A stretch of DNA of 64,000 bases from Sporopachydermia quercuum (Eukaryota), in contig BCGN01000003.1 in assembly GCA_001599295.1 (NCBI GenBank), forward strand, positions 1,240,001 to 1,304,000, written 5' to 3'. Within the stretch, counting starts at the first letter, position 1. Each line of letters starts with the position of its first letter. Under the pieces are notes generated by a model, which saw only the letters and a list, made by a program, of their open reading frames with translations, ran no database searches and was not told where the DNA came from. A program made the position numbers and the translations under genes. Positions 1 to 64,000 of this stretch are shown here, one piece after another.

Positions 1-280
1 CTAAATATACAAAAAACATAGATGCAATAATACCAATAACCATCACCCTTCATAATGGTACTGAGANAACACACTCATTATGAGAAGGATTTACAAAATA
101 GAAAGACCAATTATCCCATCAACGAATAAAAAATTTCAACTAGGCAGGTTCGCATTGAATATCCAGAGCCAGTAGAAGTATATACAGGTAAGAAAGAAAG
201 AGAAAATACAGGCCAATAAGACGATCGTGAAGAGCAAGATTCAANCCAACAACAGAGTTGTACTGTAAATACATTTGTCT

Positions 281-2362
281 TCAAAAATCTAAGTCACCAA
301 AGTTGTTATCTCTTCTACTGGAAGATCTTTTGTTGTTTCTTTCACGACTTTCGTAAGAGTTATCAGATCTTTTGTTATTTCTTTCACGACTTTCGTAGGA
401 GTTATCAGATCTTCTGTGATAGTCGTTTCTTTTTCTATCGGAATCTCTATTGTTGTAACCACCATAATTGCTACTGTTATTTCTTTGGTATCGATCGCCG
501 NAATTGCCTTGGTTTCCTTTATTTCTGTTGAATTTATATTTGCCAGGAGCATCGATTTGGTGATATGAATTATCTTGATCATATCCAATATCAAAATAGC
601 GTTTAGCCTCATGAACAGGCATTTTGAAAGTTCTTCTCCAGAACGCAGGTGATATATTAAGAGGCTTCTCACTGCCAATAGCGGACACTAAGCTCTGAAT
701 ATTTTCAAACAAAATGTGTTCTCTAATGGAGAGATTTCCTAACATTGATTGGTAAAAGCCAAGTAATGACCGAGGGCAATCAAGCTCTGTATGGCTAGGA
801 AGTTCTGCCTCAACAATTGACTCGTATTCATTATGAAGTCCGGGTAGGACTCGAGGTTTAATACCTTTGTGTTCTAATAAGGACGCAAACTTATGCTCCA
901 ACGGAGATAAAAACAGAAACGACTCACCTGATTTACCAGCTCTGGCAGTTCTACCAATTCTATGGATATAAGTAGCAACACTCCCTGGAACACCAACCTG
1001 AATTACAGTGGTTGTATTGGGAAAATCCATACCACGGGCTCCGACATCTGAGGTAATCAAAATACCTTTAGATGTGTTTTTGAACTTGTTAACAACATTT
1101 TCACGTCTGTTCATATTGAGTTTACCGTGAAGTTTTTGAGTAGAGATTCTGATATTTTTGAAAGACAATAAAGGCTGGAGAACTTCGCTGAACCAGTCTA
1201 CAGATTTGATTGTTGGTAAAAACACAATAGCTTTGAAATTTGTGTCACTAACTTTCATACCAGGATGTCTAAGTTCTGAACGAGCGGCAGCTTCCACAAG
1301 TAAGGATAAAGCTTGAGTAAAACTAGCGGCTAAACTTTCTGTTTCAATGATAGTTTGATCGATTGAATGATGCGCTTCAGCTTCATTAGGGTCAACACAA
1401 TCAATATACTTGAAGTTTTTGTCAATTAGATTGACAGCGAAATTCTTAACTTTGTAGTCAATAGTGGCAGAAAACAAAAGAACTCTATGACGATCTTCGC
1501 GTGTTCTTTGCTTAGAAATAATGGACTCAATTTCAAGAATGGTGTCCTTAAATCCAATATCGAGTAATCTATCGGCCTCGTCGAGCACAAAATAATCCAA
1601 GTTGGCAAAGACTTCTTCATAACCAGATTGGAGAATATCCAACAATCTTCCAGGAGTAAAAACAATGATGTTAGGTACCCTCCTTCCACCAAACATATTA
1701 AGTAGTTGCCTTTGCTTGTCTTGCCCACCAACTGCAACATCGACACGTAATTTCAAATCACGACGTTTATTACAAACTTCCTGCAATTCTTTCTGTATTT
1801 GCATTGCCAAATCCCTTGTAGGAGCTATGACAATGGAGCTTACCTTATTTGCATTTTTCTTAGCTGATTCAATAGCTGCTTGAAGCATCGGAATACCAAA
1901 AGCTAACGTTTTACCAGTACCAGTTTTAGCTCTTGCAACAATACCCTGATTATCTTCCAGTATGGGTAAGATTGCTTTCACTTGAACAGGTGTCATGGAT
2001 TCAAAACCTCTCGCCATGATGGCGCTTATCAACCTGTCATCAACTTTTCCTGATAAAGAAGAAAACTTAACTTTGTCATCAGTTTGCTCTACTTCAGTTT
2101 TCTCAATTTCAGGTCGCTCTACTTTAGTTTGCTCAAGCTCAGTTAGCTCAAGATCAGATTTCTCAAGTTCATTTTGTCCCTTTGGGACTTGCTCGCCATT
2201 CAAACGCATAAATGCTGAAAAATGGAAGCTTCTACTTCTTGAAGCTGGAACGCAAGTGCCAAAAATCAAACTAACATGGGACTTGATCGATAACCTACCT
2301 GATAGACTATTGCGAACAATAGGCTTACAGGCTGTAACAGCAGCTCGCCTGATTACACTCAT
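281..2362 (-). CDS. MSS116: Mitochondrial DEAD-box RNA helicase (Mss116/CYT-19 family)
   Basis: 693-aa ORF with Q motif (GFESMTPVQ), AKTGTGKT, APTRDLA, TPGRLLD, DEAD, SAT, ARGMDFP and HRIGRTAR; Arg/Ser-rich mitochondrial presequence; basic low-complexity C-tail. Confidence 0.88.
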   Translation of the reverse strand: MSVIRRAAVTACKPIVRNSLSGRLSIKSHVSLIFGTCVPASRSRSFHFSAFMRLNGEQVPKGQNELEKSDLELTELEQTKVERPEIEKTEVEQTDDKVKFSSLSGKVDDRLISAIMARGFESMTPVQVKAILPILEDNQGIVARAKTGTGKTLAFGIPMLQAAIESAKKNANKVSSIVIAPTRDLAMQIQKELQEVCNKRRDLKLRVDVAVGGQDKQRQLLNMFGGRRVPNIIVFTPGRLLDILQSGYEEVFANLDYFVLDEADRLLDIGFKDTILEIESIISKQRTREDRHRVLLFSATIDYKVKNFAVNLIDKNFKYIDCVDPNEAEAHHSIDQTIIETESLAASFTQALSLLVEAAARSELRHPGMKVSDTNFKAIVFLPTIKSVDWFSEVLQPLLSFKNIRISTQKLHGKLNMNRRENVVNKFKNTSKGILITSDVGARGMDFPNTTTVIQVGVPGSVATYIHRIGRTARAGKSGESFLFLSPLEHKFASLLEHKGIKPRVLPGLHNEYESIVEAELPSHTELDCPRSLLGFYQSMLGNLSIREHILFENIQSLVSAIGSEKPLNISPAFWRRTFKMPVHEAKRYFDIGYDQDNSYHQIDAPGKYKFNRNKGNQGNXGDRYQRNNSSNYGGYNNRDSDRKRNDYHRRSDNSYESRERNNKRSDNSYESRERNNKRSSSRRDNNFGDLDF
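323..412. repeat. 42-bp tandem duplication in the MSS116 C-tail (RSDNSYESRERNNK x2)
   Basis: Units start at 323 and 365 and differ at 2 positions. Confidence 0.9.
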
Positions 2363-3002
2363 TGCAGAAGATTATAACTACTGTCTTCTCTGAACAATGT
2401 GACTTTAGGACTTCAAGCAAATGGCTGATGGGTACAAATGTTTTTGAGTCGATATTAAAATCGGATTTTAAGTACATTCATGGAGAAGAAGAAGAGCTCT
2501 TCTGTGACACTACTAACAATCCAAAAGTGAAAAAATTATTCAATGAAAAGTATATCCCTCAATAATAAAGTTTTATAATANACCTCTGTTAGAGTTATCA
2601 CTTACCCTGTTATGATCGTATGAGGAGATTCGATGTTGCGATAAGAGCGATGATGAAGTAATTGAGAATTATTACTTCATGGATAACAGTAAAATTAAAA
2701 CACTTTGTACAAGAGAGATTAAACATTCTTATTTGAAAAACTATGGTTGAACACTATTTTTCCTTCGTTCCGTCTAAAAGTTCTAAACTCCAAGTAGGTT
2801 TGTTTACCTATACACTATAAAGCAATGACTCACATTTGCAACTCTAATGCGTTTTCATGCAATTATGACAATTTATATTAGATGTTGCAGTTTCTTGCAT
2901 TTACTTGCAGTTTACACTAATTCTTGCGTTCTTGAACTTTAATCTCCAGCAAGTTATCTGACGGTACAACATTTACAGTTTGTAAACTTAATTGCAAGAA
3001 AG

Positions 3003-3010
3003 TATAAATA
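3003..3010 (+). promoter_or_regulatory. TATA box upstream of the putative snoRNA cluster
   Basis: TATAAATA ~60 nt before the first box C. Confidence 0.45.
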
Positions 3011-3062
3011 TAGGAGGAAGTGCTCTCTATGGATTGTTTTCCTGTTCCATTCATTTGCAGGA

Positions 3063-3195
3063 ACACAATGATGAATAAATCTCCCTTAGCATCACCGTAA
3101 TAGANAGAAAGTAATTTGTTTCAGTTTGTGAATGAAGAAGCTTATCAGGAAATATTATAGCTAATTGAGGGTTTATTTACACCACCACTGAACTC
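3063..3195 (+). ncRNA. Candidate box C/D snoRNA (possibly snR55/snR40-like, antisense to the 18S UGGUGGUGC region)
   Basis: Box C ATGATGA 3068-3074, C'-like ATGAAGA 3132-3138, box D CTGA 3188-3191; GCATCACCGT (3089-3098) and CACCACCA (3180-3187) are complementary to the conserved 18S GUGGUGGUGC; internal stem AATAAATCTC..TTAGC / GCTAA..GAGGGTTTATT. Confidence 0.5.
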
Positions 3196-3352
3196 TACAA
3201 GGAGGGTATGTGATTTCTGCTTTTATGTTGGGTAGAATGCCGTACGCCACAGCATTGTACCTGTCTTTGAAAAGGAGTAGATCCATTTTTATGTAATTAT
3301 ACGTCTGATTCTTCCAGTTGTTGTTCGTTTGTTTATTCTGTTCTGTTTAGGT

Positions 3353-3385
3353 CAGTTTTCAGTTTTCAGTTTTCAGTTTTCAGTT
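3353..3385. repeat. (CAGTTTT)4 heptamer microsatellite
   Basis: Direct reading: four perfect units plus a partial unit. Confidence 0.9.
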
Positions 3386-3390
3386 CTCTT

Positions 3391-3573
3391 GTACGTGATG
3401 AGCTGAGTTTGGGATAAGCTCCTTGTTTCTCAACCATTCTCAGACATTTATGCTTTTGCAAAATGTCAATCATTGTATAAGAGTTTTTAGCATTCGGAGA
3501 TAGTATGTTCCAGGTTNTTGTTCGTTTTTCACTGGGTCTGTTCATTGAATTTCATTTAAGAACATCTGATAAA
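3391..3573 (+). ncRNA. Candidate long, structured box C/D snoRNA
   Basis: Box C GTGATGA 3395-3401, box D CTGA 3566-3569; internal hairpins CTGAG/CTCAG, GACATTT(3443-49)/AAATGTC(3461-67), CCAG/CTGG; TTAAGAAC before box D is complementary to 18S GUUCUUAG. Confidence 0.35.
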
Positions 3574-3809
3574 AATGAGCGTCTGTCCTATCTCGAAAAT
3601 GTTTGAGCTACGAAGGTGGCTTGAAGTTTGCAAGGTCAAGGGTTCTCTTGAGCCTTCTGTAAAAACTGTTACCGTTAGAATTAGAACGTAGTTTCTGGAG
3701 AGCCATCTTCTATTCTCAACAAAATAGTTTATTCGTTGTTTTGTTTTAATGTTTTAATAAAAATTTGTCGAAGTCCTTATAGCATAGTTAATTTATTTAT
3801 ACAAACGAA

Positions 3810-3900
3810 TCAAGATGATAACAAGTTCTGCTCATCTGACACCTGGGACTACCAAACTACGGAGTAGGACGTTCTATTGGTTCGTCAGTTGACGTCGTGA
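3810..3900 (+). ncRNA. Candidate snR61/U38-like box C/D snoRNA (degenerate)
   Basis: C-like AAGATGA 3812-18; AGTTCTGCT 3824-32 before CTGA 3836-39 and TACCAAA 3850-56 are complementary to adjacent 25S segments UUUGGUA-AGCAGAACU; terminal box D unclear. Confidence 0.3.
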
Positions 3901-4032
3901 GATTTTGCTTTTTGAAGATACATTGGCAATTTGTTTGGCGGAGATGTATATACATTCATTTTAGAATCATGGTTCACTAACACAATAATTATAGATCACT
4001 TTATACCAGTGGCAACACCCCTAATCCTTGTC

Positions 4033-7000
4033 ATGATGGCGATGGGTGATAACCAACAACAACCTCTACAAACTAATGGGAAAGGTATGTATTGATACTT
4101 GAAGGTTCATTATTCACGTGCTATTTCAATTTACTATCTGATGGGGATTCACGTGACTTAGCATTTGATTGAATGAGGGGCATATTCTATTCTTTTGTCT
4201 GGTAAAAGACTTCTACAAGATTGATTACTAATTATAATATAGACTCTCCTGGTTCTTTGAATCATAGCTTGATTGGAAATTCCATATTGAATGCATTTAG
4301 TCGTTTGAGAGGAGACAGCTTTGAACGCTTTTCATTAAGAGATCACTTCGATGCTAATCCGACAGGATTTTCGAAAGTACCTAGTAATGAAAATGATAAA
4401 AATAATCTGCTTGGATATGAATTTAATCGTAACCACTTGAATAATCAACAAAATATTCATAATAGTATTTTGAATAGGCCGCTAGATCTTCCTGAAATTC
4501 CCTTGTTGCATTTGAATTTGAATGAAAATGAGAAGGAAAAGCCAAGCAATGTTACTTCTGATTTTTTATCACTATCGTCTTTGGCTAATCTTAATGATTC
4601 GGCTCTCGTGAAGAATCTTAATTCAAAATCTGCTGATGTTTCTATTAAAGATAAGGCATCGGTTCCTTATTTGTTGGAAGATCAGCCATTAGTTGCGGTG
4701 AAAAACAGTTCTACACCGGTGGTTCCCCCTGTTCCTGCTAATTCCAATTTGAAGGACAGTATTAAAGAGAAAACGAAGGAAGAAGCAGATGAATCCAAGG
4801 AAGAAAAGAAGAACAAGAAGAAAAGTGAAGGGAAGTCTAAGAAGGAATCCAAGAAAGCTATTGGAAGAGAACCTACGAACGCCAAACAAGAAACAGAAAA
4901 TAAAAGTAAGAATGAGGAAGGTACCAACAATAGGCCTTCCAATGAAAATCTAGGGAAGTCCAACGAATCTCTAATAGTAACTAGTATTTCGGATAATATT
5001 GTCTCTGATGAGACGAAATCTATCCGAAAATCTACTCCAACGACTGAAGAGAAATCTCGTGTTTCAGAGTTGGAAAATATAAAACAGCGAATAAATAATG
5101 ACCACAGTGATTCAGGGATTGAAAAAAGTGCTGCAAAACCAGCTACTGAAAATGATAGAAGTGCAATGAAGGAGAAAGGCCTAGAAACGGGTCTCGTGAA
5201 ACAAAAGAAGGAGAAGTTAACGGAGAAGGAAAAAGAGAAGAATGTTTTCAAAGATAACAAACATAGAGAATCTTTAATCAATAATTCACAATCTACACAG
5301 CAGCAGTCTGATGGTAAGTCTACTACAAAGCCAGGTGATAGTTCGAGAAATAGGAAAGATATTTCAAAAGAGACCAGAAACTCTTCTCCTTCGAGTTCAT
5401 CATCAACTTCTCCATCGGCAAATGCTTATGTCACGCAAGTATCCAATATACCTGTTAGCGCTTGGGCGTTACAAACGGCTAATAACCCAAGACATGTAAC
5501 GTTACAGCATGCTTTATCTAAGTTTGCTAAAGATACTCAATTCTGGAAAACTTTACGAAATCACGGAAAGTTCCTCCAGATCCTAATCGACTGGTTTGAT
5601 TATGATATAAAACATAAGCAGTACAATCATATGATATCCGTACTCAAGGTTTTACAAAAGTTAGATTTGAATAAGAAATGGCTGAAGAAATTTGATTTGA
5701 CAAGAAATTTTGAGCTGATTTCCAAATATTCAACTAATCCCGAGATCAGAGCATTAGCTAAGTCTTTCTTAGTTAGAATTGCAACTTTAGAGGCTGAAGA
5801 AAAACATATTTCTCAGGTGCCATCAACTACAAGAACTTCTTCTGTTTTTGGTATAAAGGCGAAACGACCTGAACAGAATAAAGTGACAACTTCTAAATTG
5901 TTCAAACAGATCAATAGAGAAAATGTTCCTTCAACTCAAAAGGCTACGATGAAAATAACTAAAACTCCAATCTTCAAGAAAACATCAACCGAAAAAATAC
6001 CGATTGCTAAAATCACTGAGACTAAGAAATCTGAAGGTCCTGTTCTACCTCCTTGGCATTTAAAGGACTTGTTGAGTGGTGTCAAGATCAACAGCGATGA
6101 GTCTAAGAAGGCTAAAGAGAAAGAGGAAGTATCTAAAGCTGTAGAGACTTCACCAAAGGATTCAACCAAAGTGACAGAGAATTTTAAGGGAGATGCTGAG
6201 GAAAATAAAGGTAAGGATAAAGATGGAGATAATAAACGAAAGAGAACTATAGATGGTGATGATTCGACCGTTTGGTCTACAGAACGGCCAGTTAAGAAAT
6301 TAAATCAATCAGGAATCAAGAGCATCTTATCAGTTAAACTGTCTGATATCGATAAAGAAGGAAGAAAACTTTATGGATCTACCTCTAAAGCTCGGAAGAC
6401 TGTTCGTTTCAGACCGGATCATGAATTGACTATAGTTAAACTATTTGAAAGTGACGTAAGACCTCCGCATTATCATGCAGGCTTGCTATCGGATCTCAAC
6501 AAGAATGAAGGATCTGACTTCAAACAAAAGCGTGATCTGGATGAAGATGATTCGGGTCTCAATAAAATATCTTCAGATGAAGATGTGCCATGGTATAAGC
6601 CAAAGCCATATGATATTTCGAAATTGCCCTGGGTTAATGTCTCATCTTATGAAGGAAATTCTGAGTTAAAACAAGGTAAACAATCAGTTATATCTGAAGA
6701 AGCTCAAATTCAAAAGAACCGTGAATCCAAACAATTGCCTCTTATTGTTAATTCAATTGATGACATACCAGATACCCCAAAAGAGCTTGTTGATGAAACC
6801 GATGTTGCTGTGGAGCATAAAATGATGGTACCATTTGGATCAAGCGAAGCTTTCCTTCAAGCTTTTGATGATGATTCTTATGATCCATCCTCAGATTTTA
6901 TGCAACCAGTTGTTCCTTTTGATCCTATGGTTGGAGTTTATGATGTGGATGCATTCTATAGAAACAATGAAGATTTCAGCGGAGATAGACAAAATAATGA

Positions 7001-7655
7001 ATCAGGTATGAAGTCTTTTTCTGATCCAGCACCCAGTAGAATCTCGGATAACAATGAGAAGTCGGTAGGCAAGAAACTGGAAGGAAGCAATTGGAAAAAA
7101 GATACAGTTAAACCCCTTAGTGAAATTGATTTTCAGAAAGTTATGCAAAACTTAGAAAGCTTGAAGAATGGTGTCTCTCTAAATATTCCAGCAACGAGGT
7201 CTCAGGCGGTGCCAGTTCCTTCGTTCAGCGGCACAATCGTCCCTCCTTATAATGTCGGAGCACCGGTAATGCCGTCATCTACTGATTTTCGACTTCCTGC
7301 ATCATCTGGTTCAACTGGTTTATCCTCTTCGTACGATACAATTCGCGTATTCCCTTCTCATTATAATAACAATAATAGTAATCAATTTGGATCTTCACAG
7401 ATAGGGGTAGTTGAACCATCCAGAACAGGGACTTTTCCAATGATGATACCTAACAATACTAACAATAATAATAATGATTCAAAGAACCACCGAAACAACA
7501 TTCTTCCTGACTATATCTCACTTGATCATCTGTCGAATAGAAATAAAAATTCCAAGAACAACAATAATAAGAGTGACAAACAGAGAGTAGGAACTCCGGT
7601 GTTCGGTGTACCAGTTCGAAAGGACAGAAATGCTGGAGGTTTTTTCTTCTCCTAA
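4033..7655 (+). CDS. PP1 (Glc7) regulatory subunit, Ref2/Ppn1/PNUTS-like; exons 4033-4084 and 4243-7655
   Basis: Intron 4085-4242 (GTATGT...TACTAAT...TAG) joins ATG 4033 in frame; TFIIS-N/LW-like helical domain (VLKVLQKLDL...EIRALAKSFL); SILK-like KSIL and RVxF KTVRF followed by the PhiPhi segment LTIVKLF. Confidence 0.72.
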
Positions 7656-8429
7656 AGAATATTGATAGATTTTATCTATTGACTTTAGATATCAAAATTA
7701 CTCCCCCACAGCACCCAATCATAATGACATAGTATATATTGTTTCTTATTAATATTCAGTGCTATATACATAATGAACATATCGGATCTGCCTCCGGCAC
7801 AGGCCTCTAACGATCGACTATACCAGCTTACTGTCCATTACTTTTATTTGTAGTTTTGAAGAGCGATCCTGTAAAATGTGAAAAACTGTTATATCGGCAA
7901 CTCGTCACCAGAGCTTTGATATTTGTGTTTCTAAATTATCCGTCCCATATCATCTTCCTTGACTAAGATGACCGTCTTATTGTTAAATGTACATTCTTTA
8001 ATGTCTACATACTATTAATCATTGGAGTAAAATAACGTTGAGTAAATAACGTTTACGAGATATTACATGACACTGCATAAATGTCATACTCATCATTCTT
8101 TGACACGAGTTTTCGTTGCTCAGACAACAGGACAAATTGAGAATGACATTTTTTTGTTTACATTCAAACGATATATGGTTATCAGTGTGCTCGTTTGTTT
8201 CCTTATTACAATTAGGTAGTACTAAAAGTTGAAAATGTTTGATCAAGTAAACTGACTTTTTACGATGCGGATGAAATAAATACATATTCGGATAACACTG
8301 ATTGATAATATATCCTTCAATTCAGCTAATCAATCTTGAGCAGCTGTTTTAATTGGTTTAGAGGTAGTTTACCTTGGTGTTGTTAAAACTCCACTCGTTC
8401 CAGCTCTATTGAAGAATTTATTTTATCAA

Positions 8430-9947
8430 ATGTCCAATAAACGCAACTCTCTTGCACTGGATTCGTTTTCCAATCGGAAACTGGCGTCTCAGTTGCATTC
8501 ATCAAATAAAAGGAAATCTATGGCTGGGTTCACTCCTTTAAGTCAAATATCTCAATCAAAAATCAATAGCTCCTCATCTCGGCCACTGAACACAAACCTG
8601 TCCTTGAAACCAGGAATCTCTTCATATCGTGATAGACAAATATCTGAAGAATCATTGCCAAGAAACCAAGGGGAACAGGATGATGGGATAGAAGGCTTAA
8701 TGCCAGCAACGCCTCCTGGTCATAAGACAATTGAGACGAACGTGAGACCACATCCTAATCATATTTCATCAGCAAAAACAGATGAGTTGGAAATACCGGT
8801 GGGAAATGAAAGGTCGCCTATTAGTTTAATAAGGACTCCAACAAATTTAAAAACAGAACCAACAAACATTCGGCCGCATGGACATCATGCAAGACAGACC
8901 AATGTAGAAGAACGACCAGAAATCATCCCTACTAGTTCTCACTTAGAACTACGGAGCATCATGAAGACAGATCGATCATCAGTTGAAGTAATTGGAGAAT
9001 CCATCAAAACCCCCAATGGTAAAACAACATTTTCTGAGCAGAAAAAGGCTGCGGAATCCCCTGACAGAAGGAGTAGCTTCTTACCACCAAATGCTTTTAT
9101 GCAGCCTATAGATCCAATTGAAGAAGTAGTAAGACGATCATTTGATCAGAAGGATAAAGTCGACAGTATCCATACTAGAGCTAGAAATACTACTACACAG
9201 ACACCCGAACGAAGCATTCAGAAAGAAGACAGTTTCACCGTCCCCACCAGTCCTAAGGAACATGGAAGAACAAGTACTAATGTGTTCCCTGAGCTCAATG
9301 ATGATTCCATAAACAATGGCAGAGATTCTTATCAAGCTGAAGATGTAGAGAAAGAAAGAACGAAAGAAGAGATTATCTTACTAAATGAGAACTCGCCTTT
9401 GAAACTTATTAAGAGTGCAAATAAAAATAAACGACATGATAGTAACGACTCAAATATGGTTCTTACGCCGGTTAGAAATTTTAAATATGGTGAAACTTCG
9501 TCATTCAATCAGTTAAATAGATCTGGATTCAATTTTGAGCTCCCTAATTTATCTCCAGACTCAATTCCTACAATCACATTAAGCGAACTGGAAAACGAAA
9601 AGANTAAATATCAAAAAGAAATAGATGATCTAATAAACGACAATTTGTTGAAGGATCATGAAATAAAAACCTTGATGAAAAAGTTGGATGATATTGAAAG
9701 TATTCATGAAAAGAAGTTGACTGAGACGGTGGAAAAGCTATCTAATGAATTGTACACTCAGTATTCCAAGAAGCATGAATATAAAGTTAGTGTACTCAAA
9801 AAGAACTTGGATATAAAATGGATGGAAAAGCTGGAAGAAAAAGAGAACGACATCAAAAGGCTTAAGAGAGAAATCAGTAAAGAACGTATTGAAAAAGCTG
9901 AACTGGTGAAAATGTGGGATGAATATGAGAAACTCAACAAACCTTAG
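8430..9947 (+). CDS. SLK19: Slk19/Alp7-like fungal TACC kinetochore/spindle protein
   Basis: First ATG at 8430; S/T-P-rich disordered N-terminus; C-terminal coiled coil with ELYTQYSKKHEYKVSVLKK, the fungal TACC signature. Confidence 0.65.
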   Translation: MSNKRNSLALDSFSNRKLASQLHSSNKRKSMAGFTPLSQISQSKINSSSSRPLNTNLSLKPGISSYRDRQISEESLPRNQGEQDDGIEGLMPATPPGHKTIETNVRPHPNHISSAKTDELEIPVGNERSPISLIRTPTNLKTEPTNIRPHGHHARQTNVEERPEIIPTSSHLELRSIMKTDRSSVEVIGESIKTPNGKTTFSEQKKAAESPDRRSSFLPPNAFMQPIDPIEEVVRRSFDQKDKVDSIHTRARNTTTQTPERSIQKEDSFTVPTSPKEHGRTSTNVFPELNDDSINNGRDSYQAEDVEKERTKEEIILLNENSPLKLIKSANKNKRHDSNDSNMVLTPVRNFKYGETSSFNQLNRSGFNFELPNLSPDSIPTITLSELENEKXKYQKEIDDLINDNLLKDHEIKTLMKKLDDIESIHEKKLTETVEKLSNELYTQYSKKHEYKVSVLKKNLDIKWMEKLEEKENDIKRLKREISKERIEKAELVKMWDEYEKLNKP

Positions 9948-11227
9948 ACTCTAATCTTCTCAACTCATTTCATTCAGCTTCGTTTTTGTCGTCCTTCGCG
10001 AATTTTATTGATGTGATGTAAAATTAAGGTTTATATGAAAGTTCGAGTGAAGTCTCTTTTCAAATGCAGTTTCACCTAGCAGTTCATTTAAATTGACATA
10101 ATGTGACGAATGAAATATACTTATTTAATCAGAATCGGACATGATAAATAAAACATTCAATAGTGAGTTCTTTTTGTATTATTATTATTGTTACAATTAT
10201 TTAGTAGCTACAGGAAATCTGATTATAATGAATTTCTTTATGTATTGTACTCCTTTCTGTAGCCCATTTTTTCGTTCATTTTATTGAAGTTTTGTCAATC
10301 GTAAACCTTAATCTAATCTATTTTGCTTATAATTCATATTCAATCAAGCAAAATCAAAATAAGCATCTCGAAGAACTCTCCTCATCAATGTCCAGTTTTC
10401 ACCCTCTTTGGCTGACCAAGGATATATTCGGAGATTTTATTCTCTCAATTCACACAATTGAGCCTAGCGTTTGCTTCTAATCAAAGTAAACAGTGATCTA
10501 ATAGACAGCTAGTCATGCATAGATAGTTCTATCACACTCAAAATCACAGATAGGATACTCCATAGAGTTTAATGTAGGGAGATGCTAGTGAATATATGTT
10601 CCATTTACTTTACTGAAATCCCAACTGTAGACATTGTAGTCAGTTTAGCGAGTCATGCGTTTACCGATTGATCGGTGGCTATATTGAATTCATAGTAACT
10701 GTTTCATCTCCTAACATTTAACCTAATGCCACCAATCAACGACCTTCCCTANCCCAATTATCCATTCTTATCCTCTCTTCTAATCCATCCATTTGCTTGA
10801 TCAATTACCTCTCCCTACTATGTTTCATTTCAATATTGCTCTTATAACTCTCACCCATGAACCAATTACCTTACGAACTTACTTTTCAATATTGGAAAAA
10901 GTCTCGATTCCTTATTTTGTGCCATTGAAGCGAGGATTTTCTGATTGTATAATCATAAAACCATCAAAGTTTGGCTTTGTTGCTGAAAACTTTAATGTGT
11001 AGAGAAAGGATAATTGCCAGGCAGGAAAAAGAACGGAGGAGCTTGTATTGAATTCACAATGAAGCTAGGTAAAAAGATGATATTGGTTATATTGTAAAGA
11101 ACAGGACAATTAGAAAGAACCTATTTAATGAAGAGTTGCATTACTAGAAAATAAGTGACGCGTTTGAAGAAAAAGAAAAAAGAATAGAAGAAGAAATTTC
11201 AAATCTCGGTTATCGATTGTCCTAAAA

Positions 11228-14200
11228 ATGGGTCCCTGTGACTTTAGAGCTATGCCTGAGGTACCAGAAGATCATAGAACAGGTGCAGGTACCGGTTCTA
11301 TAAAGAATGAATACAATCAATCAAAAGTGAACATTCCTGATCAATTGAATGATGCGTTTTCTTTCCAAGAAGGAATACAATCTGGTGCTTCTACAATAAA
11401 TGATAAGTTCACAAGCCCACGCTCAGTACATAAAAGTCATACCTCGAAATCAATATCAGGGGCTGAAACAAGGAATTCAAGTATAAGCAATAAAGATCCT
11501 AATCAAATAATAAAAAAGCAAAGGAATCTGATTTTGAACTTGAAGAGAGATCTGGTACATGTTACAAGTGAACGTGATCAACTACGATCTTTGTTAAACA
11601 AACATGGTATACCAATTCCAAGCTTGAATGTATCATCACCAGCAAAGAGTACTCATTCAAACACGAGCAGCATATACAGCACGCAAGTTCAAAAGAATGG
11701 ACACCAGAAAGCATCTTCACTTGACATATCGACTCATCAAGAATCGTATCATAGTATTAAATCAGCACCTAGTACAGGTATAATCTCATCTCCTGGTAGT
11801 TCGAAATTTTCAATTGACAATTCCTCAGGTTCACCACCAACCACACCCACCAAGACATCATTCGAAAATGACAAAAACCCGTCTTTATTATCAAAAGTTA
11901 ACCATTCATCTCCTGCTTCCAATATGCGTTCTGAACAGTATGCTCACTCCCAACCAGTTGTGTTTGATACCAGGCCGACTCCAATTGCTAATACCAGTCA
12001 GAGCCATATCAATTTGGCTTTGAGCGGAATCATTGATACAGAAGCAACGCAGGCAGAGATATTATTGAATCAACAGGCACAACCAGAGATTCCTGAACCT
12101 CTGTTTTTGCGTCAGCTGAAAACACAGCAAAAGTTGANTCAAGAAAAGGATAAAAAGGATAAGAATGAATCGAAAGCGGATGTTTATGCTTCTAATGGCT
12201 TCTCAAATTTCAGTTCTACTGTTGATTCTAATCCTAATTCTATCACTAGTTCTGATGCTAATTTATCTACCAATGCTAGCTTCAATTCGAATGCCAATAC
12301 AGCTGGCTCTGCTTCATCGCTTAGTATTCCAATTCCTCCTCAATCAAACTATGATCACCTTCATACAACACCATCTATCCAACAATTCAGTCAATTTGCA
12401 TCTTCAGCATGGGCTACTCCTAGTCCTATAATCTCAAAAACTTTTGAGTTTGCTGAGCCAGATTTTGCAACAGAACCTTTATCAAATGTACCATCTTCAG
12501 TAGCTTCTAATTCAAACCAAGGAAATGACTATTGGTTCCCTGCCGATTCACCGATAGTACTACAGATTACAAGTCAATCAGGCTCAAATGACACTGAAAC
12601 CATCAATTCTGCTTCTCCAGCTACCTCTGTCGGTCTATCAAACAACCTTGAAAGTAAGAAAGCATTATTCCGTAAACCAAAAAGAGAATCACTGATGAAA
12701 CCAACTGTATCATCACCACTGCCTAGACAAGATAAAATTACCCTTTTTGTTGAACCTGAGAATCTCAACACCATCACAGTAGAAGTGTCAAAATCATTAC
12801 TGAGTCATAAAAAGAAATCAAGGCATAATGATCCCGAAATAATGTTCTCGTGCTGCGACCGTGCTACTGGTAAGCAAATTTGGCAAATCAAGAAACAGTA
12901 TTCAGCATTAGCTTCATTGAATCAACAAATCGAAAGCTGTATGTCTGCAGAGTACTATTCGATACCTAAATTACCTGATAGAACATTGTTCTTATCTCAT
13001 GCGCCTAATAAGATAGACATTAGACGGCAAGAGCTAAGCAGCTATTTCTCTGGATTGCTTTCAATTCCGTCTTTACCTTCGACAGTTAGCTTAGCCTTAT
13101 GTGAATTTCTATCTACTGACATGATAAATCCGTTGGAGCTAGATGAACAAATAGAAACAAAATGTGGATATCTCACAATGAAAAGGAAAGGTTTGGGTAG
13201 TACATGGAAGGCTAGATTTTGCATCATTGAGGATACAAATCTCCTAATATATGAAAACGACAGATGTGAAAGTTTTGTTAGCAAGATTAACTTGATAGGT
13301 GTTCAAATAGGCGCAGCAAAGTCTCAAGTTTCTGATTCTAGTGATTCTAAATCATATCGACATGCATTCTTGCTATTAGAGCCCAAGAAGAATGGCACTG
13401 GTCAAAGCAATAGTCCTCAGAACTATATACAGCATGTATTCTGTGCTGAAAGTGATGATGAAAGAGATGACTGGATCCAGTGTATATGTGGAGCAGTCAG
13501 TCCTCAGGCAGTGGATAAAGTTGCTACAGCTATAAATAGACTATCAGTTAATGATCTAGGAAAACCTGAACATAAACCAATGAGCAGAGATGCCAGTTCG
13601 TCATCTGTTGACGACGTGAAAAAGAACAAGAAGAGAAATATATTTGGATTTAGAAGTGGAAAGACCNACTCTTCATCAAATGTGCCGGATGGTCTCATTA
13701 TAAGCTCACCATCATCAAAAATTGAAGCAAGTGATATAAATCCAATAAACTCTCCCGACTTTGATAGTTTATTAGCACCAAGTAACTACAATAGAAATCA
13801 ACACAACGACCAGGATTTATTCAATGGTGCTCAAGGAAGTAGTAAAATCCCTGATGCTTATAGATCACTATTATCTATGAATACTCCTAATTTACCAAAT
13901 ACTTCTGATATTTTATCAAGTACCTCACCTAATAGAGGAATATTTGAAGCCAATGAGTTAAAAGGCATATCCTCGCAAATTAGTGTTAGCGCTCAGTTAG
14001 TATTTGGTGTACATTTAGTTGACTCGTTGAGAACATCTCATCATACAATTTATAATGAAGCGGTTGTACCAAGTATTGTTTTCAGATGTTTGACATATTT
14101 GGAAACTGTTGACGCGGTCTATGAAGAAGGATTGTTCAGATTAAGTGGATCATCAATTTTGATTAAACAGCTCAAAGAATCATTCAACACTTCTCATGAT

Positions 14201-14761
14201 GTTGACCTATTAGCCATGAAGCCAATGCCAGATGTCAATACTATTGCTGGGCTATTGAAACTGTTTTTACGTGAACTGCCAACAAAACTGGTTCCAAATG
14301 AGTACTTCAATCAATTTTCTGAGGTAACTAACAGAGATACCTTGTCAATCATTGCTCCTGAATTCAGGTCTCTTATTAAGCTATTGCCCAAGGAAAATCA
14401 AGATATGTTGTATGCATTATTCAAGTTTCTTTCATCGGTTGTGGCTAATCGTGATATTAATAAGATGAATGTTAGAAATCGTAAGTATATTGATGTTGTC
14501 TTAGTTACAAATGATAGACTGGTTCCGGTTTCTTTGGGCTAATTCTATTAGCTCTATCATTATGTGTTCTTCTTGATTAACCAGTTCTCTTTACTAACAA
14601 AGGTGCTTTTAGTTGTCCTTGTTTTCACACCAACACTTAACATCCCAATCGATATATTGATTCCTTTCTTAACGGATTTCTCATATATATTTGAGAATGG
14701 TACATTGAGTGACCAACCATCTAGCCGCATCAGTGATATCTTGTCGCAGTCTCAAAGATGA
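11228..14761 (+). CDS. BEM3: Cdc42 RhoGAP with PX, PH and RhoGAP domains; exons 11228-14480 and 14613-14761
   Basis: PX (LPDRTLFLSHAPNKIDIRR), PH (GYLTMKRKGLGSTWKARF; FCAESDDERDDW) and GAP (EGLFRLSG); intron 14481-14612 (GTAAGT..TACTAAC..TAG) restores NKMNVRNLVLVFTPTLNIP. Confidence 0.88.
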
Positions 14762-15213
14762 ACCAATATACGTTTGATTCTCCTTAATGCAAGATGGAAA
14801 AAAAGTTGTAATATACGTAATATGCCATAGTATATATATATCATAGAGGATGGTATAAGAGAGGGTATACTATAAACATGTATAATGGTTTCAGCACGAT
14901 AATCAAATGATATTTATTAGGCTGGAATCAATTAGTTTCATACACTTAATATGTTTAACACGTTCAATATGTATGAATAGAACGAATGATCCTTGTTTTA
15001 TAGTACTTGTATTTATATGAAATGAAATACCCAAATGTATTTTTGAACTAATAACAATGATAGTATATCATGTTATTTAGAGATATGACGATAAAAAAAC
15101 TAATAAATAAATAAAATTAAAGAAATACAATAATCCATCCATTATAATTGCCAATTGCTCAAACCCTTTATTAGCTTTTTTGCTCTTTTCTTTTTCTATT
15201 GTCTTATGTATAA

Positions 15214-16377
15214 TTACAAGGAAGATGATAATGTTTCAGAAGCAACATTTGCTACATCAATAGGTCTATCTTGAGTATTGCTTTGAGCGCTCTTTCTTTT
15301 CTTCAGAACATTTTCAATGAATGCTTCACCAGCTTTATAGGAACTTCTCACCAATGGTCCAGATGCAACATACAGAAATCCTAATTCCAGAGATCTTTCT
15401 TTCCAGTAATCAAACTTCTCAGGTGTAACGTATTCAACAACCTTCATATGTCGTTTCGTGGGTCTCATATATTGACCAAATGTAACAACATCGACTCCTG
15501 CTTCTCTCAATTTCTTAAGAGTGTTGTCGATTTGTTCATCAGTTTCACCAAAACCAAGCATAATAGAGGTCTTGGTTATGAGAGATGGAACTGTTTGTTT
15601 GGCGTGTCTAAGAACTGATACGGATTGTTTGAATGTAGCTCTTCTATCACGAACAAAAGGGGTTAGTTCTTCCACTGTTTCCACATTATGGGCAAAAACA
15701 TCAAGACCTGACAAAGCCAATCTTTCAACATCTGCTAGATTGCCTCTGAAGTCACCGGATAACGTCTCCACTAAAATATGGGGTGCTTTTGACTTTATTC
15801 TTCTGACAGTATCAGCAAAATGAGCAGAACCACCATCAGACAAATCATCACGATCGACAGTTGTCAGAACAACATAACCGAGACCCCATCTAGCAATAGC
15901 TTCTGCAGTATTCTCGGGTTCATGAGGATCAAGAGGTCCTGGTGTTCGTGATGTTTTAACTGAACAGAAACGACATCCTCTTGTGCAAGTATCACCCATA
16001 AGCATGATTGTCGCAGTTGCTGTAGATTTATCAGTCCCACCCCAGCATTCTCCAATATTTGGACAACGTGCTTCTTCGCAAACTGTGTGTAATTTAAGTC
16101 CATGTACATCTTCCTTCAGCTTGGCAAAATTCTTTCCCTTTGGGATCTCAGTTTTTAACCACGATGGCAGTCTTTTTCTTTCTGTTGTGCTGTTCAAAGC
16201 CTCAGCGATGGGATCATATTGATTCATGTTAGCTGCTCTTTTATTCAAGAAATCATCAAACGATGGTCCTTTATTTAATGTGTCTGTGAATGTTGTACGA
16301 CGACGTCTTCTAGTCGGTTGGCTCAATGATGCCAACCGCCTTACAATAACTTTGCTCTGAAGTCCTGTGCTTGTCAT
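15214..16377 (-). CDS. LIP5: Lipoyl synthase, mitochondrial
   Basis: [12 protein letters not shown] and radical-[11 protein letters not shown] motifs; GPLVRSSY. Confidence 0.97.
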
Positions 16378-17267
16378 CTTCTCTTATATGCTATTCTTTA
16401 ATGGACTCCTACAAAATCCCACCTATCTGTACTTTTCTCAATAAAAGTATTCCAGTATCTTTATAAATAAGAATATCAATATAGGTAACGATTTAGTTAA
16501 ATCATCAGTATGTGATACTTTCTCTTTATCCGATTCCTCCCGGCAAAAGTGAACAAAGAAAGTAAGCTATCAGGTAAAATAAAACTTCCGGAAGTAATAA
16601 GTTATATTCCGGGGTTTTCTGTATCAGGATGGAAGTTTAGGTGAGGAACAAAAGTTTATTTGTTAGAGAAAAGTAGTAGGTGAATGATGTGTACCTGATG
16701 ATCGGTTGCGGGAAGATAAGATGTGCAAAGAGTAAAATATAGACACCAAATACTGAAAACAAGTATATTAATAATCTTTGATAGTGAGTTAATCAATTAT
16801 TGGTAGGGCGGTTGCAAATGAGTGAAATAGTCGTCAATATGTTATTAAGTTGAAGGGTGTAGGCTAGTTACAAGGTTCACGTGATGTATACGATATATAC
16901 GAACTATGGGGTAGAGAAGATTGAACATCAGGAAAGAATAATTCGAAGATTAATAGTATAGAAATAGTCTTCATATTGGCAAATTATTGTCAAAATTATG
17001 AAACAGTTACTTAGTTAGATGTTTTGAGAAGTTCTATCTTGTATACAAAGAGCGTAAGTGTTATTAAATTTGTGATTGAATAATTAATGTATAACTGATT
17101 AATAGATATAGGGTAAAAACGAGAGTATATGTATGACAAAGTATAGTATGGGAACTTAACAATCTATATAGAAAGACTCTTATCCAAAAAATAAAAATAG
17201 AAACATTTCATCGGGTTAAAATGCAGGCAAGAAAGCTTTTTGAGGGATTCGATATTCTTCTCTTCAT

Positions 17268-18098
17268 TCACAACATTCTGTGAATCGTCTTATCATTAGA
17301 ATCTTCAGTGATACTGTCGAGATCTTCCCACCATTTGAAAAGATAGCTTTCACAAATCAATTTGAACCAAGGAGTGAAAGCCAAAGATTTATCCTTAAAC
17401 ATTTCTTTCAGTTCACTAGAGGAAACGAATTTTTCATCTCTGACTTCATTGCGGTTAGGGTCAAGTGTAGGATCGAGTTTAATGATCAGAATGTAATCAA
17501 TTTCATGTTCACCCCAGACTCCATCACTAGGAGCTTTGTAATGAATTCTTGTAAGGAACTTGAATTTATCGATAGGGGTTTCTAATGTAGGAATTCCTAG
17601 CTCTTGATAAAGTTTTCTTGAAGCGGCAGTCTTAGCACCACTAATGGAGCTGGGAAGATCATGGCCTAACTCAGTTGGAATAGACAAAGGATGTGAGCAA
17701 CAAGTATTTGTCCATTGGTCTGCAAAAGTGATCTTTTCTGTGGCTCTTTGTTGCAAGAGTAATTTGTTTTCAGAATTGAAAAGGAAAACAGAAAACGCAC
17801 GATGAAGAAGACCATTTTCAATATTAGGCATAACATGGCAAGTTTTCTTTGAAGCAGCCCCTATAGGATTATCGTTGTAGTCCAAAACAATACATACTTC
17901 TCCCATTAATTTGATTTGCTCTTCATCGTGCCCTGAAAAGAGACTGGCATCGTTATCATCTTTGGAACTGAGAGGAGTAGGTGTTTGGGTAGGTTGACTT
18001 GGCTCACCAGTAACAATAACATCTGGAAATAATGTTCCAACGTTGCCGCTGTTGATTCTTTGAATGACTTCGGGGTATGTTTCAGTCGCAGTAGACAT
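17268..18098 (-). CDS. IDI1: Isopentenyl-diphosphate delta-isomerase type 1
   Basis: [33 protein letters not shown] motifs. Confidence 0.97.
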
Positions 18099-19534
18099 TT
18101 TGGATAAGCTGACTTTTGTTCAGGCCTATATTTCTTTCGTTGATATACACGCTTGATATTCTAGTGACACGAGCTTCGTTCTTTTAAGAGCTGTAGTGAG
18201 TAGGTCGGTGATGGTACACTTGAGGTTTGATGGTTAGTCACAACTACAAAGGCAATAAAGTACCTTTCTCAGTAGGCTTCAACTTATCCCCGAGTTAAAT
18301 ATATTTCGGGACCAGCATATATTTAGTTAAGGTAAACAAATAGTATTCAACCAATCGTTTGACCGTCTGCTTTTGCAATAGTCGCAGAACAAATTTCACC
18401 CTTTTTAGAACGACGCTTATTCGGAAATACTTTTGTATTATCTAATCAAATAAAACAAATTCTGATTATGTGATATTTAAAAAGAAACAACCGAGCAAAG
18501 CTCCTTAGCTTCAATATCCCGGTCTTCAGCTAAGTTTTAATGCCGATATTATTTATTAAATGAACATAAAATGTAAGATTTAAAATGAGAGATAACATTT
18601 ATGAAAAATCAATGCCTGAGATATTCCTTTTTTTTCCACTTATCTAGCAATAATTACTGTCGATCAGACAATCGTGACAAGTCTTCAGTCTGAACTTTGC
18701 ACAGAGCGTAACTCGTGTACCTGCTGAAATTCATTGGCCTATTAACAACCATCAGCTAGGCAAATGGGAACACTATATACACGAATGACAGAAATAACGC
18801 TCTTTTTAACAAAATCTCATTAGATTATTTAGAAGATTTTTTTGTTTCAGTGCTAGTTCTCTTGATCTTCACCCTATGATAGACTTCCTTCCTTACTGCG
18901 AAGATATTTAGCAAATCAACAAACCACAATAATCAAGACAATCTCTGTAAAGTGTGACATAGCTCTTCAATGTCTTTAAATCATTAACCGCGGACCCAAC
19001 CTACCGCAACTGCTACATCAGCAACAGCCTCTTGTCCGTAGAAAAATAATAATTTGGAAGAATCGATGCCTTAATCTCGCATTAATTGTAATTACGTAAA
19101 ACTGCGCGTTCTCATTCTCTACTATATGTACATATCTTCTACCAACGACATACATGACATAGGACCAACTCAATTTCTATCTCGGAGTTAATTAAAGTTT
19201 TGAAAACTGGTAAGTGAAAAATTTCCATGGTGAGCACTCAAAGTGCTTTTGAAACGTTGCGTTGACTGTCTAGGGAATGAGAATTGAAGTACTGTTAGGC
19301 AAAGGAGCTGTTCCATTGTTTGGTTTTCTGATCAAGTGGTGAAAAATACACAAGTTTATCTTTTCATTTCAAAGCCATAGTATCATTGATTGTTGTTTGA
19401 TGGTAGTGGTTTTAATTTCAAAGTAAATGTAGATGGTGAGATTGATACAAGGCATAATCAATTACAAAGTTTACAATTGCTTATGAAAATACTTAGTCAA
19501 TCTAGAATAAAATAATAGCATAAGCCGAATCACA

Positions 19535-20884
19535 ATGTCTGACGTTAAACCTAAGAGACTTACCAAACCAAGTCTTCAAGAACGAGACGAAAAGCTAGCT
19601 GAATTCAATGCTCAATTGAAGACTTTAGATGCTCAACTCAGCAAGTTGGATTTGAGCATCAACGGTGGAGCTAAGAAAGGTGAGAACGGCAATTCAAACC
19701 CACTTTATGATCGTCGAAATGAATTACAGCAACAACTCAATGCTTTGATCCAACGCCAAGGCTCCAAGAAAACCGAAAGAAATACTCTCAACAATGAGAT
19801 TAAACTTATTGATGCTTCATTGAAAAAGAAGAATGCTGACCTACAAGCTTTAGTCGGTAAATCCAAATTCAGATCAACTGAAGATATTGATCATAGAATC
19901 AAGAGTTTGGAAAGTGATATTGAATCAGGACAATTGAAGTTGGTTGACGAAAAAAGGTTGATTAAAGAGATTCAGTCTTTGAGAAAGCTAAAGGCCGATT
20001 TCTCCGTCTTAGAAACTAAAAGGGCTTCAATTGATGCCGATAAATCTAAGATTGCTGAACTTAAGACAAAAATCAACTCGCTTTTCTCAAAAGAGCTTGA
20101 TGATGAATTCGAAAAGATTACGAGTGAATTGGCCAAGGTTAGAGCTGAAATTGATCAAACAAGATCAAAGAGGGATGAGTTATTCAAAGAAAGAGCCACT
20201 TTACGAAAGTCTAAGGATGAAATTTATGGTCAAATTAATGCAGTTCGCTCTGAATTTAGTGCCAAGATGGATGCATTCTACGATGCTATAAAAGAAGACC
20301 GTCGTAAACGGGAAGAATCTGAAAAGGCTGAAAAGCTCGCTAAAGCTGCTGAACATCGTAAGCAGTTGGCCAGAGAAAAACTTGAGGCCGCTTCCATCCC
20401 AGCTTACACTCAAGAGATCAAACTGGTTCACTCTTTGATTGCCCACTATGATCCTAGTCATGTTATCCCTAAAGATGTCACTTTAGGTACCTACAGACCC
20501 AAACCAGCTTCATCCACTTCAACTTCATCGGCTAAAAACAACTTCCCTGAAGGTAAGGAATACGTTACAACAAAGGAAGAACCTTTTGTTGAAGGGACTG
20601 GTGGTAAGAAACATAAGAAGAAGTCCAATAAGAACAAGAATCTTATGCTTGTTTTGGATCCTGCTATAATTGAACAATTGGCCTCTCTTGATATTGGATT
20701 CCCCACCACTTCTAGTGAAATTCCTGAGGTTCTAGAAAAGCTCCGTGCCAAATTGACATATTTCGAAGAAAACAGCGAAAGAGTTACCAAGGAAAATCTT
20801 GAGAAGGCTGAAGCTGAAGTTAAGGCTTTAGAAGATGAACCTCTTGATGAGAACGAAGGAGAAGATGATGAGAACGACAATTGA
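19535..20884 (+). CDS. BFR1: Bfr1 nuclear segregation / mRNP coiled-coil protein
   Basis: Long coiled coil with IESGQLKLVDEKRLIKEIQSLRK, PAYTQEI, GTGGKKHKKK and acidic tail. Confidence 0.85.
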   Translation: MSDVKPKRLTKPSLQERDEKLAEFNAQLKTLDAQLSKLDLSINGGAKKGENGNSNPLYDRRNELQQQLNALIQRQGSKKTERNTLNNEIKLIDASLKKKNADLQALVGKSKFRSTEDIDHRIKSLESDIESGQLKLVDEKRLIKEIQSLRKLKADFSVLETKRASIDADKSKIAELKTKINSLFSKELDDEFEKITSELAKVRAEIDQTRSKRDELFKERATLRKSKDEIYGQINAVRSEFSAKMDAFYDAIKEDRRKREESEKAEKLAKAAEHRKQLAREKLEAASIPAYTQEIKLVHSLIAHYDPSHVIPKDVTLGTYRPKPASSTSTSSAKNNFPEGKEYVTTKEEPFVEGTGGKKHKKKSNKNKNLMLVLDPAIIEQLASLDIGFPTTSSEIPEVLEKLRAKLTYFEENSERVTKENLEKAEAEVKALEDEPLDENEGEDDENDN

Positions 20885-22153
20885 ATTAATCTCTAGATAC
20901 TCTAATAGATTCACACTTTCTACAACATACATACAATTCACCTGTATAATGATTCATATAAGTGCATTTGCTTGATTGTATTGTTATCAAATATAATTAA
21001 CATTATTTATAGAAATATCAAGAGATTGTTCTGTAGGTTTGATAATCATTCAATTTTCTTTTCCACATTCTGAGAGTACCCAGAAAGGAAGAAGATGAAG
21101 AAGGAAAACTAATAACCTTGCTAGTAGTACTACATCAAAGATCGTTATAATTTTTTGAGAATTAGATAGCCATTGAGTTACAATTATCTATCGAATAGAT
21201 AACAAATCGTCAGTTCACCCGTCTAATCCTATCATTATTTCAGCCGCCCGTTGTTTCAATTTCTATCTTTCTATCTATTGCATTTCCATTTCTCATACTA
21301 TAATACGAACATCATAAACAATTATGCTGCTCTTTCTGAAGTCATTGAACTGCCAGATGCAAAAATCTCTTATTTATGAAAGATCAGGCTGAAGCAGTCA
21401 ACAGTAACTAATAAACATCTGAAAATCAACCTCATAAATCATAGTTTTCTTTAAACTTCCATTACCAGAACAATGGATCAAAAACCAGTTCTTTACGATT
21501 TTTTTCCAGGTCAGATGTTTATCAGCCAGATAATGGACAAATATTAATAATCATAATAATAATTTATAACTTCAGATCTGAAAATTAACTTTAATCATAA
21601 TCGAAATCTAACGAATAAATAAGAAAAGGCTGTAACTCAATTGATATCACTTGCCACACTAGGTACCTCCCATGACTTCACAAGGGCGCGGAAGCTTGTG
21701 CAAAAGAAACCTATTTCTCGTTCAACAGGGGAAGACAAAGAAGGGCCAATTCCATTTCAACCCATCATTAACTTATTTTTTCTTCTTCGTTTTATTAGTA
21801 TATATTTCTAGAAAAGACATTGGCATGTCTTTTCTCTACCTTATCTCTGACAGTGCTCATACGGTCCCATTGTACTTTCATCCCATTACAGAAATCACCC
21901 TAAATAGGACGATATTTGTAATCTTGCATACACATTGCATAATTTTGTTACAACTATTTCACTTGCTTAATAAGATGAAGGCAAGGCAATTGGCAATTGG
22001 CTAACCAGATTATTACTTTGTTGAATAAATAGGAGGATGATTGCTCTATCGGAAGTATATATTCGAAATTTGAAATTGAAGGCTTCGAATTACATTTATT
22101 GGATCTTGTTCAATTGCTGAGAAACTAAACCGGTTGTTTGACAAAGTAATCGA

Positions 22154-22984
22154 ATGCTTAGTAAATTAGCAAGACAGGTAGCCATCAATTGTACAAAATC
22201 TACAAGACCTTGTAGTATCAACTCTAGATATAATATTAAAAGAAGCTTTAATTCAAGCGGAATAAAAATGGTTTATACAACTGAGAAAGAATTTGACCCA
22301 AAGGTCGAAACTCCTGAAGCCCCTTATATCAAGTTATACACTTTAGGAACACCTAATGGAGTGAAAGTATCAATTGCGTTAGAATTGCTTCATTTAAAGT
22401 ACATCACTAGAACAATTGATATCTCAACTGGTGAACAAAAAGAACCATGGTTCCTCGCTTTAAATCTCAATGGTAGAATTCCTGCTTTATCTGATGTTGA
22501 TGAAAAGGGAAACAGAACTACCTTGATGGAATCTGCTGCTATCGTTTTATATCTATTAGATAAGTATGACAAGGAACATAAATTCTCTTACGAATATGGA
22601 ACCCCTCTTTACTATGAAGTCTTGGAATGGGTCTTCTTCCAAATGGCTGGCCAAGGTCCTATGCAAGGACAAGCAAACCATTTTGCTTTGTATGCACCGG
22701 AAAAGATCCCTTATGGAATCAACCGTTACACTGCTGAAACCAGAAGATTATATAGTGTTTTGGAACAAAAGATTTCTTCAAACCCTTCTGGTTTCATTGT
22801 TGCAGATAAGGTAACTGCTGCTGATATTGTATCTATCGGTTGGGCTGTTTCTGTCAAAAGTTTGGGAATTAATCTTGAAACAGAATTCCCTGCTGTTTAC
22901 AAGTGGAAGGAGAATCTTCTTGCAATTCCCGAGGTATACAAAGGAATCAATGTTCCTGGCCCTTATCGTGGTCTTCAAAAGTAA
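22154..22984 (+). CDS. Glutathione S-transferase (Ure2p-like/Nu class), with possible mitochondrial presequence
   Basis: TPNGVKVSIALE, QKEPWFLALNLNGRIPAL, ESAAI, WVFFQMAGQGPMQGQANHF; second in-frame ATG at 22268. Confidence 0.9.
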   Translation: MLSKLARQVAINCTKSTRPCSINSRYNIKRSFNSSGIKMVYTTEKEFDPKVETPEAPYIKLYTLGTPNGVKVSIALELLHLKYITRTIDISTGEQKEPWFLALNLNGRIPALSDVDEKGNRTTLMESAAIVLYLLDKYDKEHKFSYEYGTPLYYEVLEWVFFQMAGQGPMQGQANHFALYAPEKIPYGINRYTAETRRLYSVLEQKISSNPSGFIVADKVTAADIVSIGWAVSVKSLGINLETEFPAVYKWKENLLAIPEVYKGINVPGPYRGLQK

Positions 22985-23236
22985 GTTCTTCAAAAATGAT
23001 ATATACAAACTATTTACAATTGTAATCTATTAAATAATTACTGAATGTAAGGTGTATATATCGCCTGATATTAATTAATGCACGTCGAAAGTTGTAATAC
23101 TGTACCGAAAAAAAGATTTGAAAAATATACCTACTTTTATAAATAACAATTACAAAATAAAACTATGAAGTTTCTTATTCAAATATATAAAATAGATCTA
23201 CTTCGACAAAGAGATAAAAAAAATTTAGCTAATTGC

Positions 23237-26010
23237 TTATAACTTGTCGTAGTATTCTTCATAACCTGGAACAGCTTCCTTTTGACCGTGTCTCTTTCTT
23301 GCTTCAGCAACGATTTGACCAGGCTTGGAGGAAGGATCCAAAGGATCACCAGGCATAGTAGACCAATGGTCGAACACCATTTGAGGGAAAGCTTGACCAC
23401 CAGTAGCTTGTCTCAATTCACCAGTGAAACCAAAAGATTCATTGACAGGTAAGTGGGCCTTGACAGTGAACAATGGAGTACCAGGTCTTTGTTCTTCAGA
23501 GATGACGGTACCTCTCTTCTTGTTAAGAACGGAGTAGATACCACCAATAGCAGATTCAGGACATTGGACTTCGACCAAGAAGACAGGTTCTTGGATCTTT
23601 GGTTCAGCCAATAAGACAGCGGCGTAGGTAACTCTTCTCATGGTAGGGATGATTTGACCACCACCTCTGTGGATAGCATCAGCGTGTAAAGTAACATCCA
23701 AAATGTTGATACGGACGGATCTCATGTTTTCACCGAAGATTGGACCTTCCTTGGTAGCCCATTGGAATGCAGCGACAACGGAATCCTTGATTTCATTCAA
23801 GTATTGAACAGCCTTTGTTTGATCAACAACCAAATTAGGTCCATTACCGTCAGGACCGAAACACCAGATCTTTCTGGCGTCAGTAACATCCCAACCGAAT
23901 TCATCAGCCAAANTACGAGCACGAGCCTTGAAATCGTCTCTTGGGCTGACCTTACCAGATTCAATGGCAAGAGAAACTTCTTCATCAAGAGGAGAAGCCT
24001 TAACATAGATTCTGTTATGCTTGTTAGGTGACTTGGATAAAGCGGTCATGGAAGATTCGTTTTCGACGGTCTCTCTGTAAGCGACAACAGGAGGAGAGAT
24101 CTTCAATGGAATACCAGCGTGATCTTCTTCCAAATCCTTCAAGCAAATTTCCAAATGTAATTCACCAGTACCAGCGACGATGTGCTCACCAGATTCAGAG
24201 ATACTGGTTAAAACACAAGGATCGGACTTAGAAAGACGTTTCAAACCTTCGACTAATTTAGGCAAATCATTAGCGTTCTTGACATCAACAGCGACTTCAA
24301 CGACAGGAGAGACAGAGAACTTCATTACCTTCAAGTTGTGGGCGGTTTCACTGGTAGTCAGAGTACCAGATTTCAACAAGAATTGATCGACACCGACTAA
24401 ACCAACAATGTTACCTGCAGGAACATCATCAATAGGTTCAACAAATCTTCCCATCATTAAAACGGTTCTTTGAATAGCCTTGATGAATAAATCATCCTTC
24501 TTACCGGGAACGTAGTTGGGACCTTGGATACGGACCTTTTGACCAGATCTAACGGTACCAGCGAAGACACGACCGAAAGCATAGAATCTACCCTTGTCTG
24601 ATGTAGGGACCATCTTGGAGACGTACAACATAAGGTCAGCCTTAGGATCACAGTCTCTGATGGCAATAGCATGAGGATCATCTAAAGGACCTTCATACAA
24701 AGTATCGTATCTGTAAGCTTGAGCAGTAACAGGAGATGGTAAGTGGACAACAATCATTTCCAATAAAGCATCAGCAGCAGGAAGGAACTTTCTCATGACA
24801 ACCTTCAAAAGAGCCTTACCTTCTAAGTCTTTTTCCTCACCCTTCAAATTGATTTCAAGTTTTTCCAACAAAACTGGGATTTCGTCCTTCTTGAAATTCA
24901 TGATAGAGTTGAAAAGTCTGAAGATAGGGTCCAAAACGAACATGTTGAAAGCTCTCTCTAAAGGCTTGCCAGAAGCATCCTTGTCCTTGTTAGTCCACTT
25001 CTTGGTCTTAGGATTGAAAAATGAGTCACCCCATAATCTTTCCATCATCTTTTCACGGTCAACACCGAACTTCTTGGAGTATCTAGTAGCGAATTGACGG
25101 ATGGTAAAAGCCCAACCGTGAAGACCGGAACCGAAAGCAACGGTACCCTTCTCAGGATAGACTTGGACATCACCAAGTGCCTTATCTAAATAAGTGGCAA
25201 TAATGACGTTAACGGATTCGACGGTTCTAGCGAAAGATTGGTACAAATCTTCTTTCGTAACTTGTAATTCCAATAAAGCTCTGTCGACTTTGTTAATAAT
25301 GACGACGGGTTTGATTCTTTCACCAAGGGCTTGACGTAAGACAGTTTCAGTTTGGACACAAACACCATCAACACAGTCAACGACGACAAGAGCACCATCG
25401 GTGACACGGAGAGCAGCAGTGACTTCAGAGGAAAAATCAACGTGACCGGGAGAATCAATCAAGTTGATCAAAAATTCGTTACCAACGGTCTTTTGCTTGA
25501 TATCCTTAACATCTTCCTCGGACATTTCAGAGAAAAGAGAAATAGCAGTAGACTTGATGGTAATACCTCTTTCTTGTTCATCCTTTCTAGTGTCAGTGAA
25601 ACGAGCCTCACCAGCCTTAGCAGCAGAAATGATACCAGCTCTTTGAACCAAAGAGTCAGTCAAGGTGGATTTGCCGTGATCGACGTGAGCAATGACGGAC
25701 ATGTTACGAACATTCGTAACCTTGTCCATCAAGGCTCTCATTTCCTCAACAGTGAAGTTAACTTTTTTTGTTAGTATCTTTATTAAAATCCTATTTCTCT
25801 TGTTTGCAAATTAAGTGTTGAGCTAAGGTCTTCTTGACCCCATTGTCATCTTTTGCCCCTAGAATCGTTCAAACAAGAACTTTCTCACATAGACGAAGGC
25901 TTGATCCATCCTCCAAGGACATTCACAGTTGGATTCCAACAAGCAGATCGAAAGACAAAGTAATCATTCCCACAAATGACCAACAATTAAAACAATGAAA
26001 ACATACCCAT
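23237..26010 (-). CDS. EFT2: Translation elongation factor 2; exons 26010-26007 and 25761-23237
   Basis: [17 protein letters not shown] and diphthamide loop [11 protein letters not shown]; 4-nt exon ATGG then intron 26006-25762 (GTATGT..TACTAAC..AAG) gives [10 protein letters not shown]. Confidence 0.97.
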
Positions 26011-26486
26011 TGTGAAATATTATGTGTGTTTTCTTATTGATGATCCTTCCTGGACAGATTTATATAAAACGTCAGGAATTAGCAAACGAAACTACAAAAT
26101 ACCAATTGAAAAGGTATCAAGAATTTCGAGTGGTACTAATTTATTATATTACAAGACACCCAAAGGATCACTTTTGGTAGGAAGAGTACTAAACAAACAA
26201 GTGTTCTTTAAAGATTCAACTGCTGGGAGAGAGAAAAGAAGAAAGGTTAAAGTAAGTGAGAGGAAAAAGTAAGTATGGACAGGAGAAAATTTTACCATAG
26301 ATTTTGCGCTCCCACACAGACGCACTCTCTCACACAAAACTGAAAATCTATTGAGCGTCAGCAAAAAATTGTTTATTATGTACATGTGTTTCTTCCTTTT
26401 GACCAGTTGATTTGACTTGCAGCTAGAGAGGTTTTGTGCATATTTTCTACATTCAAAGCCTACATCTTGTCATATTTTATATAACA

Positions 26487-26533
26487 TTTATTCATTTGTT
26501 TATTCATTTGTTTATTCATTTGTTTATTCATTT
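26487..26533. repeat. 12-bp tandem repeat (TTTATTCATTTG) x~4
   Basis: Direct reading, in the EFT2/PEX4 divergent intergenic region. Confidence 0.85.
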
Positions 26534-27124
26534 ATATATTTTAGACCTAATAATCTCAATGGATGCTCATTCGATAAAGCTATAATCTTTACCCAATTGT
26601 GCCCTTATCAGACGTATGGGTGTAATGGAAAATTTTTCACTTACTTATCCAAAAAGGAACTTGTAACGGAAAGATATGTAACCCGGTTTTCGATTTAACA
26701 ATTACTTAACAATTAAGTTCTAGGGTCGAGTAAAGAACAGCCTGGTATTCAAAGTACCATTTAATTCATTAATTTAACGGACACTAATGTCCGGGAAGTA
26801 TCCTTGTTAGCGATCTGGAGAGAAATGTCCCAAGCGTTATTATGGGATAGACATGTGAAAGATCAAGATAGATGTATACTAGGTAGATACTATCAATCAC
26901 ATGCATTTTCTGACAATTCCAGCCTGGAACTTCAGTTGAAGTTGAAGTCAACAATAAAAAGGTTGAAATAGTATTCTAATTGCTAGACCTAACCATGTTG
27001 AAAAAGACTTCATTCAATTTGAACTAAGTGAGTGAATGTATATTGCAGGCTCATTCTTCATGTCAATAGGTTGGATATGTTCTTGAAGAGCACGAATTGT
27101 TACAGTAGGAAGTAATTCAAAAAA

Positions 27125-27592
27125 ATGTCGGCAGCATCTAAAAGATTGATGAAAGAGCTTTCATCTTATAAGAAAGACCCAAATCCTGGCATGCAATATT
27201 TACATCCTTCTGATGACAATTTGTTCACTTGGGAGGGTGTGATGCTAGGTCCATTAGATACCCCTTATGAACATGGTAAATGGCTGATAGAGATCAAAAT
27301 CCCACCTTCCTATCCTATTCAACCACCACAAGTGAAGTTTATTACACCGATAGTCCATCCGAACATTCATTTCAAAACAGGAGAAGTTTGCTTGGATATC
27401 TTGAAGTCACAATGGTCGCCAGCGTGGACATTAAGCTCAACCTGTACAGCTATACAAGTAATGTTAACAAACCCTGATGCTTCATCTCCATTAAATATAG
27501 ATGCCGCGAACTTGGTTAGAATAGGTGATGATAAAGCATATAGTGCTCTGGTAGTTTACTATAAGCATCGATATGCCGTCGGATCTGATTAA
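27125..27592 (+). CDS. PEX4: Peroxisomal E2 ubiquitin-conjugating enzyme
   Basis: UBC fold HPNIHFKTGEVCLDIL, WSPAWTL, SSPLNIDAANLVRIGD, typical of Pex4. Confidence 0.8.
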   Translation: MSAASKRLMKELSSYKKDPNPGMQYLHPSDDNLFTWEGVMLGPLDTPYEHGKWLIEIKIPPSYPIQPPQVKFITPIVHPNIHFKTGEVCLDILKSQWSPAWTLSSTCTAIQVMLTNPDASSPLNIDAANLVRIGDDKAYSALVVYYKHRYAVGSD

Positions 27593-28869
27593 AACCTTCG
27601 AATGAGACCCTCTGCAACATCTCCGAGATGAGACGGGATGCTAAGAAGAGAGTCTTAAGAAAGTTATAAGATGACAATTTCGAGACAATTTCGATTTCAG
27701 ATATGACAAATTGATTTATGATCAGGTCAACATTATATATGGATGAGAGTTCAAGCATTTAATTGCAATATTCTCAACCCTATGAATAGTTTGGAATGGC
27801 TTTCGGCACCTAAAAATAATCCCATGTGAGACAAGCCAAAGGGCTTGCATAGTTATGAAGATTGTGTAAAGACATGTAGAGATCGCAGATAAGATGAAGT
27901 TGTAACTATTATTGTTGGTATTACCTAGAATTCTTTCGATTTCCTCAGGATATTTCATACTCCCACGAGTTTATGAACTAGAATTGCTCAAGATTGCTTG
28001 AACCTAAAAATGCGACAATAGGCACTCTCTGCCTCATCCTCTGTCATTTCAAAGATATATTAGCCCGGTTTTCATCATGCAAAAGTTTCTCAAATTGATT
28101 TAGATTTACATAGATTTGAATTGCTCCTATTATGGTTTCTTTGAAAACCAAAGACACCTGATGCTATTTTCGCTGCATCCTTGTTGTGCCCAAACAGGTA
28201 AGAAATTAGCTGAATTGGGATTCAATTTTCATCAAACTCAACAATGCATAGTATATGCACGCAATGTTCTACACAATTCATAGGGAGCAAAGAATAGAGT
28301 TCAGTTTTTTAGCTAATGTCAGTTTCTAGCTACAAGTGAAAGATGCAATGACCTTGTATTATGACATCGTAAGTAGAGCAAAATTGATGTACACATGAAT
28401 ACACAGTTTACATTAATATGGGTTGATAAACGTACTAGATAGTTTGATGAATTATTGAAATCACCATTTCTTGGTATATATATTAGAATATTAGAGGACG
28501 TATAAAATACAGATCTAACAAGCAAGTAATGTTGATGAAAGACAACAAATGACAACAGTAAAATCAATGACTTAATCTGACAAGCAACTGCCAGCAATTG
28601 AGTAGAAGGAAATGAGACAACTTAGCTGCCAAATAAATTCGTAATATTGCAGTTACAATTAATTCAAATTTGCAACTCATGTAAACATCTCTATACTTTA
28701 GTCCCAAAGTGAAAATAGAATAATAAAAGGTAATAATTAATGGTAGTAAAGTTGCTCTTTGTGATATTCTCGTTCAACAAAACCTGCTGTCAACTAACCG
28801 ACTCGTGAGGGATAAGATATTGAAAATGACCTCCCCATGTTATTCAATTGAAGAACTCTGATTACAAAT

Positions 28870-29466
28870 TTAAACCTGAGTCATGTTGGGGATTCCGACC
28901 TTTGGAGCTCTGGCTGAACTTCTGGAAGGCAAGCCAAAGGCACCGTTTCTGAATACATTGACAACAGAAATAACCAAAGTTGCTAGGAAAATAAAGAAAG
29001 AGAAGTAAAGGAAGGCAACGGTAGCTTGAGCCTTTCTACATCTGTCGGTAGATCCTTGAGTGACGGCATTCCCATCCAGATAGCTGCGGTTGGTGCAGGA
29101 GTGAACACGGATGGCAACGGCCAAGGCAGTTGCACCAGCAAAGGAGAAAACAACTGACAAAAAGTCTAAGATAGATAAAATAACAGGCCAGGCTAAAGCT
29201 TGGAAGAATCCAGCAACGATGTTGTAGAAAAATCCAAAAACAAGACCCCAAACAGCGGTGAAAATGCTATTACAGTTAGTATATCATCTCTGAAATAAGG
29301 AAGAGTGTTAATTGCTTGGAATGCATAATCTAAGTACTTACACAAAGTTCACTTGAGGATTGGTCTTATGTTGAGTAGCCCTAAGACTGGCACTTAAACC
29401 AAGAACAATAACAAGGAAAACGAAATTCGTTGTTCTTAGGGCAATATCGGTAATTGTAAAACCCAT
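28870..29466 (-). CDS. NCE102: Eisosome/MCC tetraspan MARVEL protein; exons 29466-29342 and 29266-28870
   Basis: Intron 29341-29267 (GTAAGT..ACTAAC..TAG) joins MGFTITDIALRTTNFVFLVIVLGL..NPQVNFVIF to AIRVHSCTN..RCRKAQATVAFLYF. Confidence 0.93.
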
Positions 29467-31099
29467 TTTCTTTTATAATGTGCTGTGTTGTGTTGTGTGA
29501 TGTGTAATGATAGTGTATATCAATACAAGCTGTTGTTGATTTTTATAATCTGATAAACTTGAAAAATCTATTGGTTAGATACAAAATTCATATGAATTGT
29601 TTGTTGTTAGAAAGCACTATACATATAAAAACCAGGGAACCGGTATGAAATTGTGAGAAAAGGAGAAAAAGAAAAAGAAGGAAACATTTCCAATATAAAT
29701 GAAGTATTTATTATCAGTTTTAATAAAAGGTTTGAATAAGCAAAACAAAAACAACCGTTTTAAGATTAACATTTCACTAAAACTGCAAATTATGAAAGCT
29801 TAGCGTGTGTTTCAGGTTTACCAATGTTTCCGCACAAAAAAGTTTATTATGGTGGTGAATCTATGTTGTATTTACGTATAAATCTCCACCAGTTTTTCAT
29901 TTTAGAAGAGTGAAGGAGTGAATGAGATAAAAGATGAGTATTCTAAAGAGCTTTGAATCAGCATTGATTAAGTCAAATTATAAAGGTTTGAGAGACAGAA
30001 TTAAGAATGGAGAGAAGATTTGATTCGTTCTTTACCTACTTATTGCTAAGTTGAAATCTATAACCCCTGGAGAAGCGTTATATTCGTTTCTGTATGATGC
30101 AACTCCAAACTATATCAGTATTATTATAGAATAAAGAATCTATTATAGAATTAATTGGTTTTAAACCCATTGCTGCACTGCACTCGCCAATGAAAGAATC
30201 ACCACCGTTAAAACTCTGAAGTGTTCTGAAGAGTTAATGTTTCTTCTTTCGCTGTCGCCTTTACCAATGACGGCGAAAAAGTAACAATATGTGCCTTGAA
30301 GCTTCCTATTAAAGTCACTCACACATCATTTTAGATTTCTGTACTTAACAGACAAGGCCTTCGTTACGAATACATATATATGTTCAATGACTTCATAGAA
30401 AAGGAGTTCCTTTATGTTAGGTTAGGTCTTGAAATACATTTTTTTGTTTTGATATATACGAAGAGAAGAAAACTTGAAAAAGCCTTGTAGTTACTTATTT
30501 GGTGGGCGAGCAGATTGATCGCAATGGAAAGTACTGTTTTTTTATTATTATCGAATAGACGGTTTATTTGTAAATTTACTCATCCTGACCATGGTCTACC
30601 CACTGATAACGGCAATTCTAACATATTCAATAGGCTGATATTGGTAGTGGGAAATGGATATTTCTATTTCAAGACAATGATTAAATGTTATTTTTAAGAT
30701 TTATAAACAGCACCGCAAGTAAAATATATGTTTAAAATATATGTTCAGTCTATAAAGACTGAATAGCTTAACATTGAATGAAAGAAGAAAAGAAAAACCT
30801 CTTTGGTCGTGAATGAGGTTTATGTCAAAATTGAAATGGCCATTGAAAGAGTCAATCAGTATGAGATCACCTTTTAAGCTTCACTACCTGTTTCTGTGAC
30901 TTCAATTAACTCAATAGTAATCTGTAAATGTTCCTTCAATGTTTATTGAAACAGAAACAATGAAATATATTGATGTGTGGTTATCATTCCTAACCGTTCC
31001 TTTCAATATCGGTGGCAGATGAAATGACTATACAAACTATTTGCATCATCAACTGTAATAGATTCTTAGGTTAATTAGGTAAGCATCACAGTTGTTAAA

Positions 31100-32085
31100 G
31101 ATGTACATCAGTATACTCGCTTACTTCGATCGGTTGGTTTAGTAATGATAAAGCAGAGTCTAGGAAAGGGGCTCTTCGTTTGAGCCGTATAATCTAAAGT
31201 TTCCCTTCATCTCCGCTTCAGGTTCGCTGTTCCTATACTAATATTCGAGACAGTTTTTCCGCTTTAACCAAATTCGACTGATTATAAGAGGAGAGGGTCA
31301 GGTGAGCAGTCGGCTTTAAAATTATCTTAGAGCCGGCTCCAATCGTTACCGCTGTCCTAACCCTTCCTATGTCTCTTGCACACTATAGCAATAGTATATT
31401 TTATTGAATCCACCTGCTAACATACGTTCTTTCACTTGATAACTTTGTGGTCAGATGTTTGAATCCCCATTGCTAACTCCCTCATCATATTCTTTTCTGA
31501 CATCATACACCCTACTTTGTGATTAAATTCTCTTGTTTTCTTTCAACCCCAATTTGCCTTCTTTCCTAATAGGGGAAGGTGACGAATCTCACCTTACAGA
31601 GGTTGCTCATTCTAGATGACCAACTCAATTGACGTTAGGTAGGACATCAACCCACAGAATACTTCAAGGAAATCAATGGCTTTGATGATTTACTTCACCC
31701 ATTGAGTATTTTAGAACTTGCAATAGTAGAATATTCGAATAATTGTTTTCGTTGTTTATCACTATAATTCACCTGCGACCTTCAAGCGCTAGGGAGAGGT
31801 AGAGACCAAGACAGTCTCTACAAGATATGCAGTATGATGCAGGCTTCGTGTACGCAACAACAACCCAAGATGATCCCTTGTGATAAGGTTCAGTCAGTCA
31901 TGCAGAGTAGTAAGTAAGGCTCCGAGAGTGCCGGATTGGTATACCTAACAAGAGTGGTACGGTTCTGGAAAGAAGACTTGAGCTGTTTAGAAGTCGGAAG
32001 GATGAGATGGTTGGTGAAGAATGTAGAAGGGAAAAGATGGTGATAGTTTACTATTACTATGATGGGAGACTTATTTGGTATAAAT
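31100..32085 (+). ncRNA. Putative telomerase RNA (TER); ends approximate
   Basis: Template TCCTAACCCTTCCTA 31355-31369; boundary helix 31299-31354; long-range pairing 31173-31228 with 31981-32020; P6.1-like AGAG-TGGTACGG-TTCT 31951-31966; no ORF. Confidence 0.65.
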
Positions 32086-32676
32086 TGGTTGGTAGTATAT
32101 TTTGAAGAATAGTTTTGATGCTTTTGTTCGATTTATATGATCTATGCTGCAAGAGAAACATTGATTATGCCCGACTATGCAACAAAATCCCCTAGGTGCA
32201 TTTCCAATAGCCTTTATGTAATAATATGAGCAAATCTGTGGATCATGTTGTTTTGAAATACTCTATTATCATATAGTTCGATAAGAATTTATTAAAAATA
32301 ATTGCATATGGCAACTTTCTATTTTTCTCTTCTAAGGAAGTTCTGCCGCTGATACTAGCAAATTATTGTCTCTATCCCATACTCCCTAGCATTAACCCCA
32401 CACTTCCTAATATTCTCGAGACCCTCGTCAAAAGACCTCATGGATGGAATATGTCGATGTCACGCAAATGACAAGCTCTGTCAAATCATTTACGTCACAC
32501 TTCTCAATCCACTCCTGACAATCTTTGTATATTCGCAATCTCAATTACCTTCTTCAAACATGAACAACTATCAATCGCCATCTCATTTGTTCTAGCAATG
32601 ATATCCAATTCAGATGATATTCTCACATCTCATGTTCTCAGACAATTGATGAATCATTTATAATATTTTCCTCACA

Positions 32677-34767
32677 ATGGGAGAAAAAAGTATCATCAAA
32701 AGGCAGTTGAAAAGCCTTTTGGATCTACTAGACCAGCAAGCAGCTCCAGTTTTGTCATTCCCATTATCATCTAATGACGATACTGAGAAAATAAATAGTG
32801 AAAGGATAGAGGCGAACAATTATAAGGTCTCCCTTCAGAATGTCTATTCAGTTCTCCATAACTCATTTAATCCTTCCTCGGGAAGAACTATCAAACACAA
32901 GAACACATTGTCTCTGGTCACCAAAGTACTCCAAGTTCTCAAATCGTGTCATACTGATCCAATTCTCAATGGTGATCGTTCGTCAGATGATTCATTCGTT
33001 CTTCAGAATGTGATATTAGCTTATTGCTCTGTCGTAATTTACTACTACTTAGTGGAAGACTTGCTAAAGGAAACTCTGCCTGTATCAACAGACATTTACT
33101 ATTGGAATGATGTTCAGTCTTCATATCTTGGATTATCTCTCTACTCTCTACAGACTATTCCCTTAAGAATAAAAAAGCTTTTGCTGGAAGTGTATAATGA
33201 GAGCATTGCAATTGACGTTGATAATAAGTTATTAAGTATCGAGAGAACTGACAATGTCACTACCAAAGCTTTAAAACAAATCAAAAATGTTATACGTCGT
33301 TGGGTTGAAGTATTCAAATCTGTCATTGATAAGAATCAAAGAATGATCAAATCGACATCCAAATTCGTTTTATCCTCAATTGAAGGGAATACCCAAATTG
33401 TCATGACAAGTCTAAAGGAAAGCCCAAAATCAGCTAATTCTGCCTCTAATTTATACCATGATTCTTTATTTTCAGTCAACCATAAACGACCAAGAATAGT
33501 AGTTCCGTCTATACTACAGTTGATTCTGTCACCGCAAATGATAATTGAAAAGGAAGTTAGGACCAATCAAGAAACACTAGTGAAAGCAAGAGATCAAAAG
33601 GCTGAAGCTTTGGGAAAGTTGGTTCAAAGTTCCCCTTCAGAGCTTTCGTTGTTCGAGAGTTGGCAAATAATCGAACAGTGCACTAAAATAATGAATGAAA
33701 TATTTGAATGGTCTTCAACATCGCCAAGATATATTACAATCAATTCCGAGGACGATTTTCAATCAAAATGTGACTCGTTGTTGGTAATCATCAGCAATTG
33801 TATTCCAGAATTCAATTCTCAGCATCAAGAAATACTTTGTAAATGTGGTAAACCTAGTAGGCTTATNAGATATTGGCCTGGTCTTATCATTACAACTTTC
33901 ATATCAACAATCGTTGTTCCATACGTCTTCAACAACTGGAAATTAATTTTGCAGTGGGTCAAAATCAATTTGGTTGATACTGTCAAATTATTCATTGAAA
34001 ATTGGATCATTGATCCAAGTGTCAAGATATTGCACACTATTCGTCATGATGATAATTCTCGTATTGCTTTGATATCAAAAAAAGCTTTACAAGCAGATTT
34101 GGAGTCTTTAGAAAGAATGGTGATTGATTTCACCTCTGACGCTCAATCGGGGAGTTTACTCCATCAAACTCCGGGCTGGGAAAATCAAATCAAATCAGAT
34201 ATTCAACAAGGTGATTTGACATTGCTAATGAAACCATATGAAGAACAAATAAAAACACCAGTGACAAGCCTAATCAAAGGGTCGTTGATCAGATCGTTAT
34301 TAATTCAGCTACAGAAAACAAAAGTTGACGTTGATACTGCGGTTTCTGGTATTGATCAGTTATTGAAAAGCCAAGAGTTGGTGTTTGGTATAGTTGCTAT
34401 TCTACCAAGTTCTGTTATATCTTTGTATTTGGTGCAGTGGTTGTATGGAATTTTTGTTACTGGCAGATCTGTTAGGGGAAATGGATTGAGACGTGAAGAA
34501 TTGAGTATGGTATTAGGAGAAATTGAGAAATGTCTTATTTCTGGTATGACTAGTGAACAAAAAACTCAACGGTTGGATTTTAAGAATGAAGGGCTTTTAT
34601 TATGTGAGATAAATGTATTAAGAGATATCAGTACTAAAGTGATATCTAAATCTAGAAGAAGTAAATGGTTTGATGATTTGAATGACTTAGAGGATTTCCA
34701 ATTACCTGTTGATGTTAGATTGAAGGCTGTTCAAAGGATATGGCATGTATATAGGAAGTATTTATAG
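32677..34767 (+). CDS. NCA2: Nuclear control of ATPase protein 2 (mitochondrial outer membrane)
   Basis: GKPSRL.RYWP, NWIIDP...TIRHD, SLERMVIDF, LLIQLQKTKVD...GIDQLLKSQELVFG. Confidence 0.92.
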   Translation: MGEKSIIKRQLKSLLDLLDQQAAPVLSFPLSSNDDTEKINSERIEANNYKVSLQNVYSVLHNSFNPSSGRTIKHKNTLSLVTKVLQVLKSCHTDPILNGDRSSDDSFVLQNVILAYCSVVIYYYLVEDLLKETLPVSTDIYYWNDVQSSYLGLSLYSLQTIPLRIKKLLLEVYNESIAIDVDNKLLSIERTDNVTTKALKQIKNVIRRWVEVFKSVIDKNQRMIKSTSKFVLSSIEGNTQIVMTSLKESPKSANSASNLYHDSLFSVNHKRPRIVVPSILQLILSPQMIIEKEVRTNQETLVKARDQKAEALGKLVQSSPSELSLFESWQIIEQCTKIMNEIFEWSSTSPRYITINSEDDFQSKCDSLLVIISNCIPEFNSQHQEILCKCGKPSRLXRYWPGLIITTFISTIVVPYVFNNWKLILQWVKINLVDTVKLFIENWIIDPSVKILHTIRHDDNSRIALISKKALQADLESLERMVIDFTSDAQSGSLLHQTPGWENQIKSDIQQGDLTLLMKPYEEQIKTPVTSLIKGSLIRSLLIQLQKTKVDVDTAVSGIDQLLKSQELVFGIVAILPSSVISLYLVQWLYGIFVTGRSVRGNGLRREELSMVLGEIEKCLISGMTSEQKTQRLDFKNEGLLLCEINVLRDISTKVISKSRRSKWFDDLNDLEDFQLPVDVRLKAVQRIWHVYRKYL

Positions 34768-35222
34768 GGGGTGTTCTGTTCATTTTTGGCAAGCACCAAC
34801 TTAGTAGCCTATGATATGGTATGAATATCTAACTGAATGATCTACGGGTTAATATACTATTTGCTCCTGATTAAGTGTTAGTCGCTTGAGTTTGTTTTTT
34901 TCTTTTATTATAGTAAAAGTATATGGGAACAATGACATCGTCTATAGTAACATAATACAAGGGCAAACCATAATATACGATGAATCATATGAATTATTGT
35001 CACTATACTATACAATAGGTAGTTCAATGAGATCATAGGTTAGTATCTCTCTTCTCTCTTCTAGTAATGTATGTACAATATAATATGATATGATGAGATG
35101 ATCAGTATCATCCTTTTTCTCCTTTTGCATAACATCACCTTCGTATTGCCAAGTTCTTACATTGATTCTTACTATCTGTTAACTTTCTTCTCACTTCCAT
35201 TAAAATAAATCTGAACCTCTTA

Positions 35223-36392
35223 CTATTTCCACTTACCCAAATACACCAAACATTCTTTCAACCTTTTCAACCCTTCTATCAAATCAGCTTTTTTATTAGC
35301 ATACCCAATTCTGATATAACCAGGATTCCTCATAACTTCACCAGGAACTACCAAACAACTATACTTTTCAACTAAGACTCTAGAAACCATCTCAGTATCA
35401 TCTTCATTAACAATTCTCATAAATGCTGTTGTGCCAGCTTTCGGTTCAACCAGTTTGATATTGCCACGGCTCTGCTCAACAAAATCAAGCAGAATCCGAA
35501 GATTCTCCCTGCAGTTCTTATTGTTATATTCTATAAGCGTTTCCCAACTTTCAAGGGCCCATGAACTTATTAAGTCGCTGATGAAACTAACACTGATCGT
35601 ATTATAGTCTCTATGGCTCAGCGCATCTTCAATGAAGCTTCCATCGTGAGAGGCAATCCAGCCTAATCTCAAACCAGCTAAATTAAACGGCTTCGACATA
35701 CTTCCCGTTATAATTGCCTTGTCGTAGAGAAGAGCTAAAGATTTTGGCTCTTCCATGCCTTCTGGTAATGAATGAAATAAAGGTCTGTATACTTCATCAC
35801 ATAAAACATAAATATCAAGCTGTTTAGCGATAGAGACAATTTGCTGCAAAGTCTCATTTGATAAAACCGAACCAGTAGGATTATTAGGATTATTCAGAAC
35901 TATCAATTTAGTTTCTTTCCTTATTAATGATTTGAGCCTTGTCAAGTCAACGTCATAATCATGATTGGGATCCAAGTCTAAAATATCTAAATCTGCACCA
36001 AAAGTTGTTGCTAATGTTTGCAATTGTTGATAAGCAGGTGATACTGAAATCACATGATCATTTTTATTTATCACTGTGTAGAATACAAGGAAATTTGCAC
36101 CAATGCAACCATTAGTAATTACAATATTATCTGGTGTGATTTTGCTGTCTTCTTTATCTGCGTGGTAGTTGATCATATTAGCAACGGTATTTCTAAGTTT
36201 ATTCGAACCTGGAATCGAGCCATAACCCAACCGAGTATTGGTTATTTCATCAATAGGAATAGGTTTACCGATAATTGAAGATACGTCGTTAAGAGAAAGA
36301 GAATCACAACATGTTTCGGCGATGTTAACTGAAACCTTCGTTTCATACTTATCCATCCATTGTTCTACACCGAATGGTTCTTGGTTGACCAT
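35223..36392 (-). CDS. PLP-dependent class I/II aminotransferase (FxVEQWMD/ETCC subfamily)
   Basis: ATG at 36392 (MVNQEPFGVEQWMDKYE); NNPNNPTG, DEVY, GSMSKPFNLAGLRLGW with the PLP Lys. Confidence 0.88.
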   Translation of the reverse strand: MVNQEPFGVEQWMDKYETKVSVNIAETCCDSLSLNDVSSIIGKPIPIDEITNTRLGYGSIPGSNKLRNTVANMINYHADKEDSKITPDNIVITNGCIGANFLVFYTVINKNDHVISVSPAYQQLQTLATTFGADLDILDLDPNHDYDVDLTRLKSLIRKETKLIVLNNPNNPTGSVLSNETLQQIVSIAKQLDIYVLCDEVYRPLFHSLPEGMEEPKSLALLYDKAIITGSMSKPFNLAGLRLGWIASHDGSFIEDALSHRDYNTISVSFISDLISSWALESWETLIEYNNKNCRENLRILLDFVEQSRGNIKLVEPKAGTTAFMRIVNEDDTEMVSRVLVEKYSCLVVPGEVMRNPGYIRIGYANKKADLIEGLKRLKECLVYLGKWK

Positions 36393-37590
36393 CTTGTATT
36401 TTTGTAGATTTCTGGTGTGATTTCTAATAGTTGTAACCAATTCAGCAGTTGATCAAAAAGAAAGTATTATAAGCTATTTGATTATAATTGCTGCTGTACA
36501 ATGACAATAACGGGGAAGAGGAAAGAGAAAAGATAAAGGAGAGAAGACGATGAAGATATATAGGGTTGAAGTGAGTGAGGAAAGATAAGATGAGTCAGGA
36601 CAAATGGGATTAAGGTTTGATTAGCTGAAAGCTGAAGTATAATTGTTTCGGCAAGGCATGGAAATTTGAGTTTTTCAATCCTAAGATTTTGAATAAGCAA
36701 AGTTGGTCTATGCCAAAAATTTCTGAAGAACAATATATAATTATACTTGATTCTACATATTGTTTATTTTATTATGTATTACATATCAGATCCACTCAAC
36801 ATTAAATGACTAACAAAATGCTGCAACCTGAAAAAGAAAAAATTAACCTTTTAAGTTTAGGTTTAAGAATGCTTGCAATGTAAAAACTATTGCCAGGTAA
36901 GGACTTGAACAATTGGATACAAGGTGCAAAAACAAAAAGGGCAAAAACCGAATAAGAGCCCCTCACCTCAAGTATGGTTGTTTTCTAGAATCTTGACAAT
37001 AATTAAGACTCAATCAACCGCTTTAAGAGTTCTATTAACTGAAAGGAGCTGTTGTACATCCTAGTATACAATCAACCATTGCATTAAAACTAATCGGGAA
37101 GTTGAATGTATCAAGTGCCAACCTTATTTTAAACTCAATTGAAACCATTGTATTTCTGTAAGCATATGGTAATAAACATCTTGGTGAAAGGAAATTAGTC
37201 ATTTAAGCTCTTATCAAAAATGAGTCAATATCTTTAGTTGGGCCAATTATTGGAAATTAGTTTCGATGGACGCATCCTAAACAAAAAATCAATCTGTTAC
37301 CACTCAATATCAAGGTCTCAGTTCTTTCTTCTGTAGATTTAATGACCTACAATGATTGGTATGAGAATATCAGTCGAGGCAACGCACTAGTATGCAAATC
37401 AATGCCTACCCGCATATATCACCTGACCACAGTTTCCTACAACATTGTAGAGGATTCTTTCATAGAAAAGTGCTATTATACTTATTATTAGCCCTTTATA
37501 TAAATTTCATAAATATATGAACTATGCTAGTTTTGAAAGTAAATTACATATCTATTATCATAATAACAAGAGTTCAATCTATCAGTTCGT

Positions 37591-38136
37591 TTAAACATCT
37601 TCCGCAGATCCTTTAAGAGTATTATTACCCTCATCTTCTCCATTATTATCGTCATCATCATCGTCTTCTTCTTCTTCGGGCTCAACAGAATATTTACTTA
37701 GTAGGAAATCAATTACTTCTTCTTTACCATTTGATTCAGCTTCAAAGAATGAATCATGACCAGCCTGATTTTGAATATAGGGGTCCAAATCTTCTCTTTC
37801 ACAGAGTAGTTTAACAACTGCTAAGTTACCGGTAAGCGATGCCCAATGAAGAGCAGTGTTTCCAGATAAGTTTTGAAAATTTAGAAATGATTTGGCTTTA
37901 TCAGCGGGCAGTTGAGAAAGCAATGATAACAAATATTTAACTACTTCTTCATGTCCATTTGCTGCTGCCATATGTAAAGGCGTGCTTCCATTGAAGTCAT
38001 CATGGAGCTCACTCAGTATCGATGCACCATGTCTTTCAAAAAATGCTTTCACTTCATCCAAATCTCCTGTCCTTGCATCGTATATTAAATCTCCCAGTTC
38101 CTGATCACTAATCTTGTGTTCTGCAGTATCCGCCAT
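37591..38136 (-). CDS. YAR1: Ankyrin-repeat Rps3 chaperone
   Basis: LIYDARTGDL, STPLHMAAANGH, GNTALHWASLTG and acidic tail. Confidence 0.88.
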   Translation of the reverse strand: MADTAEHKISDQELGDLIYDARTGDLDEVKAFFERHGASILSELHDDFNGSTPLHMAAANGHEEVVKYLLSLLSQLPADKAKSFLNFQNLSGNTALHWASLTGNLAVVKLLCEREDLDPYIQNQAGHDSFFEAESNGKEEVIDFLLSKYSVEPEEEEDDDDDDNNGEDEGNNTLKGSAEDV

Positions 38137-38907
38137 TGTTTAATGTTTATGTAATGTAGTTGTGAACCTGTGATTATGTACAATATTTGATTACTAGAAA
38201 AACAACTAAAAAAACGAAAATTCTGTCACCATTCAGTTGTATTCCGATTGTAGGCTCTATTAGTAGAATCTATGTTGTTTCTCGATGATTCAAAAAGAAT
38301 AAAACATCAAAATGTTCTCTTCCTACTAGCTACTGTATGTATTCTTTTTAGCTATGATATCAGATAACTCTTCCTAACGATAATCCGCCAGTTTTACTTT
38401 GCTCCAAACAGTAACGTATTCTATACTAAAAAACCAAGCTTGACTCTCAACTGACCCCAAACCGACATCTCTGTCATCAGCAATCTACCTAAAAGCTACC
38501 TCTCATGATATTCATTTTTTCTCAATAANGACGAAAATATTGTTAATGAAGAAAATGCTTTTACGTTTATTATTACATCATCAGAAAATACGTTAGAAGA
38601 TTTTTTCTCTTGAGGGGGTTACCCTCCTCTCTTGAACATAGCGTCTCCTCTCTGAGTTACTTTCTCAGTAAGAGAAATAACTATATGGCAAAATCAGCAC
38701 CGATGAGTAGTGTTTCGTTCTGTTGCTTTGAAGAATGTAGGCAAATAATTCTCAAAAGTGAACGTCCTAGCTGTAAACGTTGTTGCGAAACTGAGCTTGA
38801 ATTGCTTGCTTGGCACCAGTGATAAACATCAAAAGACGAAGGCTTGTTAGGTGATCCTTAACTATCTTATTGCATCCTCTTCAACTTGTACACATGCTTG
38901 AATTGCA

Positions 38908-41900
38908 ATGGGCGATAAAGATGAAACCAAATCAACAGCTGACCCGGATGTTAAGAAAACGCCAATTCCACTAAAAGGTAGTTTAAAGCCTACAAATGAG
39001 CTGGATGTTGTCTTCCAAGACATTGAATTATTTCTCGATCAACTGAAGAACGAGAACATTTCAAAGCTAGAATCCATAGTGTATTCGATCACAAACGAAC
39101 ATGGTGACTACAACAATAAGGGCTGGTCATCAAAGCACTACCGGAGAAACAAATTAATCCGAGTATGCATATATTTTCTTGAAAAGGTTGAAGAACTTTC
39201 AATCAAACGTAAAGAAGAATTGAAACGACAATATGAAAAAAATAAGGAATCACCTGTACAAGTGAAAGGCAAAGGAAGTAAAGCTAAGGCAACAAACAGT
39301 AATTTTCCTCCGCCGGATTTAATTCCAATCTCATTATATGATTTAAAACTTGTCCAAAGGCTTATGAATTTTGTCGTGATCCAAGGCTTCAGTTATGGTT
39401 TACCTTCTGGTGTTGGATTACCCATTAGTAGGAGAATATCCGCTAATGATCTAAATGACAAGGTATGGTTTATAGAAGCAATACCAAATATCAATCAAGA
39501 TGCTGAAACAGAGAATAGGATACAACCAATAAGTAAAACAAGAATTAATCCTACAGAAAGGCTTGATTTATTATCTACATTGTGTGATTCATTTCTAACT
39601 ATTATCAACAAACCTTCTGATCTCTCGATATTCATATCAAACGGCCCTTGTATCAGTGATGTAATAACTGCGACAGCCGAATTGGCTTCAAATACTGTTT
39701 ATAGTAGCACTGTCAACGAAAATTTCAACGAGAAATTCGATTCTTTATTAGAACATATTGAAGACACCTATCAACTATACGCAGTCTTCACGTCTCTACT
39801 AGCGACACCGAAGAAAGTACCATTATACTTCACATTATACATTTCATATAAACTAAGTCTTGTTCCTTATCTACGTACTACTAATGGAGTTGAATCTCTC
39901 CTGGAATTTGTGCTTGGCCTTCGTGATGAATCTGATATTGATATCGACAAACTGAATAGNGCATTGAAGATTATCACCAGTGTTCCTAAGACGTTAACAG
40001 GAAAGCAGTATTTCACTGAAATTTTAAGACAATTATTCGAAATCCTTGGTTCAGGGAATAATATTCTGAATAGGCCGACAATGGTGTCATCAGCTGCATT
40101 TATTGTTTGCTCAATTTACGATAATAAGCCTGGTATCATCAAAGATCTATTCATGCCTTATGTACTCAGTTCACTGGATCCATCGTATGTTCTAAGGAAT
40201 GTTCAAACTACAAAAACTACTCATACTGGATCAGTTATCCTTTCTGATAACACTATCAACAAAGGAATGAATGCAATCCTTACGTTATTGAAAAGAGCAA
40301 GCATAGAATTCACAGCTACTCTGCTTGACAATTCATTATGCATGATATTATGGGGTATGCTCTGTTTTTGCAAGAAAAGTAAGAAACCAAGATATGATGT
40401 TATATTTGATCTATTGGTTTCATACTTTACAATTACCAACAATAATAACAGCCAATTAAATGAAATCATCACCAGGCTTACATTCAGTGGTATCCATCCT
40501 TGGTATTATACCACTAGTGCTGCTGGCGACGTTGAAATTCGATACGGTGAACCTGAAGATCATATAGTTCAGAACCAAACCATTGGTAGTAGAGAGGATG
40601 CGTTTAAGCCTGTAGTTAATGAAATAACAGCTAGAATTGAGATATTTTCAAACCTAATACAAAAACTTGATAAAGAGATTGCTAGTTCAGTGTTTGCAGA
40701 TGTATTGAACAAATGGATTATTCAGTCCAAGTTTTTATCCAATGACGAGGAACCTAACGTTATCCATAAGACAGTAGAGAAGTTAGAAACAGCTATTGAA
40801 GATACCACTATTACCAAGGCTTATAGAACGGAAAATGAAGTACTCACAAGAGATTCTGTTGATGAATCCACTGGAATTGTTGATCTTAAGCTCAAATCTG
40901 AGAAACCAACAAAACCTATTATTTCACCAATATCAGCTATCAAGTCGAACGAGAGTTCAACTGAAGAGGACAGCAATGACGTTTTTACTCATTTCATCCA
41001 ATTGAAACTGCTATATACTTTACTAGAGGACAATAAAGACAGAATAGCCAAATCTCCAACAGAAATCTTGAACATTATCGGTTTGATGCTTACACGGTAT
41101 AAATCAGATATTAATACATTCTTACAGAAAAAGAAACAAGAATTGTTGGAAGATCAACAACCAAAAAAATTAATAGAAGAGATAGACAACACGAACAGTA
41201 ACAGCGGCGATCAGCAAGAGATACAATTAGAGTCTTCCAACAACAATGCTATTAACACTCTACTAGAACGACAGTTTGAATCTGATGATTCTGGCCATTT
41301 AGAACTCATGAAAACATTGCTTCAATTGCTATCTACTATTATTTCTGAAAATAAACCATCAGATCTTGATAGCTTTTCATTGGAGATTCTACATACATTG
41401 CCGGAGCCTCTTCTGTTCATTGGTTATTATGGCCCCAGTTCCTTAAAAGCAAATTGTCTATCATTAAGCAAACGGGTTGAATTATTCATACAGAACAACG
41501 AATCGATCAATTCATCAAATAGCTCAAAGGAAATACTACGGAAAGCTATGATGAACCTAAGTGATCCACTAGTTCCTATTAGAGCTTATGGATTAGTTCT
41601 TTTGAAAGAACTAATAGTAAAGAAAGATCCAATCCTAAATATCAACCTTGCTGTGTCGTTGTATTTGGATCAAATGAAGGACAACGATTCATTTATTTTT
41701 CTTAATTGTATTAAAGGCCTAGAAGCGTTAGTTGACATCCATAAGGAACAAGTTCTACCAATACTGATTCAGAGGTATCAGAACGAAAAGATTCCTTTAG
41801 AACAGCGGTTGAGAATTGGCGAAGTTATCTCGAGAGTTGTTGATAGACTAGGTAAAGCACTTGTGTCTGATACTGCTTATAGAATTACTGTTACTATGCT

Positions 41901-42306
41901 GGAAATGATAAGTAAACGTGATGGCAAAGATAACAGTGGGAAGAATGAAAATAGGGTTGACAACAAATTGAGAATGTCTGCAATGAGTATTCTTGGAATT
42001 GTCTGCAAAACAAATCCCCAAGGAATCTCATCATTGATACCTGATGCTCTAGACTGTGCTAATGGTGTACTGATATTTGAGAAAGATGATGACAGCATAA
42101 TAGTACGTAGGGCAGCAGTAGTGTTGATTGCGTCATTAATCACTGGGATAAGCAGTTTGGGAGAGTTCCCTCCAGAAAAGGTGAAAACAACGGTCAGGAA
42201 TTTAAAATATGTTGGTCAAACTGATAAAGATACTCTTGTGAGAGTTCAATGCGGACAAGCTCTCGATTTGATTGGCCAATCAATAGGAATGGCCCTTGGA
42301 CAATAG
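38908..42306 (+). CDS. RTP1: RNA polymerase II assembly/import factor (Rtp1/TANGO6 family)
   Basis: HEAT-like protein with C-terminal LSDPLVPIRAYGL, DNDSFIFLNCIKGL, RLRIGE, LRMSAMSILG, RRAAVVLI. Confidence 0.85.
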   Translation: MGDKDETKSTADPDVKKTPIPLKGSLKPTNELDVVFQDIELFLDQLKNENISKLESIVYSITNEHGDYNNKGWSSKHYRRNKLIRVCIYFLEKVEELSIKRKEELKRQYEKNKESPVQVKGKGSKAKATNSNFPPPDLIPISLYDLKLVQRLMNFVVIQGFSYGLPSGVGLPISRRISANDLNDKVWFIEAIPNINQDAETENRIQPISKTRINPTERLDLLSTLCDSFLTIINKPSDLSIFISNGPCISDVITATAELASNTVYSSTVNENFNEKFDSLLEHIEDTYQLYAVFTSLLATPKKVPLYFTLYISYKLSLVPYLRTTNGVESLLEFVLGLRDESDIDIDKLNXALKIITSVPKTLTGKQYFTEILRQLFEILGSGNNILNRPTMVSSAAFIVCSIYDNKPGIIKDLFMPYVLSSLDPSYVLRNVQTTKTTHTGSVILSDNTINKGMNAILTLLKRASIEFTATLLDNSLCMILWGMLCFCKKSKKPRYDVIFDLLVSYFTITNNNNSQLNEIITRLTFSGIHPWYYTTSAAGDVEIRYGEPEDHIVQNQTIGSREDAFKPVVNEITARIEIFSNLIQKLDKEIASSVFADVLNKWIIQSKFLSNDEEPNVIHKTVEKLETAIEDTTITKAYRTENEVLTRDSVDESTGIVDLKLKSEKPTKPIISPISAIKSNESSTEEDSNDVFTHFIQLKLLYTLLEDNKDRIAKSPTEILNIIGLMLTRYKSDINTFLQKKKQELLEDQQPKKLIEEIDNTNSNSGDQQEIQLESSNNNAINTLLERQFESDDSGHLELMKTLLQLLSTIISENKPSDLDSFSLEILHTLPEPLLFIGYYGPSSLKANCLSLSKRVELFIQNNESINSSNSSKEILRKAMMNLSDPLVPIRAYGLVLLKELIVKKDPILNINLAVSLYLDQMKDNDSFIFLNCIKGLEALVDIHKEQVLPILIQRYQNEKIPLEQRLRIGEVISRVVDRLGKALVSDTAYRITVTMLEMISKRDGKDNSGKNENRVDNKLRMSAMSILGIVCKTNPQGISSLIPDALDCANGVLIFEKDDDSIIVRRAAVVLIASLITGISSLGEFPPEKVKTTVRNLKYVGQTDKDTLVRVQCGQALDLIGQSIGMALGQ

Positions 42307-43633
42307 TATTGATCAACGGCACACTGTTAGGTATAGGATTATTTAATTTCCTATGCACAACGTTCAGCTCTACTTTCTACTGGCAAGTTTCATTCAAATC
42401 CAATGATAAAAGCTCCCCAGTGGATTCTTACAAGGTATCTAACACAAGCGCTAGTACAACCGTTGGTGCTCTACCAAATTTTATCAAAAGTCGGATCTCT
42501 ACAGAAACATTGGGATATATTGAGAGAATTCTCTTTTCTGTTATCTTTACATTGTGATGAATGATCTCTCTTTTTTACCCTCTTGCTAGATCATCTGGGT
42601 ATTCTTCATTTATTGGTGTAAGCGATGCGATTTGTATTTGTATTCAAAAACGACTTAGAATATCCACAACCTTTTACTTCTTCTATTAGTTTTGAGGCAA
42701 TCGTGCGCTTCTATCCGTAGGCCTTCTTTCTAATGGTACATCTTGCATCATTCATAATCATAATCAAACAGGAATGCTCCTTTATAACTGAAATAATAGC
42801 TGAGAGTATGAGCAATTGTTCTTCTATAAACAGGTCCATTGGTTGGTAATGACAAGGAGTTACAAGGATTCCATAGTATTTAATATTCTATAATATTCAT
42901 TAAGATACATATGACCAATCACCATTCCTCTTAGCTAAACAACAGTTTATCATTTGATGCTTTCTGTATATTCTCCAAATTGTCTATTCTCTAGATTATA
43001 TTACTATTTTCACTCAATTGCAACCTGTTAAGAAGAGTTTCAACATTTTGCATCACTTCGACAAGGTCTAGTTCTAATTAATTGGTAGAATAGCTTGCAA
43101 GCAGGTTCATTGACTCACTGAGGATATTATCAGGACATTACCAGGAAGCCATAATAATATTCATCACTCCTATAACCAGCATTTGTTTCCTTTGAATTCT
43201 CTCAGTTATAGTATACTATTGCTATTGATTGTAGGACTCAGTGATCTTCATACTGTCATTCTTGCTGCGGATACTGAACTACCATGATATTCTCATAATC
43301 TTATGGATGGGCCAAATAACAGATATCTTCGATAACAATGACCCTATGCAACAAAGAATAGTTCAGCTTCAGCTTTAATTGTGGTAAATATGTACATAAA
43401 GTATGCTATTGTTGTTGATTATCAGCCATTAAAACTATAGCTATTAGAGTTGATAGCACCACTACTAATAACTGTCAACAGAAACATCATAAATCCAAGA
43501 GCATAATTTCTCGATATAACATTAAAGGCAAAAGAGTCTGTAGGCTTCTAAATCTCCATTCAGTCGTCAAGACAGTGCGCCCTCATTTCCCTTGAAAAGC
43601 TTCATCATCATTGTTTCTCTATTACCTGAATCA

Positions 43634-44809
43634 TCAAAATTCTATCTCAATCCACCCAGGCCATCCAACTTCATTACGACATATCGATCTAATGATATGC
43701 AGCAGGAAACTCTCAACTTTACCAACATTTCTCAATAATGAACCATGTCCTTGATGCTGATGTTGATCTCCTATTTCGCTTTCTATCTTAATACTCTTAA
43801 TTATCTGAACTCGTTCTTTACCAGAATGGGCAATAGCATTACCATCGTCATCGATATCGCATAGAAAGCTGAAATTTATCCGTCTTCTATCTTCTTTATG
43901 TTTCTCACCGAATTCATCCTCATGAACCTCCTTGGTATATATATAAGCTACAACAGCTATAGCATGAATCTCTATATCGGTTACTCGTAGCTTTATAGGT
44001 AAAGAAAGGAAGCTTGGAGAAGGATAATTGAGCAATAAGCTGGCAGTGACATCTAATTGCATATCACCTTTATATTTAATCTCCACAATGAATTGAGTAT
44101 CATCAGATAGTTGATCTTGTTCCTCTTGTTCAATAGGTAGTTGAGGCTGCTTCAAGGGAAATTGACCATTCGATGGATCAAGTGGTAAGTGAGCTAAATT
44201 CAATCCTGAGAACAAAGGAGAATTTCTACCGAGTGTATCAAGACCTAATCCTAAATAGCTATCCTTGTTTATGAAAGGATGATGCGCAAAATAGCCTATG
44301 CTACTAGTTATACCAACTGAAGGACTAGGTACTGATTCAAGGTTACCGCTGGGGAAGATATTATTGGCATTGCTGTTACTGCTATTGATATCATCATGAG
44401 CGTCTAGTTCTTTATGTTCATGGGTGGCTAATGATTGAGCCATAGAATTAGTATCATTAGTACGATCAGCAGCATCAACAGAATCTATTGTTTGGTTGTT
44501 ATGATTTGCAGCTGAGTCATCGCTTTTACTGCTTGGCGCTTGAGATGGTGATTTCTCATGTTCAGTGTCTATATCGTCATCTTGAGAGCTGTGGTCCTCC
44601 TGGTAGAAATCAGTAAAAGGATCACCTATATGACGAATCGTCACTTCAGGTGGAACACTTCCAATATCGAATTTGTCGACAGAAACGTATTTCAAGTAGT
44701 TTGGTAAGGGAATTGATCGGAATTGATCATCAAGGAATGACTTAATGGCATTTGAGTATTTCTCATGTTCTTCTGGTCCAATGTCTGACCAGTTGATGTC
44801 AATTGACAT
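43634..44809 (-). CDS. MDM12: ERMES subunit Mdm12
   Basis: ATG at 44809 (MSIDINW); LLLNYPSPSFLSLPIKL, IESEIGD, LRNVGKVE, WPGWI. Confidence 0.93.
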   Translation of the reverse strand: MSIDINWSDIGPEEHEKYSNAIKSFLDDQFRSIPLPNYLKYVSVDKFDIGSVPPEVTIRHIGDPFTDFYQEDHSSQDDDIDTEHEKSPSQAPSSKSDDSAANHNNQTIDSVDAADRTNDTNSMAQSLATHEHKELDAHDDINSSNSNANNIFPSGNLESVPSPSVGITSSIGYFAHHPFINKDSYLGLGLDTLGRNSPLFSGLNLAHLPLDPSNGQFPLKQPQLPIEQEEQDQLSDDTQFIVEIKYKGDMQLDVTASLLLNYPSPSFLSLPIKLRVTDIEIHAIAVVAYIYTKEVHEDEFGEKHKEDRRRINFSFLCDIDDDGNAIAHSGKERVQIIKSIKIESEIGDQHQHQGHGSLLRNVGKVESFLLHIIRSICRNEVGWPGWIEIEF

Positions 44810-45710
44810 ATTTAACAGATTTTCAGGAAACAAGACTTGTGGGTGCTTTGATAATATATAATATAGCCACAAATATAAGGTGATGCCTGCTGGATGCATT
44901 AACTGATGGTTTTATTGAAAGAATAAACAGATAGTTTATGATAATGGAATGAGGCCGCTAAGTGGTACAGTCATGTGACTTTGTTAGTAAGTAAGGTTTC
45001 ATTTTATATGTACGAGTACGCAAGAGTATGCGAGGAACAAGGATATAAGAGAGAAAGGGTTCTGGAGAAAAGTTGTATTTTGTACCCCAGAGTTAAGGTA
45101 AAAAAAGAATTTATAACAAATTATATTAAGAGATAAAAGATGACCGCTGTACCAAAACAAATGACTTTACTATGAGTACTGTTCAGAAAGGAAAAGAGAA
45201 ACTGAACTCCACACATAAACATGCAAAATATATGCATGATTATGTATAAATGATGCTAAACCATAATTTACGTAGCCCATATCTTTGCTTTTACTACTTC
45301 ATTGAAATTAACCCGTTTTCCATTCCCAGCTCCTCTTATTAGAGTTGTTAAGTTTCTAACTCATAATTCAACATAAATTATAAAAAACGGAGTGAATTCA
45401 CTATAGAATACAATTTCCTTTCATCAGCTACTACCATCTTTCATTTCCTAATACGGAATTCCTACATATACATGCATGGTCCTCAACTTTATATCACAGT
45501 ACTCCTATTGAATCCTCAACAACAGAACTTTTCAACTCTCGCGGCATATGAAGCAAGGGAAATTAATGTTGACTTGAGATAACCAAACCAAGTAGCTACC
45601 TTTGATTTAAGCATGTTGAAAGATTTGACTCACGTTGTGTAGAGTCAATCTTCCTGTAAAGGGTGTAAGTCCTATAAGAAAGAACATTCACAATCTATCA
45701 GTACGATTAA

Positions 45711-46438
45711 ATGATTGTAAGGACATCATTCATCAAACCAATACCTGGTTTGACAACAAAATTTATTGCATCTAGACAGATTTCAATACTGTCATCTTTA
45801 GGAGAGAAGCAAACCCCAAAGGAATATCAACAAGTTAAACTGAAAAGAACTCTAAAGTATGTATACACATAACAGCATGTTGGCATTGGGACAATAAATG
45901 TAGCATTCATTCACTGAATGAAAGTTTCAATAGGATCCGCCAGTTTCAAAAACATAAGAGGTTTTTTTTATTCATTGTCTGAATCATGTACTAATGTGAT
46001 TATAGTGTCCCGCAACATATCTTGCTAGATGTTATCTCCGATGTTGCAAGTTATGAAAAGTTTCTTCCTTTCTGTGAAGAGTCAGTGGTGACATTGGAAG
46101 ATGATAATGGTAAACCTGCCCAAGCTATTTTGAGAATTGGTTGGAAAGGAATTGAAGAGTCATATAAAAGTAAAGTGACAGTTCTGGAAGACTCTGTGAC
46201 AGCTGTATCTCTAACACATCATTTATTTTCTCATTTGTATACTAAATGGATTGTGAGAGAGAACGCTAGTAGAAGCGGAGCAAGTGATGCGGAGCTGGAT
46301 TTACAATTTCAGTTTAAAAACAACTTGTATAATCAAATCACCAAATCATTTGGCACTACTTTTAGTGAGGTCATGGCTAGATCATTCGAAAAACGAGCAA
46401 AGGAAGTTTATGCTCAATTGCAAAACAGACAGTCATAA
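45711..46438 (+). CDS. COQ10: Coenzyme Q-binding START protein; exons 45711-45856 and 46006-46438
   Basis: Intron 45857-46005 (GTATGT..TACTAAT..TAG) in frame; mitochondrial presequence; VISDVASYEKFLPFC, ESYKSKV, FEKRA. Confidence 0.88.
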
Positions 46439-47534
46439 AGAGCGATTAGAAAAAATATTCCAAACGAGCGGAGACATCAAACACGTTCCGCTGAGCTGTG
46501 AAGAAGTATAACACAGCTCATCTATTGAACAGAGATGCAACTTTCTTATTCTTGCTAGTATTACAGAATGCGATCCTGAGGGTCTACACATCGGCAAAGT
46601 GAAGCCTAGCTCCATTACTCTCTTGTACATAACAACATCATAAGACCATGCATAGATTACCCAAACATACATTTAGATGGACAAACATCCTCAGATTTAC
46701 CTTAACTTCCTTTATTTGTCCTCAGATCATAAATCATAAGTATTCCGTCGTTTTTATCGTAAAATTGATTCCATCTGTTCATTCTTCTATCAAGTCTATT
46801 TACTGATTAGATAATCAATAAATGTTACTTCAATGTCTCCTCTCAGATTTAGGAAACTTTCAGAAACACAACTGGGAACCTTTAATGAGTATACTATGCA
46901 CATTAAACAGCAAAGGGAGAACAATTTCCTCCATAATTTATACAACTAGTAACCCAAACAAGTGGAATATTTACGCGTCAACCATCTAGTTAATATCAAC
47001 GACCAATACTTTTGCTCTCTCCAGTTCTTATTCTAATTTCTCAAATATCATCATCTATCCTCTACCCTCTCAACTTCACATCTCCTCCCAATATAATCAT
47101 AACTTCCGCTATTTTCACAACTACTCGCCAACTAGGAGTTTGCAATCCTCTTTTCATACCAGGCTGGCAGGCCCCTTATCGGTCTAAGATACGATACATT
47201 AAATTACTATTATCAATCAATCAATAACTAAACTACTGATATAGCAATTCCTATCTATAGCAGAAACCAGAGGAAAGCTGTTTGAAAATTACCGGGATTT
47301 CATAGGTGTTTCATTGACCTTCAATTTGTAGCAAATTGGTTACCTGAATTTCACCAGAATAAGATATATTGTTTATCATTGTATATTATAATTATCATTC
47401 TGTGAAAGAGATACGGAACTTATTACAACTTGGCATATCAAGGTAGTGGAATTATAAAGACGTTTATATTCACGTTTTGAGCTACCTTTCATTATAATTT
47501 TTTATCTATTTATGCTTATGTCAAAAGAGTGACA

Positions 47535-49780
47535 ATGTCAGGCTCCGATTCATTATTTGGTGCTGTTGACTCCGAACAGGACCCTTGGTCATTACCAAGT
47601 GCGAAGATCAAAAACGACACCTTGTCAAGGTTAAGTACTCATACTAGCAATTTAACAGGTTATAACGTTTCAACGATTTTGAATGAAATCGAGGTTCCTG
47701 GATCATATAAACAAGCATGGGATGATGCTGCCTCTGATCCAAGCAGTGCCACTGTGTCAACATCGGATTTAGAAAACGTTCTCTCGCGATTAAATCTATC
47801 AGAAGACACTTTGACCGCTATTGATGACATTTTATCCGAGCATGGAATCGGATTAGATGGGAGAGTTGATAGAGGCACTTGGTATAGTATTTTGGGCCTT
47901 GCTACAATTGCAAGAGACCTTAATCTTACTGGTGACGAGATCTCAATTGATATCCTTGAATCCAGGAAAAACAACCTACCTGCTTTGAAAATTGGGCCCA
48001 AGAAGCAAGAAGGCGTACGAGCGGTTGTAAGCAATAACCCCCCCACTGCTGGCGCAGCGAATCCATGGGGCGTTGGCCTTATCCAGTCTGACCCTTTGGC
48101 CGTTGGTGCTACAGTCGAAGAATCACAAGCTCAGCGTGAATGGGACGAAGCCGATGCAACTCATAATGCGGAAATCTCATCGGCTTTCAACCCTTTCAGT
48201 CGTGATTTGATTAAAGTTTCTGTTGTGCCTGAAAAATCAGGAATTATCTTTCGCCATGTTAACTATTTGATTGAAAGGATTGGGTTTACTGAAACAGATG
48301 ATCAACAGAAAGTGATAAGAAGATATAGCGATTTTTTATGGCTTCTTGAAAGTCTCCTTAAGAGATATCCTTTTAGAATGATCCCAGAATTACGTAAGTA
48401 TCATTCCTACATTGATTTTATCATACGCTATTATTTGCATATGTACATGTGTCTATTTATGCATTTAGAACTCTGTTACTAACATTACTTATCTCTATAG
48501 CACCAAAGAAATTTACAGGTTAGTATTTTGCTAAATGGTTTCTCTTCCAAAAAGTAGTTAAAATAAATATGCATTTGTGGCTGTGATTACCTGAAGTGAA
48601 ACCAAACACTTGCTTTTATTCGATTGGTAACCAAAATAGTTATTCTAACACAATGCATAGTAGGTGGTTCTATGGAATCTGTTTTTCTAGAAAGGCGACG
48701 TAAAGGATTATCACGGTTTCTAAACATTCTCACAAAGCATCCAATTCTGTCTAGGGAGACCATCGTTGAAGTGTTTTTAACAATCCCTACTGAGCTTGCA
48801 ACCTGGCGAAGACAGGCGACAATTGATTTAGCCGAGGAGTTTGCAGGAAGGAAAATATCGCGGTCTTTTATCGAAAGATGGAAAACAGAGGAGGAATCAA
48901 TGTGGGTGGAATGCTCAGAAAGAATCAAAGCTGCATCTGATTCATGGAAGTATGTACTTTATCGCTGAGGAGAGTTAGGATTAGATCAGGCATAAACATA
49001 AGCATATGTATATGCCTAATTATGTGAAGTAAATTTATTAGTATATGGTCAATCAGTTCAAGTGATTGAACCAATAGTATTCTACCTACATACTTCTATC
49101 CTATTCATCGTTCATGATTCACCTATTACTAACAATATTTCTTATCACACAGCCGTGTATGCATTCTTATTGAAAGAATAGCCAAAAGACAGGAGTCTAT
49201 CGCTCAGGACTATGGCAGATTCTCTCAAGCGTTACAGCTATTTACAGGAACAAGTCCCTATGTGCCTTGTCAGAAATTAGACGAAATTCAAACAGGAATA
49301 CATTCCGCGTCTTTACATATAGATAATGCCCAAACATTGCTTGCTGATGAAAGCAATGGTAATGATGCTGTACTCGAAGACTTCAGGACGTATTATGATT
49401 ATCTTGTATTATTGAAAAACTTGTTCGATCGCTATCTCGAAGATAGAAGCAATGATCCTGTGCCTAAGCTTGCGAGAAGAATTGAAGTCTATAAAGGAGA
49501 ATTGGATCGTTTAAGCAATAAACCTGATGTTAAAGGTAATGAATTAGAGAAACTAAAACAGTCCATTGCTAAAGATGAAAATGCTATTTACGAAAGTACC
49601 AATAGAGCATGGTTGATAAAAGAGTGCATCAGAACTGAATTCAGTTTATTCCAAACCACTTCTGGGCTTATAAGTAAAATTCTACAAGAATGGTCAGCCG
49701 ATAGGTCGAAATACGGTGAATTGGGCTCAGAGAATTGGAATAAGCTGGTGAATGAGATTCAAGATTTACCTATTCGATAG
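47535..49780 (+). CDS. MVP1: PX-BAR sorting nexin Mvp1/SNX8; exons 47535-48393, 48501-48518, 48661-48949, 49153-49780
   Basis: Three GT-AG introns with branch sites keep frame; PX motifs GIIFRHVNY, VIRRYSDFLWL, YPFRMIPELPPK, FLERRRKGLSRF; BAR end WLIKECIRTEF. Confidence 0.9.
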
Positions 49781-50514
49781 CTAATATAGGAGGGGACAGA
49801 AGAAGTGGTTTATTGAACAACGCGATGAGTGGAATAGTTATTTTGATTGGAGTTGGACCAAATAATGTGTAGGTTATAGTGAATCGGTACTCATTTATAG
49901 AGGACATGAATTTCTAATTTTTTGTTGTGAATAGGAGAGTTGGAGCGAGCTTTGAATGTTCAGCATGGTTTATAATAAAGCAGCAGCTGTAGAGGCTGTA
50001 TTGAGATAAGGAAGCACTAAGGAAAGAAAGAGAAAGAAAGATAGATAGATTAATATGCGTATAGATGAGTCTTCAGATATATGATACAACAATCATAATT
50101 AGATGATATGTGTGTGAGTTTATCATCGACTACCAACCTAACAATCACGTAAGCTATGGATAGAATGGCAGACTTGTCTTCTGTTATGTCATTGATATAT
50201 TTACATATAAAGTAGTGATAATACTTACTAGTATAATAATAGTATTACAACCTCCTATCATTATAGTGATACTTCTAATGATTAGAATAAAGGTACAGTT
50301 TGAAGTTTTCTTATTTCGTTGTCTTGTTGTATCACAATAACTGATAATTCCAACCTCTTGGATCATACATCAACTTACACTACTAGTAGTGCCCTCTTAT
50401 TCGTTTGTTGAAAATCACCTTCTATACCAGTTCTAAAATACAACCCCACTTCTCATTCACATTCTCCATAATCATTTCTACCTTTATTCAAATAATGTGG
50501 TATGCTATCTTTGC

Positions 50515-51794
50515 TTATGCTATTTTCTTATTGACATTGGTATACCCGATTCCCTTGATAAGCATCAACAATTCATCTTCTGAATCCTCTACCTCTCTCA
50601 ACACTATTTCTTGTCCCATTAATGTTCTCACATCCCTACATAACACAACAAAACTTTCATCAATAACCTTTGAACCAATTCTAAGTCTTCCAATGTCTTC
50701 TCGGCCTAAAATCATAAATACTGTTGCCAATGACAATTGAGAACCTCTACAAACACATCCATTGTAACTAACTTCCTGTAGTACATATTTTGCTATTGCC
50801 GTGCCTAGATCTTCTGGTACAGAACCCGGTTCACTCACTCCTTCAGCAGCATAACACCAGCCTTCTTTAGTTTCTGCAACAACAGTAATACCTGAGCCAG
50901 GACTCAAGCCCGATTCTTCTCCTCTGGCGACATCTGAGTAAATCATAGTATCACACCCAGTGGATTTCAAGACACTTCTCGCGGATTCTATCAGTCTATT
51001 TACAGTACTTGGCGATATTCTTGTCGAGTATGCAATACCTCTAACTCGATTGATTTTAGGTGTTTTCAATGCATGTAATGTTGTAGGTGTCGTGATGAGG
51101 TGGTCTAATTTGAAATGGACTTCTCCTCCTCCCAAAGGAGCCGACCCTCTTTTAACAATTCTCAGTTCCGGGCTTCTAATACCAAACTTCTCAATGACAG
51201 GGAACAGCGCCGTTCTTATATAATCGACTCCCAGATCTACTGAATTATTGGTCACACCATTAAGAACGATTGAAAAAGGTTTCTTGGAAAAAGGCGCTAG
51301 ATATAAAAGAGGCTCAATAAAATATCCTACGCTTCTTGTCTTAGGGCAATTGTGAGTATGAGAACCTCCAGTGATAAGTCCTGGTCGATAGATCACTGAT
51401 GAACCCGTATAGGAGATTTCTATCACGGCACCATTTGTCACAGCCTCTAGAAGTCTGAGAAACGACACTTCATAATCTAGAGAGTAGATGTTAGTAAAGC
51501 AAGGATGCAATGAATGATCTCACTGTTGTTGTAGAATAATCACATAATGTCTATCAGCTACATTTGTGTGTAGCCATGTATTCAGATATATATGGTTCAT
51601 GCAAAATACTTCTTTCAGCGACAGCTACCAATTCCCCTCAATCTCACCACATTTCCAAACAACCACTTACCTCTCAAACCAGGTTCTATATCGTCCGCTC
51701 TTATTCCTTCTATCTTAATGGGGTTACCAGATAATGTAGCCAATATAAGTCTCAGACGGAAGTTCTGATGAGTTTTGAACTTCAAAATAGCCAT
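50515..51794 (-). CDS. RCL1: RNA 3'-phosphate cyclase-like 18S processing factor; exons 51794-51671 and 51476-50515
   Basis: NFRLRLILATLSG...PGLR|DYEVSFLRLLEAVTNG via intron 51670-51477; GIGYTNVNKKIA C-terminus. Confidence 0.95.
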
Positions 51795-52491
51795 GTTAAT
51801 TACGTACTGCGACCGACGTTCCAATATGACTTTTCTTTATATCTACCTCCTGCTTTTCTTCTATTAGCCAATCTCCTCTACCAGTGAATCATTGTAATTC
51901 TTCTGCTAACTATTCTATCTACTCATGTATATAATCAGTAAAACTGCTATCTACATTTCACGATATCCTATATATGTTCCCTAACTAAATAAATTTTTTT
52001 AATTGTGGTTCAAACTTTAAATGCTATAAAAAGCGGAAACCCAAAAGTCTGGATCATTTCCGAACGTTATTTCTCAATTTTACAAAAACCTAACTCGGAA
52101 ATTACACCTGTACACCCTTACACCAGATTTACCAGAATGCGTGAATGCATGTAGATATATATTATGAGAAGATATGTGATCGGTATTGGAATGTGTGAAG
52201 GGAAAATGTGCCAGGTTTTTGAGAACTTGAAAGGAAGGAATAAACGGCAGTTTACGAGTGAGTTTGGTTGTTATATTGAGCTGTGTTATTAGGTAGTTTT
52301 AAATAGTACTTTTAGTAGGATGAACTGATGATGGTGGGTTTGAATTGTTAAAAAATTTCAGCAGGCAACAGAGCAAGAGAAAAAGAGAGAAAGGCGGAAC
52401 AAAGATACTGAATTCATAGGGACAATTGCATTTGCAGCTGAAAAGGAACACAGTGTGGAAAAACAAGAGAAGAAGAGAAAGCGTCTACAAA

Positions 52492-53430
52492 ATGGTTGAT
52501 AATTCGGGAGTCAAACGAACAGGATCTCAGATAGAACTTGCAGGAGGTGTGAAACGACAGAAAATAGGTGCTACTGGAGCTCGAACGGGGACTTCTACGC
52601 CAGACGTTGGTGGCGGAGGTACAACCGATGGAACAGCAAATAAAGGAGGTGGAGCTTCTCCACCAGCAGATCCAGAAAAGCTCACTGACGCTTTGTTAGC
52701 AGCAGGTGTTAATTTGAAAGAAGAAGAACAATTGCTTTCTTCTTCAATTAATAATCTAGACGATCTAAAAGGAGATCCTAAATTTAGAAAGAAAGCAGCA
52801 ATTAAAAAGTCAGAAGATGAAGAAACGATAGTTATGCCATTTTTAGATCCAAGAGTGCTATTACCATTTGTAAACAGAATTATAGAAAGACATGGAATGA
52901 AGAAAATACAGAAGCAGAATCCAGAGTTACTTTTGCTCATATCTGTATGTTGTGAAAGTTGGTTTAAAGGAGTTGTAGATGGGACCTTGACGTTAGCAAA
53001 TCACAGACGGCGAACAAGAGGACCTATTCCGTCTTCACAGAGAAGTGAGACTTCTAAGGCACTGAAAGCATTGGCACTTAAAGAAAAAGAAGATGAAGAG
53101 AAAAGAGTCCAAAGACGAATTGCTCTTGGAATTGATTCTACAGTACTAGGTGTCAATCGTACAGGGCTTGAAGATACATTACATAGAGCCACAAATGAGA
53201 CAGCTGCAATGATGACGTCTGCAAGAAAATACTCTTGGATGACATCTAGCAATACGCCAACGAAAAAAGTATCAGGATTAATTGCACCCAGAGGTGATAA
53301 CGGTACAAGATTTAGGGAGCCTAAGGAGGAGAAATCTGTTACTATGCGTGATCTGTTAGGGGTACTTGAGACCAAGCGGTTTGGTACTGAACGGGCTGTT
53401 ATTAAAGGCTATGCAAAGTTAAGAGATTGA
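52492..53430 (+). CDS. TAF4: TFIID subunit Taf4
   Basis: ATG at 52492; DALLAAGVNLKEEE, HRATNETAAMM..RKYSWM, RGDNGTRFRE, VTMRDLLGVLE, KGYAKLRD. Confidence 0.92.
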   Translation: MVDNSGVKRTGSQIELAGGVKRQKIGATGARTGTSTPDVGGGGTTDGTANKGGGASPPADPEKLTDALLAAGVNLKEEEQLLSSSINNLDDLKGDPKFRKKAAIKKSEDEETIVMPFLDPRVLLPFVNRIIERHGMKKIQKQNPELLLLISVCCESWFKGVVDGTLTLANHRRRTRGPIPSSQRSETSKALKALALKEKEDEEKRVQRRIALGIDSTVLGVNRTGLEDTLHRATNETAAMMTSARKYSWMTSSNTPTKKVSGLIAPRGDNGTRFREPKEEKSVTMRDLLGVLETKRFGTERAVIKGYAKLRD

Positions 53431-54225
53431 ATGCTTGATTTTGATTAGACTATGAATGAGTTGTGTATATTAGACGTTTATCTATTTGATAATTGAATTA
53501 ATGACTGTTAAAAAGCTACATTGGCATGGGTCACGATGTTCCCCCGACTGTAGGAATGGTATAAAGGGGTTAATGGCATGTAAACCTTGATATGATTTAT
53601 TCCCATATGTTTTTATATTTATTTCATCACCAGTCAAGTAACATACATGACTTAAGTTATACATCTCATTTCTTTTGCTGCTCTCTTTCTATACCAAGTG
53701 ATCTACATACAACCCCCCTATTAAAGAGTTATAACATCTGTCCCATTCCGAGAACTAATTTCTATTAGAGTTTATAATTGTATGCATGATGTTGATTCAT
53801 TGCATAAATATGAATATGCACATGCACACTTTTCTCCTTTTTGGTATCTTACTTTCCTATTCAGTGCAAGTGTAAATACAGAATCACATCTTCCTAATGT
53901 TCTATTGTTCTAGCTTACTCTCTTCTTTTTTATGTCTTTGCTTTCGAAAGTTTTACCATTTCTAGTTTGTTGCTGATTAAATCAATGAATTCTCTGCAAG
54001 CAGATAGTATCAACAAGTTCAAATAGCTGAAGATTGCTTACAGAATTGCGAGGACAGCCTTTCAATAGATTCAAGAACCATAGCGTACTCATCTATTTAC
54101 AGCAAAAAATCTACTACAAATCGTACTTACCTATCTACCACTCAAGGTTTACCTATCGTTATCATTGAAAGTAACAGTAATACTACTACTAGTAGAATCC
54201 ATAATATACTACGAGAGCCCGAAAT

Positions 54226-57200
54226 ATGGATTTCAACCTTGCAGAGAAACTATCGCAATTCCAGGCAGAGAGTCTGGATTCTTCTTCACCAAGCGATCCC
54301 GAACATATCCTTAACCATGTGACAGAAAACATAGCAATATCGCCTGAGGGAATTGCAAACGATGATACGTACGATTTGCTTGAAAATTTAGTGTTAGGAC
54401 TAAAAGAACACCCTCCAAAACTACAAGGCCAAATTTCCTATCTGATATCATCAGGACTCAAACTTCAGAAAGAATCATGTGCTTCTGTATTAGACTCAGC
54501 ATCTATTGAATCTATTTCCGAGGTGAAAGTATATCTCGAAGCATATGCTTTCTTAGCTCATATCCTACTCATCAAACTAGCAGGCTTATACGAAGATCAG
54601 ACAAAAGAAATGAGTGCGAAAAACTCAAAGAAAACTACTGTTATTATGAAAAGCGTTGGAAAACTATTAGAAAACACTATGGAATGTATCTGCGAAGTAT
54701 TGAAGCTTCATTTGTCGAAAATGTTTGTCACCACGCCTGAGAGAGATACATTTATTGGTCTGTTTACCAAACCAATGTATTTGCTCATGGAAAATGAAGT
54801 ACTTATTCGAAGCACCAGTATCAAAATCTTTATATTCAAAGTGTTAGCTATGGCAGTTAAATTCCATGGACATACCTCTGCTGCCTTGATTTCTTTGACT
54901 CAAGGTCTTACATATTTTACCCATTTATCTAATGTCATTGCTGAATTTCTAGAAATCGTTTGCTCTCAATTCGATTATACACAATTAGCTGAAGAGCTAT
55001 TAAGAGAAGTAAGCAATAAAACATATAATGCAAATGATAACAATGGACCTAAATCAGTTGCAACATTTATCATCAAATTGTCAGAATTAGTTCCCAGAGT
55101 TGTATTAAAGCAAATGACTTTATTAGCTCTACTATTAGATAACAATTCCTTCACCCTAAGATGCGCTGTGGTTGAATCCTGTGGCAATATAGTTATTGAA
55201 CTTTCGAAAGACGAAACCGAACTGGAAAGACATCAATCACAGGTTGAAGGTCTTATGGATTTATTAGAACAGAGATTCTTGGACCAGAATCCATTTGTTC
55301 GTTCAAGAGCTGTGCAAGCCTTCATAAGGCTGACTGGACTAGAAGTCAAGTTCACCAGAAGACGCCCTAGACTTACAGCTCTAGCCGTACAATCGCTAGA
55401 AGACAAATCCAGTGTTGTTAGAAAAAATGCCATCAAATTGCTTTCAAGACTTGTACTTAGTCATCCTTTTGGTTTGTTGCATGATACACAACTTAGTTTG
55501 AAAGAATGGCAAGTTCGTTTGGAAGATACTCAAGCAAAGGTCGACGAATTGGAAGGCAATCATGAAGATACAGAAGCTGTGATTGAAAAACAAATATTGC
55601 TTGAAGAAACTGGCTATGAGGCGGATAGCTTAGAAGACGATGAAATGGATGGTTCTCATACGGAAGAAGACGAAGAAAACGACAATGATAATGATAATGG
55701 AAAAGAAGGAAAATGTGAGGTGGATCCTAACGTTTCATCTCCTCCTACTAGTACCTCTTCTGACGCTAATGTCAACGAAATCTACAAGCTAAAGCTAACA
55801 CTTCAATACTATAAAGAAGCAGTTGAGTTTATCAATTCGGTACATAAAGGAGCTGAAATTATCATGACACTTTTATTCTCTAAATACAAGCCAGAAGTTG
55901 TTGAAGCAATGGATTTCTTTGTTCTTATTGATGCTTATAACTTAGACATTGCCTCTGAAGGAGTAAGGAAAATGCTTCATCTCGTATGGATCAAAGGATC
56001 CAACGATGAAGGAACAAATATTGCTGATCATCTTATTGAATGCTACAANGCACTGTTCCTTATCGCTCCTGATGAATTGGAATCAGAAATAGCTGAAGCC
56101 GCTTATATTGCTAAGAACTTAATTGGTTTAACATATGGTGCATCTATTGCTGAGTTAACATCTCTAGAAAGACTATTAACACTTATGAGAGAAAAAGAAC
56201 TTATCCCTGATAACGTGATTCATGTACTATGGCAGATTTATAACTTCCAGAAGAAAGAATTCTCGAAAACTCAAAGAAGAGGTTCCATTATCGTTCTAGG
56301 AATGATTGCTTTTGATGATTATAAAGTAGCCATTAAAGGCCATGAATCACTATTGAATATTGGTCTTGGTGAACGAGGTAGAAAAGACCTCCAACTAGCT
56401 AAATACAGTTGCATTGCTTTACAGCGTATTATCAATCCAGAATTAAAGAAAAGGCTGAATAATCCTGAAAATCCTAATAAGATTCCTAGTGAACAAGTAA
56501 CTATTCAAGCATTGACTGACTTCATTCTTATGTATCATGACAATCCTGAATGGTTCGGTGTTGCTGAGCAAGCTATCAACGCTGTTTATATCTTATCGTC
56601 CAATCCTAACTATGTGATGAGTGAATTGATCAAAGCAAAGGCCAAGTCGGTGTTTGCTCTTCCAGCTGTAGATACTAAATCTGCAGGTAAGACAATCAAC
56701 CAAACCATCAGTTTGGCCCAGTTACTATTTATCCTGGGTCACACAGCCATCAAAACTTTAGTCTATTTAGACCTATGTGAGAACGAGTTCAAGAAGAAGA
56801 AACTTTCATCAGAATCAACAGAAAACAATAATAACGGCAATTCTGATTCTACAAGGTCGCAGGAGGCTCAAAAGGAACTAGAAATGATTGGTGGTACGAC
56901 AGAAGACGATTTTGCTGATGCCGTTATGTTCATCAAAGAGAACGAAATCCTATACGGAGATCAGTCATTATTCTCTAGATTTGCACCATTGATTAAAACA
57001 ATATGTGAGAACTTCAGTAGCTATCCTAATGAGATTTTACAATGTTCAGCGTCATTATGTCTGGCTAAGTTCATGTGTGTTTCTTCAAAATATTGTGAAG
57101 AGAACTTACCCTTATTGATCAATATAATGGAATCATCAGATAATCCAGCAATCAGAAGTAATGCTGTTGTAGGATTAGGCGATATGGCGGTGTCATTCAA

Positions 57201-57702
57201 CAACCTCGTTGATGAGAACACCGATTTCTTATATCGTAGATTAACAGACAAGAATATCATGGTTCAAAGAACGTGTCTAATGACAGTTACGTTTTTAATC
57301 CTTGCTGGGCAAGTTAAGGTGAAAGGACAATTATCACATATGGCTAAATGCTTGGAAGATAAAGACCAAAGAATTAGCGATATGTGTAGGTTATTCTTCA
57401 CTGAGCTTGCTACTAAGGATAATGCGATTTATAATGGATTTATTGATATTTTCAGTGGATTGTCTAATGATTCTACGTTATCAAAAGACGGCTTGAAGCG
57501 TATTATGAGATTCTTGCTTTCTTTCATTGAGAAGGAGAAACACCAGAAGCAGCTGATGGATAAATTGATGGTTAGACTTGGTAGATGCGATACTGTAGAA
57601 CAATGGAATGATGTCGCCATGATGTTGACTGCATTGCCATGTAAGACTGAGCAGGTGATAGAGGTTGTAAATGAGGGATTCAAATTGGTAGCAGCTAAAT
57701 AA
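54226..57702 (+). CDS. YCS4: Condensin HEAT subunit Ycs4/Cnd1
   Basis: VRKNAIKL...HPF, ELEMIGGTTEDDFAD, LCLAKFMCVSS, RTCLMTVTFLILAGQVKVKGQL. Confidence 0.95.
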   Translation: MDFNLAEKLSQFQAESLDSSSPSDPEHILNHVTENIAISPEGIANDDTYDLLENLVLGLKEHPPKLQGQISYLISSGLKLQKESCASVLDSASIESISEVKVYLEAYAFLAHILLIKLAGLYEDQTKEMSAKNSKKTTVIMKSVGKLLENTMECICEVLKLHLSKMFVTTPERDTFIGLFTKPMYLLMENEVLIRSTSIKIFIFKVLAMAVKFHGHTSAALISLTQGLTYFTHLSNVIAEFLEIVCSQFDYTQLAEELLREVSNKTYNANDNNGPKSVATFIIKLSELVPRVVLKQMTLLALLLDNNSFTLRCAVVESCGNIVIELSKDETELERHQSQVEGLMDLLEQRFLDQNPFVRSRAVQAFIRLTGLEVKFTRRRPRLTALAVQSLEDKSSVVRKNAIKLLSRLVLSHPFGLLHDTQLSLKEWQVRLEDTQAKVDELEGNHEDTEAVIEKQILLEETGYEADSLEDDEMDGSHTEEDEENDNDNDNGKEGKCEVDPNVSSPPTSTSSDANVNEIYKLKLTLQYYKEAVEFINSVHKGAEIIMTLLFSKYKPEVVEAMDFFVLIDAYNLDIASEGVRKMLHLVWIKGSNDEGTNIADHLIECYXALFLIAPDELESEIAEAAYIAKNLIGLTYGASIAELTSLERLLTLMREKELIPDNVIHVLWQIYNFQKKEFSKTQRRGSIIVLGMIAFDDYKVAIKGHESLLNIGLGERGRKDLQLAKYSCIALQRIINPELKKRLNNPENPNKIPSEQVTIQALTDFILMYHDNPEWFGVAEQAINAVYILSSNPNYVMSELIKAKAKSVFALPAVDTKSAGKTINQTISLAQLLFILGHTAIKTLVYLDLCENEFKKKKLSSESTENNNNGNSDSTRSQEAQKELEMIGGTTEDDFADAVMFIKENEILYGDQSLFSRFAPLIKTICENFSSYPNEILQCSASLCLAKFMCVSSKYCEENLPLLINIMESSDNPAIRSNAVVGLGDMAVSFNNLVDENTDFLYRRLTDKNIMVQRTCLMTVTFLILAGQVKVKGQLSHMAKCLEDKDQRISDMCRLFFTELATKDNAIYNGFIDIFSGLSNDSTLSKDGLKRIMRFLLSFIEKEKHQKQLMDKLMVRLGRCDTVEQWNDVAMMLTALPCKTEQVIEVVNEGFKLVAAK

Positions 57703-58056
57703 TGCAATAAACTGCTGATGGGCAAATTTGTATTTTTAATCTATAGTATATGATAGTACGATATGTAGTATAATAGTAATAGTTTTAATATCTACATAAA
57801 ACAGTAATAGTAGTAGTAATGTATCATATAACACTATGTAAACATTATTTTAAATTCGAATTTATGCTGTTCATTGCTTTTCATTAACTCACATTACTAA
57901 CAAACTTCATCTCGATCTCTTACTCATATATATATAAAAAGACAGAATCTCCAATCAAATCCATTAAAATTAAGATATTACTCTCCGCATCGTCTCTCCT
58001 CCTTTCAGGTCCTCACTGCTCTTACTCCTCTTTAAGATTGCCATATCCACTTGCTA

Positions 58057-59434
58057 CTACTGAAACATCTTCTTCTGAATTTCAAATCGATCATTAAATG
58101 GACATACAACGTCAAACTGTCGAGAATGTACCTCGCTTGATTCTAAATGAGATTTGACAATGTCTGCCAAAGACTCAATGAATTCTGCATCGCCATTCAT
58201 AGATTCTGCTCTCATAATCTTCTCTGGTTTCTTAGCCGTCTTAATCAGTTCAATGTCAATCTCATGCAATGTTTCAATATGATCCGATGTAAATGCAATA
58301 GGTACAATGATTAAATCATCATCGCATTTCTTTTGATAGTTATCAACAACCTTTTGAGTTTGAGGACCTAACCATGGCTTAGGACCAACCTGAGATTGCC
58401 AACACAACATGTATCGATTAGAGAACTCCAGTTCCTGCATAACGGCATATGCAGTAGCTGCAACTTCACCTGAATACGCGTCACCTAAATTAACGATCTC
58501 CATAGGTAGAGAATGAGCAGAGAAAAGGATCACTGCATTCTTTCTGGCTATAGGATCAGCAATTGTATCAAGCTTTTCCTGAATATGTTTCGCTACTACT
58601 TTGACAAATCCTTTGTGAGTAGGCCATCTGTCAATGAAACTCCATGAAATAGTTCTGTCAGGGTCGATTTCAGTACTTCGTTTATACAGCTCGTTAAAAC
58701 TGCTTCCAGAAGTTGACCAGCTGTATTGAGGATACTGAGAAAATGCAACAGCTCTTGTTATACCGTCAGATTTCATTTTAGCTAGAGTATCCTCAGTCAA
58801 AGGTTTAGCATATCGGAATGCAACATAAGGCTTATGAGGAGCTGTTGATGGATTTATTTTATCTAGTATCTTACAAGTTTCTTCTACTTGGTATTCTGAC
58901 CATTTTCTGATTGGACTGCCTCCGCCAATAGCTTGGTAGTACTTTTCAATCTTAGGTGTTCTCACAGTGGTGATGAATTTAGCAATTAGGTTTTGAAATC
59001 TACCGAATGGAATCAAATCTCCATCGCTCTTTGTTTGTTAGATGACATTGTAATCAAATCGCTGAAATGACTAATATACTGGTACTAAAATAGCAGATAG
59101 TATCCAATTCTAAAAGCGAATATTTTACTTACAAATAGTCTGAATAGAAAATCTCTAGTTTCCGCAACAGTTGATGGACCTCCCATGTTCATGAATACAA
59201 TTCCCTGTAATCGGTAGTAGTTAGTATCGTCTGGTATTCTGAGCGAGCGAGTGGATTAGCGCTGTTTGCGGGATTCCAATCTTCATATCTATTATCGTTA
59301 CTTACTGTTCCTTTAGATGAGTCCATACATCTCTGATATCTGCTGAAGCATCTAATGAACTGAGCTGACTTCGAGACTGAGCTAGAAACTCCGAATTGTC
59401 TCATTATAATCACTGGTCTCNTAGTGAAATTCAT
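58057..59434 (-). CDS. HEM15: Ferrochelatase; exons 59434-59306, 59204-59133, 59028-58057
   Basis: Introns 59305-59205 and 59132-59029 give KGT|GIVFMNMGGP...FRLF|SDGDLIP; GGGSPI, FSAHSLP, QSQVGP, FTSDHIETLHEID. Confidence 0.95.
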
Positions 59435-60680
59435 GTAATATGTTTCTTTTCAAGTCTATCAAATACGTTCAACAGTTTCTGCTATTACCTGCTGTTATTA
59501 CTGCTAGGATAAAGTCTAGTAGAACAATTGGCAAGTACACTACTACGGGAATGTCCCAGAAACTCCTGTGCTGATTCAAACTTGTCAATTGGAACGTAAA
59601 CGCTTGATTTCCAGTCTCTTGATCTCACTTCTCTATCAATCCTGTCTATTCTCTAAGTTGCTGTTCTATCTATTCGCAATTATACTGTCCAGTTCAATCA
59701 CCAAAAGTTCCATCGCCATGCACTCACCACCTTTCACAACCAGAAAACTATCAATCAAACAATCATACAACCGCTTTCTTCCGGCAATTGGTTCCTCAAT
59801 TTTAATCCGAGTTTCCTTGTCCTTCTTTCCTTTTCTCCAGTTGTTGTTTATCACTGCCTTTCCGAGAACGCAAGCTTATCTCCGGTGTTTGACACAGTGA
59901 ATTAATAATGGTTTTTTTTCTTCTTTAACAAAAACTGGTCTTGAGTAAGGTTTTAAAGTTGGCTCGGTTGCCGAATTAGATAGAATTTAATGATGTAATC
60001 AGTTAACGGCAATTGTTACTGGTTGCTTTTCGCTGGACAGGATGAAGGAATATTTGAAGCTAATCATAGAGATCTGAGGATATGGTAAAAGCGAATTGAC
60101 TTTCTTGGCGTTGAATTGAATGAACTTTCAAGTTTATTCTTCTTCTTTTGATTGGTATCCGAAAAATAAATGAAATTGTAGGTTGGATAGATGAGAGATA
60201 GATTTTGCGCAAAACTTTCCGTTATTTGGTTATTATTTCCGGATCTACTCAGATGTTTAATTGATGACGTAATNTATATTTTATCAGAAAATATATTGAT
60301 TATATAATCAAATATTTTTATGAGCGCTTAGTGCGCAAGGTGAAATATTATTGATTGTGCATAGAATTCGAAAGGAGGAGAAAGGAATTGATCTAAGACA
60401 CCACTAACAGAAGTAAACAACAGAAAGCTCAGCAGGAATTAAAGTATTGTAAATAGTGAGTTTATAATCATCAGCACCTATATATTGCGGGATCTGAATT
60501 ATTGGTACTTCACATTGGTGTGAATGGTTCAGGATCTATGGTTTTATTCATAGGATGCTTTTCAGTCATTGGCGANCGACATCTTTGACTTCATTATTGA
60601 TCGTTGAGTTATTCAACGGATATTAAGCAACGAGTAGGATCAACATCCGTGTTCAATTATAGTTTCAGATTTCACTCAAA

Positions 60681-62535
60681 ATGGGTATTGCCGTTGTCGA
60701 CTCATTTTATGCTTCTTTAGGTGAAGCGTTAGGCACCACAAGTGGTCAACTCAGGCTGATGACATGTCTATTTCTATCATATCCTCTATGTGGGACATTG
60801 AAAAGAATACCACCAGGGAAAAAGTATTCCAAGCAATTATTCATAATTGCAGTTGCAGCGTTTTATCTGTTTGTTATTTTGTCGCTATTCAGTGGTATGA
60901 GAACATTACTTATCAGCTCCACATTCACGTACATTGTATCGCGATACTACAAATCTTCATTCATGCCGTGGGTCAATTTACTGTTTCTTATGGGCCATTT
61001 GGCATCAAACCATTTTGCTGCACAGTTTTTCCCTCAGGAGTACAACCCTGATGAAATTGACATTACAGGTACTCAAATGGTGCTAGTCATGAACTTATCT
61101 GCTTATGGTTGGTCTGTTTATGACGGAAGACTCCCTGACTCAGCGCTATCATCGTATCAAAGGGGTAGAGCGATTAAGAAGATTCCAACTGTTATGGAAT
61201 ACTTTTCCTATGTTTTCTTCTTTCCTGCTTTTCTCATTGGTCCCTCAGTGGAATATAACGATTTTGACAAATGGCTCACTTTAGAGATGTTTAATGATGG
61301 TAAACAGAAAATAGGTCAACCTGCTAGAATTCCTAGTAGCATTGGTCCTGCAATGTTCAAATTGTTTCAAGGTATTTTTTGGGTTTATGCATTTTTGAAC
61401 AGCTCGATGCTTGCTTCTTTGGATTTTGCCTTAAGCACTGAGTTCTCCAAGAAAAGCTTTGTCTTCAAGATATTCTATCTATGGGTTCTAGGCTTTGTTT
61501 ATAGATTCAAATACTATGGTGCTTGGTCTATCAGTGAAGGTGCTTGTATACTTTCTGGTTTGGGATATAACGGCAAAGATAGTAAAACTGGTAAGATCAA
61601 ATGGAACAGAGTTCAGAATATTGATATTCTGGCTTTTGAAACTGGTCAAAACTGTCACATATGTTTAGAAGCTTGGAATATGAACACCAATAGATGGCTG
61701 AAGAATTACGTGTATCTTCGTGTGACTCCAAAGGGTAGAAGACCTGGTTTCAGGAGTACACTTATTACTTTCATCACATCAGCATTTTGGCATGGAACTC
61801 GGCCTGGATATTATATGAGTTTTGCTACTGGTGCATTGATTCAAACATGTGGAAGATACTATCGACGACATATACGTCCTATTTTCATGGAAGCAGATAA
61901 AGTCACCCCAGGAGCAAATAAGAAGTATTATGATATAATCAGTTATATTGTCACACAGTTAGCATTTGGCTATTTAGTTCAACCATTTATGATATTAGAT
62001 TTGGGACCCTCGTTGAAACTATGGGCTTCAGTATATGTAAGTGCTGCTTTACTGAATTAGGCTCCTTTGGGCCGTTTCTTTCCTACTTCCTATAGATTGC
62101 TAAAGATTTTTATTTTGGTACTAACAATTTTTCTAGTTCTATGTTCATGTTCTGATGTTTGTCACTATTTATTTATTTAGTGGAGCTCAGAAGAAGAAGA
62201 CAATAGCTTTCCTTGAGAAGTACTACCCGGCTGCAGAACCTTCACCAGCTCAAACAATTAAATCAACTAAACTTGCTGAAGTGCTGAAAGAGAAAGAAGA
62301 TTATGAAAATAGTGAGCAAGTTTTCGGTGTCCCTGCTACTGGCTTCGATGAAATCGGCATGGATGAAGTGGTAGCTGATATAAATGAAGCTAGAAAGGCT
62401 ATACAAGACTGGAAAGAAAGAAGAGGGTCTGTAGCGGAGGAACAAGCTGTGCGAAATGCTTTTACTCAGTTACGTAATGATGTGCAGTCAAGCCTTAAAG
62501 GTGATTCTATTGCACCTGATAAGAAGGAAGATTAG
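60681..62535 (+). CDS. ALE1: MBOAT lysophospholipid acyltransferase; exons 60681-62036 and 62137-62535
   Basis: WNMNTNRWLKNYVYLRV, SAFWHGTRPGYY; intron 62037-62136 (GTAAGT..TACTAAC..TAG) gives SVY|FYVH. Confidence 0.93.
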
Positions 62536-63291
62536 TAATTATCTGTATATACTTGTCAAATGCTTGACTAATGATTATGATAGCCGTGTGCTACGTAGAT
62601 GTAAGCTATGTTACATATAATGGTTGGATGTAAACCTGAAAGTCAACTCCAGTGCAGCTCGAGTTGTTATATTCAGCAGACTATACAATGCTTTTGGTCG
62701 ATATATTACTGTCTTTATAGTAGGAGAGCTCTCTGAATAAACTGCCTTCCAATACAATAATATGATAAGAACACACATGATATAAACTAACTTGCACTTG
62801 AATATGAGTATTACATCCAATCCATGTTTGATCCAAGAGTTCATGTGAATGATGAATTTACTCCAAAAGTATGTAGAAAAGATTTTGGTTCTCTTGATTT
62901 GGGTTCTCAATTAAATTCAGTTCCAAATGCTCGGGGCCAAAGAGTTATATATATTGTGTCCTCTAATATCGCATTCAAATGCATATCGATAGAACAGGCT
63001 ATTATTTCTAACGCTTTGTATATCTATTTATATGTATAGGTAAAACAGTGTCAGTGCCGCAGAGAATACATCTTACATCTTTCTTTTGAGTACATCGTAT
63101 CAAAATGACAAGCGTTCTGGTACTAATTCATTTAACATTAAAAGCTTTCAGAAACCTTTTAATGATGACTCGTTGTTTCTGTTTTCTTATAGAAAAAGCC
63201 AAGTCTGATAGTAGTATGTCTTCTTCTATTCTGCCACATGCTTTCAAAACCCCATTAGTTGCAGTAGCAATCGAAAATAGGCTTATTTCAT

Positions 63292-64000
63292 TCACAGATC
63301 TTCATCCTCATCAAATAGATCCAAATTCACCTGCATTTTTGCTTCCCCATCCCCTCCACTCACACCATCATCAGTACCAAATGAAAATGAACCTCGGGTT
63401 CTCGAGCTTGGATTAAATGTAGTGTTTGCTTCTGGCTTGTACTCCTCTTCCTTTTTCTTCGACAGTTCAGGGTCTTTTACTAGCTCATCTGCATTCAAAG
63501 ACGCTATCGCAAGCATTCCTTTCCGTAAAGCATCTTCAGAAGGCCAAACAAAATTTGGAGGTCCTATAAATGAAGAATCGATCATTGGTGGAACGCTCGA
63601 GAATTTAGATAATCTCGAGGCATATTTCAATATCAATTCAACGTCTAGACCATTCTCTGAGGAGGTTTCAGAATTACCAGCAGTGTCGGTACTTTGATCA
63701 AAATCTTTACCACTGTTGCTATTGCTGTTTCCTGTAAACTCTGAGGCGGATTCTTTTTCGTAATCATCATTGGGTAACTCTCTTAGCTTCCGCCGGCAGT
63801 CAGCTAATGTTAGTATGGCTTCTTGAGTTATTGAATTCAGTCCTTGGTACTTTCCTTCAAGCTGTTTTATTCGTTTTCCTGTTTGCTGATGTTCTATTAG
63901 CTCGTCTACCGATTTGTATAGTTCTTTGTTACATTCGTTGAGTTCATGAGCTAGTTTAACACTGGGATTGAATTTTGATATAGAGAGCACCAGTCCAGCT
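63292..64000 (-). CDS. MED4: Mediator subunit 4 (5' end outside the window)
   Basis: ILKYASRLSKFSSVPP, PPNFVWPSEDALRKGMLA, C-terminal LDLFDEDE; frame open to the window edge. Confidence 0.85.
   Translation of the reverse strand, partial: AGLVLSISKFNPSVKLAHELNECNKELYKSVDELIEHQQTGKRIKQLEGKYQGLNSITQEAILTLADCRRKLRELPNDDYEKESASEFTGNSNSNSGKDFDQSTDTAGNSETSSENGLDVELILKYASRLSKFSSVPPMIDSSFIGPPNFVWPSEDALRKGMLAIASLNADELVKDPELSKKKEEEYKPEANTTFNPSSRTRGSFSFGTDDGVSGGDGEAKMQVNLDLFDEDEDL

Follow-up and report, generated by a model that had tools for sequence, protein, structure and literature searches.

Telomerase RNAs (TERs) diverge so rapidly that annotated examples are still missing from most budding-yeast lineages other than Saccharomycetaceae, Candida and Yarrowia (excerpts of PMC6115765). 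In Yarrowia lipolytica, the TER was located with a 15-nt query of 1.5 repeats that matched one intergenic locus; most reads end about 950 nt from the RNA 5' end, an imperfect Sm site lies near nt 920, and TAACCC is conserved in 10 aligned Yarrowia-clade templates (Cervenak et al. 2019; excerpts of PMC6746865). The motif 5'-TTNNNNAGGG-3' (TT-NNNN-AGGG) occurs in the telomere repeats of 12 of 13 Yarrowia-clade species (PMC7857110), and the spacer is AGGG in some species of this clade (PMC12449055), both according to the passages cited.

In this work, we describe a stretch of about 1 kb in a 64-kb window (the whole stretch of DNA that was analysed, 64,000 nucleotides). The island at about 31100-32110 on the plus strand is a plausible, not a demonstrated, candidate gene for the telomerase RNA of the species, a reading that we hold tentatively and put somewhat short of an even chance. 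The coordinates of its features are collected in Table 1. Like the Y. lipolytica TER as portrayed in the excerpts of PMC6746865, the candidate is a single intergenic locus with 1.5 copies of a 10-nt TT-N4-AGGG repeat, has TAACCC within its template-like element, an inferred size of ~1 kb, and an imperfect Sm-like site near its 3' end. Sequence similarity to that RNA is not detectable, and synteny is not shared either: in the same excerpts, the Yarrowia TER gene is flanked by FRE2 and FRE3 homologues. Moreover, the Yarrowia TER is backed there by RNA-seq, deletion and covariation, whereas the candidate is known from sequence alone.

With S. cerevisiae TLC1 and the other Saccharomycetaceae TERs, as they appear in the excerpts of PMC6115765, the candidate has in common that a long RNA gene of Pol II type occupies a gap without ORFs, and that the template is followed by a U-rich region and then a 3' Sm site. 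It differs from them in having no Rfam match and in a short, regular template as opposed to the irregular TG1-3 type, and the Ku and Est1 arms are not recognisable in it. The Rfam family of the Saccharomycetaceae TERs is presumably Sacc_telomerase, and TLC1 of S. cerevisiae lies in what we take to be a PDX3-CSG2 synteny, differing from the NCE102-NCA2 setting of the candidate. Like the TER core of the Pezizomycotina, fission-yeast and vertebrate type (Qi et al. 2013, PMC3592445, in excerpt), the candidate has a template that would encode a TTAGGG-like repeat. We found no literature linking TER to NCA2 or NCE102.

Table 1 Features of the candidate locus, with positions counted from the first letter of the window.
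Feature	Position	Strand	Remarks
Near copy of the template-like 15-mer, TCCTAACCGTTCCTT	30988..31002	+	13/15 identical (2 mismatches), 367 nt upstream, same strand
Proposed RNA body, GC-rich ORF-free island	31081..32080	+	Ends unmapped, roughly 31100 to 32110
G-rich AGGGUCAGG-type segment	31293..31302	+	Paired by the MFE fold with 31356-31365, the 5' part of the template; prediction only
Stable hairpin GUCGGCU.../...AGCCGGC	31309..31337	+	11-12 bp with extension, 17 nt upstream of the template
Template-like 1.5 repeat UCCUAACCCUUCCUA (DNA TCCTAACCCTTCCTA)	31355..31369	+	Period 10, 5-nt terminal repeat UCCUA
Two U/C-rich tracts, UCUCUUGUUUUCUUUC and CCUUCUUUCC	31529..31566	+	Both could address the purine tract 31968-31982
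Perfect 7-bp hairpin AAGGUGA / UCACCUU	31576..31595	+	Arms 31576-82/31589-95
Perfect 8-bp hairpin GUAGAGAC / GUCUCUAC	31799..31821	+	Arms 31799-806/31814-21
Purine-rich 3' region (GGAAAGAAGAC, GAAGGGAAAAGAUGG)	31968..32044	+	GC skew +0.58; complementary to several upstream pyrimidine tracts
Sm-like site AUUUUGA	32099..32105	+	AU4-6GR, at the 3' edge of the island

The window consists of AT-rich DNA from a budding yeast, with a GC content of 0.334 outside and 0.379 inside open frames (frames of at least 100 aa masked). A preliminary description, made from the letters and their open reading frames, had placed the candidate between NCE102 and NCA2, and this placement was confirmed: the left neighbour is an NCE102-like MARVEL-domain gene on the minus strand (exons 29466-29342 and 29266-28870), and the right neighbour is NCA2 at 32677-34767 on the plus strand (Pfam PF08637, E 4e-92). 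The two genes are divergently transcribed, and no other gap between ATG-ORFs of at least 120 aa in the window is as long as the 3.2 kb that separate them, which leaves room for a 1-kb gene and promoters. The intron of the NCE102-like gene (29267-29341 on the minus strand, 75 nt) carries GTAAGT, TACTAAC (29281-29275) and TAG, all canonical, and gives the splice-signal consensus of the species. Intron or spliceosomal-cleavage signals in the candidate were rejected: the one GTAAGT, at 31910, is neither preceded by an Sm site nor followed by TACTAAC, and both TGCTAAC motifs (31415, 31471) are without an upstream 5' splice site. A transposon or repeat origin was likewise rejected because the stretch is single-copy in the window, no second copy having been found elsewhere in the 64 kb.

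The island stands out by its base composition. In the 23,228 bases left after every stop-to-stop frame of at least 100 aa had been masked, the best 1-kb window, 31081-32080, reached a GC of 0.406 and the next independent one 0.367. The best 600-nt window had 0.412 against a mean of 0.344 (sd 0.025), and the GC of the island is above that of the open frames. When the gaps between ATG-ORFs were compared unmasked, the candidate came only narrowly first, with 0.412 vs 0.407 and 0.397, and the GC-rich runner-up gaps contain long open frames without an ATG. The locally GC-richer segment of the preliminary description is accordingly real, and this enrichment is the sole part of the original observation that goes beyond chance. 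That the segment is free of ORFs was borne out as well: no ATG-ORF of at least 40 aa occurs on either strand in 30697-32440, and the longest stop-to-stop frame in the stretch has 80 aa.

ATG-less long open frames were also observed in other apparent gaps, at 50518-51519(-), 58060-59037(-) with 59192-59449(-), 4206-7652(+), 49133-49777(+) and 45995-46435(+), all but the last of which are probably exons of intron-split genes. The ATG-ORF of ferrochelatase spans only Pfam profile positions 109-316, and several genes, ferrochelatase included, seem to be intron-split or begun upstream of their first ATG-ORF. Since such ATG-less frames lie in the gaps, a simple ORF list under-annotates this genome. 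Single N bases were noted at 18 scattered window positions (e.g. 67, 245, 501, 2581), and an ambiguous base within NCA2 gives an X in its translation.

A coding-like GC content without an open frame could also be left by a decayed protein-coding relic that kept its composition after frame loss. The GC of the island is similar to or above coding GC, and NCE102 and NCA2 are adjacent here; in S. cerevisiae, several genes presumably lie between them. Against a relic, the open frames reach at most 80 aa, Pfam returned 0 families at cut-off for the nine small frames of the stretch (one chance-level match, E 0.038), and phmmer returned 0 matches among 1.84 billion representatives for the longest frame, the only one searched. 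We regard a relic as improbable.

Searches with RNA models were equally blank. Rfam telomerase families were absent at E up to 10 in 28000-35500 and 31000-32250, no family of any kind was found in the stretch at E up to 10, no gathering-level Rfam match occurred across the whole window, and a tRNA search returned none. TERs of yeasts outside Saccharomycetaceae escape Rfam-type models, according to the excerpts of PMC6115765, so the blank is expected for divergent TERs and is only weak evidence.

The 1.5-repeat template-like sequence claimed at first sight is present: TCCTAACCCTTCCTA is 15 nt long and holds 1.5 copies of a 10-nt unit, from which GGGTTAGGAA would be copied; GGGTTAGGAA and TTAGGAAGGG are rotations of one predicted repeat. 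Short TTAGGG-like repeats have been reported for deep-branching yeast lineages. The predicted TTAGGAAGGG fits the TT-N4-AGGG telomere class of the Yarrowia clade, as this class is given in the passages of PMC7857110, and its AGGA spacer resembles AGGG. The assignment as a template is putative and circular. Counts in the window do not single the element out: GGGTTAGG was seen once vs 0.81 expected, and TTAGGAAGGG with at most one mismatch four times vs 2.9 expected. In simulations (period 6-12, overlap of at least 5), TT-N-AGGG-class 1.5-repeats arose 1.1 times per 64 kb, with at least one in 66% of 200 simulated windows, and the real window has a second one, inside an ORF at 48184. Taken alone, template-likeness is weak evidence. 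In the folding prediction, the template had a mean unpaired probability of 0.22 vs 0.39 across the stretch. Since a working template must be single-stranded, a template that is predicted to be mostly paired counts against the telomerase RNA reading.

The near copy upstream (Table 1) likewise has the form of a 1.5-repeat of period 10. Apart from the template, it alone in the 64 kb matches with at most two mismatches; the next match, with 3 mismatches, falls within the EF2 coding region. Local alignment of the 300-nt flanks of both 15-mers found only a shared 14-mer, and 9% of 300 shuffles scored as high, which makes the near copy only marginal (P 0.09). Chance may account for it; alternatively, it may be a promoter element bound by a telomere-repeat-binding factor, or it may belong to a longer RNA. 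With up to 2 errors allowed, words like the predicted unit are about 3-4x enriched on both strands in 30900-32150, where 3 G-strand-like and 4 distinct C-strand-like sites stand vs about 0.7 expected; among them, G-rich mimics were noted at 31159, 31293 and 31570. This enrichment may reflect purine and pyrimidine tracts.

Two same-strand copies of the 15-mer (30988, 31355) within 370 nt, and telomere-like words enriched on both strands, count in favour of a different reading of the interval: it may be an ordinary, extended divergent promoter or other regulatory DNA serving NCE102 and NCA2, with the 15-mers bound by a TTAGGG-family factor of Myb type (of the Tbf1, Tay1 or Teb1 kind) and with a GC rise that has no RNA function. 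In other yeasts, TTAGGG-like sites in promoters are bound by proteins of the Tay1/Teb1 type, as stated in the passages of PMC12449055. For such DNA, however, a kilobase richer in GC than coding sequence is on average is unusual here, no other ORF-free 1-kb window exceeding 0.367; the 15-mer does not recur in the window's other promoters; and the full TTAGGG is absent from both of its copies. We consider regulatory DNA unlikely, yet a serious contender.

Folding gave no support to a structured RNA over the stretch as a whole. The plus strand reached an MFE of -258.4 kcal/mol vs -256.5 +/- 8.7 for 40 shuffles (z -0.21), and the minus strand a z of -1.18 (40 shuffles); local 120-nt z values on the plus strand averaged -0.03 inside the stretch vs -0.24 outside. 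This absence of a fold-stability signal also speaks for regulatory DNA. The only markedly stable local element in the stretch was this hairpin at 31309-31337, the 120-nt window at 31260 giving z values of -2.6 (+) and -3.4 (-), and the hairpin region 31260-31380, stable on both strands, gives no strand preference. It is a candidate boundary-associated hairpin. A helix had been described as ending exactly at the 5' side of the template; a short one of at most 3-4 bp does abut it (31305-09 with 31351-54), whereas the solid hairpin of 11-12 bp ends 17 nt upstream.

All strings quoted in the preliminary description were found where it had placed them, including those of the two ends, TCTTCGTT (31173-80) with GGTGAAGA (32013-20) and TTCATCTCCGCTTC (31206-19) with GAAGTCGGAAGGATGAG (31990-32006). 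The claimed pairing of the ends fared worse, since the best duplex between the 5'-terminal 180 nt and the 3'-terminal 170 nt had an energy of -66.5 vs a shuffle mean of -66.5 +/- 5.7, and 45% of 500 shuffles equalled it. The purine-rich 3' region includes these terminal pairings, and their energy is no better than that of shuffles. Several perfect hairpins had also been noted, and the two of at least 7 bp exist, but two per kb against 0.89 per kb window-wide is not beyond chance, as 12.7% of 300 shuffles reach two (P=0.13). Similarly, the P6.1-like hairpin is present as one strict instance (4 bp, loop NUNGN; at 32071, all A-U), in contrast to the TER core of PMC3592445 as excerpted, and it occurs at the background rate of 0.35 per kb per strand. 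In budding-yeast three-way junctions, P6.1 was not found, according to the same excerpts.

The tract at 31530-44 is 80% complementary to 31968-82, 420 nt apart, and the purine tracts 31968-82 and 32026-40 are complementary to U/C-rich tracts at least 420 nt off. That the U/C-rich tracts at 31529-31566 might form a pseudoknot or triplex component is speculative. No compact triple-helix pseudoknot was found downstream of the template in the stretch, and no convincing three-way junction or CR4/5-like domain was found there. Overall, the structural arguments advanced at the outset are at chance level.

The remaining feature is the Sm-like site. On the plus strand of 30500-32700, AU4-6GR occurs only at 32099, against a window rate of 0.48 per kb per strand, and AUUUUGA lies just past the 3' edge of the island, by about 60 nt. 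It is imperfect because no purine precedes AUUUUGA. Budding-yeast TERs have AU4-6GR near the 3' end, and the candidate has AUUUUGA in the corresponding place relative to the island, the 3' end of the RNA itself being unmapped.

A GC island without a coding signal would equally suit a non-coding RNA gene, or a stable transcript, other than telomerase RNA, the template-like element being coincidental; chance template-like sites are common, at about 0.017 per kb. On the other hand, Rfam offers no matching family, and for a given island, the chance that a template, its placement within the 5' third and a 3'-edge Sm-like site all coincide is roughly 1-in-50 to 1-in-500. To our knowledge, few other classes of structured RNA of ~1 kb exist in yeasts. 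Another kind of RNA is, in our view, rather unlikely.

We then considered the organism and its telomeres. The closest database relatives of its proteins reach 33% identity for NCA2, 91% or less for EF2 and 81% or less for lipoyl synthase, and the organism's own proteins were absent among the matches of the protein searches; the lineage seems to be without a sequenced close relative in protein databases. NCA2 is extremely divergent (33% at best), while EF2 is ~90% identical to that of many yeasts. In a tree of EF2 and lipoyl synthase, the organism falls between Dipodascales and the Babjeviella/Wickerhamomyces/Saccharomycetaceae group, with a UFboot of only 75. This tree holds 14 named yeasts plus the window over 1206 columns; its taxa are the yeasts with both proteins among the named matches, and the remaining matches were left out.

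No telomere-like array is present in the 64-kb window. Two tandem units of the predicted repeat were met at 10 metagenome loci, each with 2-3 copies within unrelated DNA (GC 0.38-0.64), and none of the 10 is a terminal array of the unit. A natural array ~92% like six units (L006:1940-2120, likeness 80) had no match in the three DNA contig sets of the species, which does not prove absence. As a telomere repeat, the 10-mer was not found in the literature for six of its ten rotations, the matches listed being primers and unrelated uses; two rotations combined with 'telomer' gave unrelated matches at most, in a search that covered main texts. Five rotations were absent from the main texts of review or analysis papers. 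Yeast repeats tabulated in the supplements of PMC7857110, PMC12449055 and PMC10100673 may bear on the claim.

In weighing these results, only the sequence anatomy is solid: a GC island devoid of ORFs, 1.5 copies of a repeat that belongs to a plausible telomere class, and an Sm-like site where the island ends on its 3' side. The uniqueness of the non-coding GC island in the window, the single Sm-like site at its 3' edge and a predicted repeat of a class published for deep-branching yeasts favour a telomerase RNA. Chance-level structure, template-like sites at about one per window and a fold without a stability signal weaken it. The prior that a 64-kb window holds the one TER of a genome of ~17 Mb, a size taken from contig totals, is roughly 0.4%, and the 23 kb of ORF-free DNA would hold a template-like site by chance with about 100x that probability; by our own rough estimate, such a site would fall in the single GC-outlier kilobase in about 1/23 of cases. 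The GC outlier, the strand and 5'-third placement with a 3' Sm-like site and the documented repeat class push toward telomerase RNA, while the absent fold signal and a template predicted to be paired bring it back to the tentative level given above; the likelihood ratios used are likewise our own rough estimates. A strong TER claim is not yet justified for the island.

If the island is a telomerase RNA, RNA polymerase II would make an RNA of ~1 kb, and the telomerase reverse transcriptase would copy 5'-UCCUAACCCUUCCUA-3' (31355-31369), adding GGGTTAGGAA repeats. As the template begins and ends with the same 5 nt, UCCUA, the newly made DNA end would be able to re-align for another round. Copying would be limited by the hairpin at 31309-31337 or by the short helix beside 31354, and the RNA would be stabilised at its 3' end by an Sm ring assembled on AUUUUGA (32099). 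A more elaborate version, which we think highly improbable, is that the island is the TER of a lineage between Dipodascales and the crown clades, with a previously unreported 10-nt repeat TTAGGAAGGG, and is doubly self-regulated. Under such control, the near copy at 30988-31002 in the promoter would let a double-strand telomere-binding protein tune TER transcription, and the internal G-strand mimic at 31293-31302 would keep the template covered up to the assembly of the enzyme.

If true, the telomerase RNA reading would provide a TER from a lineage in which TER is unannotated and which has no sequenced close relative, predict the telomere repeat of the species, and add one more data point to the transition from TTAGGG-type to Rap1-type telomeres. 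Were the highly improbable, doubly regulated version to hold, the TT-spacer-AGGG telomere type would extend beyond the Yarrowia clade.

Follow-up and report, generated by a model that had tools for sequence, protein, structure and literature searches.

A 64-kb stretch of yeast DNA (hereafter the window, meaning the whole stretch that was analysed) carries a 15-nt motif laid out like a telomerase RNA template. We give about even odds that an early-branching budding yeast has its telomerase RNA (TER) gene here, with the 15-mer as template. Such a template would plausibly give telomeres of (TTAGGAAGGG)n.

31355..31369, + strand: TCCTAACCCTTCCTA, candidate template of a telomerase RNA, made up of a 10-nt unit followed by a 5-nt alignment redundancy

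TCCTAACCCTTCCTA is present once in the 64-kb window and is the sole match there at up to one mismatch on both strands. It parses as TCCTA-ACCCT-TCCTA, and the flanking bases (G at 31354 and T at 31370) do not extend the redundancy, leaving one 10-nt unit and exactly 5 repeated bases. The layout and arithmetic given for this motif in the initial annotation are thus those of the letters at 31355-31369, which are exactly 10+5 as it had described. The reverse complement of the motif is TAGGAAGGGTTAGGA, in which the unit GGGTTAGGAA can be read in six of its ten phases; TTAGGAAGGG is a circular permutation of that unit. The motif also includes TAACCC. The unit derived from it, TTAGGAAGGG with the spacer AGGA, fits the definition of the TTNNNNAGGG class (TT, a 4-nt spacer and AGGG), a match that concerns a predicted unit only; the earlier assignment to the TTNNNNAGGG type agrees with the published class in this sense. 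The phase TTAGGAAGGG as spelled has no match in the 64-kb window, and the window holds no telomere-like tandem array. A metagenome scan for three tandem units returned a single locus, which was rejected because it is an internal, degenerate 6.5-copy repeat on a GC-rich contig and not a telomere.

For the exact 15-mer TCCTAACCCTTCCTA, 0.01 occurrences are expected per window and a match was found in 1 of 100 shuffles, a figure obtained after the fact. The broader motif class, to which the initial annotation appeals, takes in all 15-mers of either strand whose unit fits TTNNNNAGGG and whose first 5 nt recur at spacing 10. In 300 first-order Markov simulations of the window, this class had a mean of 0.23 members per window, and 17% of the simulations held at least one. 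In the real window, a 5-nt redundancy at spacing 10 with no condition on the unit is present 132 times on one strand. At the class rate of 0.23 per window, a genome of the size in question would hold dozens of chance look-alikes. The motif is thus real but by itself not beyond chance, and its weight comes from its surroundings.

The window is compact fungal DNA with 36% GC. Its ORFs match lipoyl synthase, a ubiquitin-conjugating enzyme, NCA2, TAF4, the condensin subunit Cnd1, a fungal TACC protein and others, and a further ORF, judging by its translation, we take to be EF-2. Of 60 homologues, all 60 have Leu where the lipoyl synthase gene has CTG at residues 70 and 171, and 59 do so at residue 358; for the ALE1 CTG codon at residue 340 the count is 60 of 60. 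These conserved positions indicate that CUG is read as Leu. The named homologues are distant, with 65–77% identity for lipoyl synthase and ~47–55% for ALE1; the best identities reach 81% and 61%, respectively, each over only ~80% of the query. A protein search with an aminotransferase added nothing to the taxonomic placement. We built a tree from the single lipoyl synthase gene, with the query and 24 rows chosen from the named ones among the 120 matches listed. The query lies outside a clade with 100/100 support that holds Saccharomycetaceae, Phaffomycetaceae, Babjeviella and the CUG-Ser yeasts, and it falls in a group of uncertain branching together with Yarrowia, Magnusiomyces, Nadsonia and Trichomonascaceae. 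An early-branching budding yeast is therefore a reasonable source on these sequences, with one gene behind the placement. The initial proposal of an early-diverging yeast is weakly supported, by the position outside the later-branching clade in this single-gene tree and by the CTG codons at conserved Leu positions.

The motif lies in an ORF-free stretch of DNA.

31100..32110, + strand: GC-rich, ORF-free island in the GC profile, candidate TER body, with its 5' end perhaps near 31040 and its probable 3' end at ~32110

ORF-free gaps were taken to be stretches that span 700 nt or more and contain no stop-to-stop ORF of 90 codons, and the window has 13 of them. The gap at 29284-32652, in which no ORF of at least 90 codons was found, is the longest of the 13 at 3369 nt, with a runner-up of 1815 nt. 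It also has the highest 300-nt GC content (0.457 vs at most 0.397 in the other gaps) and the longest run at a GC content of at least 0.38 (727 nt vs at most 390 nt). Measured in steps of 200 nt, GC content is 0.38–0.455 across 31100-32099 compared with 0.27–0.335 in most of the flanks. The motif sits ~250 nt into this island, which is the sole GC island of the gap, and its C-rich form is on the + strand. The gap is bordered by the ubiquitin-conjugating enzyme gene and a small ORF on one side and by NCA2 on the other.

None of the 11 short ORF peptides in and around the island reached the Pfam cut-off, and the longest island ORF (80 aa, − strand) had no relatives among 1.84 billion representatives. 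An Rfam search of the whole window gave no match to a telomerase or any other family at the gathering score, and at E values up to 10 the region 29400-32700 gave four matches, all to unrelated families. Yeast TERs are described as very hard to detect by homology, as stated in the accessible part of PMC6115765, and the silence of Rfam is therefore expected and is weak evidence against a TER.

Three features predicted on the + strand of this region bear on the TER reading.

31305..31353, + strand: hairpin predicted by RNA folding, directly 5' of the motif, candidate template boundary element
31423..32025, + strand: predicted long-range arm, pairing C/U-rich 31423-31620 with G/A-rich 31897-32025 in ~12 short helices
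32099..32105, + strand: ATTTTGA, an Sm-like site fitting AU4-6GR, at the 3' margin of the island

The predicted hairpin has a core of 12 bp (31308-31319 with 31327-31338), and three more predicted pairs (31305-31307 with 31351-31353) leave 1 nt between the hairpin and the motif. The 106-nt stretch containing it folds at −34.8 kcal/mol (z −2.93), a value equalled by 2 of 200 shuffles. The 12-bp core recurred in all four folds computed with other bounds and with the template forced to be unpaired. When the region 29400-32699 was folded in 200-nt windows, only 31200-31399 stood out, with z scores of −2.39 on the + strand and −2.52 on the − strand. The island as a whole folds no better than its shuffles (z −0.24 on the + strand and −1.04 on the − strand). 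In unconstrained folds, the template is base-paired with 31289-31302, and this modelled pairing would count against a TER, where a free template should not be paired.

The helices of the predicted long arm recur under five choices of bounds. Their pairing gain is −37.4 kcal/mol vs −24.4 ± 4.9 kcal/mol in 60 shuffles, giving a z score of −2.67 on the + strand (best shuffle, −37.7) and of −1.37 on the − strand; the long-arm z is biased upward because the two segments were picked after the fold was seen. U-rich tracts are present at 31490-31499, 31528-31546 and 31553-31570, and one of them pairs with the purine tract 31968-31977 in the folds.

Sm sites follow the consensus AU4-6GR. ATTTTGA is the sole match to this pattern on the + strand of 30400-32700 and lies ~745 nt 3' of the motif. 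By a rough estimate, about one chance match is expected in 30400-32700, so only the position of the Sm-like site counts. No 5' splice site follows it. GTAAGT at 31910 and TACCTAAC at 31942 were considered as candidate spliceosomal signals for the 3' end and rejected, as neither is preceded by an Sm-like site and the branch-like site is imperfect.

The structural elements that would be specific to a TER were also sought. With folding tools that do not handle pseudoknots, no triple-helix pseudoknot 3' of the template could be defined in the island. A descriptor of the budding-yeast three-way junction, whose rule is L1=0, L2=A and L3=GU, i.e. no linker, A and GU (PMC2094081, accessible part), gave no candidates (0.145 per shuffle); this is a Saccharomyces/Kluyveromyces rule, and a variant junction could be missed by it. 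A relaxed, vertebrate-like P5-P6-P6.1 descriptor (CR4/5), with its P6.1 rule taken from the accessible part of PMC3592445, likewise gave no candidates. The latter descriptor has little power, since it finds 2.81 matches per shuffle.

The neighbourhood of the motif contains two further versions of its sequence.

30988..31001, + strand: second motif copy, TCCTAACCGTTCCT, 13 of 14 positions identical (repeat family D20), 367 nt upstream in AT-rich DNA
31289..31302, + strand: G-rich 'anti-template', AGGAGAGGGTCAGG, equal to the predicted G-strand 13-mer with one inserted base and one substitution

For the second copy, 0.000185 occurrences are expected by chance when 14-mers that differ at no more than one position are counted over 400 nt to each side and on both strands. 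At up to two mismatches, the 14-mer has no further copy in the 64-kb window. The second copy carries its own 4-nt redundancy at spacing 10, a 10+4 layout that would give TTAGGAACGG. It contains TAAC and lies ~40–110 nt upstream of the proposed start, and it might serve as an element close to the promoter or as a template in its own right. The two copies thus raise the question of which of them, if either, serves as template. AGGAGAGGGTCAGG pairs with the motif in the minimum-energy fold, and a match of this type within 100 nt upstream on the same strand has a chance expectation of 0.0011; looser 12-mer matches, at an edit distance of at most 2, are common, with 40 loci in the window. Repetition of the motif at this local scale exceeds chance, indicating that the sequence is under some constraint here and arguing against pure coincidence. 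The constraint could act on RNA or on DNA, and the repetition does not say which.

In the proposed mechanism, a TER gene of ~1 kb would be transcribed from the + strand, from ~31040-31100 to ~32110. The telomere 3' end (...TAGGA) would find its alignment site in the 3' TCCTA of the motif, and reverse transcription would copy the template toward its 5' end at 31355, where the hairpin 31305-31353 might halt copying as a boundary. Each round would then add AGGGTTAGGA, yielding (AGGGTTAGGA)n telomeres, which equal (TTAGGAAGGG)n. A GC island without ORFs, a predicted hairpin 5' of the motif and an Sm-like site make surroundings that are compatible with such a gene. Supporting it, the window has one non-coding GC island, ~1 kb out of 64 kb, and the motif lies within it. 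The C-rich form of the motif shares a strand with the boundary-like hairpin and the Sm-like end, its unit is of a repeat class known from related lineages, and its local repetition goes far beyond chance. Against it, a 64-kb window of a ~17–18 Mb genome rarely holds the single TER gene, look-alikes of the motif class arise by chance at the rate given above, and no TER-specific structure was found. The genome size is that of the contigs from sequencing runs; three of the five runs listed contain this stretch, all three as DNA contigs from one organism, and no RNA run containing it was among those listed. An extension of the same reading would have the TER locus carry three versions of the telomere sequence (template, masking anti-template and promoter-proximal copy) through which telomerase regulates itself. 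An RNA switch might free the template only in the assembled enzyme, or a telomere-repeat-binding protein on the TER promoter might couple TER output to the amount of that protein left unbound at telomeres. We regard this extension as improbable.

The local repetition that favours a TER can also be read at the level of DNA. The three copies, at 30988 (+), 31355 (+) and, as the complement, 31289-31302, lie within 380 bp in both orientations, more than chance allows, and such clustering around a conserved core of 13–14 bp is typical of protein-binding sites. They could be bound by, for example, a Myb-type protein that recognizes telomere-like repeats, in which case the cluster would belong to a regulatory region or to a non-coding RNA locus of another kind, and the 10+5 layout would be incidental. 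The empty results for the junction descriptors and for the whole-island fold suit this explanation. However, the 14-mer at up to two mismatches is found nowhere else in the window, which has ~20 other intergenic regions, and the nearest start codons are 1.3–1.9 kb away; nor do binding sites explain a 1-kb GC island without coding signal or an exact 5-nt redundancy. On balance, binding sites are a fairly unlikely explanation, though the main rival to a TER. Pure coincidence, with a chance 1.5-repeat here, the real TER elsewhere and the island being some other non-coding transcript or plain intergenic DNA, is in our view slightly less likely still. It draws on the class rate from the simulations, on the 34% of the window that falls outside ORFs of at least 90 codons, and on the failure of Rfam, the junction descriptors and the island fold to reveal homology to a TER or a structural hallmark of one. 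It is opposed by the expectations for the second copy 367 nt away and for the complementary copy within 100 nt, by the placement of the motif within the only GC island that the longest ORF-free gap contains, and by the hairpin directly 5' together with the Sm-like site at the 3' edge.

The locus might also be a TER that specifies another repeat, either through 30988-31001 as the template, which would give TTAGGAACGG, or through shifted template boundaries, which would give a variant or heterogeneous repeat. The redundancy of the upstream copy allows the former, and related lineages have CGG-ending repeats, such as TTGAGGACGG of Nadsonia fulvescens in the accessible part of PMC7857110; heterogeneous repeats and boundary slippage are documented in yeasts in table notes of the same source. 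The upstream copy nevertheless lies in AT-rich DNA outside the GC island, has no strong hairpin adjacent to it and does not contain the TAACCC that is conserved in Yarrowia-clade templates, leaving a different repeat very improbable. The lowest probability, a slight one, goes to the motif being one arm of an 80-nt imperfect palindrome at 31289-31368 that derives from an inverted-repeat mobile element or an internal telomere-like relic and not from a TER. Its outer arms, 31289-31302 and 31356-31368, do enclose the 12-bp inner palindrome, and the folding signal at 31200-31399 is alike on both strands, as symmetry at the DNA level predicts. Yet no other copy of the element is present in the window, and the palindrome does not explain the island, the same-strand copy at 30988 or the exact 10+5 periodicity.

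The TER reading can be compared with the TERs of the Yarrowia clade (Cervenak et al. 2019; PMC6746865), as far as the accessible part of that source describes them. Like those RNAs, the candidate has a template of ~1.5 copies of a 10-nt TTNNNNAGGG repeat with TAACCC, and an alignment of 10 Yarrowia-clade TERs is reported there to show TAACCC conserved in the template domain. The TTNNNNAGGG repeat itself was found in 12 of 13 species of the clade. An intergenic locus of ~1 kb would be shared as well, and the proposed RNA, with its template ~255–315 nt from the 5' end, would be similar to the Y. lipolytica TER of ~950 nt. The Yarrowia RNAs further have a helix on the 5' side of the template, to which the predicted hairpin may correspond, and an imperfect Sm site close to the 3' end, for which the Sm-like ATTTTGA is a candidate counterpart. 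Yarrowia TER promoters are reported to have a conserved TAAC motif ~40 nt upstream of the start that is required for function (PMC6746865, accessible part). The TAAC of the 30988-31001 copy would be its counterpart here, a tie that we draw by analogy.

The candidate differs from these TERs in several respects. Its spacer is AGGA, whereas the accessible part of PMC6746865 gives AGTC, AGGC, AGCG, AGCC or ATAC for the Yarrowia clade. Yarrowia TER lies between homologues of FRE2 and FRE3, according to the same part of the literature, whereas the neighbours here are the ubiquitin-conjugating enzyme gene and NCA2. With ~36% GC and 75% identity in the lipoyl synthase alignment behind the tree, the source is not a close relative of Yarrowia. 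The pseudoknot and three-way junction that the comparison calls for were not identified in the island.

The candidate would share with the Saccharomyces and Kluyveromyces RNAs TLC1 and TER1 (Rfam Sacc_telomerase) its proposed job and its nature as a ~1 kb RNA polymerase II transcript. The general plan would also be common to them, in which a template and its boundary helix are combined with long helical arms and, close to the 3' end, an Sm site. In contrast, the locus has no match to their covariance model, the geometry of their three-way junction was not found in it, and their template and repeat are unrelated in sequence to those predicted here.

If the 15-mer is indeed a TER template, the locus would extend the known telomerase RNAs by one and the TTNNNNAGGG repeat by a new spacer variant, AGGA. 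Both would come from a yeast lineage for which the proteins found here include no close relative. It would support the published model in which the ancestral TTAGGG of budding yeasts first gained a short spacer, and the search for TERs in neighbouring lineages, which homology does not reach, could start from it. Why the motif is repeated locally is a small puzzle, with a possible bearing on TER regulation. Should the chromosome ends carry another repeat, the motif would be a chance look-alike of a kind expected about once per four or five windows.

TTAGGAAGGG does not appear in the accessible part of supplementary table 1 of PMC7857110, and a full-text search found it as a telomere repeat in none of the matches listed, judged in part from titles and the opening of abstracts, with figures and most supplements outside that search. 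The repeats in the PMC7857110 table, as far as it was accessible, are telomere repeats, whereas TTAGGAAGGG is a prediction from a candidate template. In that table, the repeat of Y. lipolytica, TTAGTCAGGG, is two bases from TTAGGAAGGG; the initial annotation had described the two as differing at TC/GA alone, in agreement with the published repeat. Published repeats nearer to TTAGGAAGGG than the TTAGTCAGGG of Y. lipolytica named there do exist. The repeat TTAGGCAGGG of Y. alimentaria and Y. hollandica is one base from TTAGGAAGGG, as is the putative repeat TTATGAAGGG of Middelhovenomyces tepae (PMC7857110, supplementary table 1, accessible part). Additionally, 10-base repeats are frequent among the early-branching entries of PMC7857110, including those for Nadsonia fulvescens, Candida incommunis, C. 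hispaniensis, two Blastobotrys species and Diddensiella.

The candidate template of the telomerase RNA (TER), a 15-mer at 31355–31369 on the forward strand, is accompanied by two further versions of itself:

30988–31001, forward strand: same-strand copy of the motif with one mismatch, near the motif
31289–31302, upstream of the motif: complementary copy, which pairs with the motif in the predicted fold

Chance would be expected to yield 0.000185 copies like that at 30988–31001 (within 400 nt either side, both strands) and 0.0011 complementary copies like that at 31289–31302 (100 nt upstream, same strand), whereas one of each was observed. Possible roles for the two copies include a promoter element, a template mask or protein sites.

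Spliceosomal cleavage is the 3′ processing route of some fungal TERs. Two splice-like signals lie inside the GC-rich island (31100–32110, forward strand), the candidate TER body:

31910–31915, inside the island: GTAAGT, a 5′ splice site look-alike
31942–31949, inside the island: TACCTAAC, an imperfect branch point look-alike

TACCTAAC follows GTAAGT by 27 nt, and no Sm-like site was found before the pair. Upstream of the island lies an AT-rich stretch of ~1.8 kb without an ORF (29284–31100, GC 0.27–0.37), within which no features were identified; its sub-threshold Rfam matches were weak and all to unrelated families.

The only locus matched in the metagenome scan for three tandem copies of the predicted 10-nt telomere repeat carries an internal, decaying array of 6.5 copies (2522–2600 of its contig), followed on the same strand by C-rich telomere-like fragments. 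The contig is GC-rich as judged by eye. This array and the window are unrelated.

Further observations concern three ORFs of the window:

28870–29283, reverse strand: hydrophobic ORF, 137 codons stop to stop
29338–29472, reverse strand: hydrophobic ORF, 44 codons stop to stop, adjacent to 28870–29283
60681–62060, forward strand: ALE1-like MBOAT ORF, 459 aa

The two hydrophobic ORFs may together make up a single gene for a small membrane protein, as exons separated by a short intron. Homologues of the ALE1-like ORF are mostly ~520–640 aa among the matches listed, compared with 459 aa here, and the gene probably extends past this ORF via an intron or an earlier start. As judged from sequence alignment, CUG is read as leucine in this organism, because CTG codons in the ALE1-like ORF and in the lipoyl synthase ORF (15214–16377) match leucines conserved in homologues; decoding as leucine rules out yeasts of the CUG-Ser and CUG-Ala clades. 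Isolated N bases occur at 18 single positions scattered over the window (e.g., 67, 23913 and 33867), and some of them lie within ORFs and produce X residues in the EF-2 and NCA2 translations.
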